Assembly: GCF_006345805.1 (NCBI RefSeq) | Contig: NC_043002.1 | Coordinates: forward strand, 39,184,001 to 39,248,000 | Reading direction: 5' to 3' | Source of the DNA: Octopus sinensis | Lineage: Eukaryota | Length of the DNA: 64,000 nucleotides | In this document: positions 1-64,000 of the stretch, one piece after another | How positions within the stretch are numbered: the stretch's first letter is position 1 | Layout of the letters: every line of letters starts with the position of its first letter | Made by a program: the position numbers and the translations under genes | Notes under the pieces: model-generated | What the model was told of the DNA's origin: nothing | What the model saw: only the letters and a program-made list of their open reading frames with translations | Database searches by the model: none

Positions 1-102
1 AAAAGTCGACCTTGGCAGAATTTGAACTCAAAACGTAAAGACAGACGAAATACCGCTAAGCATTTCGCCGGGCGTGCTAACATTTCTGCCAGCTCGTCGC
101 CT
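1..102 (-). mobile_element. tRNA-headed SINE, family D, 5' part
   Basis: Reverse complement reads ggcgacgagctggcagaaatgttagcacgcc...gagttcaaattctgccaaggtcgac, with A-box and B-box-like motifs; >20 related copies in the window. Confidence 0.85.
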
Positions 103-108
103 TTAAAT

Positions 109-483
109 ATTCTCTTCTACTCTAGGCACAAGGCCCGAAATTTTGAGGGAGGGGGCCAGCCGTTTAGATCGATCCCAGTACGAAAATAGTACTTGATTTA
201 TTGACCCCGAAGGGATGAAAGACAAAGTCGACCACGTCGGAATTTGAACTCAAAACGTAAAGACAAACGAAATACCTATTTCTTTACTACCCACAAGGGG
301 CTAAACACAGAGAGGACAAACAAGGACAGACAAACGGATTAAGTCGATTATATCGACCACAGTGCGTAACTGGTACTTAATTTATCGATCCCGAAGGGAT
401 GAAAGGAAAAGTCGACCACGGCGGAATTTGAACTCAAAACGTAAAGACAGACGAAATACCTATTTCTTTACTATCCACAAGGG
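109..483 (-). mobile_element. SINE family D tandem dimer (184-bp period)
   Basis: B-box motif gaatttgaactc at 240 and 424; core and tail-2 repeated; tail-1 end at 109. Confidence 0.85.
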
Positions 484-601
484 AACCATTTATCAGTATG
501 TCTAAATCCTAGATTTCTACAAAGCTCCTAGTGGATTGCTCTCCCTAGATTGTCATGTCTTTTCTTGTATTCTTTCTGTGACAGCATGCTACATTCACTT
601 A

Positions 602-849
602 GTGGAGGCCCATGGCCTAGTGGTTAGAGCAGTGGACTCGCGGTCGAGGTAGTGCGGGTTCGAATCTCAGACCGGGCGATGTGTGTGTTTATGAGCGAAA
701 CACCTAAGCTCCACGCTGCTCCGGCAGAAGGTAATGGCGAACTTCTGCTGACTCTTTCGCCGGCGTCCCGTCCAGGTGGGGAACCTATACGCCAAGGAAA
801 CCGGGAAACCGGCCCTATGAGCCAGGCGTGAGTCGAGAAAGAACAAACA
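602..849 (+). mobile_element. Full-length tRNA-derived SINE, family A, with RTE-like 3' tail
   Basis: A box TGGCCTAGTGG and B box GGTTCGAATC; perfect 16-bp target-site duplication ATGCTACATTCACTTA at 586-601 and 850-865. Confidence 0.92.
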
Positions 850-904
850 ATGCTACATTCACTTACTGTATGAGTAACGCTTTCCTGTTTTGATTGGGGT
901 CTTT

Positions 905-1455
905 AAAATAAGTACTATTATTATTGAGTGAGAGAGCAGTGCATGCCAACATAGTGACACTGGGGTAAAATATACAAAGCCCAGTATACCCATCATGACT
1001 ACCCGTCTGATAAGGGTACATCGGGCACATGCACCACAACCATATGTGCGCGACATGATGATCTCATATCAAAATATACAGCGCATAACCTTGCAGATGG
1101 GACCCAGTTAGAATTTTTTTTCAGGTCGTGTAGCCCATCACGCTCAAAAGGTGCCTGAATAAGAGATGTTTAAGGGTTTTGAACGAAATACCCATGTTTC
1201 CCGAGGTGAATTATTCAAACTCCAAAGAATTCCTCTAAACACATGACTATGATGCTCCCCCACTACTTCAGCTCATGATCAGCCACTAAGGTACATGCTC
1301 AACTGGTTACGGTCAAGCAACTGATAAGCAAATCTGTGGTATTGAGCAGAATATTTGCTGTAGCCCATCTTTTATACCAAGACAAAATAATGAACGTGAT
1401 AGCACTTCCAATCAGTTAAGATCAGAAGTCATGAAAGCTACTGTCTGGTACTACC
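905..1455. repeat. Probable unclassified interspersed repeat
   Basis: Single copy in this window; resembles an abundant octopus repeat as I recall it. No ORF or terminal structure seen. Confidence 0.4.
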
Positions 1456-1535
1456 ATTCGGTTCCATACAACTTAAATTTTCTGCAATATGCCTTCGAAA
1501 CTTTAAATCGCATGGAGCCGAATTAAACTGTTTTA

Positions 1536-1620
<85 letters not shown>

Positions 1621-1623
1621 TAA
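1536..1623. repeat. (AAT)n microsatellite
   Basis: Perfect trinucleotide run. Confidence 0.99.
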
Positions 1624-1764
1624 CTCCTACAAAATGTGTTAAGTGACTCTTCCGATTCTCTAATCAACCAACCGTGCCTATCAGTCAGGAGAAAGGGGTT
1701 GTACCCCTGTGTTCGTGGGCCTTCTATGTATAGAACAATCCATGCACTTTCTACGATTTTACAC

Positions 1765-1997
1765 AGTTGTTTGAATTCGTCGTTGATGTTTAGCCCTGGG
1801 CCAAACCTGATCAGACAGATCTAAGATCAAAAGTATTTCAGACATGACCATCCGCTTTATTTTTTTTCTAATTTTCCTCCTAAGTGCAAAGAACCCAAGA
1901 TTACATAATTAATGTGATTCTCCTCCAAGACTATGAAATGTGATTTGTGGGATATTTGGCTGCTATCTCAAGCAAATCGGCGACCACGTAAAGACAC
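1765..1997 (-). mobile_element. SINE-like repeat, family E (ends ...ggctaaacaacaac)
   Basis: Related segments at 30080-30210, 31140-31345, 41880-41970 and 61128-61325. Confidence 0.65.
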
Positions 1998-2422
1998 TTT
2001 TGTTTGGTTTGCAATCTGTTTTTTTCTGGTTAGATATAGAGCAGTGTGATATATATAGTTGTTGTATATGATGCATAGTAATTGAGTGCAGATATATATA
2101 ATGATTGGGTATATATAACAGTATAGTGAATGGGTATAAAGTTGTATGATGTATAAGAAATAAGTCAACTTCGTGCTGTACAGTAAAACTGTGCAGCGTT
2201 AGAGAAATACATTAGACAAATTGAAAATAATTATATACAGGTGTTATCTCTTAACCACCTCCACATGTCATCAATCAGTAATACACAATAGTACATAGCA
2301 CTCAGGCGCGCGCGCGCACATGCACACATAGCTACTTACAGTTTCTGTCGACATATGCATAAAGTGGGAATCTGAGCAGAACTGTGGAGTGGATCACAAG
2401 CTCCTTTTATACATACATACAT

Positions 2423-2461
<39 letters not shown>

Positions 2462-2736
2462 TATATATATATAATATTATATACATAACATGCATGTGTA
2501 CTAAAACATGTATATATGTATACACACACATTACTACATACATGCATATGTACTATATATGTATATAAAGTTGGAAAAAGGCTTAGCGATTTTACAAATC
2601 AAATTTTTTAATATAAAAAAAGATGGCGGTGGAATATATATATATATATATATATATGTATATCGTCAGTAAATCCTGATAAATCCGAAAAAGAGGCAAA
2701 CTCTAAAAGTTATAGAATACTAGATAAAGATAGATA

Positions 2737-2940
2737 TGGCCGATCGATGGCAGTTACCCTGGGTTTCATATCCATAAAGCGATTAGCTTTATAGCGTTCT
2801 TCAGACCTTAAACATGTTGGCCTCTAGAGAGGCCACTTGCTAGAGAGGTTATAGGCCAACAGGTTTTGTGGTCTAAAGAAACTCTGTAAAGCTAGGCACT
2901 TTCTGGGCGTGAAACCCAGAGTAACCCCATAGACCAACCA
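2737..2940. mobile_element. MITE with ~33-bp imperfect TIRs
   Basis: Left tggccgatcgatggcagttaccctgggtttca; right end reverse-complements to tggttggtctatggggttactctgggtttcacg; partial second copy at 54477-54540. Confidence 0.75.
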
Positions 2941-3113
2941 TTTCTATCTTTTTGCGTGTGTGTGAGTGTGTGTGTGTATGTGTGTATATGCGTGTGTGAA
3001 TATATATATATAATGAGGTCTTTCACGCTAACTACTTGATAATTTCTTATGAAGATTTTATCCTATTTTTAAATTTTAAATTATATATATATATATAATT
3101 ACATATATACATA

Positions 3114-3604
3114 CAGATCACAAGTTCAGGCATATACCTGTAATTATTGAGGCACTGGGATATGTAACACATTGCCTAAATACCAATCTTGAGAAATTAG
3201 GCTTCTCAAAACCAGAAAGGAGAAAGCTGATTCCAAGACTACAGATCCAAGCCTTTACTGTAAAAATCTGTAAAGCTTTCCTGAAGTTTATCATTTAATT
3301 ATATATGAGCATGTCTAGATATGCAACTATATGCATGAGAATACATACATAAAGCAAAACATACAAATCTGCGCATATACATACATAGATACATTCATAC
3401 ATGCATACATACATACATACATACATACATACATACATACATACATACATACATACATACATACATACATACATACATACATACAAAAATACCCTGTTGT
3501 TGTAGCTGAAATTCCAGTGAACGAGCCTTGGATCTAGGTTAGAAACTGGCTCTGTCTCTATTGGCAAGAAATTTTGAAATAAAACTGAATAATGACATAC
3601 ATAC
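3114..3604 (+). mobile_element. 3' fragment of R4/Dong-type RLE non-LTR retrotransposon
   Basis: Colinear with 10475-10943; same 3' UTR with internal (CATA)n; CATA repeats at both junctions. Confidence 0.85.
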
Positions 3605-4027
3605 GTGCGTGTATGTGTGTGTGTGTGTGTGTGTGGTGTGTGTGTGTGGTGTGTGTGTGTGTGTGTGTGTTAAATGCGTCCAATCTTCTTTGTATATGAC
3701 GAAGGCCTTTGGCTACAGAAGATAAGGTAGGACACTTGTGCCAATGGCATCTGTTGAGGCAAAAACATGAGTCCATGGCTGTCCTTTTATCTCCAGACAA
3801 TAAACCAGTCCTTTCCTTTAAGGGCAAGTCAACTTTGGAGAATTCTTAGTTCTTGAGATAATCTCCTCTTATCGGTATCCATTGTTGTTTAATAATTGTG
3901 ACTCACTCATAGAAGCGGAGATAATTTTGATAAATTAAGAAGATATGTTGTATGTATTTGCCATAACTATATTTGTCTACATAGTACATCTTGTGTGTAC
4001 AGTCAGATATACATGTGGATGGCGGGG

Positions 4028-4240
4028 GTAGAAGCGTGACTAATGGTTAGGGTGCTACTATTAGAATCGCCAGATCGTGGGTTCGATTCCCAGACCGAAT
4101 GACGCGTTGCATTCTTAAGCAAAGCACTCCATTTCACGCTGCCTGTGCGAGTTGGTGAGTGGCGGAATCGTTGGCACGTTGGCAAAAATGCTTTTACGGA
4201 ATACCTTCGGGCTTTCTATAGTCTAAGTTCAAATACCACC
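4028..4240 (+). mobile_element. Degenerate SINE family C head followed by family D head
   Basis: B box gggttcgattccc and aagcaaagcact core; then ggcggaatcgttggcacg...agttcaaatacc. Confidence 0.65.
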
Positions 4241-4412
4241 TGCCTGGTGAAGACAACGGGGAACCACTCCGGTAATCTTCCCCAGTCCAGTCCAATCCAG
4301 TAACCTACTTAACGACAGCAGAAAAAGATACGGGCCCTCCCAGGTTTACAGAGAGTGCTGGAGAATGTTCACATGCACAGGACATGCCGAAGGTTAGATC
4401 ACCGCTAGACAC

Positions 4413-4414
<2 letters not shown>

Positions 4415-4461
<47 letters not shown>

Positions 4462-4688
4462 ATGTGTGTGTACGTGTATAGGGAAATTAAATAATTTTGA
4501 TAGTAAATTTATCGTTTCTTCTTACTTTGGAGGTAACCTCGCTGTGTGTGTATGTATATATGTGTGTATATGTATATGTGTATGCATGTATGCATGTATG
4601 CATGTATGCATGTATGTATGTATGTATGTATGTATGTATGTATGTATGTATTATGTAGGCTTGTATGTGTTGAGAGAGAGACAGACAG

Positions 4689-4719
<31 letters not shown>

Positions 4720-4794
4720 TTGACTGACAGACAAGAGGACGGGTGGACAAACAGATAAACACAGAGTAGGAGTAAAGGAAAGGAAAAGAAAGGA

Positions 4795-4829
<35 letters not shown>

Positions 4830-4945
4830 GAGAAAGAAGGAAAGAAAGAAAGGAAGAGCGAGAGCGTGAGAGAGGGGAGAGAAAGAAAGAAACAAACAAA
4901 TAAAGATTGAGAGTGAGAGAGAAAAGAATGCGAAAGAGGTTGAAA
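4415..4945. repeat. Compound microsatellite (TG)n/(TATG)n/(CAGA)n/(GAAA)n
   Basis: Direct inspection. Confidence 0.97.
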
Positions 4946-5189
4946 GACGTAAGAGAGAGCAACACAGAGGGCGGAGGGGAAGAATTACTGCGACAGGAGC
5001 AAAAGAGACAGGTGGTTAGCTATTGAGATTTTGGTGTTCGCATATTTCACCCTGAGCAATTCTAGCAGAAAACGAACAAGCCATGGAGGTAGTCGAATTA
5101 GCTTGCAGACACGATTCGCCGGTACTATTGCCACACCGCACACGTAAATTGGTCTTTAAAACAATACACACACAACACACACATATATG

Positions 5190-5227
<38 letters not shown>

Positions 5228-5228
5228 C

Positions 5229-5304
<76 letters not shown>

Positions 5305-5347
5305 ATATATATATATGTATATATATATATGCACCACACAACAACGA

Positions 5348-5568
5348 CGAGGGAGTGCTGAAAGTTCCTGCATTGCGTAAAAGGGAAAACACAGGAGGAT
5401 CGGTTACTTATGATTTTATTCAACATATTCCCTTCTCAGATTCATACACACTTATTGCAGCAGTCCTTCGGGTTTTCTAAGCCCTATGATAAAGTTCATA
5501 AGGTTGGGTCACCAACCAGGCATTTCGCGACACCTTAAAGCCAGGAAATTTCCATCCCCACCCCAGGG
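5348..5568. mobile_element. Mariner-derived MITE, copy 1
   Basis: End cgagggagtgctgaaagttcctg; body is the reverse complement of 54072-54286. Confidence 0.8.
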
Positions 5569-5569
5569 T

Positions 5570-5626
5570 ATATATATATGTGTGTGTGTGTATATATATG
5601 TATATATAATATATATATATATATAT

Positions 5627-5677
<51 letters not shown>

Positions 5678-6112
5678 ATATGTGTATATATATACACACA
5701 CACACAACAGTCTTATGGCTAAGATCAAGGTCTAATATATATTATCATCAGTTTATATATGTCTGCGTGTGTGTGAGTATGTGTGTGTATATATATATAT
5801 ATATATACATACATACATACATACTTACATACATACATACATACATACATATACATCATGCATACATTTATATATACACACATACATACACAAACACACA
5901 CACACACACACATGCACACACATACACATACTCACATATATATAGTCCTAATATGAAAACAACCTCCTACTACATGTAGGCATACATAAAAATAAGGTAC
6001 CAGCGTATGCTCACACAACCACACTCGCACACACTTCAAGAAAGTGGTTAAATAACAATGGAAATGTTCCGGATTGAAGTGCGCGGAGATTGTCAATAAT
6101 GAAGGTATATAT

Positions 6113-6204
<92 letters not shown>

Positions 6205-6247
6205 TATATATATATATATATATATAATATATATATATATATAATAT

Positions 6248-6278
<31 letters not shown>

Positions 6279-6293
6279 TATATATATTATAAT

Positions 6294-6328
<35 letters not shown>

Positions 6329-6694
6329 GTGTGCGTGTACATATACAGTATACAGTTAAATGCATATATAATTACATATAGTACGTACATGTCTGGTGTA
6401 TGTATGCACGCACGAATGTATATATATATGTGCGTGTGTATGTGTGTGTGTGTGCGCGCGTGCATGTGTGAGTGTATATATATATATATATATGCACATA
6501 TGTTCAATATAAATATGCAAATATATTAAATATGTGTATACAGTATATAATATACATATATAGATATAGATATACACTACAAAATATGTACATGTAGGTA
6601 TGTATATATCTGTGTGTGTGTGTATATATATGTGTGGGTATGCATATGTTTCTATATATATACATATGTGAATGTGCACAATTGTTTGTGTATG

Positions 6695-6772
<78 letters not shown>

Positions 6773-7020
6773 TTTCTTTTTCTTTCTTTTTCTTTCTCTT
6801 CTAGTTTCAGCTCACCAACTGTGGCCATGCTGGGGCACCGCCATTTTTATATATGTTTATATACATATGTGAACATGAGCATGTATGTGTATGTATACTT
6901 GTATATATATATGCATATATAGATATATATGTACATACACATACACGAATGTGTAATATACACAAAGACACATTCATACATATACACACACATACATACA
7001 TACATACATACATACATACA

Positions 7021-7054
<34 letters not shown>

Positions 7055-7142
7055 CAAATGTACCTAGATACACTTATGAATATATACATAAACACACTCA
7101 AACACACACACAGACACACACACACACACACACACACAGACT

Positions 7143-7190
<48 letters not shown>

Positions 7191-7215
7191 ACACACACAC
7201 AAACGTATACACATA
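5570..7215. repeat. Large compound microsatellite block (TA, TG, CA, CATA), with a SINE-B 3' end near 6795-6843
   Basis: Direct inspection. Confidence 0.95.
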
Positions 7216-8023
7216 AACATATATCGAAAATGAAAAATATTGTCCTCTTAATCTTTACCTCTGTCCTCTCTGGTAACTGTATTGAAAGCCAGCTCTGTGT
7301 TTTGTTTTGTGTTGTTTGTCTCCTACCTGTATTTGAGACGATTCTGCCACTATAACAGACCTTACGTTGCACCAGAAGCTACTTCTAAGAGAGGAATGAT
7401 TTTAGATAGTAAGCAAGTAACAAAAAGAAGAAGAAAACCCGAATAATAAATAAACGTAAGGGCGTACTTCTTCTAAGAATAACCTTGGTAATTTAATACT
7501 TACACTCCTTACCTTTTGGTATTATTATTATTATTATCATTGTTATTAGTAGTAGTATTTTTCTCTTGCCACTTATTAGTTCTTATGTGTGCTATTTATT
7601 CTTGTATTTCTTACCAGTGCTACCCCTAAATGTTTCTTGGGAGCAGAGCGAGAAGGCAAGTATATGTGCGTGTGAGAGAAGAGGATGACAGACAGTCAGT
7701 GAGAGAGAGGGGGAGAGAGAGGGGGAGTGTGTGTGGTGTGTGTGTGTGTGTGTGTAAGCGAAGCTGGATGTAATTTTGGTAGAGCGAGAAAGAATTCACT
7801 ATTTCGATATTTGAAGAAGTACGATCTTTAGAGATTGTGATTTAGTTGCATGTATATGCGCATGCGTATGCTCATGCTGTAGCTATTGTTTCCGATGTTA
7901 TTTACAAATTTTGACTATTTTATTATATGTCTGTCGTGATAAAACTAGTACTTTCAAAAAGAAAAGTTATATGCATAAATGTAATATATGTATGTATATA
8001 TATATATATATTATATATATATA

Positions 8024-8234
8024 AAGGGTGGCTCAAAAGTAGGTTTACAGTTTCCACGTAAGCACTTTAAATTTCGTTTAAAACATTTTATTGTTTAAAT
8101 TTCCATCTTACAAAATTAACAAAATTAGCATAGAATAATGGTTTCATATTGTTTTTATAATTATGATCTAAACTGTTAATATATGAATGAGAAAGATAGT
8201 TGAATAACTGTAAACCTACTTTTGGACCACCCTG
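8024..8234. mobile_element. Tc1/mariner-type MITE
   Basis: 29-bp TIR (c/a)agggtgg(tc/ct)caaaagtaggtttacagtt; TA on both sides (8022-8023, 8235-8236). Confidence 0.9.
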
Positions 8235-8287
8235 TATATAAATACATATTTTATTTATGCGTGTAACCTTTCTTTTCCTTATTTTCT

Positions 8288-8491
8288 TATACTTGTTTCA
8301 GTCCTTGGACGGCAGCCAAGCTGGAGCACTATCTGCCTTGAAGGGTTTCGTCGTGTAAATCGATCTCAATACTTATTTTTTAAAGTCTGGTTCTTATTCT
8401 ATCTGACCCCTTTGCCAAACTGAGAAGTTACGGGAACACAGGTAAAACAATATCAGTTGTTAAGCTGTGGGAAGGGAGTAAACACCACACA

Positions 8492-8534
<43 letters not shown>

Positions 8535-8682
8535 CTCACGCACACATACACACACACACACACAGGGCTTTCACACTGTTTTCGTCTTTCAAATTCACTC
8601 ACAAAGCAATAGTTGACACAAGTCTATAGAAGATGACTCTTGCCCAAGGTACCACGCATTGGAACTAAATCCGAAACCACAT
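8288..8682 (-). mobile_element. SINE family B with internal microsatellite
   Basis: Matches copies at 12592, 19140, 26022, 52255 and 55799; ccttgggcaag core; 3' end gactgaaacaagta. Confidence 0.8.
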
Positions 8683-8685
8683 AAC

Positions 8686-8716
<31 letters not shown>

Positions 8717-8762
8717 TGTATGTATGTATGATGTACGTATGTATGTGTGTGTGTGAGATATA

Positions 8763-9959
8763 CAGGATATTCGGGCTAAATTTGATGATTTTTATGTTTT
8801 CTTATTGAGGATAAGCTTGATATATGAGTGAAGAGTAAGCAGCGTTGGTGGGGCATAAATATTCAAGTTGTAGTTGAAGTAAAAATAGTCGATATGGGGG
8901 TCTGGAAGTCATCTAAATATTGGAAAAGAGTTACCGGCATTATGACGATTCCTTCCGGCTATCAAAGTTCTGGTGTCATGGCTGCTGTTCAATGCTCTGT
9001 AAACACTGTAAAGGACTGTAAGATGTGACATGGACAGCTGCAACGGAGACTACGAAGCGGGATGGGACACAGCAGGCGTTCTGACTGCGTCCGCACGCTG
9101 CAATTCATCCAACAACTGCAGGACAAGGTGACTGAAGTTCCGAGATTAGTGTTGGAGTCGCTACCATGAAGCTGGCCCTCAATGAGGACCTCCGCTACCA
9201 CTCGTACAAGAGATGCAAGGGGAAAATTTTAGCAGACATGTCCAAGGAGAACCGTTTGATGAAGGCAAAGAAGAGTCTGAACAAGATGAGGCATCCTGTT
9301 GAGCCGGGGATGATTTAGTTCTTCTCAGATGAAAAGAGCTTCTGCCAAAACCAGTTGCACAATATCCAGAACAACAGATGGCTTGCCTACAATCCATGTG
9401 ATATCACACGTATCATTAAAACCAAGTCCCCTAAACTTTGATGGTCTTTCAGTGTGTGTCCCCAGTGAAGGTTACCTCATGTCACCCCCACTTCTTTAAA
9501 CTGGACCTTAAACTTAATGCAGACGGCTGTGAAGCAGCTGCAGACTGTGGTCAAACCCTGGCTGGAAACAGTTGCTGCTGGAAGACTATGTGTGGCAGAT
9601 GATTCGGCTCCTCGCCATACTTCCAAACAGAATCACAAGTGGTTGTCGCAGAATTTCTGCGACATCTCCCACCCCAATTTCGGGCCTCCTTATTCCCCTG
9701 GTTGAAATCCCACGAGAAAGACACCATCTGTTCCGCCTGCAACACCAAGTCCTAGCTAGGGGCCAAGACCAACGAGGTGTCCAAAGATCTTCCCAGGAAC
9801 ACAGAGAGGAACGCATGTTCCAGGTTGCGGAGCAGCCTTGAGGCCTTGGTGTGGAAGCTGATGAAACCAAACTGTTATCGCCCGGTCATAATCTAGTTGA
9901 TATTTTTGGTGTAGTTTTTTACTTTTATGTAAACTGTTAAATTTAGCCCGAACACCCTG
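8763..9959 (+). mobile_element. Decayed Tc1/mariner transposon, probably maT/DD37D-like
   Basis: TIR cagg(a/g)t(a/g)ttcgggctaaattt at both ends with TA/CA flanks; transposase relic with FFSDEKSF...NNRWLA...VVKPWL...DSAPRHTS...PPYSP, broken by frameshifts. The third Asp is deleted, so the subfamily is inferred. Confidence 0.9.
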
Positions 9960-10232
9960 CATGTGTGTATGTGCACACACATGCGTGCATGAATACATAC
10001 ATGCATGCATGCATGTATGCATACATACATACATACATACATACATACATACATACATACATACATACATACATACGTGCATGCATACATACATACATAG
10101 ATACATACATACATGCATGCATGCATACATACATACATGCATACACACATACATAAGTACGTACGTACATACATACATACATACATACATACATACATAC
10201 AGACAGACAGACAGACAGACAGGCAGGCAGGC

Positions 10233-10284
<52 letters not shown>

Positions 10285-10943
10285 TGGTGGAATGTACCAG
10301 TGAAGACCTCAATCAAATGCAAGTACAACATACCTGATATAATGATTTGGGATAGAGAAGAGAAACCGTGCAAAGCTGTGGAAATCAACTGCCCAGCAGA
10401 TGTTAACATAAAGCTGAAGATCAGTGAAAAAGAGAATACCTATGCTGAACTATTGAGAAATCTACAGTTACTCTATCCAGATTACAAGTTCATGTTTATA
10501 GCTGTAATTATTGAGGCCCTGGGATATGTAACACACTGCCTAAATACCAGTCTTGAAAAATTAGGCTTCTCAAAATCAGGAAGGAGAAAGCTAATTCCAA
10601 TCCATCACGGAATTATAAAAATCTGTAAAACTTTCCAGAAGTTTATCATTTAAATATATATGAGCATGTCTAGATATGCAACTATATGCATTAGAATATA
10701 TACATAAAACATGCAAATCTCCACATATATACACACATACCTACATACAAATATGCATACATACATACATACATACATACATACATACATACATACATAC
10801 TTACAACATACATACATACATACATACAAAAGTGCCCTGTTGTTGATGTTGAAATTCCAGTGTAGTCTTGGATCTAGGTTAGAAACCAGTTATTTCTCTA
10901 TTGACAAGAAATCTTGATATAAACTGAATACTGGCATACATAC
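10285..10943 (+). mobile_element. 5'-truncated R4/Dong-type retrotransposon: restriction-like endonuclease C-terminus plus 3' UTR
   Basis: ORF to 10653 reads WWNVPVKT..KYNIPDIMIWD..AVEINCPADVN..EKENTYAELL..IIEALG, the RLE motif of the R4 clade; flanked by (CATA)n/(CAGA)n and catacatac. Confidence 0.88.
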
Positions 10944-11199
10944 GGTGGCGGTGGCGTGCGAAAATTTTTTAGACACCAGTTGTTTTTTTTTTTTTATTTT
11001 GTTTCGTTTTTCTTTTTTTGTGTGTGTGAGTGTGTTTTTTTGTTTTGTTTCTTTTTTCTCAGATGCTTTACCTACTTTGCAGGTACCTATATGAATGTAA
11101 GCGTGTTTGTGAATTTATTGTTGCATTAATTTGATAAGAACACAAAAAGCAATGAAAACCATTGCGAAAAATATATATATATATATATATATATTTACT

Positions 11200-12390
11200 C
11201 GCGTATAAGTTGTCGGCTGGTATCACTGTGCAAAATCCAAAGGAAAAATAACGCAATGTTTCAGTATTGATCTCGAGACAATAAATAATATAATCAAGAA
11301 ACTTATTGAGGAAGGGCATCGCCGAGTAAAGAAGAGATCTGAGAGGCTGCAGAAAGTTTCTGAAAGAGCAAAGAGAGCATTTAAGCGAGAAATTATTGAA
11401 CATCAACTTGCACGTTTTAGGATGGTTGAAAATTGTGTGTGGATATGTCGGTACATTGCGTAAAAACAGTATAAGAAGATCTTCGATATAAATGAAGAAC
11501 TGCAAGAAGAAACCAATGATTTCAAAAGCTAAGACCGAGAGATTCAACTAAGATTCTACAAGGAAGATGAGTTTGATCATCAATAATAGTGTCTAACCAA
11601 AGCAGATTCTGCCAATTTTCCAATTTGCAGCATATATATATATATATATATATATATACAGCAATGCCTCGATATACGAGTTAATTTGTTTCCGGAGAGT
11701 GCTCGTAAAACGAAAACTTGTAAAACAGAGCAATAATTTCCCATAGTAGCAATGTTATAAATCGTAATTTGTTCCCAGAAAAAATATTTTTTATCTATAA
11801 AATTTAATACTCGTTAATAAATGGCAATGAAATAACAGTAAAGAATATTTTATGTAAAGTAAAAAGAATGTCAAAATGATATTATTATAAACGTTTTGTA
11901 AATCACTTTCATTCGCACTAGACTCGCGCACACCATCACTTGTAGACGCGATCGTCTATTCACAAGCACCTGTAGAAGGACTTGTAGATTTCTTTAAAAA
12001 AAAAAAAGTCTAGAGTTGTTTGCTTAGAAGAAGTTTTTTTTCACTCTCTATAAGTTTCTCGGTAACATTTGTTATGGTAGCAGAAACTTTTGCACTTCGT
12101 TCAAAATTTGGATCTTGTGCTAGAAAAACAAAACTCGTAAACCCGGGGTTTCATAAAGCGGATCCTCGTAAAGTGAGGCATTATTGTATTTGTGATGCAG
12201 CAAGACTGAAAATTGGAGCTTGATTGTTTGCAAGGAACAGCTAAACATGATGATGAGTTGGGAGTTATTTTATAGGTGGAGCACAGCTTGGGTGATGCTC
12301 AAGTAATAATTTTGTTGAGAATAATTTAAATGGTCCAAAAAACTGTGAAATGCTTGAAGAGGTTCTGTTATCCTAGGAACTGATAACAAA
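11200..12390 (+). pseudogene. Tc1-like transposase relic interrupted by a MITE
   Basis: VVGWYH..KSKG..INNIIKKLIEEG..KKRSERLQKVSERAKR (HTH), KKPMISK and IVSNQSRFC lie before the MITE; QGTAKH..MMSW..FVENNLNG..MLEEVLL resumes after it. Confidence 0.75.
11659..12186. mobile_element. pogo/Tigger-like MITE
   Basis: Imperfect TIRs cagcaatgcctcgatatacgag and (reverse complement) caataatgcctcactttacgag; TA flanks. Confidence 0.85.
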
Positions 12391-12475
12391 ACCAAAGGTA
12401 TACAAAATACAATGGCACTACTTTATATCTTTAAAATAACATGTTCGGGATTAATATACACGTGTGTGTGTGTGT

Positions 12476-12521
<46 letters not shown>

Positions 12522-12591
12522 GAGTGTGCACGTGTTTGTGTGTATGTGTGCGTGTGTGTGTGTTTGTATGCGCACGAGCGTGAATGTATGT

Positions 12592-13008
12592 ATACTCTTT
12601 TACACTTTTGCTTGTTTCAGTCATTTGACTGCGGCTATGCTGGAGCATCGCATTTAGTCGAGCAAATCGACCCCAGGACTTATTCTTTGGAATCCTAGTA
12701 CTTATTCTGTTGGTTCTCATTTGCCGAACCGCTAATGTTACTGGGTCGTAAACACACCACCATCGGCTGGGAAACAAACACAGACATACACACACACCAC
12801 ACACACACCACACACACACACATATATATTATATATTATATATATATATATGTACAAATATACGACGGGCTTCTTTCAGTTTCCGCCCACCAAAATCACT
12901 CACAAGGCTTTGGTCGACCGAGGCTAGAGTAGAAGACACTTACACGCAGTGAGAATGAACCCGGGACCATGTGGTTGATAAGCATACCACACAGCCACTC
13001 CTGCGCCT
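12592..13008 (-). mobile_element. SINE family B
   Basis: Near full-length match to other B copies. Confidence 0.88.
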
Positions 13009-13014
13009 ATGTTC

Positions 13015-13051
<37 letters not shown>

Positions 13052-13064
13052 TATGTATATATGT

Positions 13065-13125
<61 letters not shown>

Positions 13126-13479
13126 ATATATATATATATATATATATATAAGAGAGAGAGGTGGGACAGATACAGAGTGACTGATAGATTGAGTGCTCTT
13201 TCAGTTAGTTTCGCAGATAAGTTTGGTTTTACATAAAACGCTCACAAACAACTAACACATCCACACATATCCACACACATGTATTTAGTGTCTATCAGTG
13301 TGTGTGTGTGTGTGTGTGTGAATGCGTGCGATCATAAGCATGCAATCGTTTGTTAACAAAGCAATGGTACTCCACGGTTGGTTGGGCTTCAGACATTTCT
13401 GCGAAAGAACGAATGGAGATCCTGTTATTTAATTATTCTCTTGCCAGTTTTGATGTCTTCTTTAGAGATGCCAATGTTG

Positions 13480-13643
13480 ACGATGAGGATGAGGATGATG
13501 ATGGTTGTGATAGTGATATGATGATGATGATAACGACGATGATGATGGTGATGGTTGGTTGGTGGTGGTTGGTGGTGGTGGTGGAGGAGGAGCTGCTGCT
13601 ACTGGTTTAGGTTTCCTGGCGCTAGTGCTGCTAGTGCGGATGT

Positions 13644-13678
<35 letters not shown>

Positions 13679-13688
13679 CCGCTGATGC

Positions 13689-13719
<31 letters not shown>

Positions 13720-13775
13720 AGCGGTGGTGGTGGAGGTGGCAGCGGTGGTGGTAGGAGGAGGAGGAGGGGAAGGTG
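13480..13775. repeat. Compound trinucleotide low-complexity tract (GAT/GGT/AGT/GGA)
   Basis: Direct inspection; source of poly-D/S/G pseudo-ORFs. Confidence 0.95.
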
Positions 13776-13814
13776 ATGGAGAAAAAAAATTGAGGGACAG
13801 TCTCCCTCAAAATA

Positions 13815-14262
13815 CCGTAAATCCTCTATTATAGTCCGCCCTTGTGTATAATACGCGGGGGATTTTTAGGGGGATGTACCTCTGAAAAACCTAAACCTTG
13901 TGTATAATACGCACCCCTTCTCTAACTTAAGTCAAGGAGGCCTATATAACGTCCTTGGTTTGTAAAAATGTATACAGTAAAGTCCTTTATTATCATTGTA
14001 CATATAACATCATGCAAACGTGTAGCTTTTTTGAGCATTTTGTTTGCAGAAAATAAAGAAATAACAGTAATAACAGTAATAACGTTTAATAAATGTTGCT
14101 TACTGCAAGTTATGGATGATTCTTTTATGACTTCGTTGCTTTCAGGGTTAGCTTAAGGTATTTTCCTGCCCGATATTACAAAATGCGTCTGAATAAACAT
14201 TGCCGGACAGCAAATAGAGACTCGGACTGGGCACTTTTGTATATATGTATGTATGTACGTAC

Positions 14263-14293
<31 letters not shown>

Positions 14294-14733
14294 TGTATGT
14301 ATGCATGTATGTATGTAGGTATGTGTGTATGTATGTGGAGATTTGTATGTTTTATGTATATATTCTCATGCATATAGTTGCATATCTAGACATGCTCATA
14401 TATATTTAAATGATAACCTTCTGGAAAGTTTTACAGATTTTTACAATTCCAGTGATTGGATTGGAATTAGCTTTCTCCTTCCTGATTTTGAGAAGCCTAA
14501 TTTTTCAAGACTGGTATTTAGGCAGTGTGTTACATATCCCAGGACCTCAATAATTACAGCTATAAACATGAACTTGTAATCTGGATAGAGTAACTGTAGA
14601 TTTCTCAATAGTTCAGCATAGGTATTCTCTTTAGAAAATAATATTCATTTTTAACCTCGTATATAGTACACACTAGGGATTGTGACCTTTAAATTTTGGT
14701 GGGAAAATGCGGATTATACTCGAGGATTTACGG
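13815..14733. mobile_element. Non-autonomous pogo/Tigger-like DNA transposon hosting a LINE fragment
   Basis: TIRs ccgtaaatcctctattatagtccgc and (reverse complement) ccgtaaatcctcgagtataatccgc; TA flanks; subterminal repeat ccttgtgtataatacgc twice. Confidence 0.85.
14229..14632 (-). mobile_element. R4/Dong-type 3' fragment, third copy
   Basis: Reverse complement closely matches 10430-10837. Confidence 0.9.
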
Positions 14734-15083
14734 TACATCCTATCGTCTTAAAAAAATAAGTAACACGAGCGATAAAATGGTCTTGAGTGCATTGTATCGG
14801 AGAAAGGAGACAGCGTTGCTGGAACGTAATCGTAGCAAGTTTTTTTTTTTTTTTTTTTTTCACAGCTGGCTATTGTCCTCATCACCAACCACGTTGTGGC
14901 TTACACTAGTTACGTTTTAGAGTACCACCTGGTGGTACTGGAAAGTTTATTTGAACGAGCCCTAAAGAGACCTTTCTACTTTTCCTCTGTTTCTTCCTTC
15001 CTTTTTTTTTATTATTTTGATGTGTGGTTTTACAGCTAAATACCCTTCCTATCATCTATTTTCAGTTTCTATCTCCCTTAGAT

Positions 15084-15230
15084 GTGGAGGCATGTGACTT
15101 AGTGGTTAGGATGTTACACTCATGATCGTAAGATTGTGATTTCGATTCCTTGACCGGGCGATGCGTTGTGTGCTTAAGCAAAACACTTAATTTCACATCG
15201 TTTTAGTCCACTCAGCTTCAAAAACGAGTA
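15084..15230 (+). mobile_element. SINE family C head and core
   Basis: gtggaggcatgtgacttagtggttagg...gcgttgtgtgcttaagcaaaacactt. Confidence 0.75.
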
Positions 15231-15350
15231 ATATAGGGAAGTCGCAACAAGCCTGACAAGCTGGCGGTGGATGGTAGACCTTTCTTAGTAAACCAAAAGA
15301 TGGGAACTTCTGGACTAACAGACCAGAAGCCTACCTGGTGTCGGATGTTT

Positions 15351-15414
<64 letters not shown>

Positions 15415-15459
15415 CTCTCTCTCTCCCAGATCAGTCTTCAAACAATATTTATATCTCCT

Positions 15460-15651
15460 AGGTGGCGAGCTGACAGAAACGTTAGCACGCTAAGCGGTAT
15501 TTCGTCTGTCTTTACGTTCGAATTCCGCCGGAGTCGACTTTGCCTTTCATCCTTTCGGAGTCGATAAATTAAGTACCAGTTGCGTACTGGATCGATATAA
15601 TCGACTGGTCCCTCACCAAAAATTTCGGGTCTTGTGCTTAGATTAGAAAGG
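15460..15651 (+). mobile_element. SINE family D monomer (tail 1)
   Basis: 16-bp TSD aatatttatatc(t/a)cct at 15444-15459 and 15652-15667. Confidence 0.9.
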
Positions 15652-15929
15652 AATATTTATATCACCTTGGCAGTTTGTGTTGCAATCATTTATGGTCCAT
15701 CAGCTCTCTTTAGAAAGATTTAGAGAGCCGGCAGCCTTCTAGTTGTGACATATGAACAGCACATGTCAATCTACATTTTTATTATAAATCTCTTAATGTT
15801 CAAAACTTTTGGACTTTCTAAGTACTTGCATATCACGAGTAATAGTCCTCTTCCGTGATATCCCTAATAAACGTCTCAGACAATCTAATGAAAATATTCA
15901 AGCAGTCTCACATTTGATTGATGGTGGGA

Positions 15930-16040
15930 GTATGAGACATTATGGCGCAGCCGTATTGGTGCCGCCTGTTTAATATCGTTAATTCGGCGTGATTTATTTG
16001 ACAACAGATATTTTAGTATTTCCTTCGTTCTCTCCCCGCT
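15930..16040. repeat. End fragment of unclassified repeat H
   Basis: Matches the reverse complement of 27720-27815 (acattttggcacaaccgttttggtgccgcctgtttga). Confidence 0.65.
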
Positions 16041-16042
16041 TC

Positions 16043-16112
<70 letters not shown>

Positions 16113-16355
16113 ATATATATATGTGGTGTGTGTGTGTGTGTGGTGTGTGTGTGTGTGTGTGTGTGGTGTGTGTGTGTGTGTGTGGTGTATGTGTGTGTGT
16201 GCATCTTTGAGTGTTTTTATGTCAATAGGGTTCAATTAATAAATTATGATGTCTCTATCCCCCCGCTTTCTTTCTTTCTTTTTCTTTTTCTTTTACTCTC
16301 TCTTCCACTCTTTTTATCTTTATGTGTATATTTCTGCGCACTGGTGTGTGTGTAT

Positions 16356-16390
<35 letters not shown>

Positions 16391-16680
16391 TGTGTGTGTG
16401 TGTGTGTGGTGTGTGTGTGCTTGCGTGCGCGTCTGTGTATATGTGTGCGCGCACGTGCATGTCTGCCTCTAGCACCCAAAACCACTATCACTAGAACAGA
16501 CTTGAGTATCCCGTCAGCCGTGCCAATTTATCAGCCTCCAATCAGCCGCGCCCAGTCTCATTCTGATTTGATGGGTAGCCCATGTTTTTAATGCATAAAG
16601 AAGGACTACAGTCACATAAGCTTCATAAACATTCAACAGAACGCTTTATGTGAATATTTCTTTGTGACCCCACTGGAGTT

Positions 16681-16915
16681 TCTTATTTCTTTACTACCCA
16701 CAAGGGGCTAAACACAGAGGGGGGACAAACAAGGACAGACAAACGGATTAAGTAAATTATATCGACCCCAGAGCGTAACTGGTACTTTATTTATCGACCC
16801 CGAAAGGATGAACAGCAAAGTCGACCGCGGCGGAATTTGAACTCAGAAAGTAACGGCAGACGAAATATCGCTAAGCATTTCGCCCGGCGTGCTAACATTT
16901 CTGCCAGCTCACTGC
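16681..16915 (-). mobile_element. SINE family D monomer (tail 2)
   Basis: Head, core and tail ending ...gtgggtagtaaagaaataaga. Confidence 0.88.
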
Positions 16916-17229
16916 AGTTTCTGTCTTACCGAAAGCCATATTAGCTGTCTCGATTTTTTTCACCGAGCTTCCTTGTTCACAGCCGCAGACAGCTTCGTAC
17001 CAAGTACAAATATTGATTGTTCATGATAAAAATTACAAAAGCCAGATGGAACACCACTAAAATTAGATACATTTAACATGAGTTCTATCTAAGAGCAAAA
17101 ATGCGAAAATCCATTTATGAAATTCCACTGGTCATTTTTTGAATGAGCATTCAGTAGGAAGTTGATTTTTAGTTACTGTAACAAATGACTTGATTGCCGC
17201 AATTAATAAAACAAAAACAACCTACGCCT

Positions 17230-17650
<421 letters not shown>

Positions 17651-17781
17651 CCTGTACGTAACTCTAGTTATAAGTTCTGTACACTTAAAAGAAGTAGACA
17701 TGTGGAGGTCGCACCTGTACAAATACGAAAATGCATGGGTCTCACAGCATATTCACCGTATGCAGATTGCGTATACGTGTA

Positions 17782-18627
17782 CGAGGCGGGTACCCAAAAG
17801 AAACCGGAATTTTGCAATATTATTTTATTCCCTTAGTTTTACATGTTTACACTTTTATCGCCTTCAAAGCATTCTCTATTTGAAGCAAGGCATCAGTCCA
17901 GACGCGTTTTCCACTGTTCGAAGCAGTGCTGGAACTCTTGGAAAGTGATACCTTTTAACACCTCTGTGGTTATTCATGTCTTCCACTTCTGCAAGTTCCA
18001 TAGCACCAGCTTTCGTCACCAGTGATGACCTTCAGAAAAGGGTCCGGATCAACTTCCAGCTGCCCATTCAGTTTACGACACGCATTCAGTCGTGACTGCT
18101 TTTGATCTTCCGTGAGCAAGTGAAGCACAAATTTTGCTGCAATTCTTTTCGTTTGCAATTTTTCGCTCAAAATTCGTTGGCAGAAGCTCCAGGACACACC
18201 AGTCATATCAATAAGTTCGTCAGTTGTTCGGCGAAGAGCTTCCAAGATCAGTTCATGAATTTTCTTAATATTTTCATTCGTTCAGGAGTTCAACGGTTGC
18301 CCTGGATGAGGTTAGTCTTCAAGCAACAAGTGGCCATTCCTAAAGCATGAAAACCACTCGTAAACCTGTGTTTTGCTCATGGCAGCATCCTTGTAAGCTG
18401 TTTGAAGCATGACAACTGTTTGGGCCGCCGTTTTTCCGCCGCAGGAAACCGAATATCACGGAAGCACTTGACAGACTCACTACGTGACAGTACGGCTTCA
18501 CTTGACAACGCCAGTCGGCAAACTGATACCTGAGGGTCGCATCAAGTGGCTTCTAGCAGCGGAAGCCTGAGCTACAATGAGCTTGTCCCACAGAGAACCT
18601 TTCCAGTTACTTTTGGGTACCTCCTCG
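17782..18627 (-). mobile_element. Internally deleted mariner element
   Basis: TIRs cgagg(cg/ag)gtacccaaaag and TA flanks; relic GVSWSFCQRIL...RIAAKFVLHLLTEDQK...VITGDESWCYG joined directly to C-terminal KGITFQEFQHCFEQWKTR..FEGD. Confidence 0.92.
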
Positions 18628-18723
18628 TATATATGTGTAGAACTAGACAAACTTAAATCCAGGTGTATGTGTTTGCACTACTATCTGTTTATATATGCGC
18701 GTGTGTATCTGTGTGAGTGTGTA

Positions 18724-18763
<40 letters not shown>

Positions 18764-19139
18764 GTGTGTGTGTGTGCGTGCTTGTGTGTGTGCGTGTTTG
18801 TGTGTACATATTTAGCAGTGTGCCTAAGTGAGCTTAACTCTGAATGCGTACGCCTAAATATATTTGCCTGCCCGTGAGATATTTCATTCCTCGGAACATA
18901 CATGTGTATATGCATGCGTGTGTGCAAGTGCATATGTTTTTAATGTAGGAGTGTATATGTGTGTGTATACATATTTCTACACTTCGATTGTTGTATGTGT
19001 ATCCACACCCATTAAACTCATATGTGCCAATCTGTTTGTAGATATTCCCGATAATACATAAACATCATTATTCGCAGTGATTTCACTTTGGTTCTTAACA
19101 AAAAGATTTCTTCATTAAATATTTAAAACCTTAGCTTTA

Positions 19140-19354
19140 TTCTTTAACACGTTTCAGTAATTTGACTGCGGCCATACTGGAGCACCGCCTTAAAGAGTTT
19201 TAGTCAAAGAAATCGGCCCCAGGACTTATTCTTTGTAATTCTAGTACTTATTCTATCAGTTGCTTTTGCCGAACCGCTATGTTACGGGGACATAAACATA
19301 CCGACATCGGTTGTCAAGCGATGGCGGAGGGACAAACACAAACATAAAGACACT

Positions 19355-19393
<39 letters not shown>

Positions 19394-19398
19394 TATAT

Positions 19399-19495
<97 letters not shown>

Positions 19496-19693
19496 TATAA
19501 TATTATATACGACGGGCTTCTTTCAGTTTCCGTCTACCAAATCCACTCACAAGGCTTTGGTCGGCCCGAGGTTTTAGTAGAAGACATTTGCACAAGGCCC
19601 CACTGAGGGCACTGAACACGGAACCATGTTATTTCTTTATTCTGAACACGGAACCATGTGGTTGGGAAGCAAGCTTCTTACCACGCAGCCACG
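19140..19693 (-). mobile_element. SINE family B with internal (TA)n/(GATA)n
   Basis: Full-length match to other B copies. Confidence 0.88.
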
Positions 19694-19704
19694 TGACAAC
19701 TAAA

Positions 19705-20217
19705 GTAAGATCCTTGAGTCGTGGCCAAATGCTTGAACCTTTTATTGGGTGTTTATAAACGAAATCAGATAATTTTTTAGATATGAAAAGAATAGAGCAT
19801 AATGTTCTTCGAATGAATCAGTTTACTTGGCTCAGTAAATTAATGTTTATCACAGGATTTTTATTGTTTTATGGCAAACTTAATATTCAAGTGAAAGATT
19901 TGGGGAAGCCTCCTGTCGTGGCGTTTGGCTTCATCAAGTGTTTTCAGAACAAACTCATAAACTCAGCATATTTCAACGTGATTTAGAATGTAAGATCTTC
20001 AAGAACGTTTCAAGGGGGAAGAAATCTTTTGTGTTCTTAAGAAACTAGACGCAGATATGGCTGTATGGTTAAGAAGCTCGCTCTGCAAACATATGGTTTT
20101 GGGTTCAGTCCCACGATACAACACCTTAGACAAGTGTCTTTTGATACAGACCCGGGCCGACTGCTGCCTTGTAAGTTTGGTAAACGGAAACTGTGCGAAA
20201 GTCAATCATATATATGA

Positions 20218-20248
<31 letters not shown>

Positions 20249-20570
20249 GAAATTTATGAAAGAACTGTTTTAGACAACATTGAGTATGAACGCGTAGAAA
20301 TGTTCATGAATAAACATTAAAACTTTGAACTTCTGTGAATGTGGAATCGCATTTCTATTCCCGTTTCCGAACATTTTCGTGCTCTTAAAATTCTAGCGAA
20401 AGCATTCCTAATCGTTTTCTCATCAACGTATTCATGTGAAAGATTGTTCTCGAAAATAAACAGCATAGGAAAAAAAACACATACGAAGAAAAGAAACAGA
20501 ATGAACGATTAATTGGGTGCTGCCTACGGAGCATTAAGATAAACATGTTATTTCCTTCCCAGAAAACAAG
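19705..20570 (+). pseudogene. hAT transposase C-terminal relic (Charlie/GTF2IRD2-like), split by a SINE
   Basis: RSLSRGQML..FLDMKRIE..WLSKLMFIT..KLNIQ..GK..FGFIKCFQNKL, then WNRI..FRALKILAKA..FSSTYSCERLFS..KRNR (dimerisation-domain motif). Confidence 0.8.
20049..20215 (+). mobile_element. SINE family B 5' half inserted in the hAT relic
   Basis: gcagatatggctgtatggttaagaag...gggttcagtccc. Confidence 0.75.
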
Positions 20571-20848
20571 CGTCTTCTGGAACTCAGCAATAAAAATGCC
20601 ATTAAGAAAGGTTAAGGTAAACTTTTAAAATTTCCTTATCCATCTTTCATAATTAAATTTTGAAATTTCAAGTTTCATAGAATTTATGTAGTAGTTTTAT
20701 AAATATATTTAGGAAAATAGGCCGCTTAAGTATATGCTAGCACCTAAGACCAAAATGCATATGAAGTGGCATTCCCATAACAGGGTTATTAAAAATATTT
20801 AAATTTCAATAATCCTGACTAAAATCGTTCGGTATCACTGATTTAAAC

Positions 20849-20939
<91 letters not shown>

Positions 20940-21198
20940 TAGATGGATGGATGGATGGATGGATGGACGGACGGACGGACGAAACGGACAAGACGGACGG
21001 AAGGAGAGACAGACCGAGATATGTGTGCATCTGTGTCTGTGTATGTATGTATGTATGTATGCGCTTATGCACGCATGCGTGTATGTATTACATATGCATT
21101 TGTGCGTATGTAAGTTGCTAGGTAGGTGTGTATGTTTGTATGTGCTCACACACACGAGTATTTATGTGAAGACTTCGGACGGCCAACCACAAGAACGA

Positions 21199-23245
21199 CA
21201 GGGTTGCCGAAGTTAAGTATATTTGGCTTCATAGTAAAATTACTAAAGCTTCTGTGAAATTTATTAAATTGTTTTAATTTACGTGCTACATGCTCAATAA
21301 AATATTTTCAGTTTTATCGTCTCCATTACATGAAATTTTACTTTGTTGCAAAATTTTATAAGAATGTGTTTCAATTTTAATGTTTGAATGCGTTTTATAA
21401 GAGTTAAGTGCGCAAGCCTAAACTAGTTTCAAATGATATTGATTCGATGCCATGATTTCTTAAGTTGTCACTCTTAAGTGTCAGTATTCATTTTCCATTC
21501 GTGCTTTGTTTAATTGTCATAATTTTATTTAATTCATAGTATAATATGATTTCTAATTTATAATATAATTTATAATTTATAATATAATTTATATTTACCT
21601 TAATATAATGATTGAGAAAAGGAACGATAACAATAATGTTAGAAAGTAATGTTAGAACTGAAAATGAATGCGTTTGTGGAAAAGCCCGAGCTCCTTTTTG
21701 CAATATTTCAATTTAAATCATCTTTCATTGTTTCTACCTAATGCATGCTATGAATCAGAAATTGCTGGAGAAATCAAAAAGTGGCTGTACAAAAGGAGCG
21801 GTTATTTTTCGTTATATAATTGGAGAGTAACACTTGGAAATTCTTATAACACACGTAAAGAATATAAGAATATACAGAATATTAGATTTCCATTCAATAT
21901 TGATGAAAGTGCAAATATGCATCCAAAAACAACTCGTTCTAACAGTTAGATAATATGGTAGCCATATTGAAGAAAAAACTGTTAACAAAGCTTTAACTCT
22001 TGGAAAGTCAATTATTTTACAGCTCAAGGCATTTACAATTCTATAGTATTTTTTTTTCTGCTAAAATGACAACCTATTTAAAAGTACGATAGGCTGTCCA
22101 AGTGAAAATGCAAGCGTAATGTTGAGTTCAAAAAGTAGTGTTCAAAGTCTTCCGAAGTACGATATCTATTTATACAACGTTGTTTTACGTGCATCCTATG
22201 CATGTTTTGAACTTCCAACTTCATTAAAAGAGCTAACTAGAATGGTTTATTTATATTTGTTAATTAAACCGCAAAGGCGGCGGCTTGGCAGAATCGTTAG
22301 CAGAGTCGGGCAAAATGCTGAGCGTCATTTCGTCCGGCTTCCTGTTCTGAGTTCAAATTCTGCCGAAGCTGACTTTGCCTCTCAGCCTTTCTGAGTCGAT
22401 AAAATAAGCACCAGATGAACACTGGAGTTGATCTAATCGACTTACTCCATCCCCTAAAATTGCTGGCCTTTTACCAAAGTTTTAAATCTATATTTATCAA
22501 ACAATTGAAATAGATTATTTGAGTAAGCAGGATTTGAGGAAGTTATCGGAACTTGTCGGAAACAGGTTTTATGATAGTAATACTCAATAGTTAACACTTC
22601 AGTGAGTGGGTGAAAAATTACTAAATCAAGAGCAAGCATTTCGCCTTATTTTTGCTTCAGTGAAATTATATAAAATGACTTTAATAGCTACAACACTAGA
22701 AACTTGCAGTAAATCTTCTGGTATCTACAATACTAGAAGGTTAACAGAAGCCAATTATAAAAATCTACATTTGCAACTTTTATTCAACCATACGTAAATA
22801 AAATAGATTTGGAATTTCAAGCTGAGAGATTCATAATTTATAGGTTACGTAACTCCATTAACAGTAGCATAAAAGGTAGTCTGGTTAATTTGATTAAAAT
22901 AGAAATACTAAAATTTACAAGATTAACATCAGTATTTCTTCATTTCACCTCAAGTGAAATATATCATGGAATAAGAACTAAAAGTATCTTTTTAGAATAT
23001 TCTTTAAAAATCTAAACTAAAGAACATTAAGAATATCAGTTTAAGGCACTGAATTGTTATGTTAAAGCAATGTGTAAACGTTTTGCATTCTGTAGTATGT
23101 TCGCTAATTTATAATTATTTGAAGACCCAAATCCAGAAAATGCGCTTCAAAGACATCCATCTTCAATTAATCCACTGGCCATGAAATTTCTCTTGAGATA
23201 AAAAGAATGTTAAGACACCAGAATGGAATCTGGGCTGGTAACTTG
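21199..23245 (+). mobile_element. Decayed hAT (Tip100/ZNF862-like) transposon
   Basis: Candidate ends cagggttgcc and tggtaacttg; relic motifs FNIDESANM..KQLVL, AQGIYNSI, SENASVM.SSKSSV; interrupted by a SINE at 22275-22485. Confidence 0.6.
22275..22485 (+). mobile_element. SINE family D
   Basis: Head, B box and core match other copies. Confidence 0.8.
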
Positions 23246-23274
23246 ACACGAGAATAAAATTTCAGAATCAGAGA

Positions 23275-23700
23275 AATATTGATTTCAAATTTTGGCACAA
23301 CGCCAGTAATTTCGGGGAACGGGCCAAGTCGACTACGTTCCACCCCAGTGTTCTACTGATACGAAAGGATGAAAGATATAGTCGACCTCAACGGAATCTG
23401 AACCCAGAATGTAAAGACGGACAAAATACCGCTCATAATTTCGTCCGGCATGCAAACAACTCTGCCAGCTCGCAACCTCCGAATCAGAGAAATACTGGTT
23501 TCAAATTTTAGCACTAGGCCAGAAATTTCGGAGGGGTGGGTAAGTGCTCAACTAGTACCTATTTTATCGATCCGAAAAGTAAGAAAGAATAAGTCGACCT
23601 CTGTGGCATTTGAACTCAGAACATAAAGATGGATGGACTACCGCTAAACATCTTGCCCTGCGCAGTAACGATTCTGCCAGCTCGCTACCTTCAGAATCAA
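23275..23700 (-). mobile_element. Two degenerate SINE family D copies
   Basis: aaagtcgacctc..gaactcagaa..ctgccagctcgc motifs twice. Confidence 0.7.
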
Positions 23701-24664
23701 AGAAATATTTGTAATATTTAAAGTTCTCTCGTTAATTACAGCGAAATTAATAAATTTACTGCCATTACCTCACTCTTCAGTTGTTTTTCTTGATAAACAA
23801 CATGTATGCAAAGGTTCGATCTCAGCTAGTACAGAAACGCTAATTGCTCTATTATATGAAAAATAAAGTCTTTAAAAAGCACATATACGGAATGGCGACT
23901 GTTTGAAAAATTGTACGAAAATATTGGAGGAGACTAAATTGTATATCAATGAAGGAAAAAAATGAACTCAAAGAAGATGAATTTGTTATATGTTGTGAGT
24001 TTTTTTAATACGAACATTTCAAGAATTTGCGGGAAATTTAGGGAAATTATTTGGCAAAACCAAGAAAATCACCTCCAAACCTTAACCACTAGCACTGTTT
24101 TGCACCCATCATCAAACCCCCAAGACGAGTATCGAATGGTGGTATCGTTCATTACTCTGTGAATCAATAACACCGAATATGTCTGAGACGGTTGTTACAT
24201 TTTTAAGTAACATTTCCTTAAGATTATTCATCCTTTTACCAGTTAGCCAATGGCAAGTAACGTTTTGTCCTGAGATATGACTACTATAAATAGTAACGTT
24301 ATAACGACGCGCCAACAAGTAGATTGATATGTGGTCGCTTGATCTGCTAGAAATAGTGACCAAATCTGTCTCGGATTACACCCTACGGCAGTCTTAAATA
24401 AGGAATGAATGCGTTGGTGTACACCAAGCAATGTGTATGCACTGTGGCTATTAAGTTAGTGAAATTACATGTAGTTAACAGCTGTGTTAAAATGATATAA
24501 CAAAATGAGAAGATAGTGAAATAACATAACAGACAGTAAGATGCTTTGTTGTTCGCTTAGATTTTAATGCTTAACTGTATAGATAGATGAAGTAGAATAG
24601 ATAAAGAGATGTTGAGACAGATAAAGAGAGGAAGGTAGACAAGGAGAGGGAGAGAGAGACAGAC

Positions 24665-24700
<36 letters not shown>

Positions 24701-24949
24701 CTAGTTATCCTTATCACTTTCTCTACCTATACGGTTAAACATTAAAACTTAAACCAACAAACCGTCATATTATTTATTCTAATATGTTGTCATTTATTTT
24801 TATATTATTTTATCACATTGGTGGAAACAGCAAATAAGCACACTAGTCATGAGCAACCATTTTCGTGTAGCGGGCAACATGAGACATGATTCATTATCAG
24901 GCGGGACGCTCTCTTATAAAAAAAAAATTAAGATATTTCGTTAAGCTTT

Positions 24950-25330
24950 TATGTTCTGAGTTCAAATTCCGCCGAGGTCGACTTTATCTTTTATCCTTCC
25001 AAGATTGATAAAATAAGTACTAGTTGAGCAGTAGGGTCGATCCCCTTGCCTGAAAATTTCTAGCCTTGTGCCAACATTTGAAATCAGTATTTCGTTAGGC
25101 GTAAAGGTGACGATCTGGCAGAATCGTTACTGCACCGGACAAGGACAAAAATGCCTGGCTGTATTTCGTCCATCTTTACGTTCTGAGTTCAAATTCTGCC
25201 GAAGTCGACTTTGCTTTCATCCTTTCGAGGCCGATGAAATAAGTACCATTCAAGAATTGGGGTCAAGTCGATGTAATCGACTATACCCCTCTCCTCAAAA
25301 AAAGTCTGTTGGTTCCGAGCCAAAATTTGT
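24950..25330 (+). mobile_element. Two SINE family D copies
   Basis: gagttcaaattc..gtcgacttt..aagtac motifs. Confidence 0.75.
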
Positions 25331-26021
25331 AACCAATATTGGTAAAATAGAAACAAACCCTCAAATTTGCAAGGAAGGAATATAGTAGTTTATATTAACC
25401 CCAGTACTTTCCTGGTACCTTTTTTACGACCCCATTTCATACTTAAGGAGTTCAGAAATAAAGAACTAGCCAGGTACTAAGCCCCCTCTCTCATTCCCTC
25501 TATCTATCTATCTTTGTATCTCTATCTCTGTCTCTTCTTTTTCTCTCTATTTCTCTCTATCTATCTCAATCTCTATCTCTCTCTCTTACTCTCTGTTTTT
25601 CTTTCTCCCTCTCTCTCTCTTTCTCTCTGTTTTTCTCTCACCCCACCTCTCTCTCTTTTCTCTCAAGTCTCTTTGAATCTGTTACTTTTCACTGTGACAA
25701 AGTTCTTGGACCGCTCATAGAGCTTTCCCCTTTCTTCAAAAGCAATGAGGGGGGTTGAGTGAAGGGCTGGCAATCTCCTTTCATACAGACGCTGATATAC
25801 TTACTAATGAAACTGACCAAATACCTATGAACAGTACAGCACGAAGCAGAAATAACACTTTCTTATATAGGCACGAGGCCAGAAATGCTGAGGGCAGTAG
25901 TCAGTGTCATCGAACCTAGTTTTAGACTGATATTATATCTCATCGAACCCGGAGGGGTGAAAAGCAAAGTTGATCTCGGTGATATTTGAACATATAAAAC
26001 TAAAATAAATTCTTTCTACTA

Positions 26022-26398
26022 TCGGTGCAGGCATGGCTGTGTGGTAAGAAGCTTGCTTCCCAACCGCATGGCTCCGGGCTCAGTCCCATTGCGTAGCACC
26101 TTCGGCAAGAGTTTTCTAGTATAGCCTTGAGCCAACCAAAGCCTTGAGTGGAATTGGTAGATGGAAACTGAGAGAAACCCGTCGTATATGTGTGTGTATG
26201 TGTGTGTCTTTACGTTTGGGTTTGTCCCCTTGTACCGCTTGACAACCGATGTTGGTGTCTCTACGCCCTGTAGCTTAGCGGTTCGGCAAAAGATACCGAC
26301 GGGGTAAGTACCAAGCTTAACAAAATGTATGCACAGGGGTCGATTCTTCAAGGCGGTGCCCCGGCATGGACACAGTCTAATGACTGAAACAAGTAAAT
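26022..26398 (+). mobile_element. SINE family B
   Basis: Full-length; tRNA-like head, core and 3' gactgaaacaagta. Confidence 0.88.
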
Positions 26399-26419
26399 TC
26401 TTTTTTTTTAATGATCAAA

Positions 26420-26826
26420 ACAAGCATTTTTTAGCCATTAGACTGCGGCAATGCTGGGGCACTGTCTTGAAGAGTCAAGTTGAACTAATCGACCTCATTA
26501 TGTATTTTTAAGACTGGTACTGATTTAATCGGTAACTTTTACCGAATCGCTGAGTGTCGAGGATGTACATAAACCAGCACCACTGCGATGGTTAAGCGAT
26601 GGTTGAGTAGAAACACAGATACGCACGCGCACACATATGCACATGTGTGTATGTGTGTGTGTGTGTGTATGACAGGTTTTGCACAGTTTGTCAACCAAAG
26701 CCATTGACAAAGCATTAACCATCCCGTGGTTATAGTAGAAAACCCATGCCCAAGGTGCTGTGCAGTGGGACTGAACCTGAAACCACATGGTTGCCAAGCG
26801 AACTTCTTTACTACACAACCATGCCT
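26420..26826 (-). mobile_element. SINE family B, tail-to-tail with the previous copy
   Basis: Reverse-complement match. Confidence 0.8.
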
Positions 26827-26884
26827 GTTTTGCCTTTTTAAAAAGAAAAAAAAACGTTTATTGAATCGTGACAATAGGTCACAG

Positions 26885-27030
26885 AGTGGCGAGCTGGCAG
26901 AGTTATTAAAGCGTTGATTTAAATGATTCGTGGAATTCGTTCCAATTCTCTGCAACCCGAGTTCAAACTCCACCGAGGTCAATTTGGCCTTTTATCCTTT
27001 CGGAGTAAATAAAAGAAGACACCAGCTAAG
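26885..27030 (+). mobile_element. SINE family D
   Basis: ggcgagctggcagag...gagttcaaactccaccgaggtc. Confidence 0.75.
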
Positions 27031-27349
27031 AGTAGTGGATTTCCAGAACTATTACGATATATTATATAGTATTTATTCCATATCTGTGCCGTTCTAAAAC
27101 CAACTCCTACACCGATGCTGGTACCAAACTAAATCAGTTTTCAGGTGGCACCCTTTTCTTGGACAACACCAGTGCAGTGGATAGGCGTAAACCTACCTGC
27201 AAAGGAAAACTGCCAGTCAGAAGTAAACAGAAAAAACTTTGCTCAGGCCTGCACCTAGAAAAACTGATACATGAGCAGATCTGACCAGCGGAAGTCCCCA
27301 TGTAATAGCATTCGAAGGACGGAATGAAAGGATTGCGAGTCGCTGTTTG

Positions 27350-27601
27350 GACGTTGGCGATTTGGCTCAGTTAACTGTATGTTGAACTTGTTTTAGCGAC
27401 AGTAATTTTTGGCACTGGAGGCAAACACGCTCGCTCACTTGCACAGAAATATACACATACAGTGAGAGAGAGGGGGAGGGAAAAGAGAGACTTTACAAGT
27501 TATTAACTGAATACGATTGACATAAACACCTTATTTTCCTCATACATATAAGAGAAATATGCTCACACGCATGAACAGATGCAGAGAGCGTGAAAGAAAG
27601 T

Positions 27602-27649
<48 letters not shown>

Positions 27650-27815
27650 AAAATAGACGGAAAGAAATATAGACAGAAATAAAGAGTGAGATGTGGCGGT
27701 AAACGACAGAAGCATTAAACGAGAATAACATTAAAACGTCTAATGTCAAGCAAGTCAGCATCGAATCATTGACGTCAAACAGGCGGCACCAAAACGGTTG
27801 TGCCAAAATGTTTCA
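27350..27815. repeat. Unclassified interspersed repeat H, copy 1
   Basis: Colinear with 32620-33145 (tgttttagcgacagt..ggcactggaggcaaac..aagtcagc(a/g)tcgaatca). Confidence 0.75.
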
Positions 27816-28512
27816 ATACTCTTTGAAACGATTGTTAGGCAGCGCTTCTTTCTTGATCCTCAGCCAATTCCGAGAGGGAGAGAAAGAAAGATCAGCTGTA
27901 GTATTTAAGAGCTTTAGTACTTAAGAGGAGTGAAAAGTCACTTCGCAGAGAATCGGAGCAAATATCGCGGGGCATTTTGTTCGACGCTCAAACGACTCTC
28001 ACAACCAATTCGTGGTGTGCGTGTACATGTCCGCACACACAAACACACACACACACACACACACATACATACATACATACATACATACATACATACATAC
28101 ATACCCATGTCTATGTATATGCGTGTGTGCATGTGTACGTGGGTGTGCATGTGTGGGAGTTGTGTATATGCACGTACTGTGTGTGTACATATTTATGAGT
28201 GCATCTGTGTGCATATCAAGGACGTGCCACCTGGGTAGGCAAGGTCGGCAGTGCCTACCCTGAATAAAATAGATCGATAGTAGTATTTTCCTTTTATGGA
28301 AAAATATGCACCTAATTGAAAAAAAATGATGAAGGTTACTCCGATTACTACGCACAAAATGCAAAATATTTTATTGTTTTGTAGACATAATATTTTATTG
28401 TTAAGTAGGCATAATTCGCCCCTGCCTTTCAATCTCAGTATTAAAGCTACGCATAATACTGCTGTAGTACACGTGCTGCGTACATTCCTACAACAACGTT
28501 TTCTGTACGCTC

Positions 28513-28548
28513 TATAAAGGCAGAAGTAAATCTACCTTCAACTCAGTC
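28513..28548 (+). promoter_or_regulatory. Candidate Pol II core promoter (TATA plus Inr)
   Basis: TATAAA at 28513-28518 and TCAGTC at 28543-28548, near-canonical spacing, in non-repeat sequence. Motif evidence only. Confidence 0.3.
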
Positions 28549-29828
28549 GCGCGCCTGTGTTTCGCTTATTTGTTTGCATGTTTTACTACATAAACGTCAC
28601 CAACTGCTTACCCTGAGTAATTACACACGGCACGTGCTTGATGCATATGTATGCGTGCATATGTATGTGTGCATACGTGTGTTTGTGTGTGCGCGCGCCT
28701 GTATGTGTGTGCGCGCGTATGTATGTGCGTGTTCGCGTTAGAGTGTCCTTGTGTGTGTATGTGTGTATGTATTATGAGTGTGTACGAACGCAGGCGGTGT
28801 GTGTACTTGTGTATCTACATATGCATGTATTTATGTTTATGAATATGCGTATGTATTGATATATGTGTAGACACGCACGCGCTGTGTGTGCCTGTGCTTG
28901 AATACGCATGCATGTGTGTGTGTGTGTGTGTGTGTGTGTATTAATATGTGTGTATGAGTGTTGTCAACACCAGCACGGAAAGAAATTACATTCAGATTTC
29001 ATTTGGGAAGTTTCCAATGAACCAGCGAGATCTTATCAACAGATTAATAGACAGGGCCTCGTGAAACCTAACCAGTTCCCATCGCAACTAGACATTATAT
29101 AAGCGACCACTTCTCGGGAAAATATCTAGAGATTTCAGGAATCACAATATTAAGACAATATTAAGTTCATTTGTGAAAACTAATTCCGTACTTGATGAAA
29201 CACCCATTATTCTGACAAGAGATCGAAGAGCGATATTTGTGTCATAAAACAGTATATTTTATGATGGAACGTTTTCGTCGATATTTTTGTGTTTTGGTTA
29301 TTTTTTTTACTGCTGGTTTTTTTTTCTTTTGGTACCAAATTCAATTTGTCGGATCGGTGGTTGGCTTGGAAACATTACAAATTAATTAAAAGCTTACTCT
29401 TTTGTTATTTTTATTTTTATTTTTTGTTTTAGTTCATAGTTTCTTGTTTTGGTTTTACATTTCATTATTTGGGTTGTTTTCTATTTGTTTTTTTTTTTAC
29501 TGTGATGTTGATGCCTGTTGTTTGGATGAGTAGCAGCAGCAGCAGCAGAAGCAGCAGAAGCAGCAGCAGCAGTAGTAGTAGTAGTAGTAGTAGTAGTAGT
29601 TATTGTCGTTGTTGCTATTGTTAACCCTATGTGTTTTACTGGCATAGTGCATCTAGCATTGCATCATTTAATATGTCCTTCCTTTTTCAAGTCAGCATTT
29701 CTAGCAAACAGAGCGATCCCATAAAAGTTTCGTCATTGGTTCGAATGGTATTTGTTGCTGTGGTTTCGTCCTGGTTCGGCTCCAATGCCTAACTTGATGA
29801 AACACCCATTATTCCGACAAGAGATCGA

Positions 29829-30051
29829 CTCATAAGGGCCGGTTTCCCGATTTCATGGCGTATAAATTCCCCACCCGGACGGAACACCGGTCCGTCGCAG
29901 GATTACTCATTTTTGCCAGCTGAGTGGGCTGGAGCAACGTGAAATGAAGTGTTTTGCTCAAGAGCACAACGCGTTACCCTGTACAGGAATCGAAACCACA
30001 ACTTTACGACCATGAGTCCAACACCCTAACCACTAAGTCACACGCCTCCAC
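29829..30051 (-). mobile_element. SINE family C with RTE-like tail
   Basis: Head C plus tail gtccgggtggggaatttatacgccatgaaatcgggaaaccggcccttatgag, shared with the SINE at 602. Confidence 0.85.
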
Positions 30052-30466
30052 CTCCATTCTGATGAAGTAGATATATGATTAAAAGGCATTCCAGCCGGGG
30101 CCATCCCGTCTTATTTTACTTTTCAGACACAGTCCACCTAAAATTACAGTATTCAGCGGGACAGTGGAGTATCCAGAGTGTGTGTCATCCAGGAAAGCTC
30201 TTGAACTTGCCTCTCCCCACCACGTTCCCCATACATGCTTAATCAAAATACCGTTCCGTAAAAGCATCACTCAATATAGATCTCCCTTCCTCGCCCCTCT
30301 CCTAATTACGCAGCTTACTGGAGTGAGGTTTTCTTTTGAAGATGCTATGATGCGATTTGCGGTAGTTTTGGTTATTTCTATTTCTAGCAACTCGATTTCT
30401 GAATGGCACGCCTAGCGAAAAACGTCGATAGAATTTGAAAACGGTGTAAGGTTGAAGCACTTGGTT

Positions 30467-30612
30467 CAGCTATGGGCAAACCGCGGTCCGTTAGACTTCC
30501 TGAATGGCACACCTAGCGAAAAATTACCTTAAATCTTTTTTAATTGTGCAGACCACCTGATGATGAGACATGTTTCGTGCGGCCTGCCTCTCAAAAATGT
30601 TGCCCATGTCTA
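30467..30612. mobile_element. Small hAT-like MITE
   Basis: Ends cagctatgggcaaac..cggtccg and cggcc..gttgcccatgtct; no clean 8-bp TSD. Confidence 0.5.
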
Positions 30613-32619
30613 ATGGGAATCAATGATTTTTGCTATCGATCTTCGGCTTGATTTCTAAAAAAGGCGACACAAGCTCGCGCATTTGGCTGAGAAAGCGTAC
30701 TGTCGGTTTATTTGATACTAAGCCATGACTGGTATTTTTTATGATATAATATAATAAATATAATATAATATATTTTATAATATTATTAGAAGCATGAAAG
30801 GTAAAGTCTGACTCCGATAGAACTTAAACATAAAGACCCATAACTTAATACTGCAAGCATTTTATCTGGCAGCCTACCAATTCCGCTGGTTGCGGTTATT
30901 CTTTAGTAAAGATTTCTAACTCAGAGTGTAGCCAATTATGGTTGATTCCAGTCATTTATTTTATTTTTTCGATCTTGAAGGGAAGGATGAAAAACAAAAT
31001 TACTCTCAGCGAGATTTGAACTCAGACCATAAAGGAGAGTAGCTAAAAACTACAAGGCATTTTTCTGTTGCTGTAACGATCCTGATAACCACCGGTCTTC
31101 TTTAATATTGTTATCCTTTAAGGTTGTCGCAATGAGGACTGTTTCATCGTGACATCCACGTGATAATCCGGTTTCCAAGAAACAGTAGCAAAATCTTCTT
31201 AAAATTTCGCCACACTTCCGCCTTAAGAAAGAAAAACGAATAATACATTGAGCAATGTAATCTTAGATATACAGACAGAAAAAACAGTCATGCTTGGAAT
31301 ACCTTCGATTAAAGGTTTGCCCAGTATTGACTTTTAACCCAGTGTTAACTCTGTGTCTGTTATGTGTATTGCATGTAATACACTGGGCATATTTCCTGAT
31401 GCCCTTGCATCATATATGATACACATTCGCTATTTTTAAAGAACCAGAGTAGCTTGGTACTTATGACAGTAAAGCTTTATATTAATCGAAACGTATGAAA
31501 CAAGAGCTAACTATAAGTCTGAAAACAAGAATGAGCGTTTATGACAAACTTATTAAAATGAATTAAACAGGCAAAGTGTAAACAGTATATTGGGGAAGAA
31601 TAAATAGCTAGCCGCAGACATTTGCTGCTGTTCCAAGCTGGACTGCTAGTCTGAAAGTTTGGATGGCAGATTCTGTCATGTATTAAAAGCTGCCGCACTC
31701 TTTTCGTAGCAAAGTTAATTCCCAATAGGTCAGTTGGTAGATTATTAAATGATGTTTAGTATAATAGGTTTGATATATTCAGTATATTTATTTATATAAT
31801 GGATGAGAGTTTTATATAGAAATTATAAGTAAGAAATAGATAAATTGGTGCCATCGTCTGCAGTTATACATATAATTTAAATTAAAAACTTTTGGTTGAA
31901 AATAAAGTAAAATAAACGTTAATATATGAGGAAGAAGCACTGTGGAAATGGTTGTTGTTTCATTAATTATCATTACTAGATTCAGTTTCTTTCGTGGTCA
32001 TGGATTCCTAATTGATGAGTCTTGTTATACAGACTTGCCCCAAATACATTGTGGGGAAAGTATTTTGCGGCACCCCAACGATACAATTGCATTCAGGGAT
32101 ACACTACTGCCCTTGAGTAGATCCTGCGCAATTTAGCTTGTTAGAGAACACAAATTCGTAGTTGAATAAATGGATGGATAGCTAGATAGCAATATGCATA
32201 GCCGGTTGGCTGGCTGGCTGGATGGATGGCTGGATGGATGGATGGATGGATGGATGGATGGATGGGTGGATGAGCTGGTAGATGGATGATTAGATAAATT
32301 AATGGTGAATGGCTAGGTGGATACGAAGAGATGAAATTACAGAAATTTTTTTCAAGAATATGCATACGCCAAGATAATCTTGAAACACAAGACCATTTTC
32401 TTTAAGAAAAGTAAAAGGATAAAATTTCCCAAAGTTAATGCATGACGCTGCGTTCTCTCTTTTTTTTTTCTCCAACTTTTTGTATAACTAGATAACATAA
32501 TACGGGAAGTAGGCAGCGAACTGGCAGGGTCGTTAGAGCGTCGGGTAGGTTGCCTAACAGAATTCATTCCAGCTCTCTACGTACTCAGCTCAAATACCCA
32601 GAATGAGATGACTGGGTGC

Positions 32620-32746
32620 GGCTTCTTTGTCGCTATAGCAAAGTTGACTTGACACTGAACCTGTTTTAGCGACAGTTATTTTTGGCACTGGAGGCAAACG
32701 CGTGCACAGAAATATACTCATGCAAGTAGAGAATATGGATGAGAGA

Positions 32747-32789
<43 letters not shown>

Positions 32790-33145
32790 CAATTTATCAG
32801 TTGAACATGATTGGCATAACACTTTCACTCTCCTTATGCACATAATGGGAAATATGCTAACACATAAATAGGGAGAGGAAATAGAACGAGAGACAGAGAG
32901 AGAGCAATTACAATTTATCAATTGAACATGATCGACATAAACACTTTCCCTCTCCTCAAATACACAATAAAGAGTGATATGCTCGCATATGATCACAACA
33001 GAGAGAACGAGCGAGTCGGAGGGAAAGTGCAAGTAAAACATTGAAACAAAAGAAGCATTAAAATGTCTACAGTCAAATAAGTCAGCGTCGAATCAGCGAC
33101 GCCAAATAGGTAAGGCCAAAAGGGCTGCGTTAAAACATTTCATGC
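32620..33145. repeat. Unclassified interspersed repeat H, copy 2, with an internal tandem duplication
   Basis: Matches 27350-27815; ttacaatttatca.ttgaacatgat..cataa occurs twice. Confidence 0.75.
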
Positions 33146-33409
33146 CCTCAAACCTCAACGGGGTCAGCTTTGTCTCTCATCTTTTCGAGGTCGTAAAACA
33201 AAGTACTCGTCATTTCGGCCATTGCTACTACAACGGCTCAAAGCAACAATAGATCGCTCATCATCGGAAACGACGAAATATCCACCACCGAGATAAGACT
33301 TTAGTACATTCATTTATTGATATACTTCAGTTTACATATAAAAGATATTACATCAAGGAAAAGAATTATCAAGGAAAAGAATTATACGTATTTCACGTGT
33401 TTAATTTCC

Positions 33410-33615
33410 TTATGGCTGTGTGGTAAGAAGCTTGTTTCCCAACCACATGGTTCTAGGTTCAGTCCAACTACGTGACACCTAAGATAAGTGTCTTTTACTA
33501 TAGACCCGGGCCGACAAAAGCCCTGTGAGTGGGTTTGGTAGAAGGAATCTGAAAGAAGCTCATTGTACGTGTGTGTGAGAGAGAGGGGGGGAGTGTGCGT
33601 GCCTGTGTGTGTGTG

Positions 33616-33662
<47 letters not shown>

Positions 33663-33870
33663 ACATGCGTGTGTTTACGTTTGCTTGTGCTTGTCCCCAT
33701 CATCGCTTGACAACCGGTGTTGGTTTGTTTACGTCCCTTAACTTAGTGATTTGGCAAAAGACACCAATAGAATGAGTACCAGGCCAAAAAATAAGTACGA
33801 CTAAAACCATTCAAAGCAATGCTCCAGCATAGCCGCAGTCCAGCGACTGAAATAAGCAAATGATAAGATA
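33410..33870 (+). mobile_element. SINE family B
   Basis: Full-length, with internal (TG)n. Confidence 0.85.
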
Positions 33871-34154
33871 AAGCATAGAAATTGGAAAATGCCCACAAGT
33901 TTGGCGTCATGTTTAGGTTCAAATAAAGATTTATCTTGAACCAAAACGATTTTAAGAGATCTGTAACTATTAAGCCCAACATATGGTAGTAATGGGTTCT
34001 CTGTCAGCGTCGACGATGACCACTCAGTTGTTCAACCAATTAAATTCTCATTTGTGAAGTTAACCTATAGGTAACAGTGTATTCCACAGGCTCGTATACT
34101 TTTAAGAGTAATTCAGATCGAATCAGCAAGAAAAGTTTGGACCATACTAAAGGG

Positions 34155-34268
34155 AGGAGGAGGAGGAGAAGAAGAAGAAGAAGAAGAAGAAGAGAAGAAG
34201 AAGAAGAAGAAGAAGAAGAAGAAGAAGAAGAAGAAGAAGAAGAAGAAGAAGAAGAAGAAGAAGAAGAT
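34155..34268. repeat. (GGA)n(GAA)n microsatellite
   Basis: Direct inspection. Confidence 0.98.
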
Positions 34269-35164
34269 ACCTATACTGGTTTGATATTTTATTTAATGAC
34301 TCTGAAAAAATGAAAGGTAAAACTAACGTTACTTCGGCGTGGTTCGAACTCATAGCACAGACATCTGAAATAAATATTCTTTTCTTCTGTAGGCACAAGG
34401 CTCGACATCTGGAATAACTATTTTAGGGTATTCTACGTTACGCTCTTCACCGTCTTACTCGTGCAAATACAAAGGAATAAAACTATCTAGAATTATCGCT
34501 TAGAACCCCAGATACTTTTTTTCCTTTTCGTTTTCCTTTTCCCACCCTTCATCCTGATTGAACAAACAAATGGACTAAGATCATCTTTGCAAATAGGTTA
34601 GCTCTGTCAGGCTTCGTGCTATAACACGAAACTATAGGTCCTTGAGTAATTGATATAGCGGCACTGCAATAAATAAAAGGACATGGGTGTATTAGTTTGA
34701 CGATCATGAAAAATGGAAAAGTCTTTGACATTTCGAACCTACGCCCTTCGAAAGAAAGGGTTGAGGAAAAAATGAAGAGAGAAAGAGAAAAACGGAGAGA
34801 GAGTAAAAACGTGGCAGGATTCATGGTTCCACACATATATAAATGTATGTATGTATGTATGTATGTATGTATGTATGTATGTATGTATGTATGTATGTAT
34901 GTATGTATGCATGTATGTGTGAAGGTGTGTATGTATGTATATTTTATTTTTTAAGTTTTTAAGTCATTGAATTCTGGCCTCATTGGGGCGCCGTCATCTT
35001 AAAGGGTGTTAGCCAATTTTATCGACACCAGAAACTAGTCTGGTAAATATTTTATCAACCTCTGTTTACCTAACGGCTAAATTCACCAACTAATTTACAT
35101 CCCTGTAAGGATATACAGGTAACACGATTTTTTACACAGAATTCAAAAACAAAGATATTCATGC

Positions 35165-35404
<240 letters not shown>

Positions 35405-35536
35405 GTTTGTGTGCTGCTTCCGTCTTCCAGATTTTACTCAATAAGCATTTGTCAACTCCAATACACAGATAAAAGAAATACATGTTCAAGATGCCACGTG
35501 GCTGTGAACCGAATTACTAAACTACCCAGTCACACC

Positions 35537-35583
<47 letters not shown>

Positions 35584-37499
35584 ATACACACATACACACA
35601 CACTAACACACACCATCCTTTACACATTACTCGCACTGTACTGTTCCAGTTTAGAATGGTTTTAAGCTTTTTTTTTAGTTTGTTGCTGTTGTTTTTTAAT
35701 TTATGTATCCAGAATAGTCATTCCATCATTTCAATTTCCGTTTATATATATATATATACATATGTGTGTGTGTGTGTGTGTATGTATGTATATATATGCA
35801 CACACACAGACACTCACACACGCACACTCACATACGTATGTGTGTGTGTGCGCGTGCGTGCGTTACTTTCATTTCACTTTTTTTGATAGTGATATAGTCC
35901 GTGTTAATTAACGCTGGAATTAGATTTTTGTTGTTGTTGTTGTTGTTGCTTTGTTATATGAACTGAATAGTAGAGTTTTGAATGTGATGAAATCAGTTTC
36001 TCTGGAAATGGAAATTGATATATTAAATCGACTTCAAAATAGAATGGAAAGATTTCAACAGAAACTGTAAAACAGTTTAATATTTAACAAAGTAACTAAT
36101 AGAACATGTAAAAAAAAAAGACGAAAGAAACACTTAGAGCCCGTATAATTACTAGATCATCAATCAGTTTAAAACACACATCATACATATGTAGTAACAC
36201 TATGGAGATGATAGACGAAGCTTTATTATTTTGGATAGAATACAAAACCCAATATTACAACAGTACTCATGTGTGTGCGTGAGAGAGAGAGAGAGAGAGA
36301 GAGAGTGAGTGAGTGAGAGAGAGAGAGTGAGTGAGAGAGAGAGAGAGTGAGTGAGAGAGAGTGAGTGAGAGAGAGAGAGAGGCGGGGAGAGAAATAAACG
36401 TGTTTGCTTTCCTCATTTTAAGAAATAATTATTTAGATTTTATCTTTGTCTGTTTTCTTTATTAAAAATGGTTTCTGATTTAGAAACCGTAGTTTTGGGA
36501 AAAAAAAGATTTTGTCGATGAAATCGACTGCAATGCATGACTGGTAATTTATTTCATCGAACCCAAATGATGAAAAAAAGTTTGATCTCGGAACGTAGGA
36601 TCGGAACAAATATAGTAATGCCTTTTTCCGATGCTCTAATGATTTTTTTGCCAACCCGCCGACTTAATAATTAATTAATATCATTAATAACACATCTCCC
36701 GCGTTTAACACGATTTCAATTTGTATGGCCACTCGTGGAACCCAGTCCACCGTAAGCCATTCGTCTACTCTTTCCGGAAGGGAGATAATTCCAATAAATC
36801 AAAACTTTCTCTTAAATAGTAATAATAAACACTTATTCGTCTTTGTTCTTCAAATACACGCCTCTGACTACTCAGAGATGGTTTCCTTTACTCATTTTTG
36901 TTAAATTTATGCAAATTATCTAGACTGTAAATAGCCAACATAACTTGCTCTTTGGCTGGAAGATACGTTTGCATGTCTCATCAGTTGAAGATGAGCTATA
37001 ATAACTGCTGTGCTAAAGATGCCTATTGAGGCAGAAGTACGTAACCATAGTTGAAGTTTTGTTGTCATACAACCAGTCTGTCTTTTCCTTAAAGGCATTT
37101 CAATTTTGGAGAAATTATTTAAAGTTGATACCTGTTGCTATCAAGCTACATCAGTGACTTAAGAACCTACAGTTTCACACGAGGACGCATGAAATTTTGA
37201 TACTCTGGCACGAAACTATTGGTCTTTGAGTCACTGATATTGATTCACTACCATAAATATGATAATGTAGATACGCACACACGCGCGCGCACGTACACAC
37301 ATATTTGAAGGCTGGGGTGTGTTGGCACACATTAAGAAATATGAGCTTTGTTAAAATTTCAATTTATGTATGGACTTAGTTTTCTAAATAAAACTTTTTT
37401 TAATGCATTAAACAAAATATTGAATTAGAATACAGATGTTTGCTGAGGATTAATCCAGATGTTCTTCTATGGGAAATATACTGTATGTATGTATGTATG

Positions 37500-37531
<32 letters not shown>

Positions 37532-37570
37532 TGTATGTATGTATGTATGTATGTATATATGTATGTATGT

Positions 37571-39903
37571 ACCAGTAGCACTCGAAAGTGGCCTGACATG
37601 TGGAATACGTGGTGGAGTAAGAAGGCTGATGAGATACAGGCGGCGTCGGATTCCAATAACACAAAGCTGTTGTATGGTCTCTGGCGAGAAGTTTATGGAC
37701 CGACTTCTTCTCTGATGACACCACTTCGAAGCAGGGATGATGGTAAAGAACTCTACGTGAATTTTGCGAAGGTGGCGAGAACACTTTGATGAACTTTTGA
37801 ATCAGCAGTCTGTAGTTAGTGAGGATGTTCTCAATCTCATCCCTGAATTACCTGAGAAGGCGGCTGTTGCAGAACCACCAACGCTGGAAGAAGTTGCTGT
37901 GGCTGTCTCAAGGATGAATAATGGGAGGTCTCCGGGTATGGATGGCATACATGTGGAGTTGCTACAGCATTGTAGTGAGAAACTTCTGCAGCAACTTCAC
38001 TCTTTGTTTGGTAAGATATGGGCTAGTGAATCTGTACCTGAGGACTGGAGTGATACAGTAATGGTGGTCTTATATAAGGGAAAGGGCAACAGGAATGATT
38101 GTTGTAACAATAAGGAAATATCATTGCTTCTTGTCATAGTAAAGGTTTTATGCAGGGTACTTCTGGATCGTCTGCTGAAACATGTTGCAGATTGTGTTCT
38201 TCCAGAAAGTCAATCTGGCTTTTGCGTGGGACGCGGCACTGCGGATGTGATCTTTTCAGCTAGACAGCTTCAGAAGTGTATGGAACAGGGTCTGGATTTA
38301 TATCAGGTTTTTGTCAATCTAACAAAAGCCTTTGATACTTTTAATAGAAATGCACTGTGGAAAGTCCTCCAGAAACTTGGGTGTCCTGAAAAGTTCCTTG
38401 CTTTGGTTAGGTCTTTTCACGAAGACGAAGGGTTTGGTTAATGTTTGAGATAAAATGTCGAAGCCTATCTCTAGAGTGAAACAGGGGGAAATTCTGACAC
38501 CGACCCTATTTGCCATATATTTTGCGATGGTGTTCTGTATTGCGTTCAAAAACTGCAGATATGGTGTTTACATCCATTATCGAACCTCTGGCAGCATGTT
38601 TAATATCAGGCGCTTTGCTGCAAAAACAAAGGTATTTACCTCTATCATAAGAGGCCTTTTGTATGCAGGTGATTGTGATCTAGTAGAGTACACAGAGATT
38701 GATATGCAACACATTTTGAATGCATTCTCTGATGCTTGCACTGCCTTAGGATTGACAGTCAGTCTCAAGAAAACTGTTGTCATGTACCAACCTGCCCCTG
38801 GTAGGCAGAATAGCGAACCAAATATCTATGTGTATGGTAAATGACTTGGTGTAGTTGATCAGTTTGTCTACCTGAGAAGTACTCTTAATAGATACAGCAA
38901 TTTGGATAATGAAATTCCATACAGAATTAGGAAAGCAAGTGATGCTTTCGGAAGGCTAGAAAGGCGCCTCTGGAGTCGGCGAGATATATGCAGAAAGACA
39001 AAGATAAAGGTGTACAAGGCGCGTGTGCTCTCTTCTTTATGCCTGCGAGACGTGGGTCACATATCGATACTACCTTAAACAACTGGAACATTTCCATTAG
39101 ATGTGTCTCAGACGGATCTATGGCATTAAGTGGGTTGACCGCATCAGTAATCTTGAGATATTGGAAAGCTCTCGGTGTGAAAGAATAGAAGCTCTTATAT
39201 TGAAGCAAAGGCTCAGATGGAGTGGTTATCTGGTTAGGATAAAATATTCAAGGATGCCAAAACAACTCTTTTATGGAGAGTTTGCTAAAAGAGAACGACC
39301 TCCACATAAACCAAAAAAGAGGCGTAAAGATTTGCTGAATGTCTCCTTAAGAGATGCTAGCATCTCTCCTGACACACGGGAGGGCATAAGTATTGATCGT
39401 AGCAGGTGGAGAAGGATTGTGTGCGAGGGGACAGCTACTTTTGAGAAATCTCGAGTTGCGCATGAGAAAATAAGAAGGGATGTCGGGCAGGGCATCGCTG
39501 TTGCACTTCCAGATGGTAAGGGTCTTACTATGATGCTGACTTGCAGTGTGTGCAAAACAATGCCTCAGTAAAGCTGGACTCAAGAGTCATCTTCGTAATC
39601 ATAAAGCGAGACTGATGATTGACAACCAGGCCGCTGGTGGTGGTGTTACACACCATACTAATCATATCTGTCAGGCATGTGGAAGGGAATGTGATTCGGT
39701 GGGAAGACTTAAACGACATGCAAAGGTACATGAAGCCCAGTTACAACTACAGCCGGCTATTGCCGGTAAAGGTTTTAGCTACCAATTCTGTACAAGACAT
39801 TGTAGATTTTTAGCTGGGCTAAAAAGTCACGTTCGGTCACAGCACCGGTAACAGTTAAGCTTCAAACAATAGCCATACTCGATAACGAGGGGTCAACCAT
39901 CAT
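37571..39903 (+). mobile_element. 5'-truncated RTE (BovB-like) LINE: RT pseudogene with three C-terminal C2H2 fingers
   Basis: Fragmented ORF: SPGMDGI..LYKGKG..LPESQSGF..VNLTKAFD..VKQG..LLYAGD..GLTVSLKKT..FVYL..LRWSG..RMPKQLFYGE; 3' stem-loop CTCG-ATAA-CGAG at 39878-39889; no endonuclease domain. Confidence 0.95.
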
Positions 39904-40042
39904 GTATTTATGTACTTATGTGTTTGTCGATCTGTCTATCTATCCATGTAGCTAACTATTGTATGTGTATATATATATATATGTGTGTATATATATAATA
40001 TATATAATATTATATATATTATATATATATATATAATATATA

Positions 40043-40084
<42 letters not shown>

Positions 40085-40123
40085 ATATATATATTTGTAA
40101 AAAATATATTAGATAAATTTTAA

Positions 40124-40169
40124 TTTTACATGTTTCGGTTCTTGAAATAACGAACCTTATCAAAAAAAA
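40124..40169 (-). ncRNA. Degenerate minimal type I hammerhead ribozyme motif
   Basis: UUGAUAA-[GGUUC/GAACC]-GAAACAUGUA with a U/A-run stem I; two core substitutions (C3U, G8A). Confidence 0.5.
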
Positions 40170-40640
40170 TTTTTTTTATAATAAAGTGTATAATGGAACA
40201 GTTCATAATTGTTACATACATTCAATAGAGTCCATGATATATACATTCAATAGAATCCATGTTCTTGAAAAGGCGAAAAATATATTATAAGGTGTATAAT
40301 AGAAAAAATCCATAGTTGTTCCTTACTGTTTTGTCAAGTGTAGTGCAGGAGTTCATTATAGATTTTACCTTGTGTTCCAATGGGAGCAACAGTAGTGATT
40401 CTTGGTCGTCGACTGTTCGCGTAATTTTGGTAAACTTGTGATGGTTGGGTTTATATCAGTTAAACTGTGGCTGTGAAAGCAGTAGTAGCTGTGATCTTGT
40501 ATCCTGTTAGGTGGCTAACCTTGCAGAACGGCTAGTTTGACCACGGAAGAAAAACGTCATCATTTTTTTAACGAATCAGAATCAGACCTGACCCATAACT
40601 GTATCTTGTAAGGAAACCAATCAAGCATGGCGACAAGCTT
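40124..40640 (-). mobile_element. Penelope-like element 3' relic
   Basis: Minus-strand fragments GQTSRS, HSHSLTDI and KEQLWIF resemble a GIY-YIG C-terminus, followed by a hammerhead-like motif. Confidence 0.5.
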
Positions 40641-40648
40641 GACCACTG

Positions 40649-40649
<1 letters not shown>

Positions 40650-40718
<69 letters not shown>

Positions 40719-40802
40719 GCTTCCATTTCCTGAGCGCCTATTAATAATAATACTGTAATTGTTCCATTGTTGTTGTTTTTTTTTCCCGTTGGATAAAATT
40801 AT

Positions 40803-40859
<57 letters not shown>

Positions 40860-40948
40860 TATTATATATATATATATAATATAATATATATATATATATA
40901 TATTATAATATATATATATATATATCTATTATATATATATATATATAT

Positions 40949-41040
<92 letters not shown>
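40650..41040. repeat. (TA)n tracts
   Basis: Direct inspection. Confidence 0.97.
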
Positions 41041-41041
<1 letters not shown>

Positions 41042-41303
41042 TGGAGGTGCAATGGCCTAGTGGTTAGGGCAGCGGACTCGCGGTCGCAGGATCGCGGTTT
41101 CGATTCCCAGACCGGGCGTTGTGAGTGTTGAGCGAAAACACCTAAAAGCTCCACGAGGCTCCGGCAGGGGGTGGTGATCCCTGCTGTACTCTTTCACCAC
41201 TCTTTCTCCCACTCTTTCTTCTGTTGGTGTCATTTGAAGGCTAAAACAATGCGAACGCATTGTGACCAGCGATGTGTAACAACATCTGATGGTCTGGTCG
41301 TCC

Positions 41304-41308
<5 letters not shown>
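41041..41308 (+). mobile_element. SINE family A with an alternative tail, inserted in (TA)n
   Basis: Head nearly identical to 602-770; tail ttgaaggctaaaacaatgcg..ggtctggtcgtcccgtga differs. Confidence 0.88.
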
Positions 41309-41361
<53 letters not shown>

Positions 41362-42569
41362 GTATTTATATTGAATATATATACATATGTATGTATGTAT
41401 GTATGTACATGGACGACCCTGCAGGCACAAAATTATGTAGAAATAGTGATGTATACATATGATATACGTACATACTTATGCACTTTTAATAAAACCCCTC
41501 TGCTGTGTATGTGTGTGTGCGCGCGTGTTTATATCGTTTGATTGTTCGTGTTCATTCATACGTAGATAATACCCAACAAATTTCATCTCAGTATTAATAA
41601 GATGTTACTTCGTGAAATGAAAACAATTTTTCCTGTTTCAGATAATTGCCAAAGACTGAAAATGATCGTTTATTGTTATGTATTTGGGGAATTGTAAGGA
41701 AAGCTAGAAAAGACGAAAACACAATAGAAAGAGATAGATTTCAATTTTTTTTTTAATTACCTAATGCGTACTGAGAATTGTAGAAGTATTTCTCTATCTT
41801 GATGGACCTGAAGGGAAACAACAGCAGAGTCAAGCTCCGCAGCATCTAAAACAATTTTAGATGGAGGAAAGGGGGTCAATGAGGGTGCCTCTACGTGGTT
41901 TCTCGATCGGCTAGAAATAGCAGCAAAATTCCTCTCGAATCACAAAATCATTCTACCAACCGTTAAGGAAAATGGTTCTTCTGATCAAACGATGTGCACC
42001 CTTTTTTGCAGTAATTTATTCCACTTGAGTAACTTATTGTATATATTCTTACTGAAGAAAATCATTACACGTAGGCTCAGATTCTACCGTTTCAATGTTT
42101 TCTTTTCTTTTATCCTTTTTTTTATGCATATTCGTCCGTCGGGGCTAGATGTTCACATCTAGCCATCGCGGAGATGACTGATGACTTGCACAGTAACTTA
42201 GTCTAAGACGAGGAAGCGTTACGCACCGTCAACCTATATATTTCGCCCGCAGCCATCTTCAATCTAGTGGCATGACGACCAGGTCAACACGGCTAGGAAT
42301 AGAAACGGATGCAGTGGATGGCCCAGATGTCTTGCCTGCCTTATCTGACTTTCTGCCCGCCACAAGGAATTGCTGCAACCGCTTTATTTTCCGCTGAGCC
42401 ACGAAGTTTCTCCTGCAGAGTTTAGCGAATCGATCTTCATATATATAAGTAGGCAAAAACTAACTCATCAAGAATTATACACATAGTATGTAACCGCCGT
42501 TGCATGGAAACAGATGCCTGGAGCCACAGGTGAGAGCTGGATGCTAGACGGAGACCAGACCAGACGAAC

Positions 42570-42890
42570 CACCCCTAAGAGTCTATTAAGGTGTTTTACA
42601 AAGACAACTTTGCAAAGGGACTATCTACCGATTGTGACACTGACACTGAGTCCTTTAAAATTCTGGCAGGCCTACTTCAAGGTGACACCCTTGCTGTCTT
42701 CCTATTCATAATAACACTAGACTATCCGATATGAGAAACAACGAAAAATGAATCCGTCAGCTTTAAAATACAACAAACACGCATCAGGGAACATCCTGCA
42801 GTGCTTCTCCCATATACTGAATATGCTGATGCCTTAGCGTTTATATCTGAACCAACAGAACAAACCCAATTGTTTTTAATGGTAATGAAC
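42570..42890 (+). pseudogene. Non-LTR reverse transcriptase fragment (RTE/RTEX-like)
   Basis: FKILAGLLQGDTLAVFLFIITLDY...EYADALAFISE. Confidence 0.8.
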
Positions 42891-42904
42891 TAGCGTATCG
42901 TTTT

Positions 42905-43360
42905 AGAAAAACACTAGGTAAAACGAATCTACGGATAGAAGTAGTGGAAAGACCAAATACTCCCATAAAATCCCTGATCTGTAGAACCTACCCATTTGAG
43001 AAAAACCCCTGTACTGATAAAGATTGTATAGTGTGTAGGGCATGCCCACAGATAAAACTAGGAATGTAGTCTCTTGTGTAGGGTATGCAATGAGACGGTG
43101 CAGAAACAGGACAACGTCGTATATTACAGAAACAGTCCGTAGCATAGGTAAGAAGATAAGTGAATGCTGGTGGGAACTCAAAGAGGCGAAAAGCTCGTCA
43201 GTGCTATACCAAAATGCTAAAATAGAACATCGGATTTCGGAAGATATAAAATAGATAAGATTTTATCAACACATAGAACAGAAAAAAACAGTGAGACAGA
43301 TTAGTGAGTGGGGGGCACACACATAATAGAAAATGAACCGAGCCTCAATAGAAAACGTAA
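42905..43360 (+). pseudogene. Penelope-like GIY-YIG endonuclease fragment
   Basis: RIEVVERP..IKSLICRTYPF..CTDKDCIVC..TRNVV..SYITETVRS..SSVLYQNAKIEH..RQISE..NEPSLNRK. Confidence 0.75.
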
Positions 43361-43580
43361 ATTGAATAATTACACCCCCACTCTGTCACATCCCGCAAAC
43401 CGGCGATGAAGGACAGAAAAAATAACAAAGTAATAATAAATAAAGAATAATGAATAAATAAATAACAGACTTAAGAATAAGTACTGAAACCGATTTGTTC
43501 AATTAAAAAAAAAATTACGTCGGTGCCCCAGCATTGCCGCAATCCAATGACTGAAACAAGTAAAATAAATAAAAGAGAAA

Positions 43581-43617
<37 letters not shown>

Positions 43618-44318
43618 AAGGTTAGACAGAGAAGGAGGAAAATAGACGAAAACTGGGCGAAAACATAGCGGGCAGAAAAGGGAGACAAAATCCCGATGCA
43701 AGGAACATTCGCAGCGGATTTTCTCATCAGTTGGTTTCCGAGACGTCGTAGTGGTTTTGCGCTATTTAAAATCATGACCACTGTTATCAACGGGAGCGCC
43801 AGAGCATAGAACTACAGGAAAAGGCTGACGAATGTGTGAAGGAAAGGACAAAATAACATTGCGTGTACAATAAGGAATAATGACAAAATTTAACAGACAA
43901 GGAATGGTGCATATACACTAGAAAATGCTTTATGGCATATATGCTTGCTCGGAGTGAAAGCAAAACAAAGTACCTCTACATTTTGACTATTTTACAACGT
44001 TCACTTTCTTCTGATATAAGTTTTAAAAGTCGTTGAATGTTTTAAAGATATTTCACTATTTACTTATTTTGGTTTTTCTTTAAATGTTTAAAAGTTATTT
44101 CGTTAATTTTTTTCCGTCTCCTTCTTTATATTCCATTATTTCATATGGTTTTATCTTTGCTTTCTGGCTCAGAAATTTCTGTTTTCTAAAAGAGGTACAC
44201 TGGGTAGCATCGTCGTCTGATGTCTTCAAAAGAATGCGACGATAAACAATTAGATAGATAAATAGATAGGTTGATACATACATATATATACGCACGCATA
44301 CATGTACATTCGTATATA

Positions 44319-44371
<53 letters not shown>

Positions 44372-44396
44372 ATGTGTGTGTGTGTGTGTTATATGT

Positions 44397-44465
<69 letters not shown>

Positions 44466-45611
44466 TAATCACTGAGATAAGCCAAGCACACAGCCATACA
44501 GAAGGTGGATTAAAAGTGAGAGGATATAAAGCAGGATATAAACAAAAGACAGAAAAAAGAAAACATTTCAAAGAGTGAATACAAGAAATTTCTAGTTTTG
44601 TAGCGAGATGTCATGAATTGCTATCTATAGAAAGAAACGGTGAAAATAAAGAAAATAATATAAATACGGATTTATTTCAATATATTTAGACGCAAAAAAA
44701 AAACAATATTTTAAGTTAATATATGTCGATATATAAAAGGAAAATATCGTACTGAATATTGTAGCATAGAAGTGAGAAGATATACAGAAATCGGGTTGGC
44801 ATTCGAAGATAGTGATGCACTGAGAAAGCAGTTGACAATTCCAAGAAAGAAAAAGCAGTTGTCAATTCGAAGAAAGAAAAAGAGATGTTTACTGGGTTCT
44901 TATATATACAATCGTTTTCTAAAACTAGTCTGAAAAGACTTGGTTTTGTTGCTTTTAGAGGGGTTGGTTTCTTCCTGTTCAAATTGTTATATAACGTGTA
45001 GAAACATACACAAATTCTTTCAACCATGCATGTGTGAATGAAGTTAGTGAGATTTTACGTGTGTGTGTGTGTGTGTGCATTTGCGAAGTTCTGATCTGGT
45101 GCACAAGATTAGTCTACTAGTAAGAAACAATGTTAAAATGAAAGTATTGTATAGTTAGATTTATTCATATTTTACAGCGTAGACATAGTGTTTCAGCAAA
45201 GCGTGTATTAGCCAAGCTTCATCAGAGAAGAATTTGTTCCTTCTCTTATGAACTTTAGGGAATTCACACTTTGCTGGAATGCGACATTCAAATGCACATT
45301 ACATTACATTACATATAGTAAGAACATTAATAAATTTTACTTATATGTGCACCTCTATACGTATGCGAGCAGGAATCTTATACAAGACGTTTAATTAACA
45401 TATTACTCGCACTAAGATGCATAATGTGAATAAATCAGAAAGTCTTCAGTAGACGAAAGCAAGAAATTGATGGACATGACGCATTGCTCAGAAGATTCAT
45501 CGGAGCCTTTAAACTCTTAGCATTTTGTCCGACGCGCTAACGATTCTGCCAGCTCACCTATTTAATAAAAAATAAATAAATAAATAATAACAATAATAAA
45601 AGCAAAAGTTA

Positions 45612-45782
45612 GTTGTACCTGTATTTCAAAGGGCCAGCCTTGTCACGCTGAAGCTCCCTGAGAACTACGCTAAGGGTACACGTGTATGTGGATTGCTCAA
45701 CCACTTGCACGTTAATTTTATGAGTAAACTGTTCCGTTGATCGCATCAGCAGGGGGCCCTCGTCGTCGAACTGACGGTGTGC
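45612..45782 (+). mobile_element. Isolated SINE-C tail module F (5'-truncated)
   Basis: Reverse complement of 50988-51170. Confidence 0.8.
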
Positions 45783-45901
45783 TTCTTCACACCACACACA
45801 CACACTATATAATATATAATTATATACATATATATATATATATATATAGTATATATATATATAAGAGAGAGAAGAGAGAGAGAGAGAAAGGTAGATAGAT
45901 A

Positions 45902-45940
<39 letters not shown>

Positions 45941-45959
45941 TGCATGCATATATGTATAT

Positions 45960-45998
<39 letters not shown>

Positions 45999-46464
45999 TA
46001 GATTCAGATACACTCTTCGATCGTGTCTGAACCCAGAATGCGTGTGAACCATTTATTCAATCACAGAATTCTAACACCTTTGTTCATTACGTTTAACTAT
46101 GTCCTTCTAGATCACGTGTTGTAGATAGAATTTCTAAATCTAAATGTAACCAAAGTAGCTACAGAAGGAATAACAACAACATAGAAATACGATATCTGAA
46201 AACGACCGTAAAAGAATACTCTTTAGTATGTAAAGATTCGGTAAATGTAGACAAGATAGAAACGCAAATATTGGGTCGAAAATAAGCTTAATATAACATA
46301 CACACTTCTACCGATTTTGATTTGTTTTGTTTTGCTTTTAACGGCTAGCTCTTTTCTGGGACCTTTCAACCTTTCTGGGTATCAGTTACGCTTTGTGGGG
46401 TCGATATAATCGACTAGCGCACCTCCCCATAAATTTCAGGGCTTGTGCCTCTAGTAGAAAGGAT

Positions 46465-46465
46465 G

Positions 46466-46523
<58 letters not shown>

Positions 46524-46530
46524 GATGATG

Positions 46531-46610
<80 letters not shown>

Positions 46611-46680
46611 GATGACGACGACGACGATGATGAAGATGATGATGGTGATGGTAATGATGATGGTGATGATGATGATGATA

Positions 46681-46740
<60 letters not shown>

Positions 46741-46744
46741 ATCA

Positions 46745-46797
<53 letters not shown>

Positions 46798-46800
46798 TTA
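46465..46800. repeat. (AAT)n-(GAT)n-(TAT)n compound trinucleotide tract
   Basis: Direct inspection. Confidence 0.98.
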
Positions 46801-47953
46801 TTTATTTATTTATTTTCATTAAATAGGTGAGCTGGCAGAATCGTGGCCTTTTTCTAAGACTTCTGAGATTAGTGAGACAGATGGGAGAAGAGAATGGGTG
46901 TATTTTATAATCAGACCGGAGATTAGGTCCGATTATTGGAGGGAAAATAGTCTCTGCTAAAACATTTTAAGAACAGGTGGCGGTATTAGGCCAGATAGCG
47001 GATTAAGCGTACCGTTCCAAAACGAGAACAGTGCTTGCGATAGGACTATCATGCAGTTTCCATAAACCAAATTTCTTATAAGGTTTTGGCTCACTTTTTG
47101 ATTACAAAAAAAAAATGATTGTTTGGCCAAAGAGCCGCACAAAGAGATCGAACTAAAAACCACACGATTGCGATGCAAACTTCTCAATTACACAGCTATG
47201 CCGACGGTGCCCATCTGCAACAAATAATAAATATAAACCGTCACAGATTCCAAGATAATTTCTTTCTACTGCAAAGTTTCATACATCTTTCGTCCCTTTC
47301 CACCTCTGTCTCTTCTTCTTCTTCTTCTTCAATTTCTTTTATTTCGATTCATAAGCAGCCACACGCACGCGCACGCGCACACAACAACTACCTCCTGCTC
47401 GGTAAGGGCACCTTCATGGCATTTTTCCATCTCTTAGATAGCTTACTGTCAACACAGTTCTATCACAACAGTATACAGTTACCTGTACAACAACTGTTAC
47501 CAGCAACTATTAAACTGCTCATATGCTTCACGTTCCCTTTGCCGAAAACTCAACCTATCAACCACTTACATGAAAATTCTATGTGGGCATTCACGTGATC
47601 GAAAACAGAGATTAACACCTTTCTGTAATCGCCCGAATCGTTCAGTATTTCAAATATACAAATCTTAATTTATTGTAATTATCTCCCTTTTTTTCTGAGA
47701 ATCACGAACAACTGCCACAATTTTTCTTTTTTTTTTTTTTTTTTTACATCAACTAAAAGAGAAACTTCAATTAATTAACATTTGAATCTTTTCTGTTTGG
47801 TTGTACCTGCGGAAATTTTGAAAAGTAGCAGCCAAACGGAAGAAAAAAATCTCACATGCCTGAGATGCTGCGCTGTGGAACTGAACCCGAAAGCACGTAC
47901 TTATAAAGCAAGCTTTTTAACCTCACGGTCAGACCTGCACCTACGCAATTTTT

Positions 47954-48570
47954 ATTCTTTTCTACTCTAGGCACAAGGCCCGAAATTTGGGGGGGAGGGG
48001 GTCAGTCGATTTCATCGATCCCAGTACGCAATGAGTACTTAATTTATCGACCCCGAAAGGATGAAAGGCAAAGTCGACATTGTCGGAATTTGAACTCAGA
48101 ACGTAAAGACAGACGAAATGCAGCTAAGTATTTCGCCCGGCATGCCAACGTTTCTTATTTCTTTATTGCCTACAAGGGGCTAAACATAGAGGGGACAAAC
48201 AAGGACAGAGAAAGGGATTAAGTCGATTACATCGACCCTAGTGCGTAACTGGTACTTAATTTATCGACCCCGAAAGGATGAAAGGCAAAGTCGATCTCGG
48301 CGGAATTTGAACTCCGAACGTAGTGGCTGATGAAATACCTATTTCTTTACTACCCATAAGATGCTAAACGCAGAGAGGACAAACAAGGATAGACAGACGG
48401 ATTAAGTCGATTACATCGACCCCAGTGAGTAACTGATACTTATTTAATCGACCCCGAAAGGATGAAAGGCAAAGTCGACCTCGGCGGAATTTGAACTCAG
48501 AACGTAACGGCAGATGAAATACCGCTAAGCATTTCGCCCGACGTGCTAACGTTTCGGCCAGATCGCAGCC
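47954..48570 (-). mobile_element. SINE family D trimer
   Basis: B boxes at 48086, 48303 and 48487 (spacings 217 and 184); one head, two tail-2 units, terminal tail 1. Confidence 0.9.
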
Positions 48571-49453
48571 TTACCTGTGCAATTTTTATTGACCAAAAAT
48601 GATACGTAATTCATTTTCTGTATGTAAAAGCAAAAATAACTATGAAACTATCTAGAAGCTTGGTCAGATAATGTTCTATGCTAACGAACTCTAATAGACC
48701 AGTGTATACTCATGATTGCCCTTTCCTGTAAGCAAAGACTGCCTTCGAATTTTCACAACAGCCTCCCGTTTAATCCCATATATTAAGCGAAAATTCTGTG
48801 ATTGTTATCCTCGCTACCCCCCACCCTTTACTTGGGTGTTAGTGTACGCCAGGACCCTGAATAAATATAAAAAGTTAGTAAGCATTCCCACCCCGTTACT
48901 CAGGAATTGGTGTATCCCCAGACCCTGAATAAATATCGAAATTAAAAGCCATTTTCTATTTTTTTTTGTTCTTTTTTTTTTGCGAAGTGTACTTTCGCTT
49001 TACGTCCCTCTGGGTTAAGGAACTTGTTTCGCATATACTGCACCACCGTGCGCAACGAAATGAGTGACAAATTAAAGAATGCGTTCATTGCTACATTGTT
49101 CATATGCTATTTTTATTGTCACACACGCATACACGCATGTATAGGTTTAATATATATATATATATATATTATATATTAATATATATATATTATATTATAT
49201 ATATATATTATATATATATAGGTTAAAGTAATTGAGATTCAAGTGAATTCTAATGAATACTTCTTCAATGCAGTTAAACTTACACCTCATTGTATCTACC
49301 CTATTTGATTGTTGGGAATCTCTGATGTTTTTTTCGGTGACGAGTACGAGCCATCTATATTTACGCATTTTTTGTAGCTTATTAAAGATGTCCTCGTACG
49401 AAACAATGTACCGAGATTTTAATCCCTTCTTGTTGCTTTTTTCTATATATATA

Positions 49454-49496
<43 letters not shown>

Positions 49497-49693
49497 CTAC
49501 TTATTATATACATATACGATTCTTGTAATTTACTTAATTTTTACTTTTAATTGTTATTTGAATTTTAACTTTTCTATTATATGTATTTATAGATGGGTGT
49601 AATTTAATTATTCATTTTGAATTGATAAAAGGTGGGTTTTTTCTAATATATTATATATATATAATATATATATATATAATATATATATATATT

Positions 49694-49725
<32 letters not shown>

Positions 49726-50149
49726 TATATATTATATATATAATATATAATATATATATATGAATAAATACATGAATATATATATATACTTACATTCTCT
49801 TTCTCTCTCTCACACTCACACACACTCACACACTCACACACACACCATACACACACACAAAGGCTTCCGCACAGTAACCTTCCACAAAATGCACTCACTA
49901 ATAACCAGTCAACGCCATACCGAGCGGCACAGTGGGATTTCACACGGAACTAAGTAGTTGCAGATCGAGCTTCTTAACGACAGTTACATTCTGTGTAACT
50001 ATCTATGTACATGTGTGCGCGCGCGCGTGTGTGTGTCCGTGTGTTTGTGCTTATATTTGCATGTATGAATATGTGTGTGTAATAATATATATATATAATG
50101 TATTTGTATGTATGTATGTATGTATGTATGTATGTATGTATATATATAT

Positions 50150-50183
<34 letters not shown>

Positions 50184-50511
50184 CCACACAAAGAGAGGAG
50201 GAGGGAGGGGAGAGAGAATTAAAAATATCCCACACAAGTCAAGAGGTATGGAAGAATAAGATGCGCTGTTTCTTTTACATCACAATATGTATTGAGAAAC
50301 ATGTATTGTGAAACATATTAACACAATACACTTTACATATTCCAAATGACATATAATGACCAAAATACAGTACAGCAATTGAACCGTTTCAAAATTACGT
50401 ATTCCAAAGTCTCTTTTTACATTCAAAGCATTTCGAAATGTATTATTAAGCACTTTAAAACGCATAATTACGGAAATAAATACTTAGATATTCCAGCGTA
50501 CATTAATAGTC

Positions 50512-50690
50512 GCCGACGTGGCTCTGTGATAATAAGTTTGCTTCCAACCCACACGGTTCCAGGTTCAGTCCCACAGCATGACACCCCGAGCGAGTGTCCT
50601 TTCCTATGGTCTCGTGTCGGCCAAAACCTTGTGAGCGGATTTGGTAGAGGGAAACTGAAAGAAGCTTGTCAGGCGGCTTTTAAAATAGCT
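50512..50690 (+). mobile_element. SINE family B 5' half
   Basis: gtggctctgtg..ggttcagtccc..gatttggtag. Confidence 0.7.
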
Positions 50691-50987
50691 CCTGTGGAAT
50701 CGGAGGGAAAGCCTTGAGTATCAAGTTCCATTTTCTTCTTATTAACACCTTCCATTCCTTCCCTTTGAATTAACACCTTTGAAGTCAATGATTTATTCGA
50801 AACAAAAAAATAATAAAACCAGAAATAGTTAATTTTTTAACTTTTAGCTTGTTTTTTGTTGTTGTTTTTTTGTTTTGTTTTTTGGGGGAGAGGGGGTGAT
50901 TTTCAAATTTTATCACAAAGCAACAAAGAAACAAGGGATCCAACCAGCCTTTCGGTGATATAACTGTTTCTGCAACAATGGGTGACA

Positions 50988-51317
50988 GGAGCACTCCATC
51001 GATTACGACGACGAGGGTCCCAGCTGATACGATCAACGGAACAGCTTGCTCGTGAAATTAACATGCATGTGGCTGAGCACTCCACAGACACGTGTACCCT
51101 TAACATAGTTCTCAGGGAGATTCAGCGTGACACAGAGTGTGACAAGGCCGGCCCTTTGAAATACAAGTACTACGCATTTTTGCCAGTTGAGTGGACTGGA
51201 GCAACGTGAAATAAACTCACCAGTGTCTTGCTCAAGGACACAACGCGTCGCCGGGGATTGAACTCACGACCTTACGATCGTGAGTCAAATGCTCCAACCA
51301 CTAAGCCATGCGCCTTC
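50988..51317 (-). mobile_element. Full-length SINE family C with tail F
   Basis: 13-bp TSD acaat(g/a)ggtgaca at 50975-50987 and 51318-51330. Confidence 0.9.
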
Positions 51318-51609
51318 ACAATAGGTGACAAAAGTTAACACTCACGGGTCCCTAAAAGGAGTAAGATAGACAACAGGGAAAGTAAGTATAACTCAGCGAG
51401 AAGAAGAGGAAAAAGAAGAAGAAGAAGAAGAAGAAGAAGAAGAAGAAGAAGAAGAAGAAGAAAAAGAAGAAGAAGAAGAAGAAGAAGAAGAAGAAGGAGG
51501 AGGAGGAGGAGGAGGAGGAGGAGGAGGAGGAACGAAAGTCTAAAGACGACTGTATTTAGTTTTTTGCGAATGTGCAACTAAATACATCTTTGGCAACCAA
51601 ATAAGGCAA

Positions 51610-51880
51610 TCAGTAATTTGGACTGGTCAGTGGTCCCCCATTACCTCTACAGCCTAGATCTGGCTCGCTCCAGCTTCCATCAATGAAAAGGGCAGTCTTC
51701 ACGGGCAGCGATTTGATAACACGGATGAGATGAGTGACCCTAAAGAAGTGGGCACAAGAGTGCGACACCTGAATTTTTTGAAAAAGATTTCTAGATTAGG
51801 ATTCGGCAACACCCATGTCAGAGATTATGTTGAGTAATAACTTTATATACAGGAAAAACTTGAACGACCACTAACAGTTA
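51610..51880 (+). pseudogene. Mariner transposase C-terminal relic
   Basis: LDWSVVPHYLYSLDLARSSFH..LHGQRFDNTDE..RDYVE*, matching WxVLPHPPYSPDLAPSDF; TIR-like end follows. Confidence 0.75.
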
Positions 51881-52254
51881 ATAAAGAAAATAGTAATGCC
51901 TACTTTTACATTACTTTCAGTATAACACTCGTACGTGTGTGTGTGTGTATCTCCCTTGACTTCGCTCTTCTACTCCTTTACAATCTCCCACTTACGTTGC
52001 TATCTCTCTGTCTCCCTCCACGTAGCTTCCATCACTCAGCATTTGCCTTCGCATCGATCCGACTGTTCAACCTTTCCCGTGTCTCTTGCAACGTTGGATT
52101 ACTTTTAGTTTCTGGAGACTTTACTATCTCTGTTGCATTTCATCAGCACCTTTTCCCTTCAACCGGTGTAAACTAACACTTTATTATTAATAACTTTCTG
52201 TTTTTTCACATCTTTTTTAATATCCTATAATATATATATATATATGTATGTATA

Positions 52255-52450
52255 TTCTCTTTTACTCTCTTTTACTTGTTTCAGTCATTTGACAGTGGCC
52301 ATGCTAGAGCACCGCCTTTAGTCGAGCAAATCAACTCCAGGACTTATTCTTTGTAAGCCTAGTACTTATTCAATCGGTCTTTTTACCGAACCGCTAAGTT
52401 ACGGGGACGTAAACACACCAGCATCGGTTGTCAAGCAATGTTGGAGGGAC

Positions 52451-52530
<80 letters not shown>

Positions 52531-52742
52531 GTGTGTGTGTGTGCGTGCGTGTGTGTGTATGTATATATACATATATACGACAGGCTTTTTTCAGTTTCCA
52601 CCTACCAAATCCACTCACAAGGCTTTGGTCGGCCCGAGGCTATAGTAGAAGACACTTGCCCAAGGTGCCACGCAGTGGGACTGAATCCGGAACCATGTGG
52701 TTGGTAAGCAAGCTACTTACCACAAAGCCACTCCTACGCCTA
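52255..52742 (-). mobile_element. SINE family B, well preserved
   Basis: Full-length match to other B copies. Confidence 0.92.
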
Positions 52743-53329
52743 TATATATATTATGGACCCCAGTTGAGCACTAGTAGCGATTCAACGGATTAGCACCTCC
52801 CACCCAAAAATTTCAGGCTTTGTGCCAATTGTTAAAAGGATTACCATCATCTTCATCATCATCATCATCATCATTAAAATAATTACCAGTTGAGCACTGG
52901 GGTCGTTGATATCGACTAGTACCTCACCACAAACAACAGCCAAAATGCATTTTGAGGCCTTGTGCTTTTAGCAGAAGGGGTTGTTGTTGTTGTTGTTGTT
53001 GTTATTGTTGTTGCTGCTGTTGTTGTTGTTGTTGTTCAAATGTGCCATAAACAGGTATTAAGCAAACAAGCAAAGACGTGGAAAAACTATTGGTGCTGGT
53101 ATATCTTGCCTGAGTGGAATCTGATAACGGTCTCATTCTCCCGTTCGTTTTACGTAAGCATGCTTCGCTGGAGATAAATATATTATGTTCATTGTTAGGC
53201 TTTGTGCCGTTACATCATCTCACATGAGAGCAAATCAGATGTAGTCGTGCAATCCTTCATTATTCTGACGGTTGTCGATATCGTTGCTAACGTCGTTTCA
53301 GTCTATGTAAGAAGAGAAAAAAAAATGGC

Positions 53330-53760
53330 GACGATGGAGGCGGAAGAGGAGGAGGAGGAGGACGATGCGAAGATGATGCGGATGACGACGAAGACGACGA
53401 CGACGACGAGAATAACGATGGTGCTAGTGGTGGTGGTGGTGGTGGTGGTGAGGATCATGTTGGTAGAGGTGATGGTGATGATCTTGATCATGATGATTAT
53501 GATGATGATGTTTACGACGACAACAGCGACGACGATAATGAGGAGGAGGAGGAGGGAAGAAGAAGAAGAAGAAGAAGAAGGGAACGAGGAGGAGGAGGAG
53601 GAGGTTTACGATGATGACGACGACAATTACGACGGTGATGATCAGAATTAGGAGGTGGAGAAGGGGGACGAAGAAGACCAACGACGTCGTCGACGACACG
53701 ACGATGCTTATGATGTTTATGTTGATGATGATGATGATGATGATGATTACGGTGGTGGGG
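53330..53760. repeat. Compound trinucleotide tract (GGA/GAC/GAT/GGT/GAA)
   Basis: Direct inspection. Confidence 0.95.
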
Positions 53761-54030
53761 GGGTAGGGGGGGGGATGCACCAAGAACGTGTTTCTTTAAG
53801 AAACAAAAAAAAATAACAGAGCGGTAGGTCGAAAGGGAGAAATTTGGCAAGAAAAAGACAAACGAGAAACGGAGGAAGGAAAGAAGAGTGGGAAAGGAGT
53901 GAAAAGATGTTACAATCTAAAAGACAATTGGAATAAAATAAAAATGGAAAACAAAAGGAAACTGATGGTAGCCAAGACGATTAACAGAATATATATGTAC
54001 ATGTGTGCGTGTATGCGTGAGTGTGTGTAT

Positions 54031-54071
<41 letters not shown>

Positions 54072-54073
<2 letters not shown>

Positions 54074-54286
54074 AAGGGGTGTTGAAAGGTTCCTGGCTTT
54101 AAGAGTAAGGCGAAAGGCTTGGTTGGAGACCCGACCTTCTGAGTTCTTTTACATGGCTAAGAAAAACTGAAGGACCAGTGCAGCAAGTGTGTGAATCTGA
54201 GAAGGAATATGTTACAGAAAATCATAATTAACTGATCCTCCTGTATTTTCTTTTACCCAAAGCCAGAAACTTGTCAGCACCCCTCG
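54072..54286. mobile_element. Mariner-derived MITE, copy 2
   Basis: TIRs (t/c)ga(a)ggggtg(t/c)tga(a/c)a(g/a)gtt(c/t)ctggcttt; reverse complement of 5348-5568. Confidence 0.85.
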
Positions 54287-54384
54287 TGTATATATACATC
54301 CATCCATCCATACATACATACATACGTACATACATACATACATACATACATACATACATACATACATACATACATACTATATAC

Positions 54385-54472
<88 letters not shown>

Positions 54473-55024
54473 TAGCTATGGCCGATCTATGGGGGTTAAT
54501 CTGGGTTTCACGTCCATAATGTGCTTAGCCATAGACCCTTCACAACTATCTTTATCTAATAATTCTACTGCTCTGTAACTTCGAGTGTGCTCCTCTTTCG
54601 GATTTATGATTCATTCACAATATACACACACACACATACATACACATACATACATACATACATACATACATACATACATACATACATACATACATACATA
54701 CATACATACATACATACATGTGTACATACATACATTGCTCCACGCAGAAACTGCAAGAGTTTCTCAGAAGTTTTGCAATGCTGGAAACCCTTCTGTATCG
54801 TCAGCAGATATCTCAGGGTCACAAGCGTTTAGACCCTCAACCCATATGTTTCCCGTGAGTGGAGCAGCTAGGAGTGCACTAGTCTTCCCTACGGAAAGGT
54901 TACACTTGCGGTCTCTACTCAACCACAGCCATCTTGCGCTGTGTGTCTATAAATATATACATATCCATACACTTATATGAATGTATGTGATATATGATAT
55001 ATATATATATATATATATACATAT

Positions 55025-55252
55025 TTCTTTTACTTGTTTCAATCATTTGACAATGGCCATGCTGGGCACCGCCCTGAAGAGCTTTAGTCGAACAAATCGA
55101 CCCCAGGGCGGGGCATAAGCACACCAACAAATCGACCCCAGGGGGGGGCATAAGCACACCAACACATAAGTTTTTGGTCAGCCCGAGGCTAAAGTAGAAG
55201 TCACTTCCACGGAGTAGGGCTGAACCCGAAACCATGTGGTTGGGAAGCAAGA
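55025..55252 (-). mobile_element. Internally deleted SINE family B with a 35-bp tandem duplication
   Basis: aacaaatcgaccccaggg.ggggcataagcacacc at 55091-55125 and 55126-55160. Confidence 0.8.
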
Positions 55253-55798
55253 TTTTGTTTTTGTTTTTGTTTGGGTTTTTTTTTGGGGGGGGGGTAGAGC
55301 TCTCTCGGCTTGACGACAGCTGGTGAGTTGTCTTATGTGAGCAGAGATCAAAAGCCGACCAGCAAAGTTTTCCACAGGTTGAACTACGAACCGGTGGGCT
55401 AGTTTATTGGAGACGAACCGACAACAGCCGCACCACGCCTCGCTCGGCTCTTATCGAGCCACTGACGACTTCTTGTCTTCACAGTTTCACAATCTTCGAT
55501 CCAAACTGAGTATAACATACGCGCGCGCGCGTGTGTGTGTAATGAAAAATGGATTGAATGATATTCTTTATTCAAAATCACTACAATTGTTTCTAGAAAT
55601 AACTGTAATGGTTTTAAATAAAGAATGTCGTTCAATCCATCTTTTGTTATTCATCTATTTATATAAACTCTATGGGTACTATGATATGCCAGACGTACAT
55701 TCAATAAAAGTATATTCTAATAGTATGGTGACATACAGTAACCTATAACAGAGGACAAGCTATGTGTCGCATACTATAAGGTTCTCGTCCAAATCCGA

Positions 55799-56359
55799 TT
55801 GGCTGTGTGGTAAGTAGCTTGCTTACAAACTACATGGATCCGGGTTCAGTCCCACTGCGTAGGACCTTGAGCAAGTGTCTTCTACTATAGCCTCGGGCCG
55901 ACCAAAGCCTTGTGAGTGGATTTGGTAGACAGAAACTGAAAGAAGCCTATCGTATATATATAATATATATATATATATAATATATATATAATATATATAT
56001 ATATATACTATATTATATAGATATATATACTATAGTATATTAATATATATATATATGTTGTATGTGTGTTCATGTGTGTGTGTATGGTATGATTTGTATT
56101 ATGTGTGTGTGTGTGTGTGTGTGTATGTGTGGTGTATATGTATGTGTGTATATGTTGTTTGTGTGTCTGTGTTTGTCCCCCCTCCAACATGGCTTGACAA
56201 CCGATGCTGGTGTGTTTACGTCTCCGTAAGTGGTTCGGCAAAAGAGACCGATAGAATAAGTATTAGGCTTACAAACAATAAGTCCTGTGGTCGATATGCT
56301 CAACTAAAGGCGGTGCTCCAGCATGCCCACAGTCAAATGACTGAAACAAGTAAAAGAGT
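55799..56359 (+). mobile_element. SINE family B with expanded internal microsatellite
   Basis: Full-length match to other B copies. Confidence 0.9.
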
Positions 56360-56770
56360 GCATATATATATACATGCACACACACACGTAGATATAATCT
56401 TAAAGTGGAAATGAGGGAAGAGCAGCTTGAAAGGGAGAATAAGGGGAGAGTTCCAGTTAAGAAGATTTAATAAGAGAAAGAGAGAGCATTTCTCCCTCTC
56501 CCCCTCTCTCTCTCTCTCTCCCTCCTTTTTAAATCTCCCTAAGTAAAACTCGAGAGAGGGAGAGAGAGAGCTAGTCGATCACAAAACGATGTATGAAACA
56601 CCTACCTCCATACATATGCATACATATGCATACATACACACATACACACATACACACATACATATATACATAATACATATATATATACATATATACATAT
56701 ATAATATAAATATATTATATATATATATATAAATGCATATATATGCATACATACACACACACATATATAT

Positions 56771-56843
<73 letters not shown>

Positions 56844-57271
56844 TATATATATATATACATATAATATATATATAATTATAAGCATATATAAATACACCAC
56901 ACCACACACACACACACACACACCACACGGACACACACACACACATACACAAAGACACGCAATGCATACGCACACACATTCATGTAGGTGTATGTAGGTG
57001 TATAATTGGCCTATTGCCAATAACTAAAATTACCGAACAAAAGCTTCTAGAAAGGTGTTATGTTACACCATATTATATGTCAGGCGTTGGGCCGGGGCTA
57101 GAACGAAATTTACCTTTCAGATACTGATACAGCCAAAGCATTACTGCCGTGTTATAAATTTCACATTTTACATCTAACACTGCAGTCTCAGCTGCCTAAA
57201 CCTTTGTTTTCAGTATTCACTTGGCACACATTCTCCAACAACATTCACTCGTCGAAAGAAAGGGTTAATGT

Positions 57272-57384
<113 letters not shown>

Positions 57385-57665
57385 TAAACGACTGTGAACG
57401 GTGAATCAATTGGGGATGTTGTCGAGCACACAGCTAAGAGGTTAATTAGTTCGTACCGTAGTACCAAACTGCTTATAGATTAATGTTCAAGACATTTAAA
57501 TTCCCACTGCCCCAATTCTGCTACCTATCAAAACAAAGGTTCGGTTTAACGATGGAACATTGCAAAATTAACAGGTATTTCGCAAACTTTATCATCATCA
57601 TCATAACATTCATCATCATCATCATCCTCTTCATCATCATCACCATTGTCATTATTATCCTTATT

Positions 57666-58394
57666 AAGGCAACAAGCTGGCAAAATGCTTAACGGTATTT
57701 CATGTGCCGTTACGTTCTGAGTTCAAATTCCACCGAGGTCGACTTTGCCTTTCATCCTTTCGGGGGTCGATAAATTAAATACCAGTTACGCACTGGGGAC
57801 GATGTAATCGACTTAATACCTTTGTCTGTCCTTGTTTGTCCCCTCTGTGTTTAGCCCCTTGTGGGTAGTAAAGAAATAGGTATTTCGTCTGTCTTTACGT
57901 TCTGAGTTCAAATTCCGCCGAGGTCGACTTTGCTTTTCATCCTTTCGGGGTCGATAAATTAAGTACCAGTTACGCACTGGGGACGATGTAATCGACTTAA
58001 TACCTTTGTCTGTCCTTGTTTGTCCCCTCTATGTTTAGCCCCTTGTGGGTAATAAAGAAACAGGTATTTCGTCTGCCGTTACGTTCTGAGTTCAAATTCC
58101 GCCGAGGTCGACTTTGCCTTTCATCCTTTCGGGGTCGATAAAATAAGTACCAGTTACGCACTGGGATCGATATAATTGACTTAAGCCGTTTGTCTGTCCT
58201 TGTTTGTCCTCTCTGTATTTAGCCCCTTGTGTTATTTCGTCTGCTGCTACGTTCTGAGTTCAAATTCCGCCGAGGTCGACTTTGCTTTTCATCCTTTCGG
58301 GGTCGATTAAATAAGTACCAGTTACGCACTGGGGTCGATGTAATCGACTATACCCTCTCCCAAATTTTCAGGTTTTGTGCCTACAGTAGAAAGG
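57666..58394 (+). mobile_element. SINE family D tetramer
   Basis: gttcaaattc at 57721, 57906, 58090 and 58258 (185, 184 and 168 bp apart); terminal tail 1. Confidence 0.92.
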
Positions 58395-58604
58395 TCTCTA
58401 TATCTTTATAGGTAATATGTCAATGTCTTTATAGAAGAGACCACACAATATTCAAGTTCTGCCAATTACAAACAGGATAGCTAACACATTCCTGATTTGC
58501 TGTGATGTTTTAATTAAGTAACTAGGTCGATGTTAATTCCTTAGCCTTTTCAGATCGCTTCTGCATAGTGTTACAGTTATTTGATATTGTTACATCGATT
58601 GCTG

Positions 58605-59090
58605 GGCGGAATTCTACTTTAAGCAGCCCATATAACCCCTCATAACTTTTTTTGGTTCTTTAATTTTCAGAAAAATATTTGTAAATTTGTGTTCTACACA
58701 CGTCTATAACAAATCAAATTAAAATTTTTTATTTTAATTTTTCGAAATTAATTTTTTTTTTTTTAAATGGGCAGTCCGAATTTTTGGGCTTAAATCCTAG
58801 CAATAAACTATTAAATCTGTTTATGGGGAGAAAGATATAGAAAAACATCAATAAGTCAGTGACCAACAACGAGGAAGGTATGAGAAGGTCATGAGATGTG
58901 CTAAAAATAACTGATGTGCTAAACATAATCCCTTAAATCACACAATTTTTCTTTTCTGTTTCGGTTTTTGCATAGTCGTATGACTTCCCGTGTATAGAAC
59001 ACAAATTCACAAAACTTTTCTGAAAGTTCCAAACAATAAACAAAGTTATGAGGAGTTAGTTATATGACGCGTGTAAGGAAGAATTCCGCC
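58605..59090. mobile_element. MITE with long (~100-bp) imperfect TIRs, superfamily unassigned
   Basis: Left ggcggaattc..ctcataacttt..ttcagaaaa..ttgt.aatttgtgttcta.acacg is mirrored at 58988-59090. Confidence 0.75.
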
Positions 59091-59099
59091 GATTACTGA

Positions 59100-59366
59100 A
59101 TTATGTAGAACGGCTGTTATTGAGTTCAAGACATATCTGTCTCTCAGTCGAGTATCTTGTATAGATTGCCTCCATCAACATTTTGTTGTTACTTTTTCTT
59201 TTCTTTTTCTTTCATTTTTCTTTTTTCTTTTTTTTTTTTCAAGGAGGCGCACTTAGTATTCTTTTGTCGTGTAACTATAGCGAAAGATGTGAAACGGTTG
59301 TTATTGAGTGCAGGACATATCCATCACTCAGTTGAGTATTCTGTATAGATCGCCTCCATCAACATT

Positions 59367-59406
<40 letters not shown>

Positions 59407-59970
59407 GTTGTTGTTGTTGTTGTTGTTGCTGTTGTTGTTGTTAAGCAACAAGACGGGTAAGGGTTATTAGGTGATGGTCTAGGGCTTAGGTGCGGGAGAC
59501 CCCAGACCTTGGAAAAAAAAAAACTTTGGTCATCTTGTTGTACTCGAGGGCTCTTTGTTGACGCCCGACACCACTGGGAGGTGGCCCTCGAAGTCGCTGG
59601 AAATGGAGATTTCCAGGTCCAAATTTTTGAACGGCTGCTGTTGTTGTCGTTGTTGGTGTTGCTTTTTTTTTCCAAGGAGATAACGTTCTGTGGCGTAACT
59701 GTAGAGAAAAATGTACGAATATACTGTTAAAAAAGCTTGCGGACAGATCTCCGAAGAACACCGTCTCATCTACTTAATGTATCACTCGAAATGGAAGACA
59801 AGGACTGAGAAAGAGGTGCTGCTCATGAGAAGATCTTGATATCAAGAGAATGCAAGTGGCTACGCGGTGCCTACGAGCAAACCGATTATTGAATTCTGAC
59901 TGCAGCTTGTAGTCGGGAGAAGTCAAGGAGTACTCGAATCAAAAGTAATGGGAGTTATGGGTTCCTTCAT
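59100..59970 (-). pseudogene. Possible decayed polyQ-containing ORF with internal repeats
   Basis: ATG at 59970 is in frame with ORF 59530-59769; recurring peptide IF(R/L)YSY.T..Y.LL.KKK..QQQ and an ~82-bp repeat at 59109 and 59293; many stops. Confidence 0.35.
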
Positions 59971-60015
59971 CCTCTCTTTATGGCGTTTTTTCAACTCTTT
60001 GAGAGAGTGGACGCC

Positions 60016-60023
60016 TTTATATA
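60016..60023 (-). promoter_or_regulatory. TATA box candidate (TATATAAA)
   Basis: About 45 bp upstream of ATG 59970; AGTT falls about 30 bp downstream of the TATA. Confidence 0.35.
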
Positions 60024-60059
60024 TTTCCGTTGTGTCTGTGAATGGGACACACGTAAATT

Positions 60060-60905
60060 ATTAATGTTCAGTTAATGCGGATGTTTGATCAAAGGTCTTT
60101 TCATTAATGCAGAAATGTGTTCGAATAATTCAACCATTGGGCGAAGGTCAGTCAATTCGATCAGAGTAGCTGTCTATTCGATTAATGCGAACACTTGGCG
60201 CAAGTGTTTCGATTAAAGCTAACTTTTCGTCATAAATTACATCGATTATTGGGGAGCTTTGATTATATGTGTTTGGCTAATGCAGACCTTTGATCATGAG
60301 TGTTTCATTAATCCTGACATGTGATGGCATAATGCGAACCTTTGACATAATGACATAATGCGAACATTTATTCGATTAATGCAGACATTTTGGACATAAC
60401 CTTCTTTGATTAATGCAGGGCTTTATTCATAGGTCTATTTGATTAATGCGGATATTTGATCCATACAATTGTTTGATTAATTACAGCACTTGATCACAGG
60501 TTTGTTTGATTGATGCAGATCTATGAACATGTGTCTGTTCAATTGTTGCGTTCCTTTGATCACAGTTCTCTTCAATTAATTACACATTTTTAATCTTAAA
60601 TCGGTTTTATTAATGTGGATCATTGATATTAAGTCTGCTCAGTTAATACTCTTCATTTGTAAGTAGGACCCATGTAAAAAAAAAAGAAGCAGTTGCTTAA
60701 TTAATGCCAACGCTTGTTCATATGTCGGTTCGTTTAATGTAAATCTTTGCTAATTGATCTGTTTAGTTTATGCTATCTTTTGGTGATACGTCTGTCCAAC
60801 TTGTGTTAGATATTGATCATAGGTGTCTTCAATTGATATTGACCTTTGACCACATGTCTCTTTAATCGATACTGACCATTCATCATAGGTCTATTGCTAA
60901 TACTG
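60060..60905. repeat. Degenerate ~33-bp minisatellite, ~25 units, consensus about TTGATTAATGCAGACATTTGATCATAGGTCTGT
   Basis: GATTAATGC-like motif at 60374, 60408, 60441, 60475, 60508, 60541, 60574, 60608, 60641, 60699, 60732 and 60765. Confidence 0.85.
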
Positions 60906-61127
60906 TTTATTTTCTTATCGTTAATAGCTGTTATATTATCAATTAGATTACATGTAATAGATTACGCAAATTTTCCAGATTTTACTAACTACAGAGGGAA
61001 AATGCTTCTCCAAAACCCTAAAGAAAATTCCAGGAATACTCGAGGCAAAATTAATTCCGGTGGGTGCAACACAAATGCTTAATGCACACGAATACGCCTA
61101 ATAGCACGAGCCAACAATAAACTTTTA

Positions 61128-61325
61128 GGATAGTCGCTCGACTTGCTAGAAATGGCATCAACTCTCCCTCACATCACACACTCCATTGTCTTAAAACCAG
61201 GAATGACACGCGTGATAATGTTGTTCTAGATAGAAATATTGAATGAAAGACAGGATAATCACGGCTGGAATGAATTTAATTATTGGTTTGATTAGGACTG
61301 ACATGGGCTGAACAGCAACAACAAG
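61128..61325 (+). mobile_element. SINE-like repeat, family E
   Basis: gtcgctcgacttgctagaaatggca..cacggctggaatg..gggctgaacagcaacaac. Confidence 0.65.
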
Positions 61326-62115
61326 AGCAACCTAAATAATAAATCCATATTGTTCTGACATCCTAGAAACAGTAAAGATGAGATGAAATCTGGATTGAAA
61401 CGGGAAGGAATGTCTCTGTCTTGACTTTACTCCCCCAGAAAACGACATACGAAAAACTATCGTCACTTAGCAACCAAAAACAAAATCACTTCAGAACAAC
61501 CAACAAGATTCTATTTTGTCTGTTTTTAATTCCTACTGATAAATTGATTTTTCTTTCTTTATTTCTTTTCTGCTTTATCTATTTATTTATTTATTTATAT
61601 CTATCTTACTTTCTCTCTATTTATCTGTCTCTTTTTCATATTTGTATTTTTTTCTCTTTGTATCAAAGTAACAAAATTAATACCAATATTAAATAGAAAA
61701 ATAAATATCTGCGATAATTTCAAATACACAGTAGAGATAAATACGTAAATAAATGAATAAGTATATAATTGAATAAATAAATAAATAAATAGATAAATAG
61801 ATAAATAAATAAAGACGGTAACGAAATTGCGAGTTACTTTTGCACGATGATGCAGAAGATATACGTTACATTGTACGAGACGTGCAAATCCTAAATAGCT
61901 ACTTCTCTTAAGCTAGTGAGTAACACCACCAGTTATAGATTGCTAGGCAATAAATCTATTTACTTAATTAGTCAATCCTATCTGATATTCGACTCTTTCT
62001 CCGTTAATTTCCTGTTTTCAAGAATTGTCGCCATTTGTAAATACCTACCATCCCGCTTGCTTTCTATCTCCCCTCATTTCTAAGGCTTTCTTTATTATCT
62101 GTTTAACTGAGTACT

Positions 62116-62218
<103 letters not shown>

Positions 62219-62394
62219 AGATAAATAGGCTGAGAGTAAGATAGATATAAACATATAAATAGATAAAGCAAGCGAGAAATAAACCAGTCTCACAGCGACA
62301 TGGTTTCGTATTCGCTCATACTGCGTGTCACAAGCCACTCGTCATCCCGAAGTTGTAGCATAAAAAATACATGGGCGTTCGAGTTGGTCAATAT

Positions 62395-62510
62395 CTTATT
62401 TCTTATTTCTTTATTGCCCACAAGGAGCTAAACATAGAGGGGACAAACAAGGACAGACAAAGGCTACGCATTTCGCCCGGCGTGATAACGTTTCTGCCAG
62501 CTCGCCGCAA
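62395..62510 (-). mobile_element. SINE family D head fused directly to tail 2 (core deleted)
   Basis: Element ends ...ggcaataaagaaataagaaataag. Confidence 0.8.
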
Positions 62511-62699
62511 TATCTTGCGACTGAAATTTGGTGGACGGAAATACTACAGAAGCCATGGGTGTGAGTGTGAGTGTGTGTGTGTATGTGTGTGTGTATATGT
62601 GTGTGTGTGTTTGTGATTATTATTTGCTTTTTATGCTATAATAAAAACAATTTTACATTAAATTGAAGGACTACCCAAGAGTAAAAAAAAGCCATCATC

Positions 62700-62792
62700 G
62701 GATTATGGTACATTTGAGTTCCTCTTGGCTTTGGTTTTAAAAAGTCTCTGTTAAAATTTTCTTGGATGAGCTGAGTTCCGTTGAATAGTAAT

Positions 62793-62852
<60 letters not shown>

Positions 62853-63290
62853 CGTTCCTGTCTGCTCTGAGTTTCGCCTTGGATTGGGCTGTTCATAACT
62901 ATGAGGTGGATGAAAAGATTTGCAATTTATATGAGGGTGAGTTGACCTTAGAATTGTGTGAGTGGACAAGGAAGTAAACGTCCAAAGATGTATGGATTGA
63001 ATTTGAAAGGTATTGTTACGGTGTTTGTTATTATGCATTGGTCGAGATGCTCCTGTTCTCCTCTCATGTTTTGCATTAGCTTGGACTTTTAGAGATTAGT
63101 AAAATTATTTTAGTTAAAACTTTTAAAGGATGGTAAGATTATTAAGAATGGCCCTTGTTGTGGTTCAAAATGTAAGACCTGATTGATAATTTTAAAGGCA
63201 GGTTTAAATTAGAGGAGGATTTTTTGTTCTGGTTCAGTGGACACATTCTTTTATTCATACGTTTAACTTGGGAATCCATGGTCTCTGATG
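62700..63290 (-). other. Possible highly decayed retroelement ORF (Penelope-like?)
   Basis: Only faint motifs (EQEHL; FLVHSHN..LQIF); many stops. Confidence 0.25.
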
Positions 63291-63668
63291 TCGGAAAAAA
63301 TGAATAAAACATTCAACGATGCTGCGAATAGTAACCTGCAATTGATGCGAGATTGAATTTGAATAGCCATCTATGTATCATATTTAATGCATTTACACTG
63401 TTAACATGCCAGTTACTGTAGTAGTTGTCCTGCGATAACGTCTCCGCTAAAATGCCGAAATGCATCCAGCATCCCGCTGGCCACGACTGAAACGGACTTT
63501 CGTCGCTCTCTGATAGGTATGTATTTAACACAAGTCCAAAAGAGACGTTACCATGTTTTATCATAAAAAATAGTGCAGCAATTAGCCTGTCGACAGTGTG
63601 CATATATTATGTATATATTATGCAATTCCAATTAAATGCTGTCTCAGTGGTGAATATTGGTTAGATAT

Positions 63669-63734
<66 letters not shown>

Positions 63735-63744
63735 CGATAGATAG

Positions 63745-63788
<44 letters not shown>

Positions 63789-64000
63789 GATAGATAGATA
63801 GATAATAGATAATAGATAGATATACATGTATGTGTGTGTGTATTATATAAAATAATTACGTAGAAATGCATTTGAATTTCCAAAAGTGAAATAGTAGTCG
63901 TGAATACGAAAATTCCCTCAAAACGTTATATAATCAATACACATATTCCTTCAGACAAGATAGTGAGAGAAAAAAAAACACAATTATTCTCTCAGAATAC

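What the first reader, a model, noticed from the sequence alone, without database searches (positions are those of the whole stretch)
59100..60905. Unexplained cassette: 33-bp TAAT array, TATA box, then decayed repeated polyQ ORF (minus strand)
About 25 regularly spaced GATTAATGC units lie directly upstream of TATATAAA (60023-60016), with an ATG about 45 bp further on (MKEPITPITFDSSTP...). That ATG is in frame with the 79-aa ORF MRRCSSEICPQAF..YIFLYSY..KKKQHQQRQQQQPFKNLDLEISISSDFEGHLPVVSGVNKEPS. The five intervening stops are each one substitution from R, Y or C codons, although that stop density is also what random sequence gives. Downstream, an IFRYSY/KKK/QQQ/NVDGG module recurs. The layout suggests a pseudogene from a lineage-specific multicopy family driven by an array of homeodomain/POU-like sites, or the cargo of an unrecognised mobile element. 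I recognise no domain.
Basis: partly seen in the sequence, partly recalled or inferred. Interest (0 to 1): 0.75.

Follow-up and report, generated by a model that had tools for sequence, protein, structure and literature searches.

The report
Decayed minisatellite beside chance ORF
The "cassette" is ordinary non-coding octopus DNA: an old, decaying 33-bp tandem repeat lying next to several unrelated short repeats whose stop-poor sequence happens to give an open reading frame, so it is not a gene or a pseudogene.

Summary
Together they do not make a functional unit.

**The array (minus strand, about 60058-60917)** is a real tandem repeat of about 26 units with a 33-bp period. It is far beyond chance but heavily decayed, at about 70% identity to its consensus. 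Decay follows base composition: A/T positions are kept and G/C positions are lost. The TAAT core is kept no better than other A/T positions.

**The TATATAAA, the ATG and the five in-frame stops** are all at chance level.

**The 79-aa ORF** has no homologue in 5.8 billion or 1.84 billion proteins and no Pfam domain. About 90% of it lies inside two unrelated DNA repeats:
- A poly(A)/(CAA)n-bearing module present in three tandem copies. The KKK is an A-run and the QQQ is a CAA run, and a later copy of the same DNA motifs falls in a different frame.
- A GC-rich dispersed octopus repeat of about 190 bp. It recurs at 85-92% identity in an Octopus sinensis contig, with no array nearby. The match hops between reading frames and shows no third-codon-position bias.

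An inverted-repeat element with an 8-bp target duplication cuts the last module copy.

Verdict: a repeat mosaic of low interest. I could not test whether the array belongs to an uncatalogued transposable element.

The parts
60058..60917 (-). Decayed 33-bp minisatellite of about 26 units. Consensus is GATCAAAGGTCTGCATTAATCAAACAGACCTAT, and one more weak unit reaches about 60949.
   Evidence: Periodicity. Unit alignment. A unit profile hits only this locus in the window. Mean identity to consensus is 70%, Jukes-Cantor distance 0.38.
60016..60023 (-). TATATAAA, about 35 bp past the last recognisable array unit.
   Evidence: Read directly. The motif occurs 23 times in the window and TATAAA 93 times, so its presence here is near chance.
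59923..59970 (-). 15-codon ORF MKEPITPITFDSSTP*, inside the unique spacer 59770-60057.
   Evidence: No repeat match in the window or in L015.
59530..59769 (-).
   Evidence: No homologue, not in the protein collection, no Pfam domain. About 90% of it lies in repeats.
59640..59749 (-). Module copy A (diverged), including an A9 run and an imperfect CAA run (59669-59639). This supplies the 'YIFLYSY...KKK...QQRQQQQ' part of the ORF.
   Evidence: Local alignment to copy B scores 59, against shuffle mean 25, sd 4.8 and maximum 43.
59443..59634 (-). GC-rich dispersed octopus repeat of about 190 bp with an internal T11 run. This supplies the C-terminal half of the ORF.
   Evidence: 85-92% identical to three pieces of O. 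sinensis contig VCDQ01005406.1 (L015 23699-23856, 24062-24123, 24206-24422). Matches protein model P0121 twice with frame hops.
59367..59442 (-). (CAA)25 microsatellite, the tail of the GC-rich repeat. It is the 'polyQ' in one frame and polyN or polyT in the others.
   Evidence: TRF: period 3, 25.7 copies, 94% matches. Three-frame translation.
59193..59374 (-). Module copy B with an A-rich tail (59193-59240).
   Evidence: (family D4, spacing 184).
59099..59190 (-). Module copy C, 86% identical to copy B and interrupted at its end by the inverted-repeat element below.
58597..59098 (.). MITE-like insertion at 58605-59090. It has inverted arms of about 100 bp (77% complementary) and an 8-bp target-site duplication, CAGTAATC (59098-59091) and CAGCAATC (58604-58597).
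   Evidence: (pairs I1, I5).

Best explanation
The region is non-coding, repeat-derived octopus DNA with no cassette-level function. It is a mosaic built in steps.
1. A 33-bp unit expanded by slippage or unequal exchange into an array of about 26 units. The array then stopped being homogenised and has drifted to about 70% identity under the genome's GC-to-AT mutation bias. The step of formation is inferred; the decay pattern is shown.
2. About 290 bp of unique spacer follows. It happens to contain TATATAAA and a 15-codon ORF.
3. Next come three tandem copies of a short module that carries an A-run, into or beside which a GC-rich dispersed repeat of about 190 bp with a (CAA)n tail has landed. 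The composition is shown; the order of events is inferred.
4. A MITE-like element later inserted into the last module copy, creating an 8-bp duplication. This is shown.

The 79-aa ORF exists only because A-runs, CAA runs and a 50%-GC repeat contain few stop codons in any frame.
For: **The array decays neutrally**
- It is periodic far beyond chance yet decayed.
- A/T consensus positions are kept in 75% of cells and G/C positions in 58% (Fisher p = 1.5e-6).
- The ATTAAT core is kept at 82%, not distinguishable from other A/T positions (p = 0.11).
- The palindrome in the unit consensus (AGGTCT...AGACCT) is not maintained unit by unit: 67 pairs observed against 69 expected.

**The ORF is not coding**
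- No homologue in the word-indexed search of 5.8 billion proteins, even when read through its stops, and none by full phmmer against 1.84 billion representatives. No Pfam domain.
- Three minus frames and one plus frame are open over the same stretch, which is about 50% GC.
- 61 ORFs of at least this length occur in the window.
- About 90% of the ORF lies in module copy A plus the GC-rich repeat.

**The GC-rich repeat is a DNA repeat**
- It recurs at 85-92% identity in O. sinensis, with no other part of 58400-62400 alongside it, and no array units in that locus.
- The protein-level match hops between window frames -1, -3 and -2.
- The two copies inside the O. sinensis gene model are themselves read in different frames after the T-run.
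- Mismatches at codon positions 1/2/3 are 3/11/2, 8/9/3 and 5/5/3 for the three comparisons.

**The module is a DNA repeat**
- In copy A the motifs fall in the ORF frame; in copy B they fall in another frame.

**Other**
- The MITE-like element has clear inverted arms and a target duplication.
- No Rfam family and no tRNA gene was found.
Against: - I had only 34 kb of related octopus DNA. I could not search a whole cephalopod genome or transcriptome.
- So I cannot show that the array, the spacer (59770-60057) and the module are absent or unlinked elsewhere, nor that the locus is untranscribed.
- A short lineage-specific peptide or a non-coding RNA starting after the TATA box cannot be excluded from sequence alone.
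Confidence: 0.8

Rival explanations
1. The array and its flanks (about 59770-61400) are an internal piece of an uncatalogued non-autonomous transposable element that carries a minisatellite, as many DNA transposons, Helitron-type elements and foldback elements do. The downstream repeats were nested in later.
For: - Octopus genomes are about two-thirds repeats (PMC13282606, read), so the prior is substantial.
- The neighbourhood is saturated with mobile elements: a MITE-like element, the GC-rich repeat, and tandem 184-bp repeats at 57679-58404 and 62399-62465.
Against: - No second copy of 59640-61540 in the 64-kb window or in the 34-kb O. sinensis locus.
- No terminal inverted repeats, LTRs or target duplications bracket it.
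- No transposase or other protein remnant.
- No inverted second arm of the array in the window.
Confidence: 0.15
2. The array is a cluster of homeodomain/POU-type TAAT sites that drives, through the TATA box, a lineage-specific gene that is now a pseudogene, or a non-coding RNA.
For: - TAAT density is 3.5 times the window average inside the array, and ATTAAT density is 20 times.
- TATATAAA and an ATG follow in the right order and orientation.
Against: - The TAAT enrichment is simply the repeat unit copied about 26 times.
- Cores decay like any other A/T position.
- The TATA box, ATG and stop count are at chance level.
- The downstream 'gene' is made of unrelated DNA repeats read in inconsistent frames, without homologues.
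- In O. sinensis the ORF-bearing repeat occurs without the array.
Confidence: 0.04

Closest known systems
Minisatellite (tandem repeat with 10-100 bp unit) in non-coding animal DNA
   Same: Head-to-tail units with a fixed period of 33 bp, about 26 copies over about 860 bp, AT-rich. Internal duplications of several units are visible (spacings of 204-205 bp).
   Different: It is old and no longer homogenised, at about 70% identity to consensus, so TRF misses it. Nothing else distinguishes it.
SINE-like or dispersed short repeats of octopus genomes (SINEs are about 11.6% of the O. vulgaris genome, PMC13282606)
   Same: The 59443-59634 segment with its (CAA)n tail is short, multicopy and present in another locus of O. 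sinensis at 85-92% identity. It ends in a simple-repeat tail.
   Different: No tRNA-like head or Rfam match was detected. In O. sinensis its copies lie about 500 bp apart in tandem, so it may be a tandem or segmental repeat and not a retroposon. Its class was not determined.
MITEs of the hAT or P type (8-bp target-site duplication)
   Same: 58605-59090 has inverted termini, no coding capacity, a size under 500 bp and an 8-bp direct duplication (7 of 8 identical).
   Different: The inverted arms are long (about 100 bp) and foldback-like. No other copy was seen, so the superfamily is inferred from the duplication length only.
Repeat-derived spurious gene models (here 'uncharacterized protein LOC118761090' of Octopus sinensis, P0121)
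   Same: P0121 is the only database protein resembling any frame of the region. It contains the same DNA repeat twice.
   Different: The window copy is not annotated in the collection, and it needs frame shifts to follow that model.

Membership tests
Protein-coding gene or pseudogene of a multicopy protein family | Homologous proteins or paralogues with an open frame | tested here: not met
   No hits for the ORF read through its stops among 5.8 billion proteins. No hits for the 79-aa ORF by phmmer against 1.84 billion representatives. The ORF is not in the collection.
Protein-coding gene or pseudogene of a multicopy protein family | Copies related in one conserved reading frame, with substitutions biased to third codon positions | tested here: not met
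   The match to P0121 hops between frames -1, -3 and -2. The two O. sinensis copies diverge in frame after the T-run. Mismatches by codon position are 3/11/2, 8/9/3 and 5/5/3. The module motifs fall in a different frame in copy B than in copy A.
Protein-coding gene or pseudogene of a multicopy protein family | Recognisable domain | tested here: not met
   Pfam at E up to 1 returned nothing relevant for any ORF or stop-to-stop piece of 59100-62400.
Minisatellite | Head-to-tail units of constant period, beyond chance | tested here: met
   Autocorrelation at lag 33 is 0.392, above every one of 2000 shuffles, with harmonics at 66/67 and 99/100. 26 units aligned.
Functional cluster of homeodomain/POU binding sites | Binding cores conserved above their surroundings | tested here: not met
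   ATTAAT core kept at 82% against 75% for other A/T positions, p = 0.11, with the alignment biased toward the core. Retention tracks base composition instead (A/T 75% against G/C 58%, p = 1.5e-6).
Functional cluster of homeodomain/POU binding sites | Protein binding, open chromatin, and conservation at the orthologous locus | not testable with these tools
   No cephalopod genome, ATAC, ChIP or expression data are reachable.
Dispersed repeat or SINE (segment 59443-59634) | Multiple copies at unrelated loci | tested here: met
   Three pieces in O. sinensis contig VCDQ01005406.1 at 85-92% identity, with different flanks.
Dispersed repeat or SINE (segment 59443-59634) | Pol III (tRNA, 5S or 7SL-derived) head | tested here: not met
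   ARAGORN found no tRNA-like gene. Rfam gave no match at gathering score or at E up to 1. The segment is therefore called SINE-like only.
MITE (58605-59090) | Terminal inverted repeats plus a target-site duplication | tested here: met
   Arms 58605-58702 and 58989-59090 are 77% complementary over 104 bp. The flanking 8-mers CAGTAATC and CAGCAATC form the duplication.
MITE (58605-59090) | Many copies in the genome | not testable with these tools
   No other copy in the window or in L015. No genome was available.
Transposable element carrying an internal minisatellite | Defined termini or target duplication, and further copies with the same array | tested here: inconclusive
   No bracketing inverted or direct repeats and no other copy in 64 kb plus 34 kb. 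The sample is far too small to exclude this.

The most novel reading that the evidence does not exclude
The 33-bp array and the spacer carrying the TATA box could be a conserved module of an uncatalogued octopus mobile element or of a lineage-specific non-coding RNA promoter. In that case the TAAT-bearing units would act as transcription-factor or transposase binding sites, and the downstream repeats would be later, irrelevant insertions.
Probability: 0.05. Interest if true: 0.35.

Novelty: already known. Interest (0 to 1): 0.07.

Why it matters
It matters mainly as a negative result. In repeat-rich cephalopod genomes, A-runs, CAA microsatellites and GC-rich short repeats produce open frames with 'polyQ/polyK' looks. 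Decayed minisatellites with an AT-rich unit can mimic arrays of homeodomain sites. The same GC-rich repeat has already been swept twice into a predicted Octopus sinensis protein (LOC118761090), which suggests that model is repeat-derived. Flagging such loci saves effort in gene annotation. Nothing here opens a new biological question.

Tried and rejected
**External searches**
- An exact look-up of 10 window ORFs found none in the collection.
- I searched with the LINE reverse-transcriptase ORF (37764-38441) to identify the organism. The best hit was only 53% identical and none was a cephalopod.
- I scanned IMG/VR and the JGI metagenomes with an array-unit pattern (GATCAAANNTNNGCATTAATCAAA). 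This gave 3 and 11 single matches, none with an array or any other similarity to the cassette, so these are chance hits.
- Rfam (gathering score and E up to 1) and ARAGORN found nothing.
- A literature search for the SINE-like sequence string and for octopus satellite or minisatellite descriptions turned up nothing specific.

**Ideas tested and dropped**
- I considered that the GC-rich segment holds an inverted copy of the module. The only similarity is CCTTGG(A)11, which is not above shuffles, so I rejected it.
- I considered a hairpin or palindrome function for the unit (AGGTCT/AGACCT). There is no unit-by-unit co-retention, so I rejected it.
- I considered a foldback element with the array as one arm. 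No inverted array exists in the window. A second arm beyond position 64000 cannot be checked.

**What finally worked**
- A query concatenating the other-frame ORFs of the GC-rich patch hit an O. sinensis protein model. That gave access to 34 kb of octopus DNA.

Full report
**What is in the sequence**

The window is AT-rich (37% GC) and microsatellite-laden (306 TRF rows). It contains a broken LINE reverse-transcriptase remnant, so it is animal DNA.

- a periodic run of units containing GCATTAATC
- TATATAAA at 60023-60016
- an ATG at 59970 that opens a 15-codon ORF
- five in-frame stops
- the 79-aa ORF at 59769-59530
- a downstream recurrence of the IFRYSY/KKK/QQQ/NVDGG motifs

**The array**

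Base autocorrelation over 60058-60917 peaks at lag 33 (0.392), with harmonics at 66/67 and 99/100. In 2000 shuffles the best value over all lags 10-119 never exceeded 0.367.

A wrap-around alignment resolves about 26 units with consensus GATCAAAGGTCTGCATTAATCAAACAGACCTAT. Mean identity to the consensus is 70%, a Jukes-Cantor distance of 0.38. That is decayed enough for TRF to miss it. Only 4 units carry the exact 9-mer and 10 carry it within one mismatch. A profile of the unit finds nothing elsewhere in the window.

If the units were maintained as TAAT binding sites, the core should outlast its surroundings. It does not:

| Position class in the unit consensus | Cells kept |
|---|---|
| ATTAAT core | 82% |
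| Other A/T positions | 75% |
| G/C positions | 58% |

- Core against other A/T positions gives p = 0.11, with the alignment biased toward the core.
- A/T against G/C positions gives p = 1.5e-6.

This is the signature of neutral GC-to-AT decay in an AT-rich genome. The small palindrome in the consensus (AGGTCT...AGACCT) is not co-retained within units: 67 pairs observed against 69 expected.

The 3.5-fold TAAT enrichment is therefore just one AT-rich unit copied about 26 times.

**TATA box, ATG and stops**

- TATATAAA occurs 23 times and TATAAA 93 times in the window.
- An ATG within a few tens of bases is unremarkable, and being in frame with a later ORF has a one-in-three prior.
- Five stops in 67 codons compares with 3.0 expected from local composition.
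- Any stop codon is one substitution away from sense codons, so that remark adds nothing.

**The ORF**

There are 61 ATG-initiated ORFs of at least 79 aa in the window. Over 59486-59770 all three minus-strand frames (79, 91 and 115 aa) and one plus-strand frame (73 aa) are open. The stretch is about 50% GC and flanked by A-runs and CAA runs, which cannot make stop codons in most frames.

The ORF has no counterpart anywhere I could search:
- Read through its stops, it has no homologue among 5.8 billion proteins.
- By full phmmer it has none among 1.84 billion representatives.
- It is not in the collection.
- It has no Pfam domain.

**What the ORF is made of**

A query made of the other-frame ORFs hit one protein: 'uncharacterized protein LOC118761090 [Octopus sinensis]' (P0121, E = 4.6e-21).

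tblastn of P0121 back onto the window shows that 59632-59442 matches it twice, at residues 128-178 and 297-361. The match hops between window frames -1, -3 and -2. This is DNA-level similarity, not protein-level similarity.

Fetching the O. sinensis contig (L015, GCA_006345805.1 VCDQ01005406.1) confirmed it:
- Window 59420-59632 aligns at 85%, 89% and 92% to three pieces at L015 23699-24422.
- No other part of 58400-62400 matches L015.
- The array profile finds nothing in L015.
- Differences among the three copies are not concentrated at third codon positions: 3/11/2, 8/9/3 and 5/5/3.
- The two copies inside P0121 are read in different frames after the T-run.

The GC-rich patch is therefore a dispersed, non-coding octopus repeat of about 190 bp with a (CAA)n tail (59443-59634 plus 59367-59442).

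About 40 other window intervals share repeats with L015 at 72-95% identity.

**The 'module'**

Copies B (59374-59193) and C (59190-59099) are 86% identical, spaced 184 bp apart. A diverged copy A (59749-59640) aligns to B well above shuffles: score 59 against a mean of 25 and a maximum of 43.

In copy A the motifs YIFLYSY, KKK and QQRQQQQ fall in the ORF frame. In copy B the equivalent DNA is read in another frame. The KKK is an A-run and the QQQ is a CAA run.

About 90% of the 79-aa ORF lies within copy A plus the GC-rich repeat. It is a chimera of two unrelated repeats.

Copy C is cut by a 486-bp element (58605-59090) with inverted arms of about 100 bp. It is flanked by the 8-bp duplication CAGTAATC/CAGCAATC, so it is a MITE-like insertion.

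**How it came about**

The anatomy is shown; the order of events is inferred.
1. A 33-bp unit expanded by slippage or unequal exchange and then decayed neutrally.
2. Short repeats with A-rich and CAA tails accumulated about 300 bp away by tandem duplication and insertion, and their tails grew into microsatellites.
3. A MITE-like element then landed in the last copy.

Between the flanking tandem 184-bp repeats (57679-58404 and 62399-62465), nothing in the block has another copy in the window.

**What remains open**

I could not search a whole cephalopod genome or any expression data. The only octopus DNA reachable was 34 kb.

The array and spacer may belong to an uncatalogued transposable element (I put this at about 0.15). 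The prior is not small, because about 66% of the O. vulgaris genome is repeats (PMC13282606).

**Comparison with known kinds, and verdict**

Each component is an ordinary instance of a known class: a minisatellite, a SINE-like dispersed repeat, microsatellites and a MITE. The cassette as a functional unit is not supported. Interest is low.

Noticed in passing
window 57679-58404. Other copies at 2-483, 15489-15663, 16684-16911, 22286-22448, 23362-23681, 24921-25290, 47959-48561 and 62399-62465. Also L015 21885-22597.: An abundant repeat of about 184 bp, containing ...GTTCTGAGTTCAAATTCCGCCGAGGTCGACTTTGCC...TTTGTCTGTCCTTGTTTGTCCCC.... It occurs both dispersed and as short head-to-tail arrays of 3-4 units here, at about 48 kb, at the window start, and also in O. 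sinensis (87% over 687 bp). It looks like a SINE-derived tandem repeat. ARAGORN and Rfam do not recognise a tRNA head.
   Followed up: partly
window 58605-59090: A MITE-like or foldback element with inverted arms of about 100 bp (77% complementary) and an 8-bp target-site duplication (CAGTAATC/CAGCAATC), which points to a hAT- or P-type transposase. No other copy was found in the window or in L015.
   Followed up: partly
L015 (O. sinensis VCDQ01005406.1) 23699-24422; protein P0121: The predicted O. sinensis protein LOC118761090 (372 aa, no Pfam domain) contains the same GC-rich DNA repeat twice, read in partly different frames. Its C-terminal part is therefore probably a repeat-derived annotation artefact.
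   Followed up: partly
window 37764-39571 (+): A broken non-LTR retrotransposon reverse transcriptase, split into three ORFs of 225, 129 and 156 aa (Pfam RVT_1, E = 7.5e-9 and 6e-4). The closest database proteins are only 53% identical or less and come from lancelet, cestodes, fishes and unnamed ENA contigs, not from cephalopods.
   Followed up: partly
window 9961-10653 (+): A 230-aa ORF whose first half is translated microsatellite and whose second half (…PDIMIWDREEKPCKAVEINCPADVNIKLKISEKENTYAELLRNLQLLYPDYKF…) looks, from memory, like the C-terminal region of invertebrate retroelement proteins. It has no Pfam hit.
   Followed up: no
window 60057-60139 and 60262-60344: Inside the 33-bp array, blocks about 204-205 bp apart are 73% identical over 84 bp. 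This suggests an old duplication of a six-unit block (higher-order structure) before the decay.
   Followed up: no
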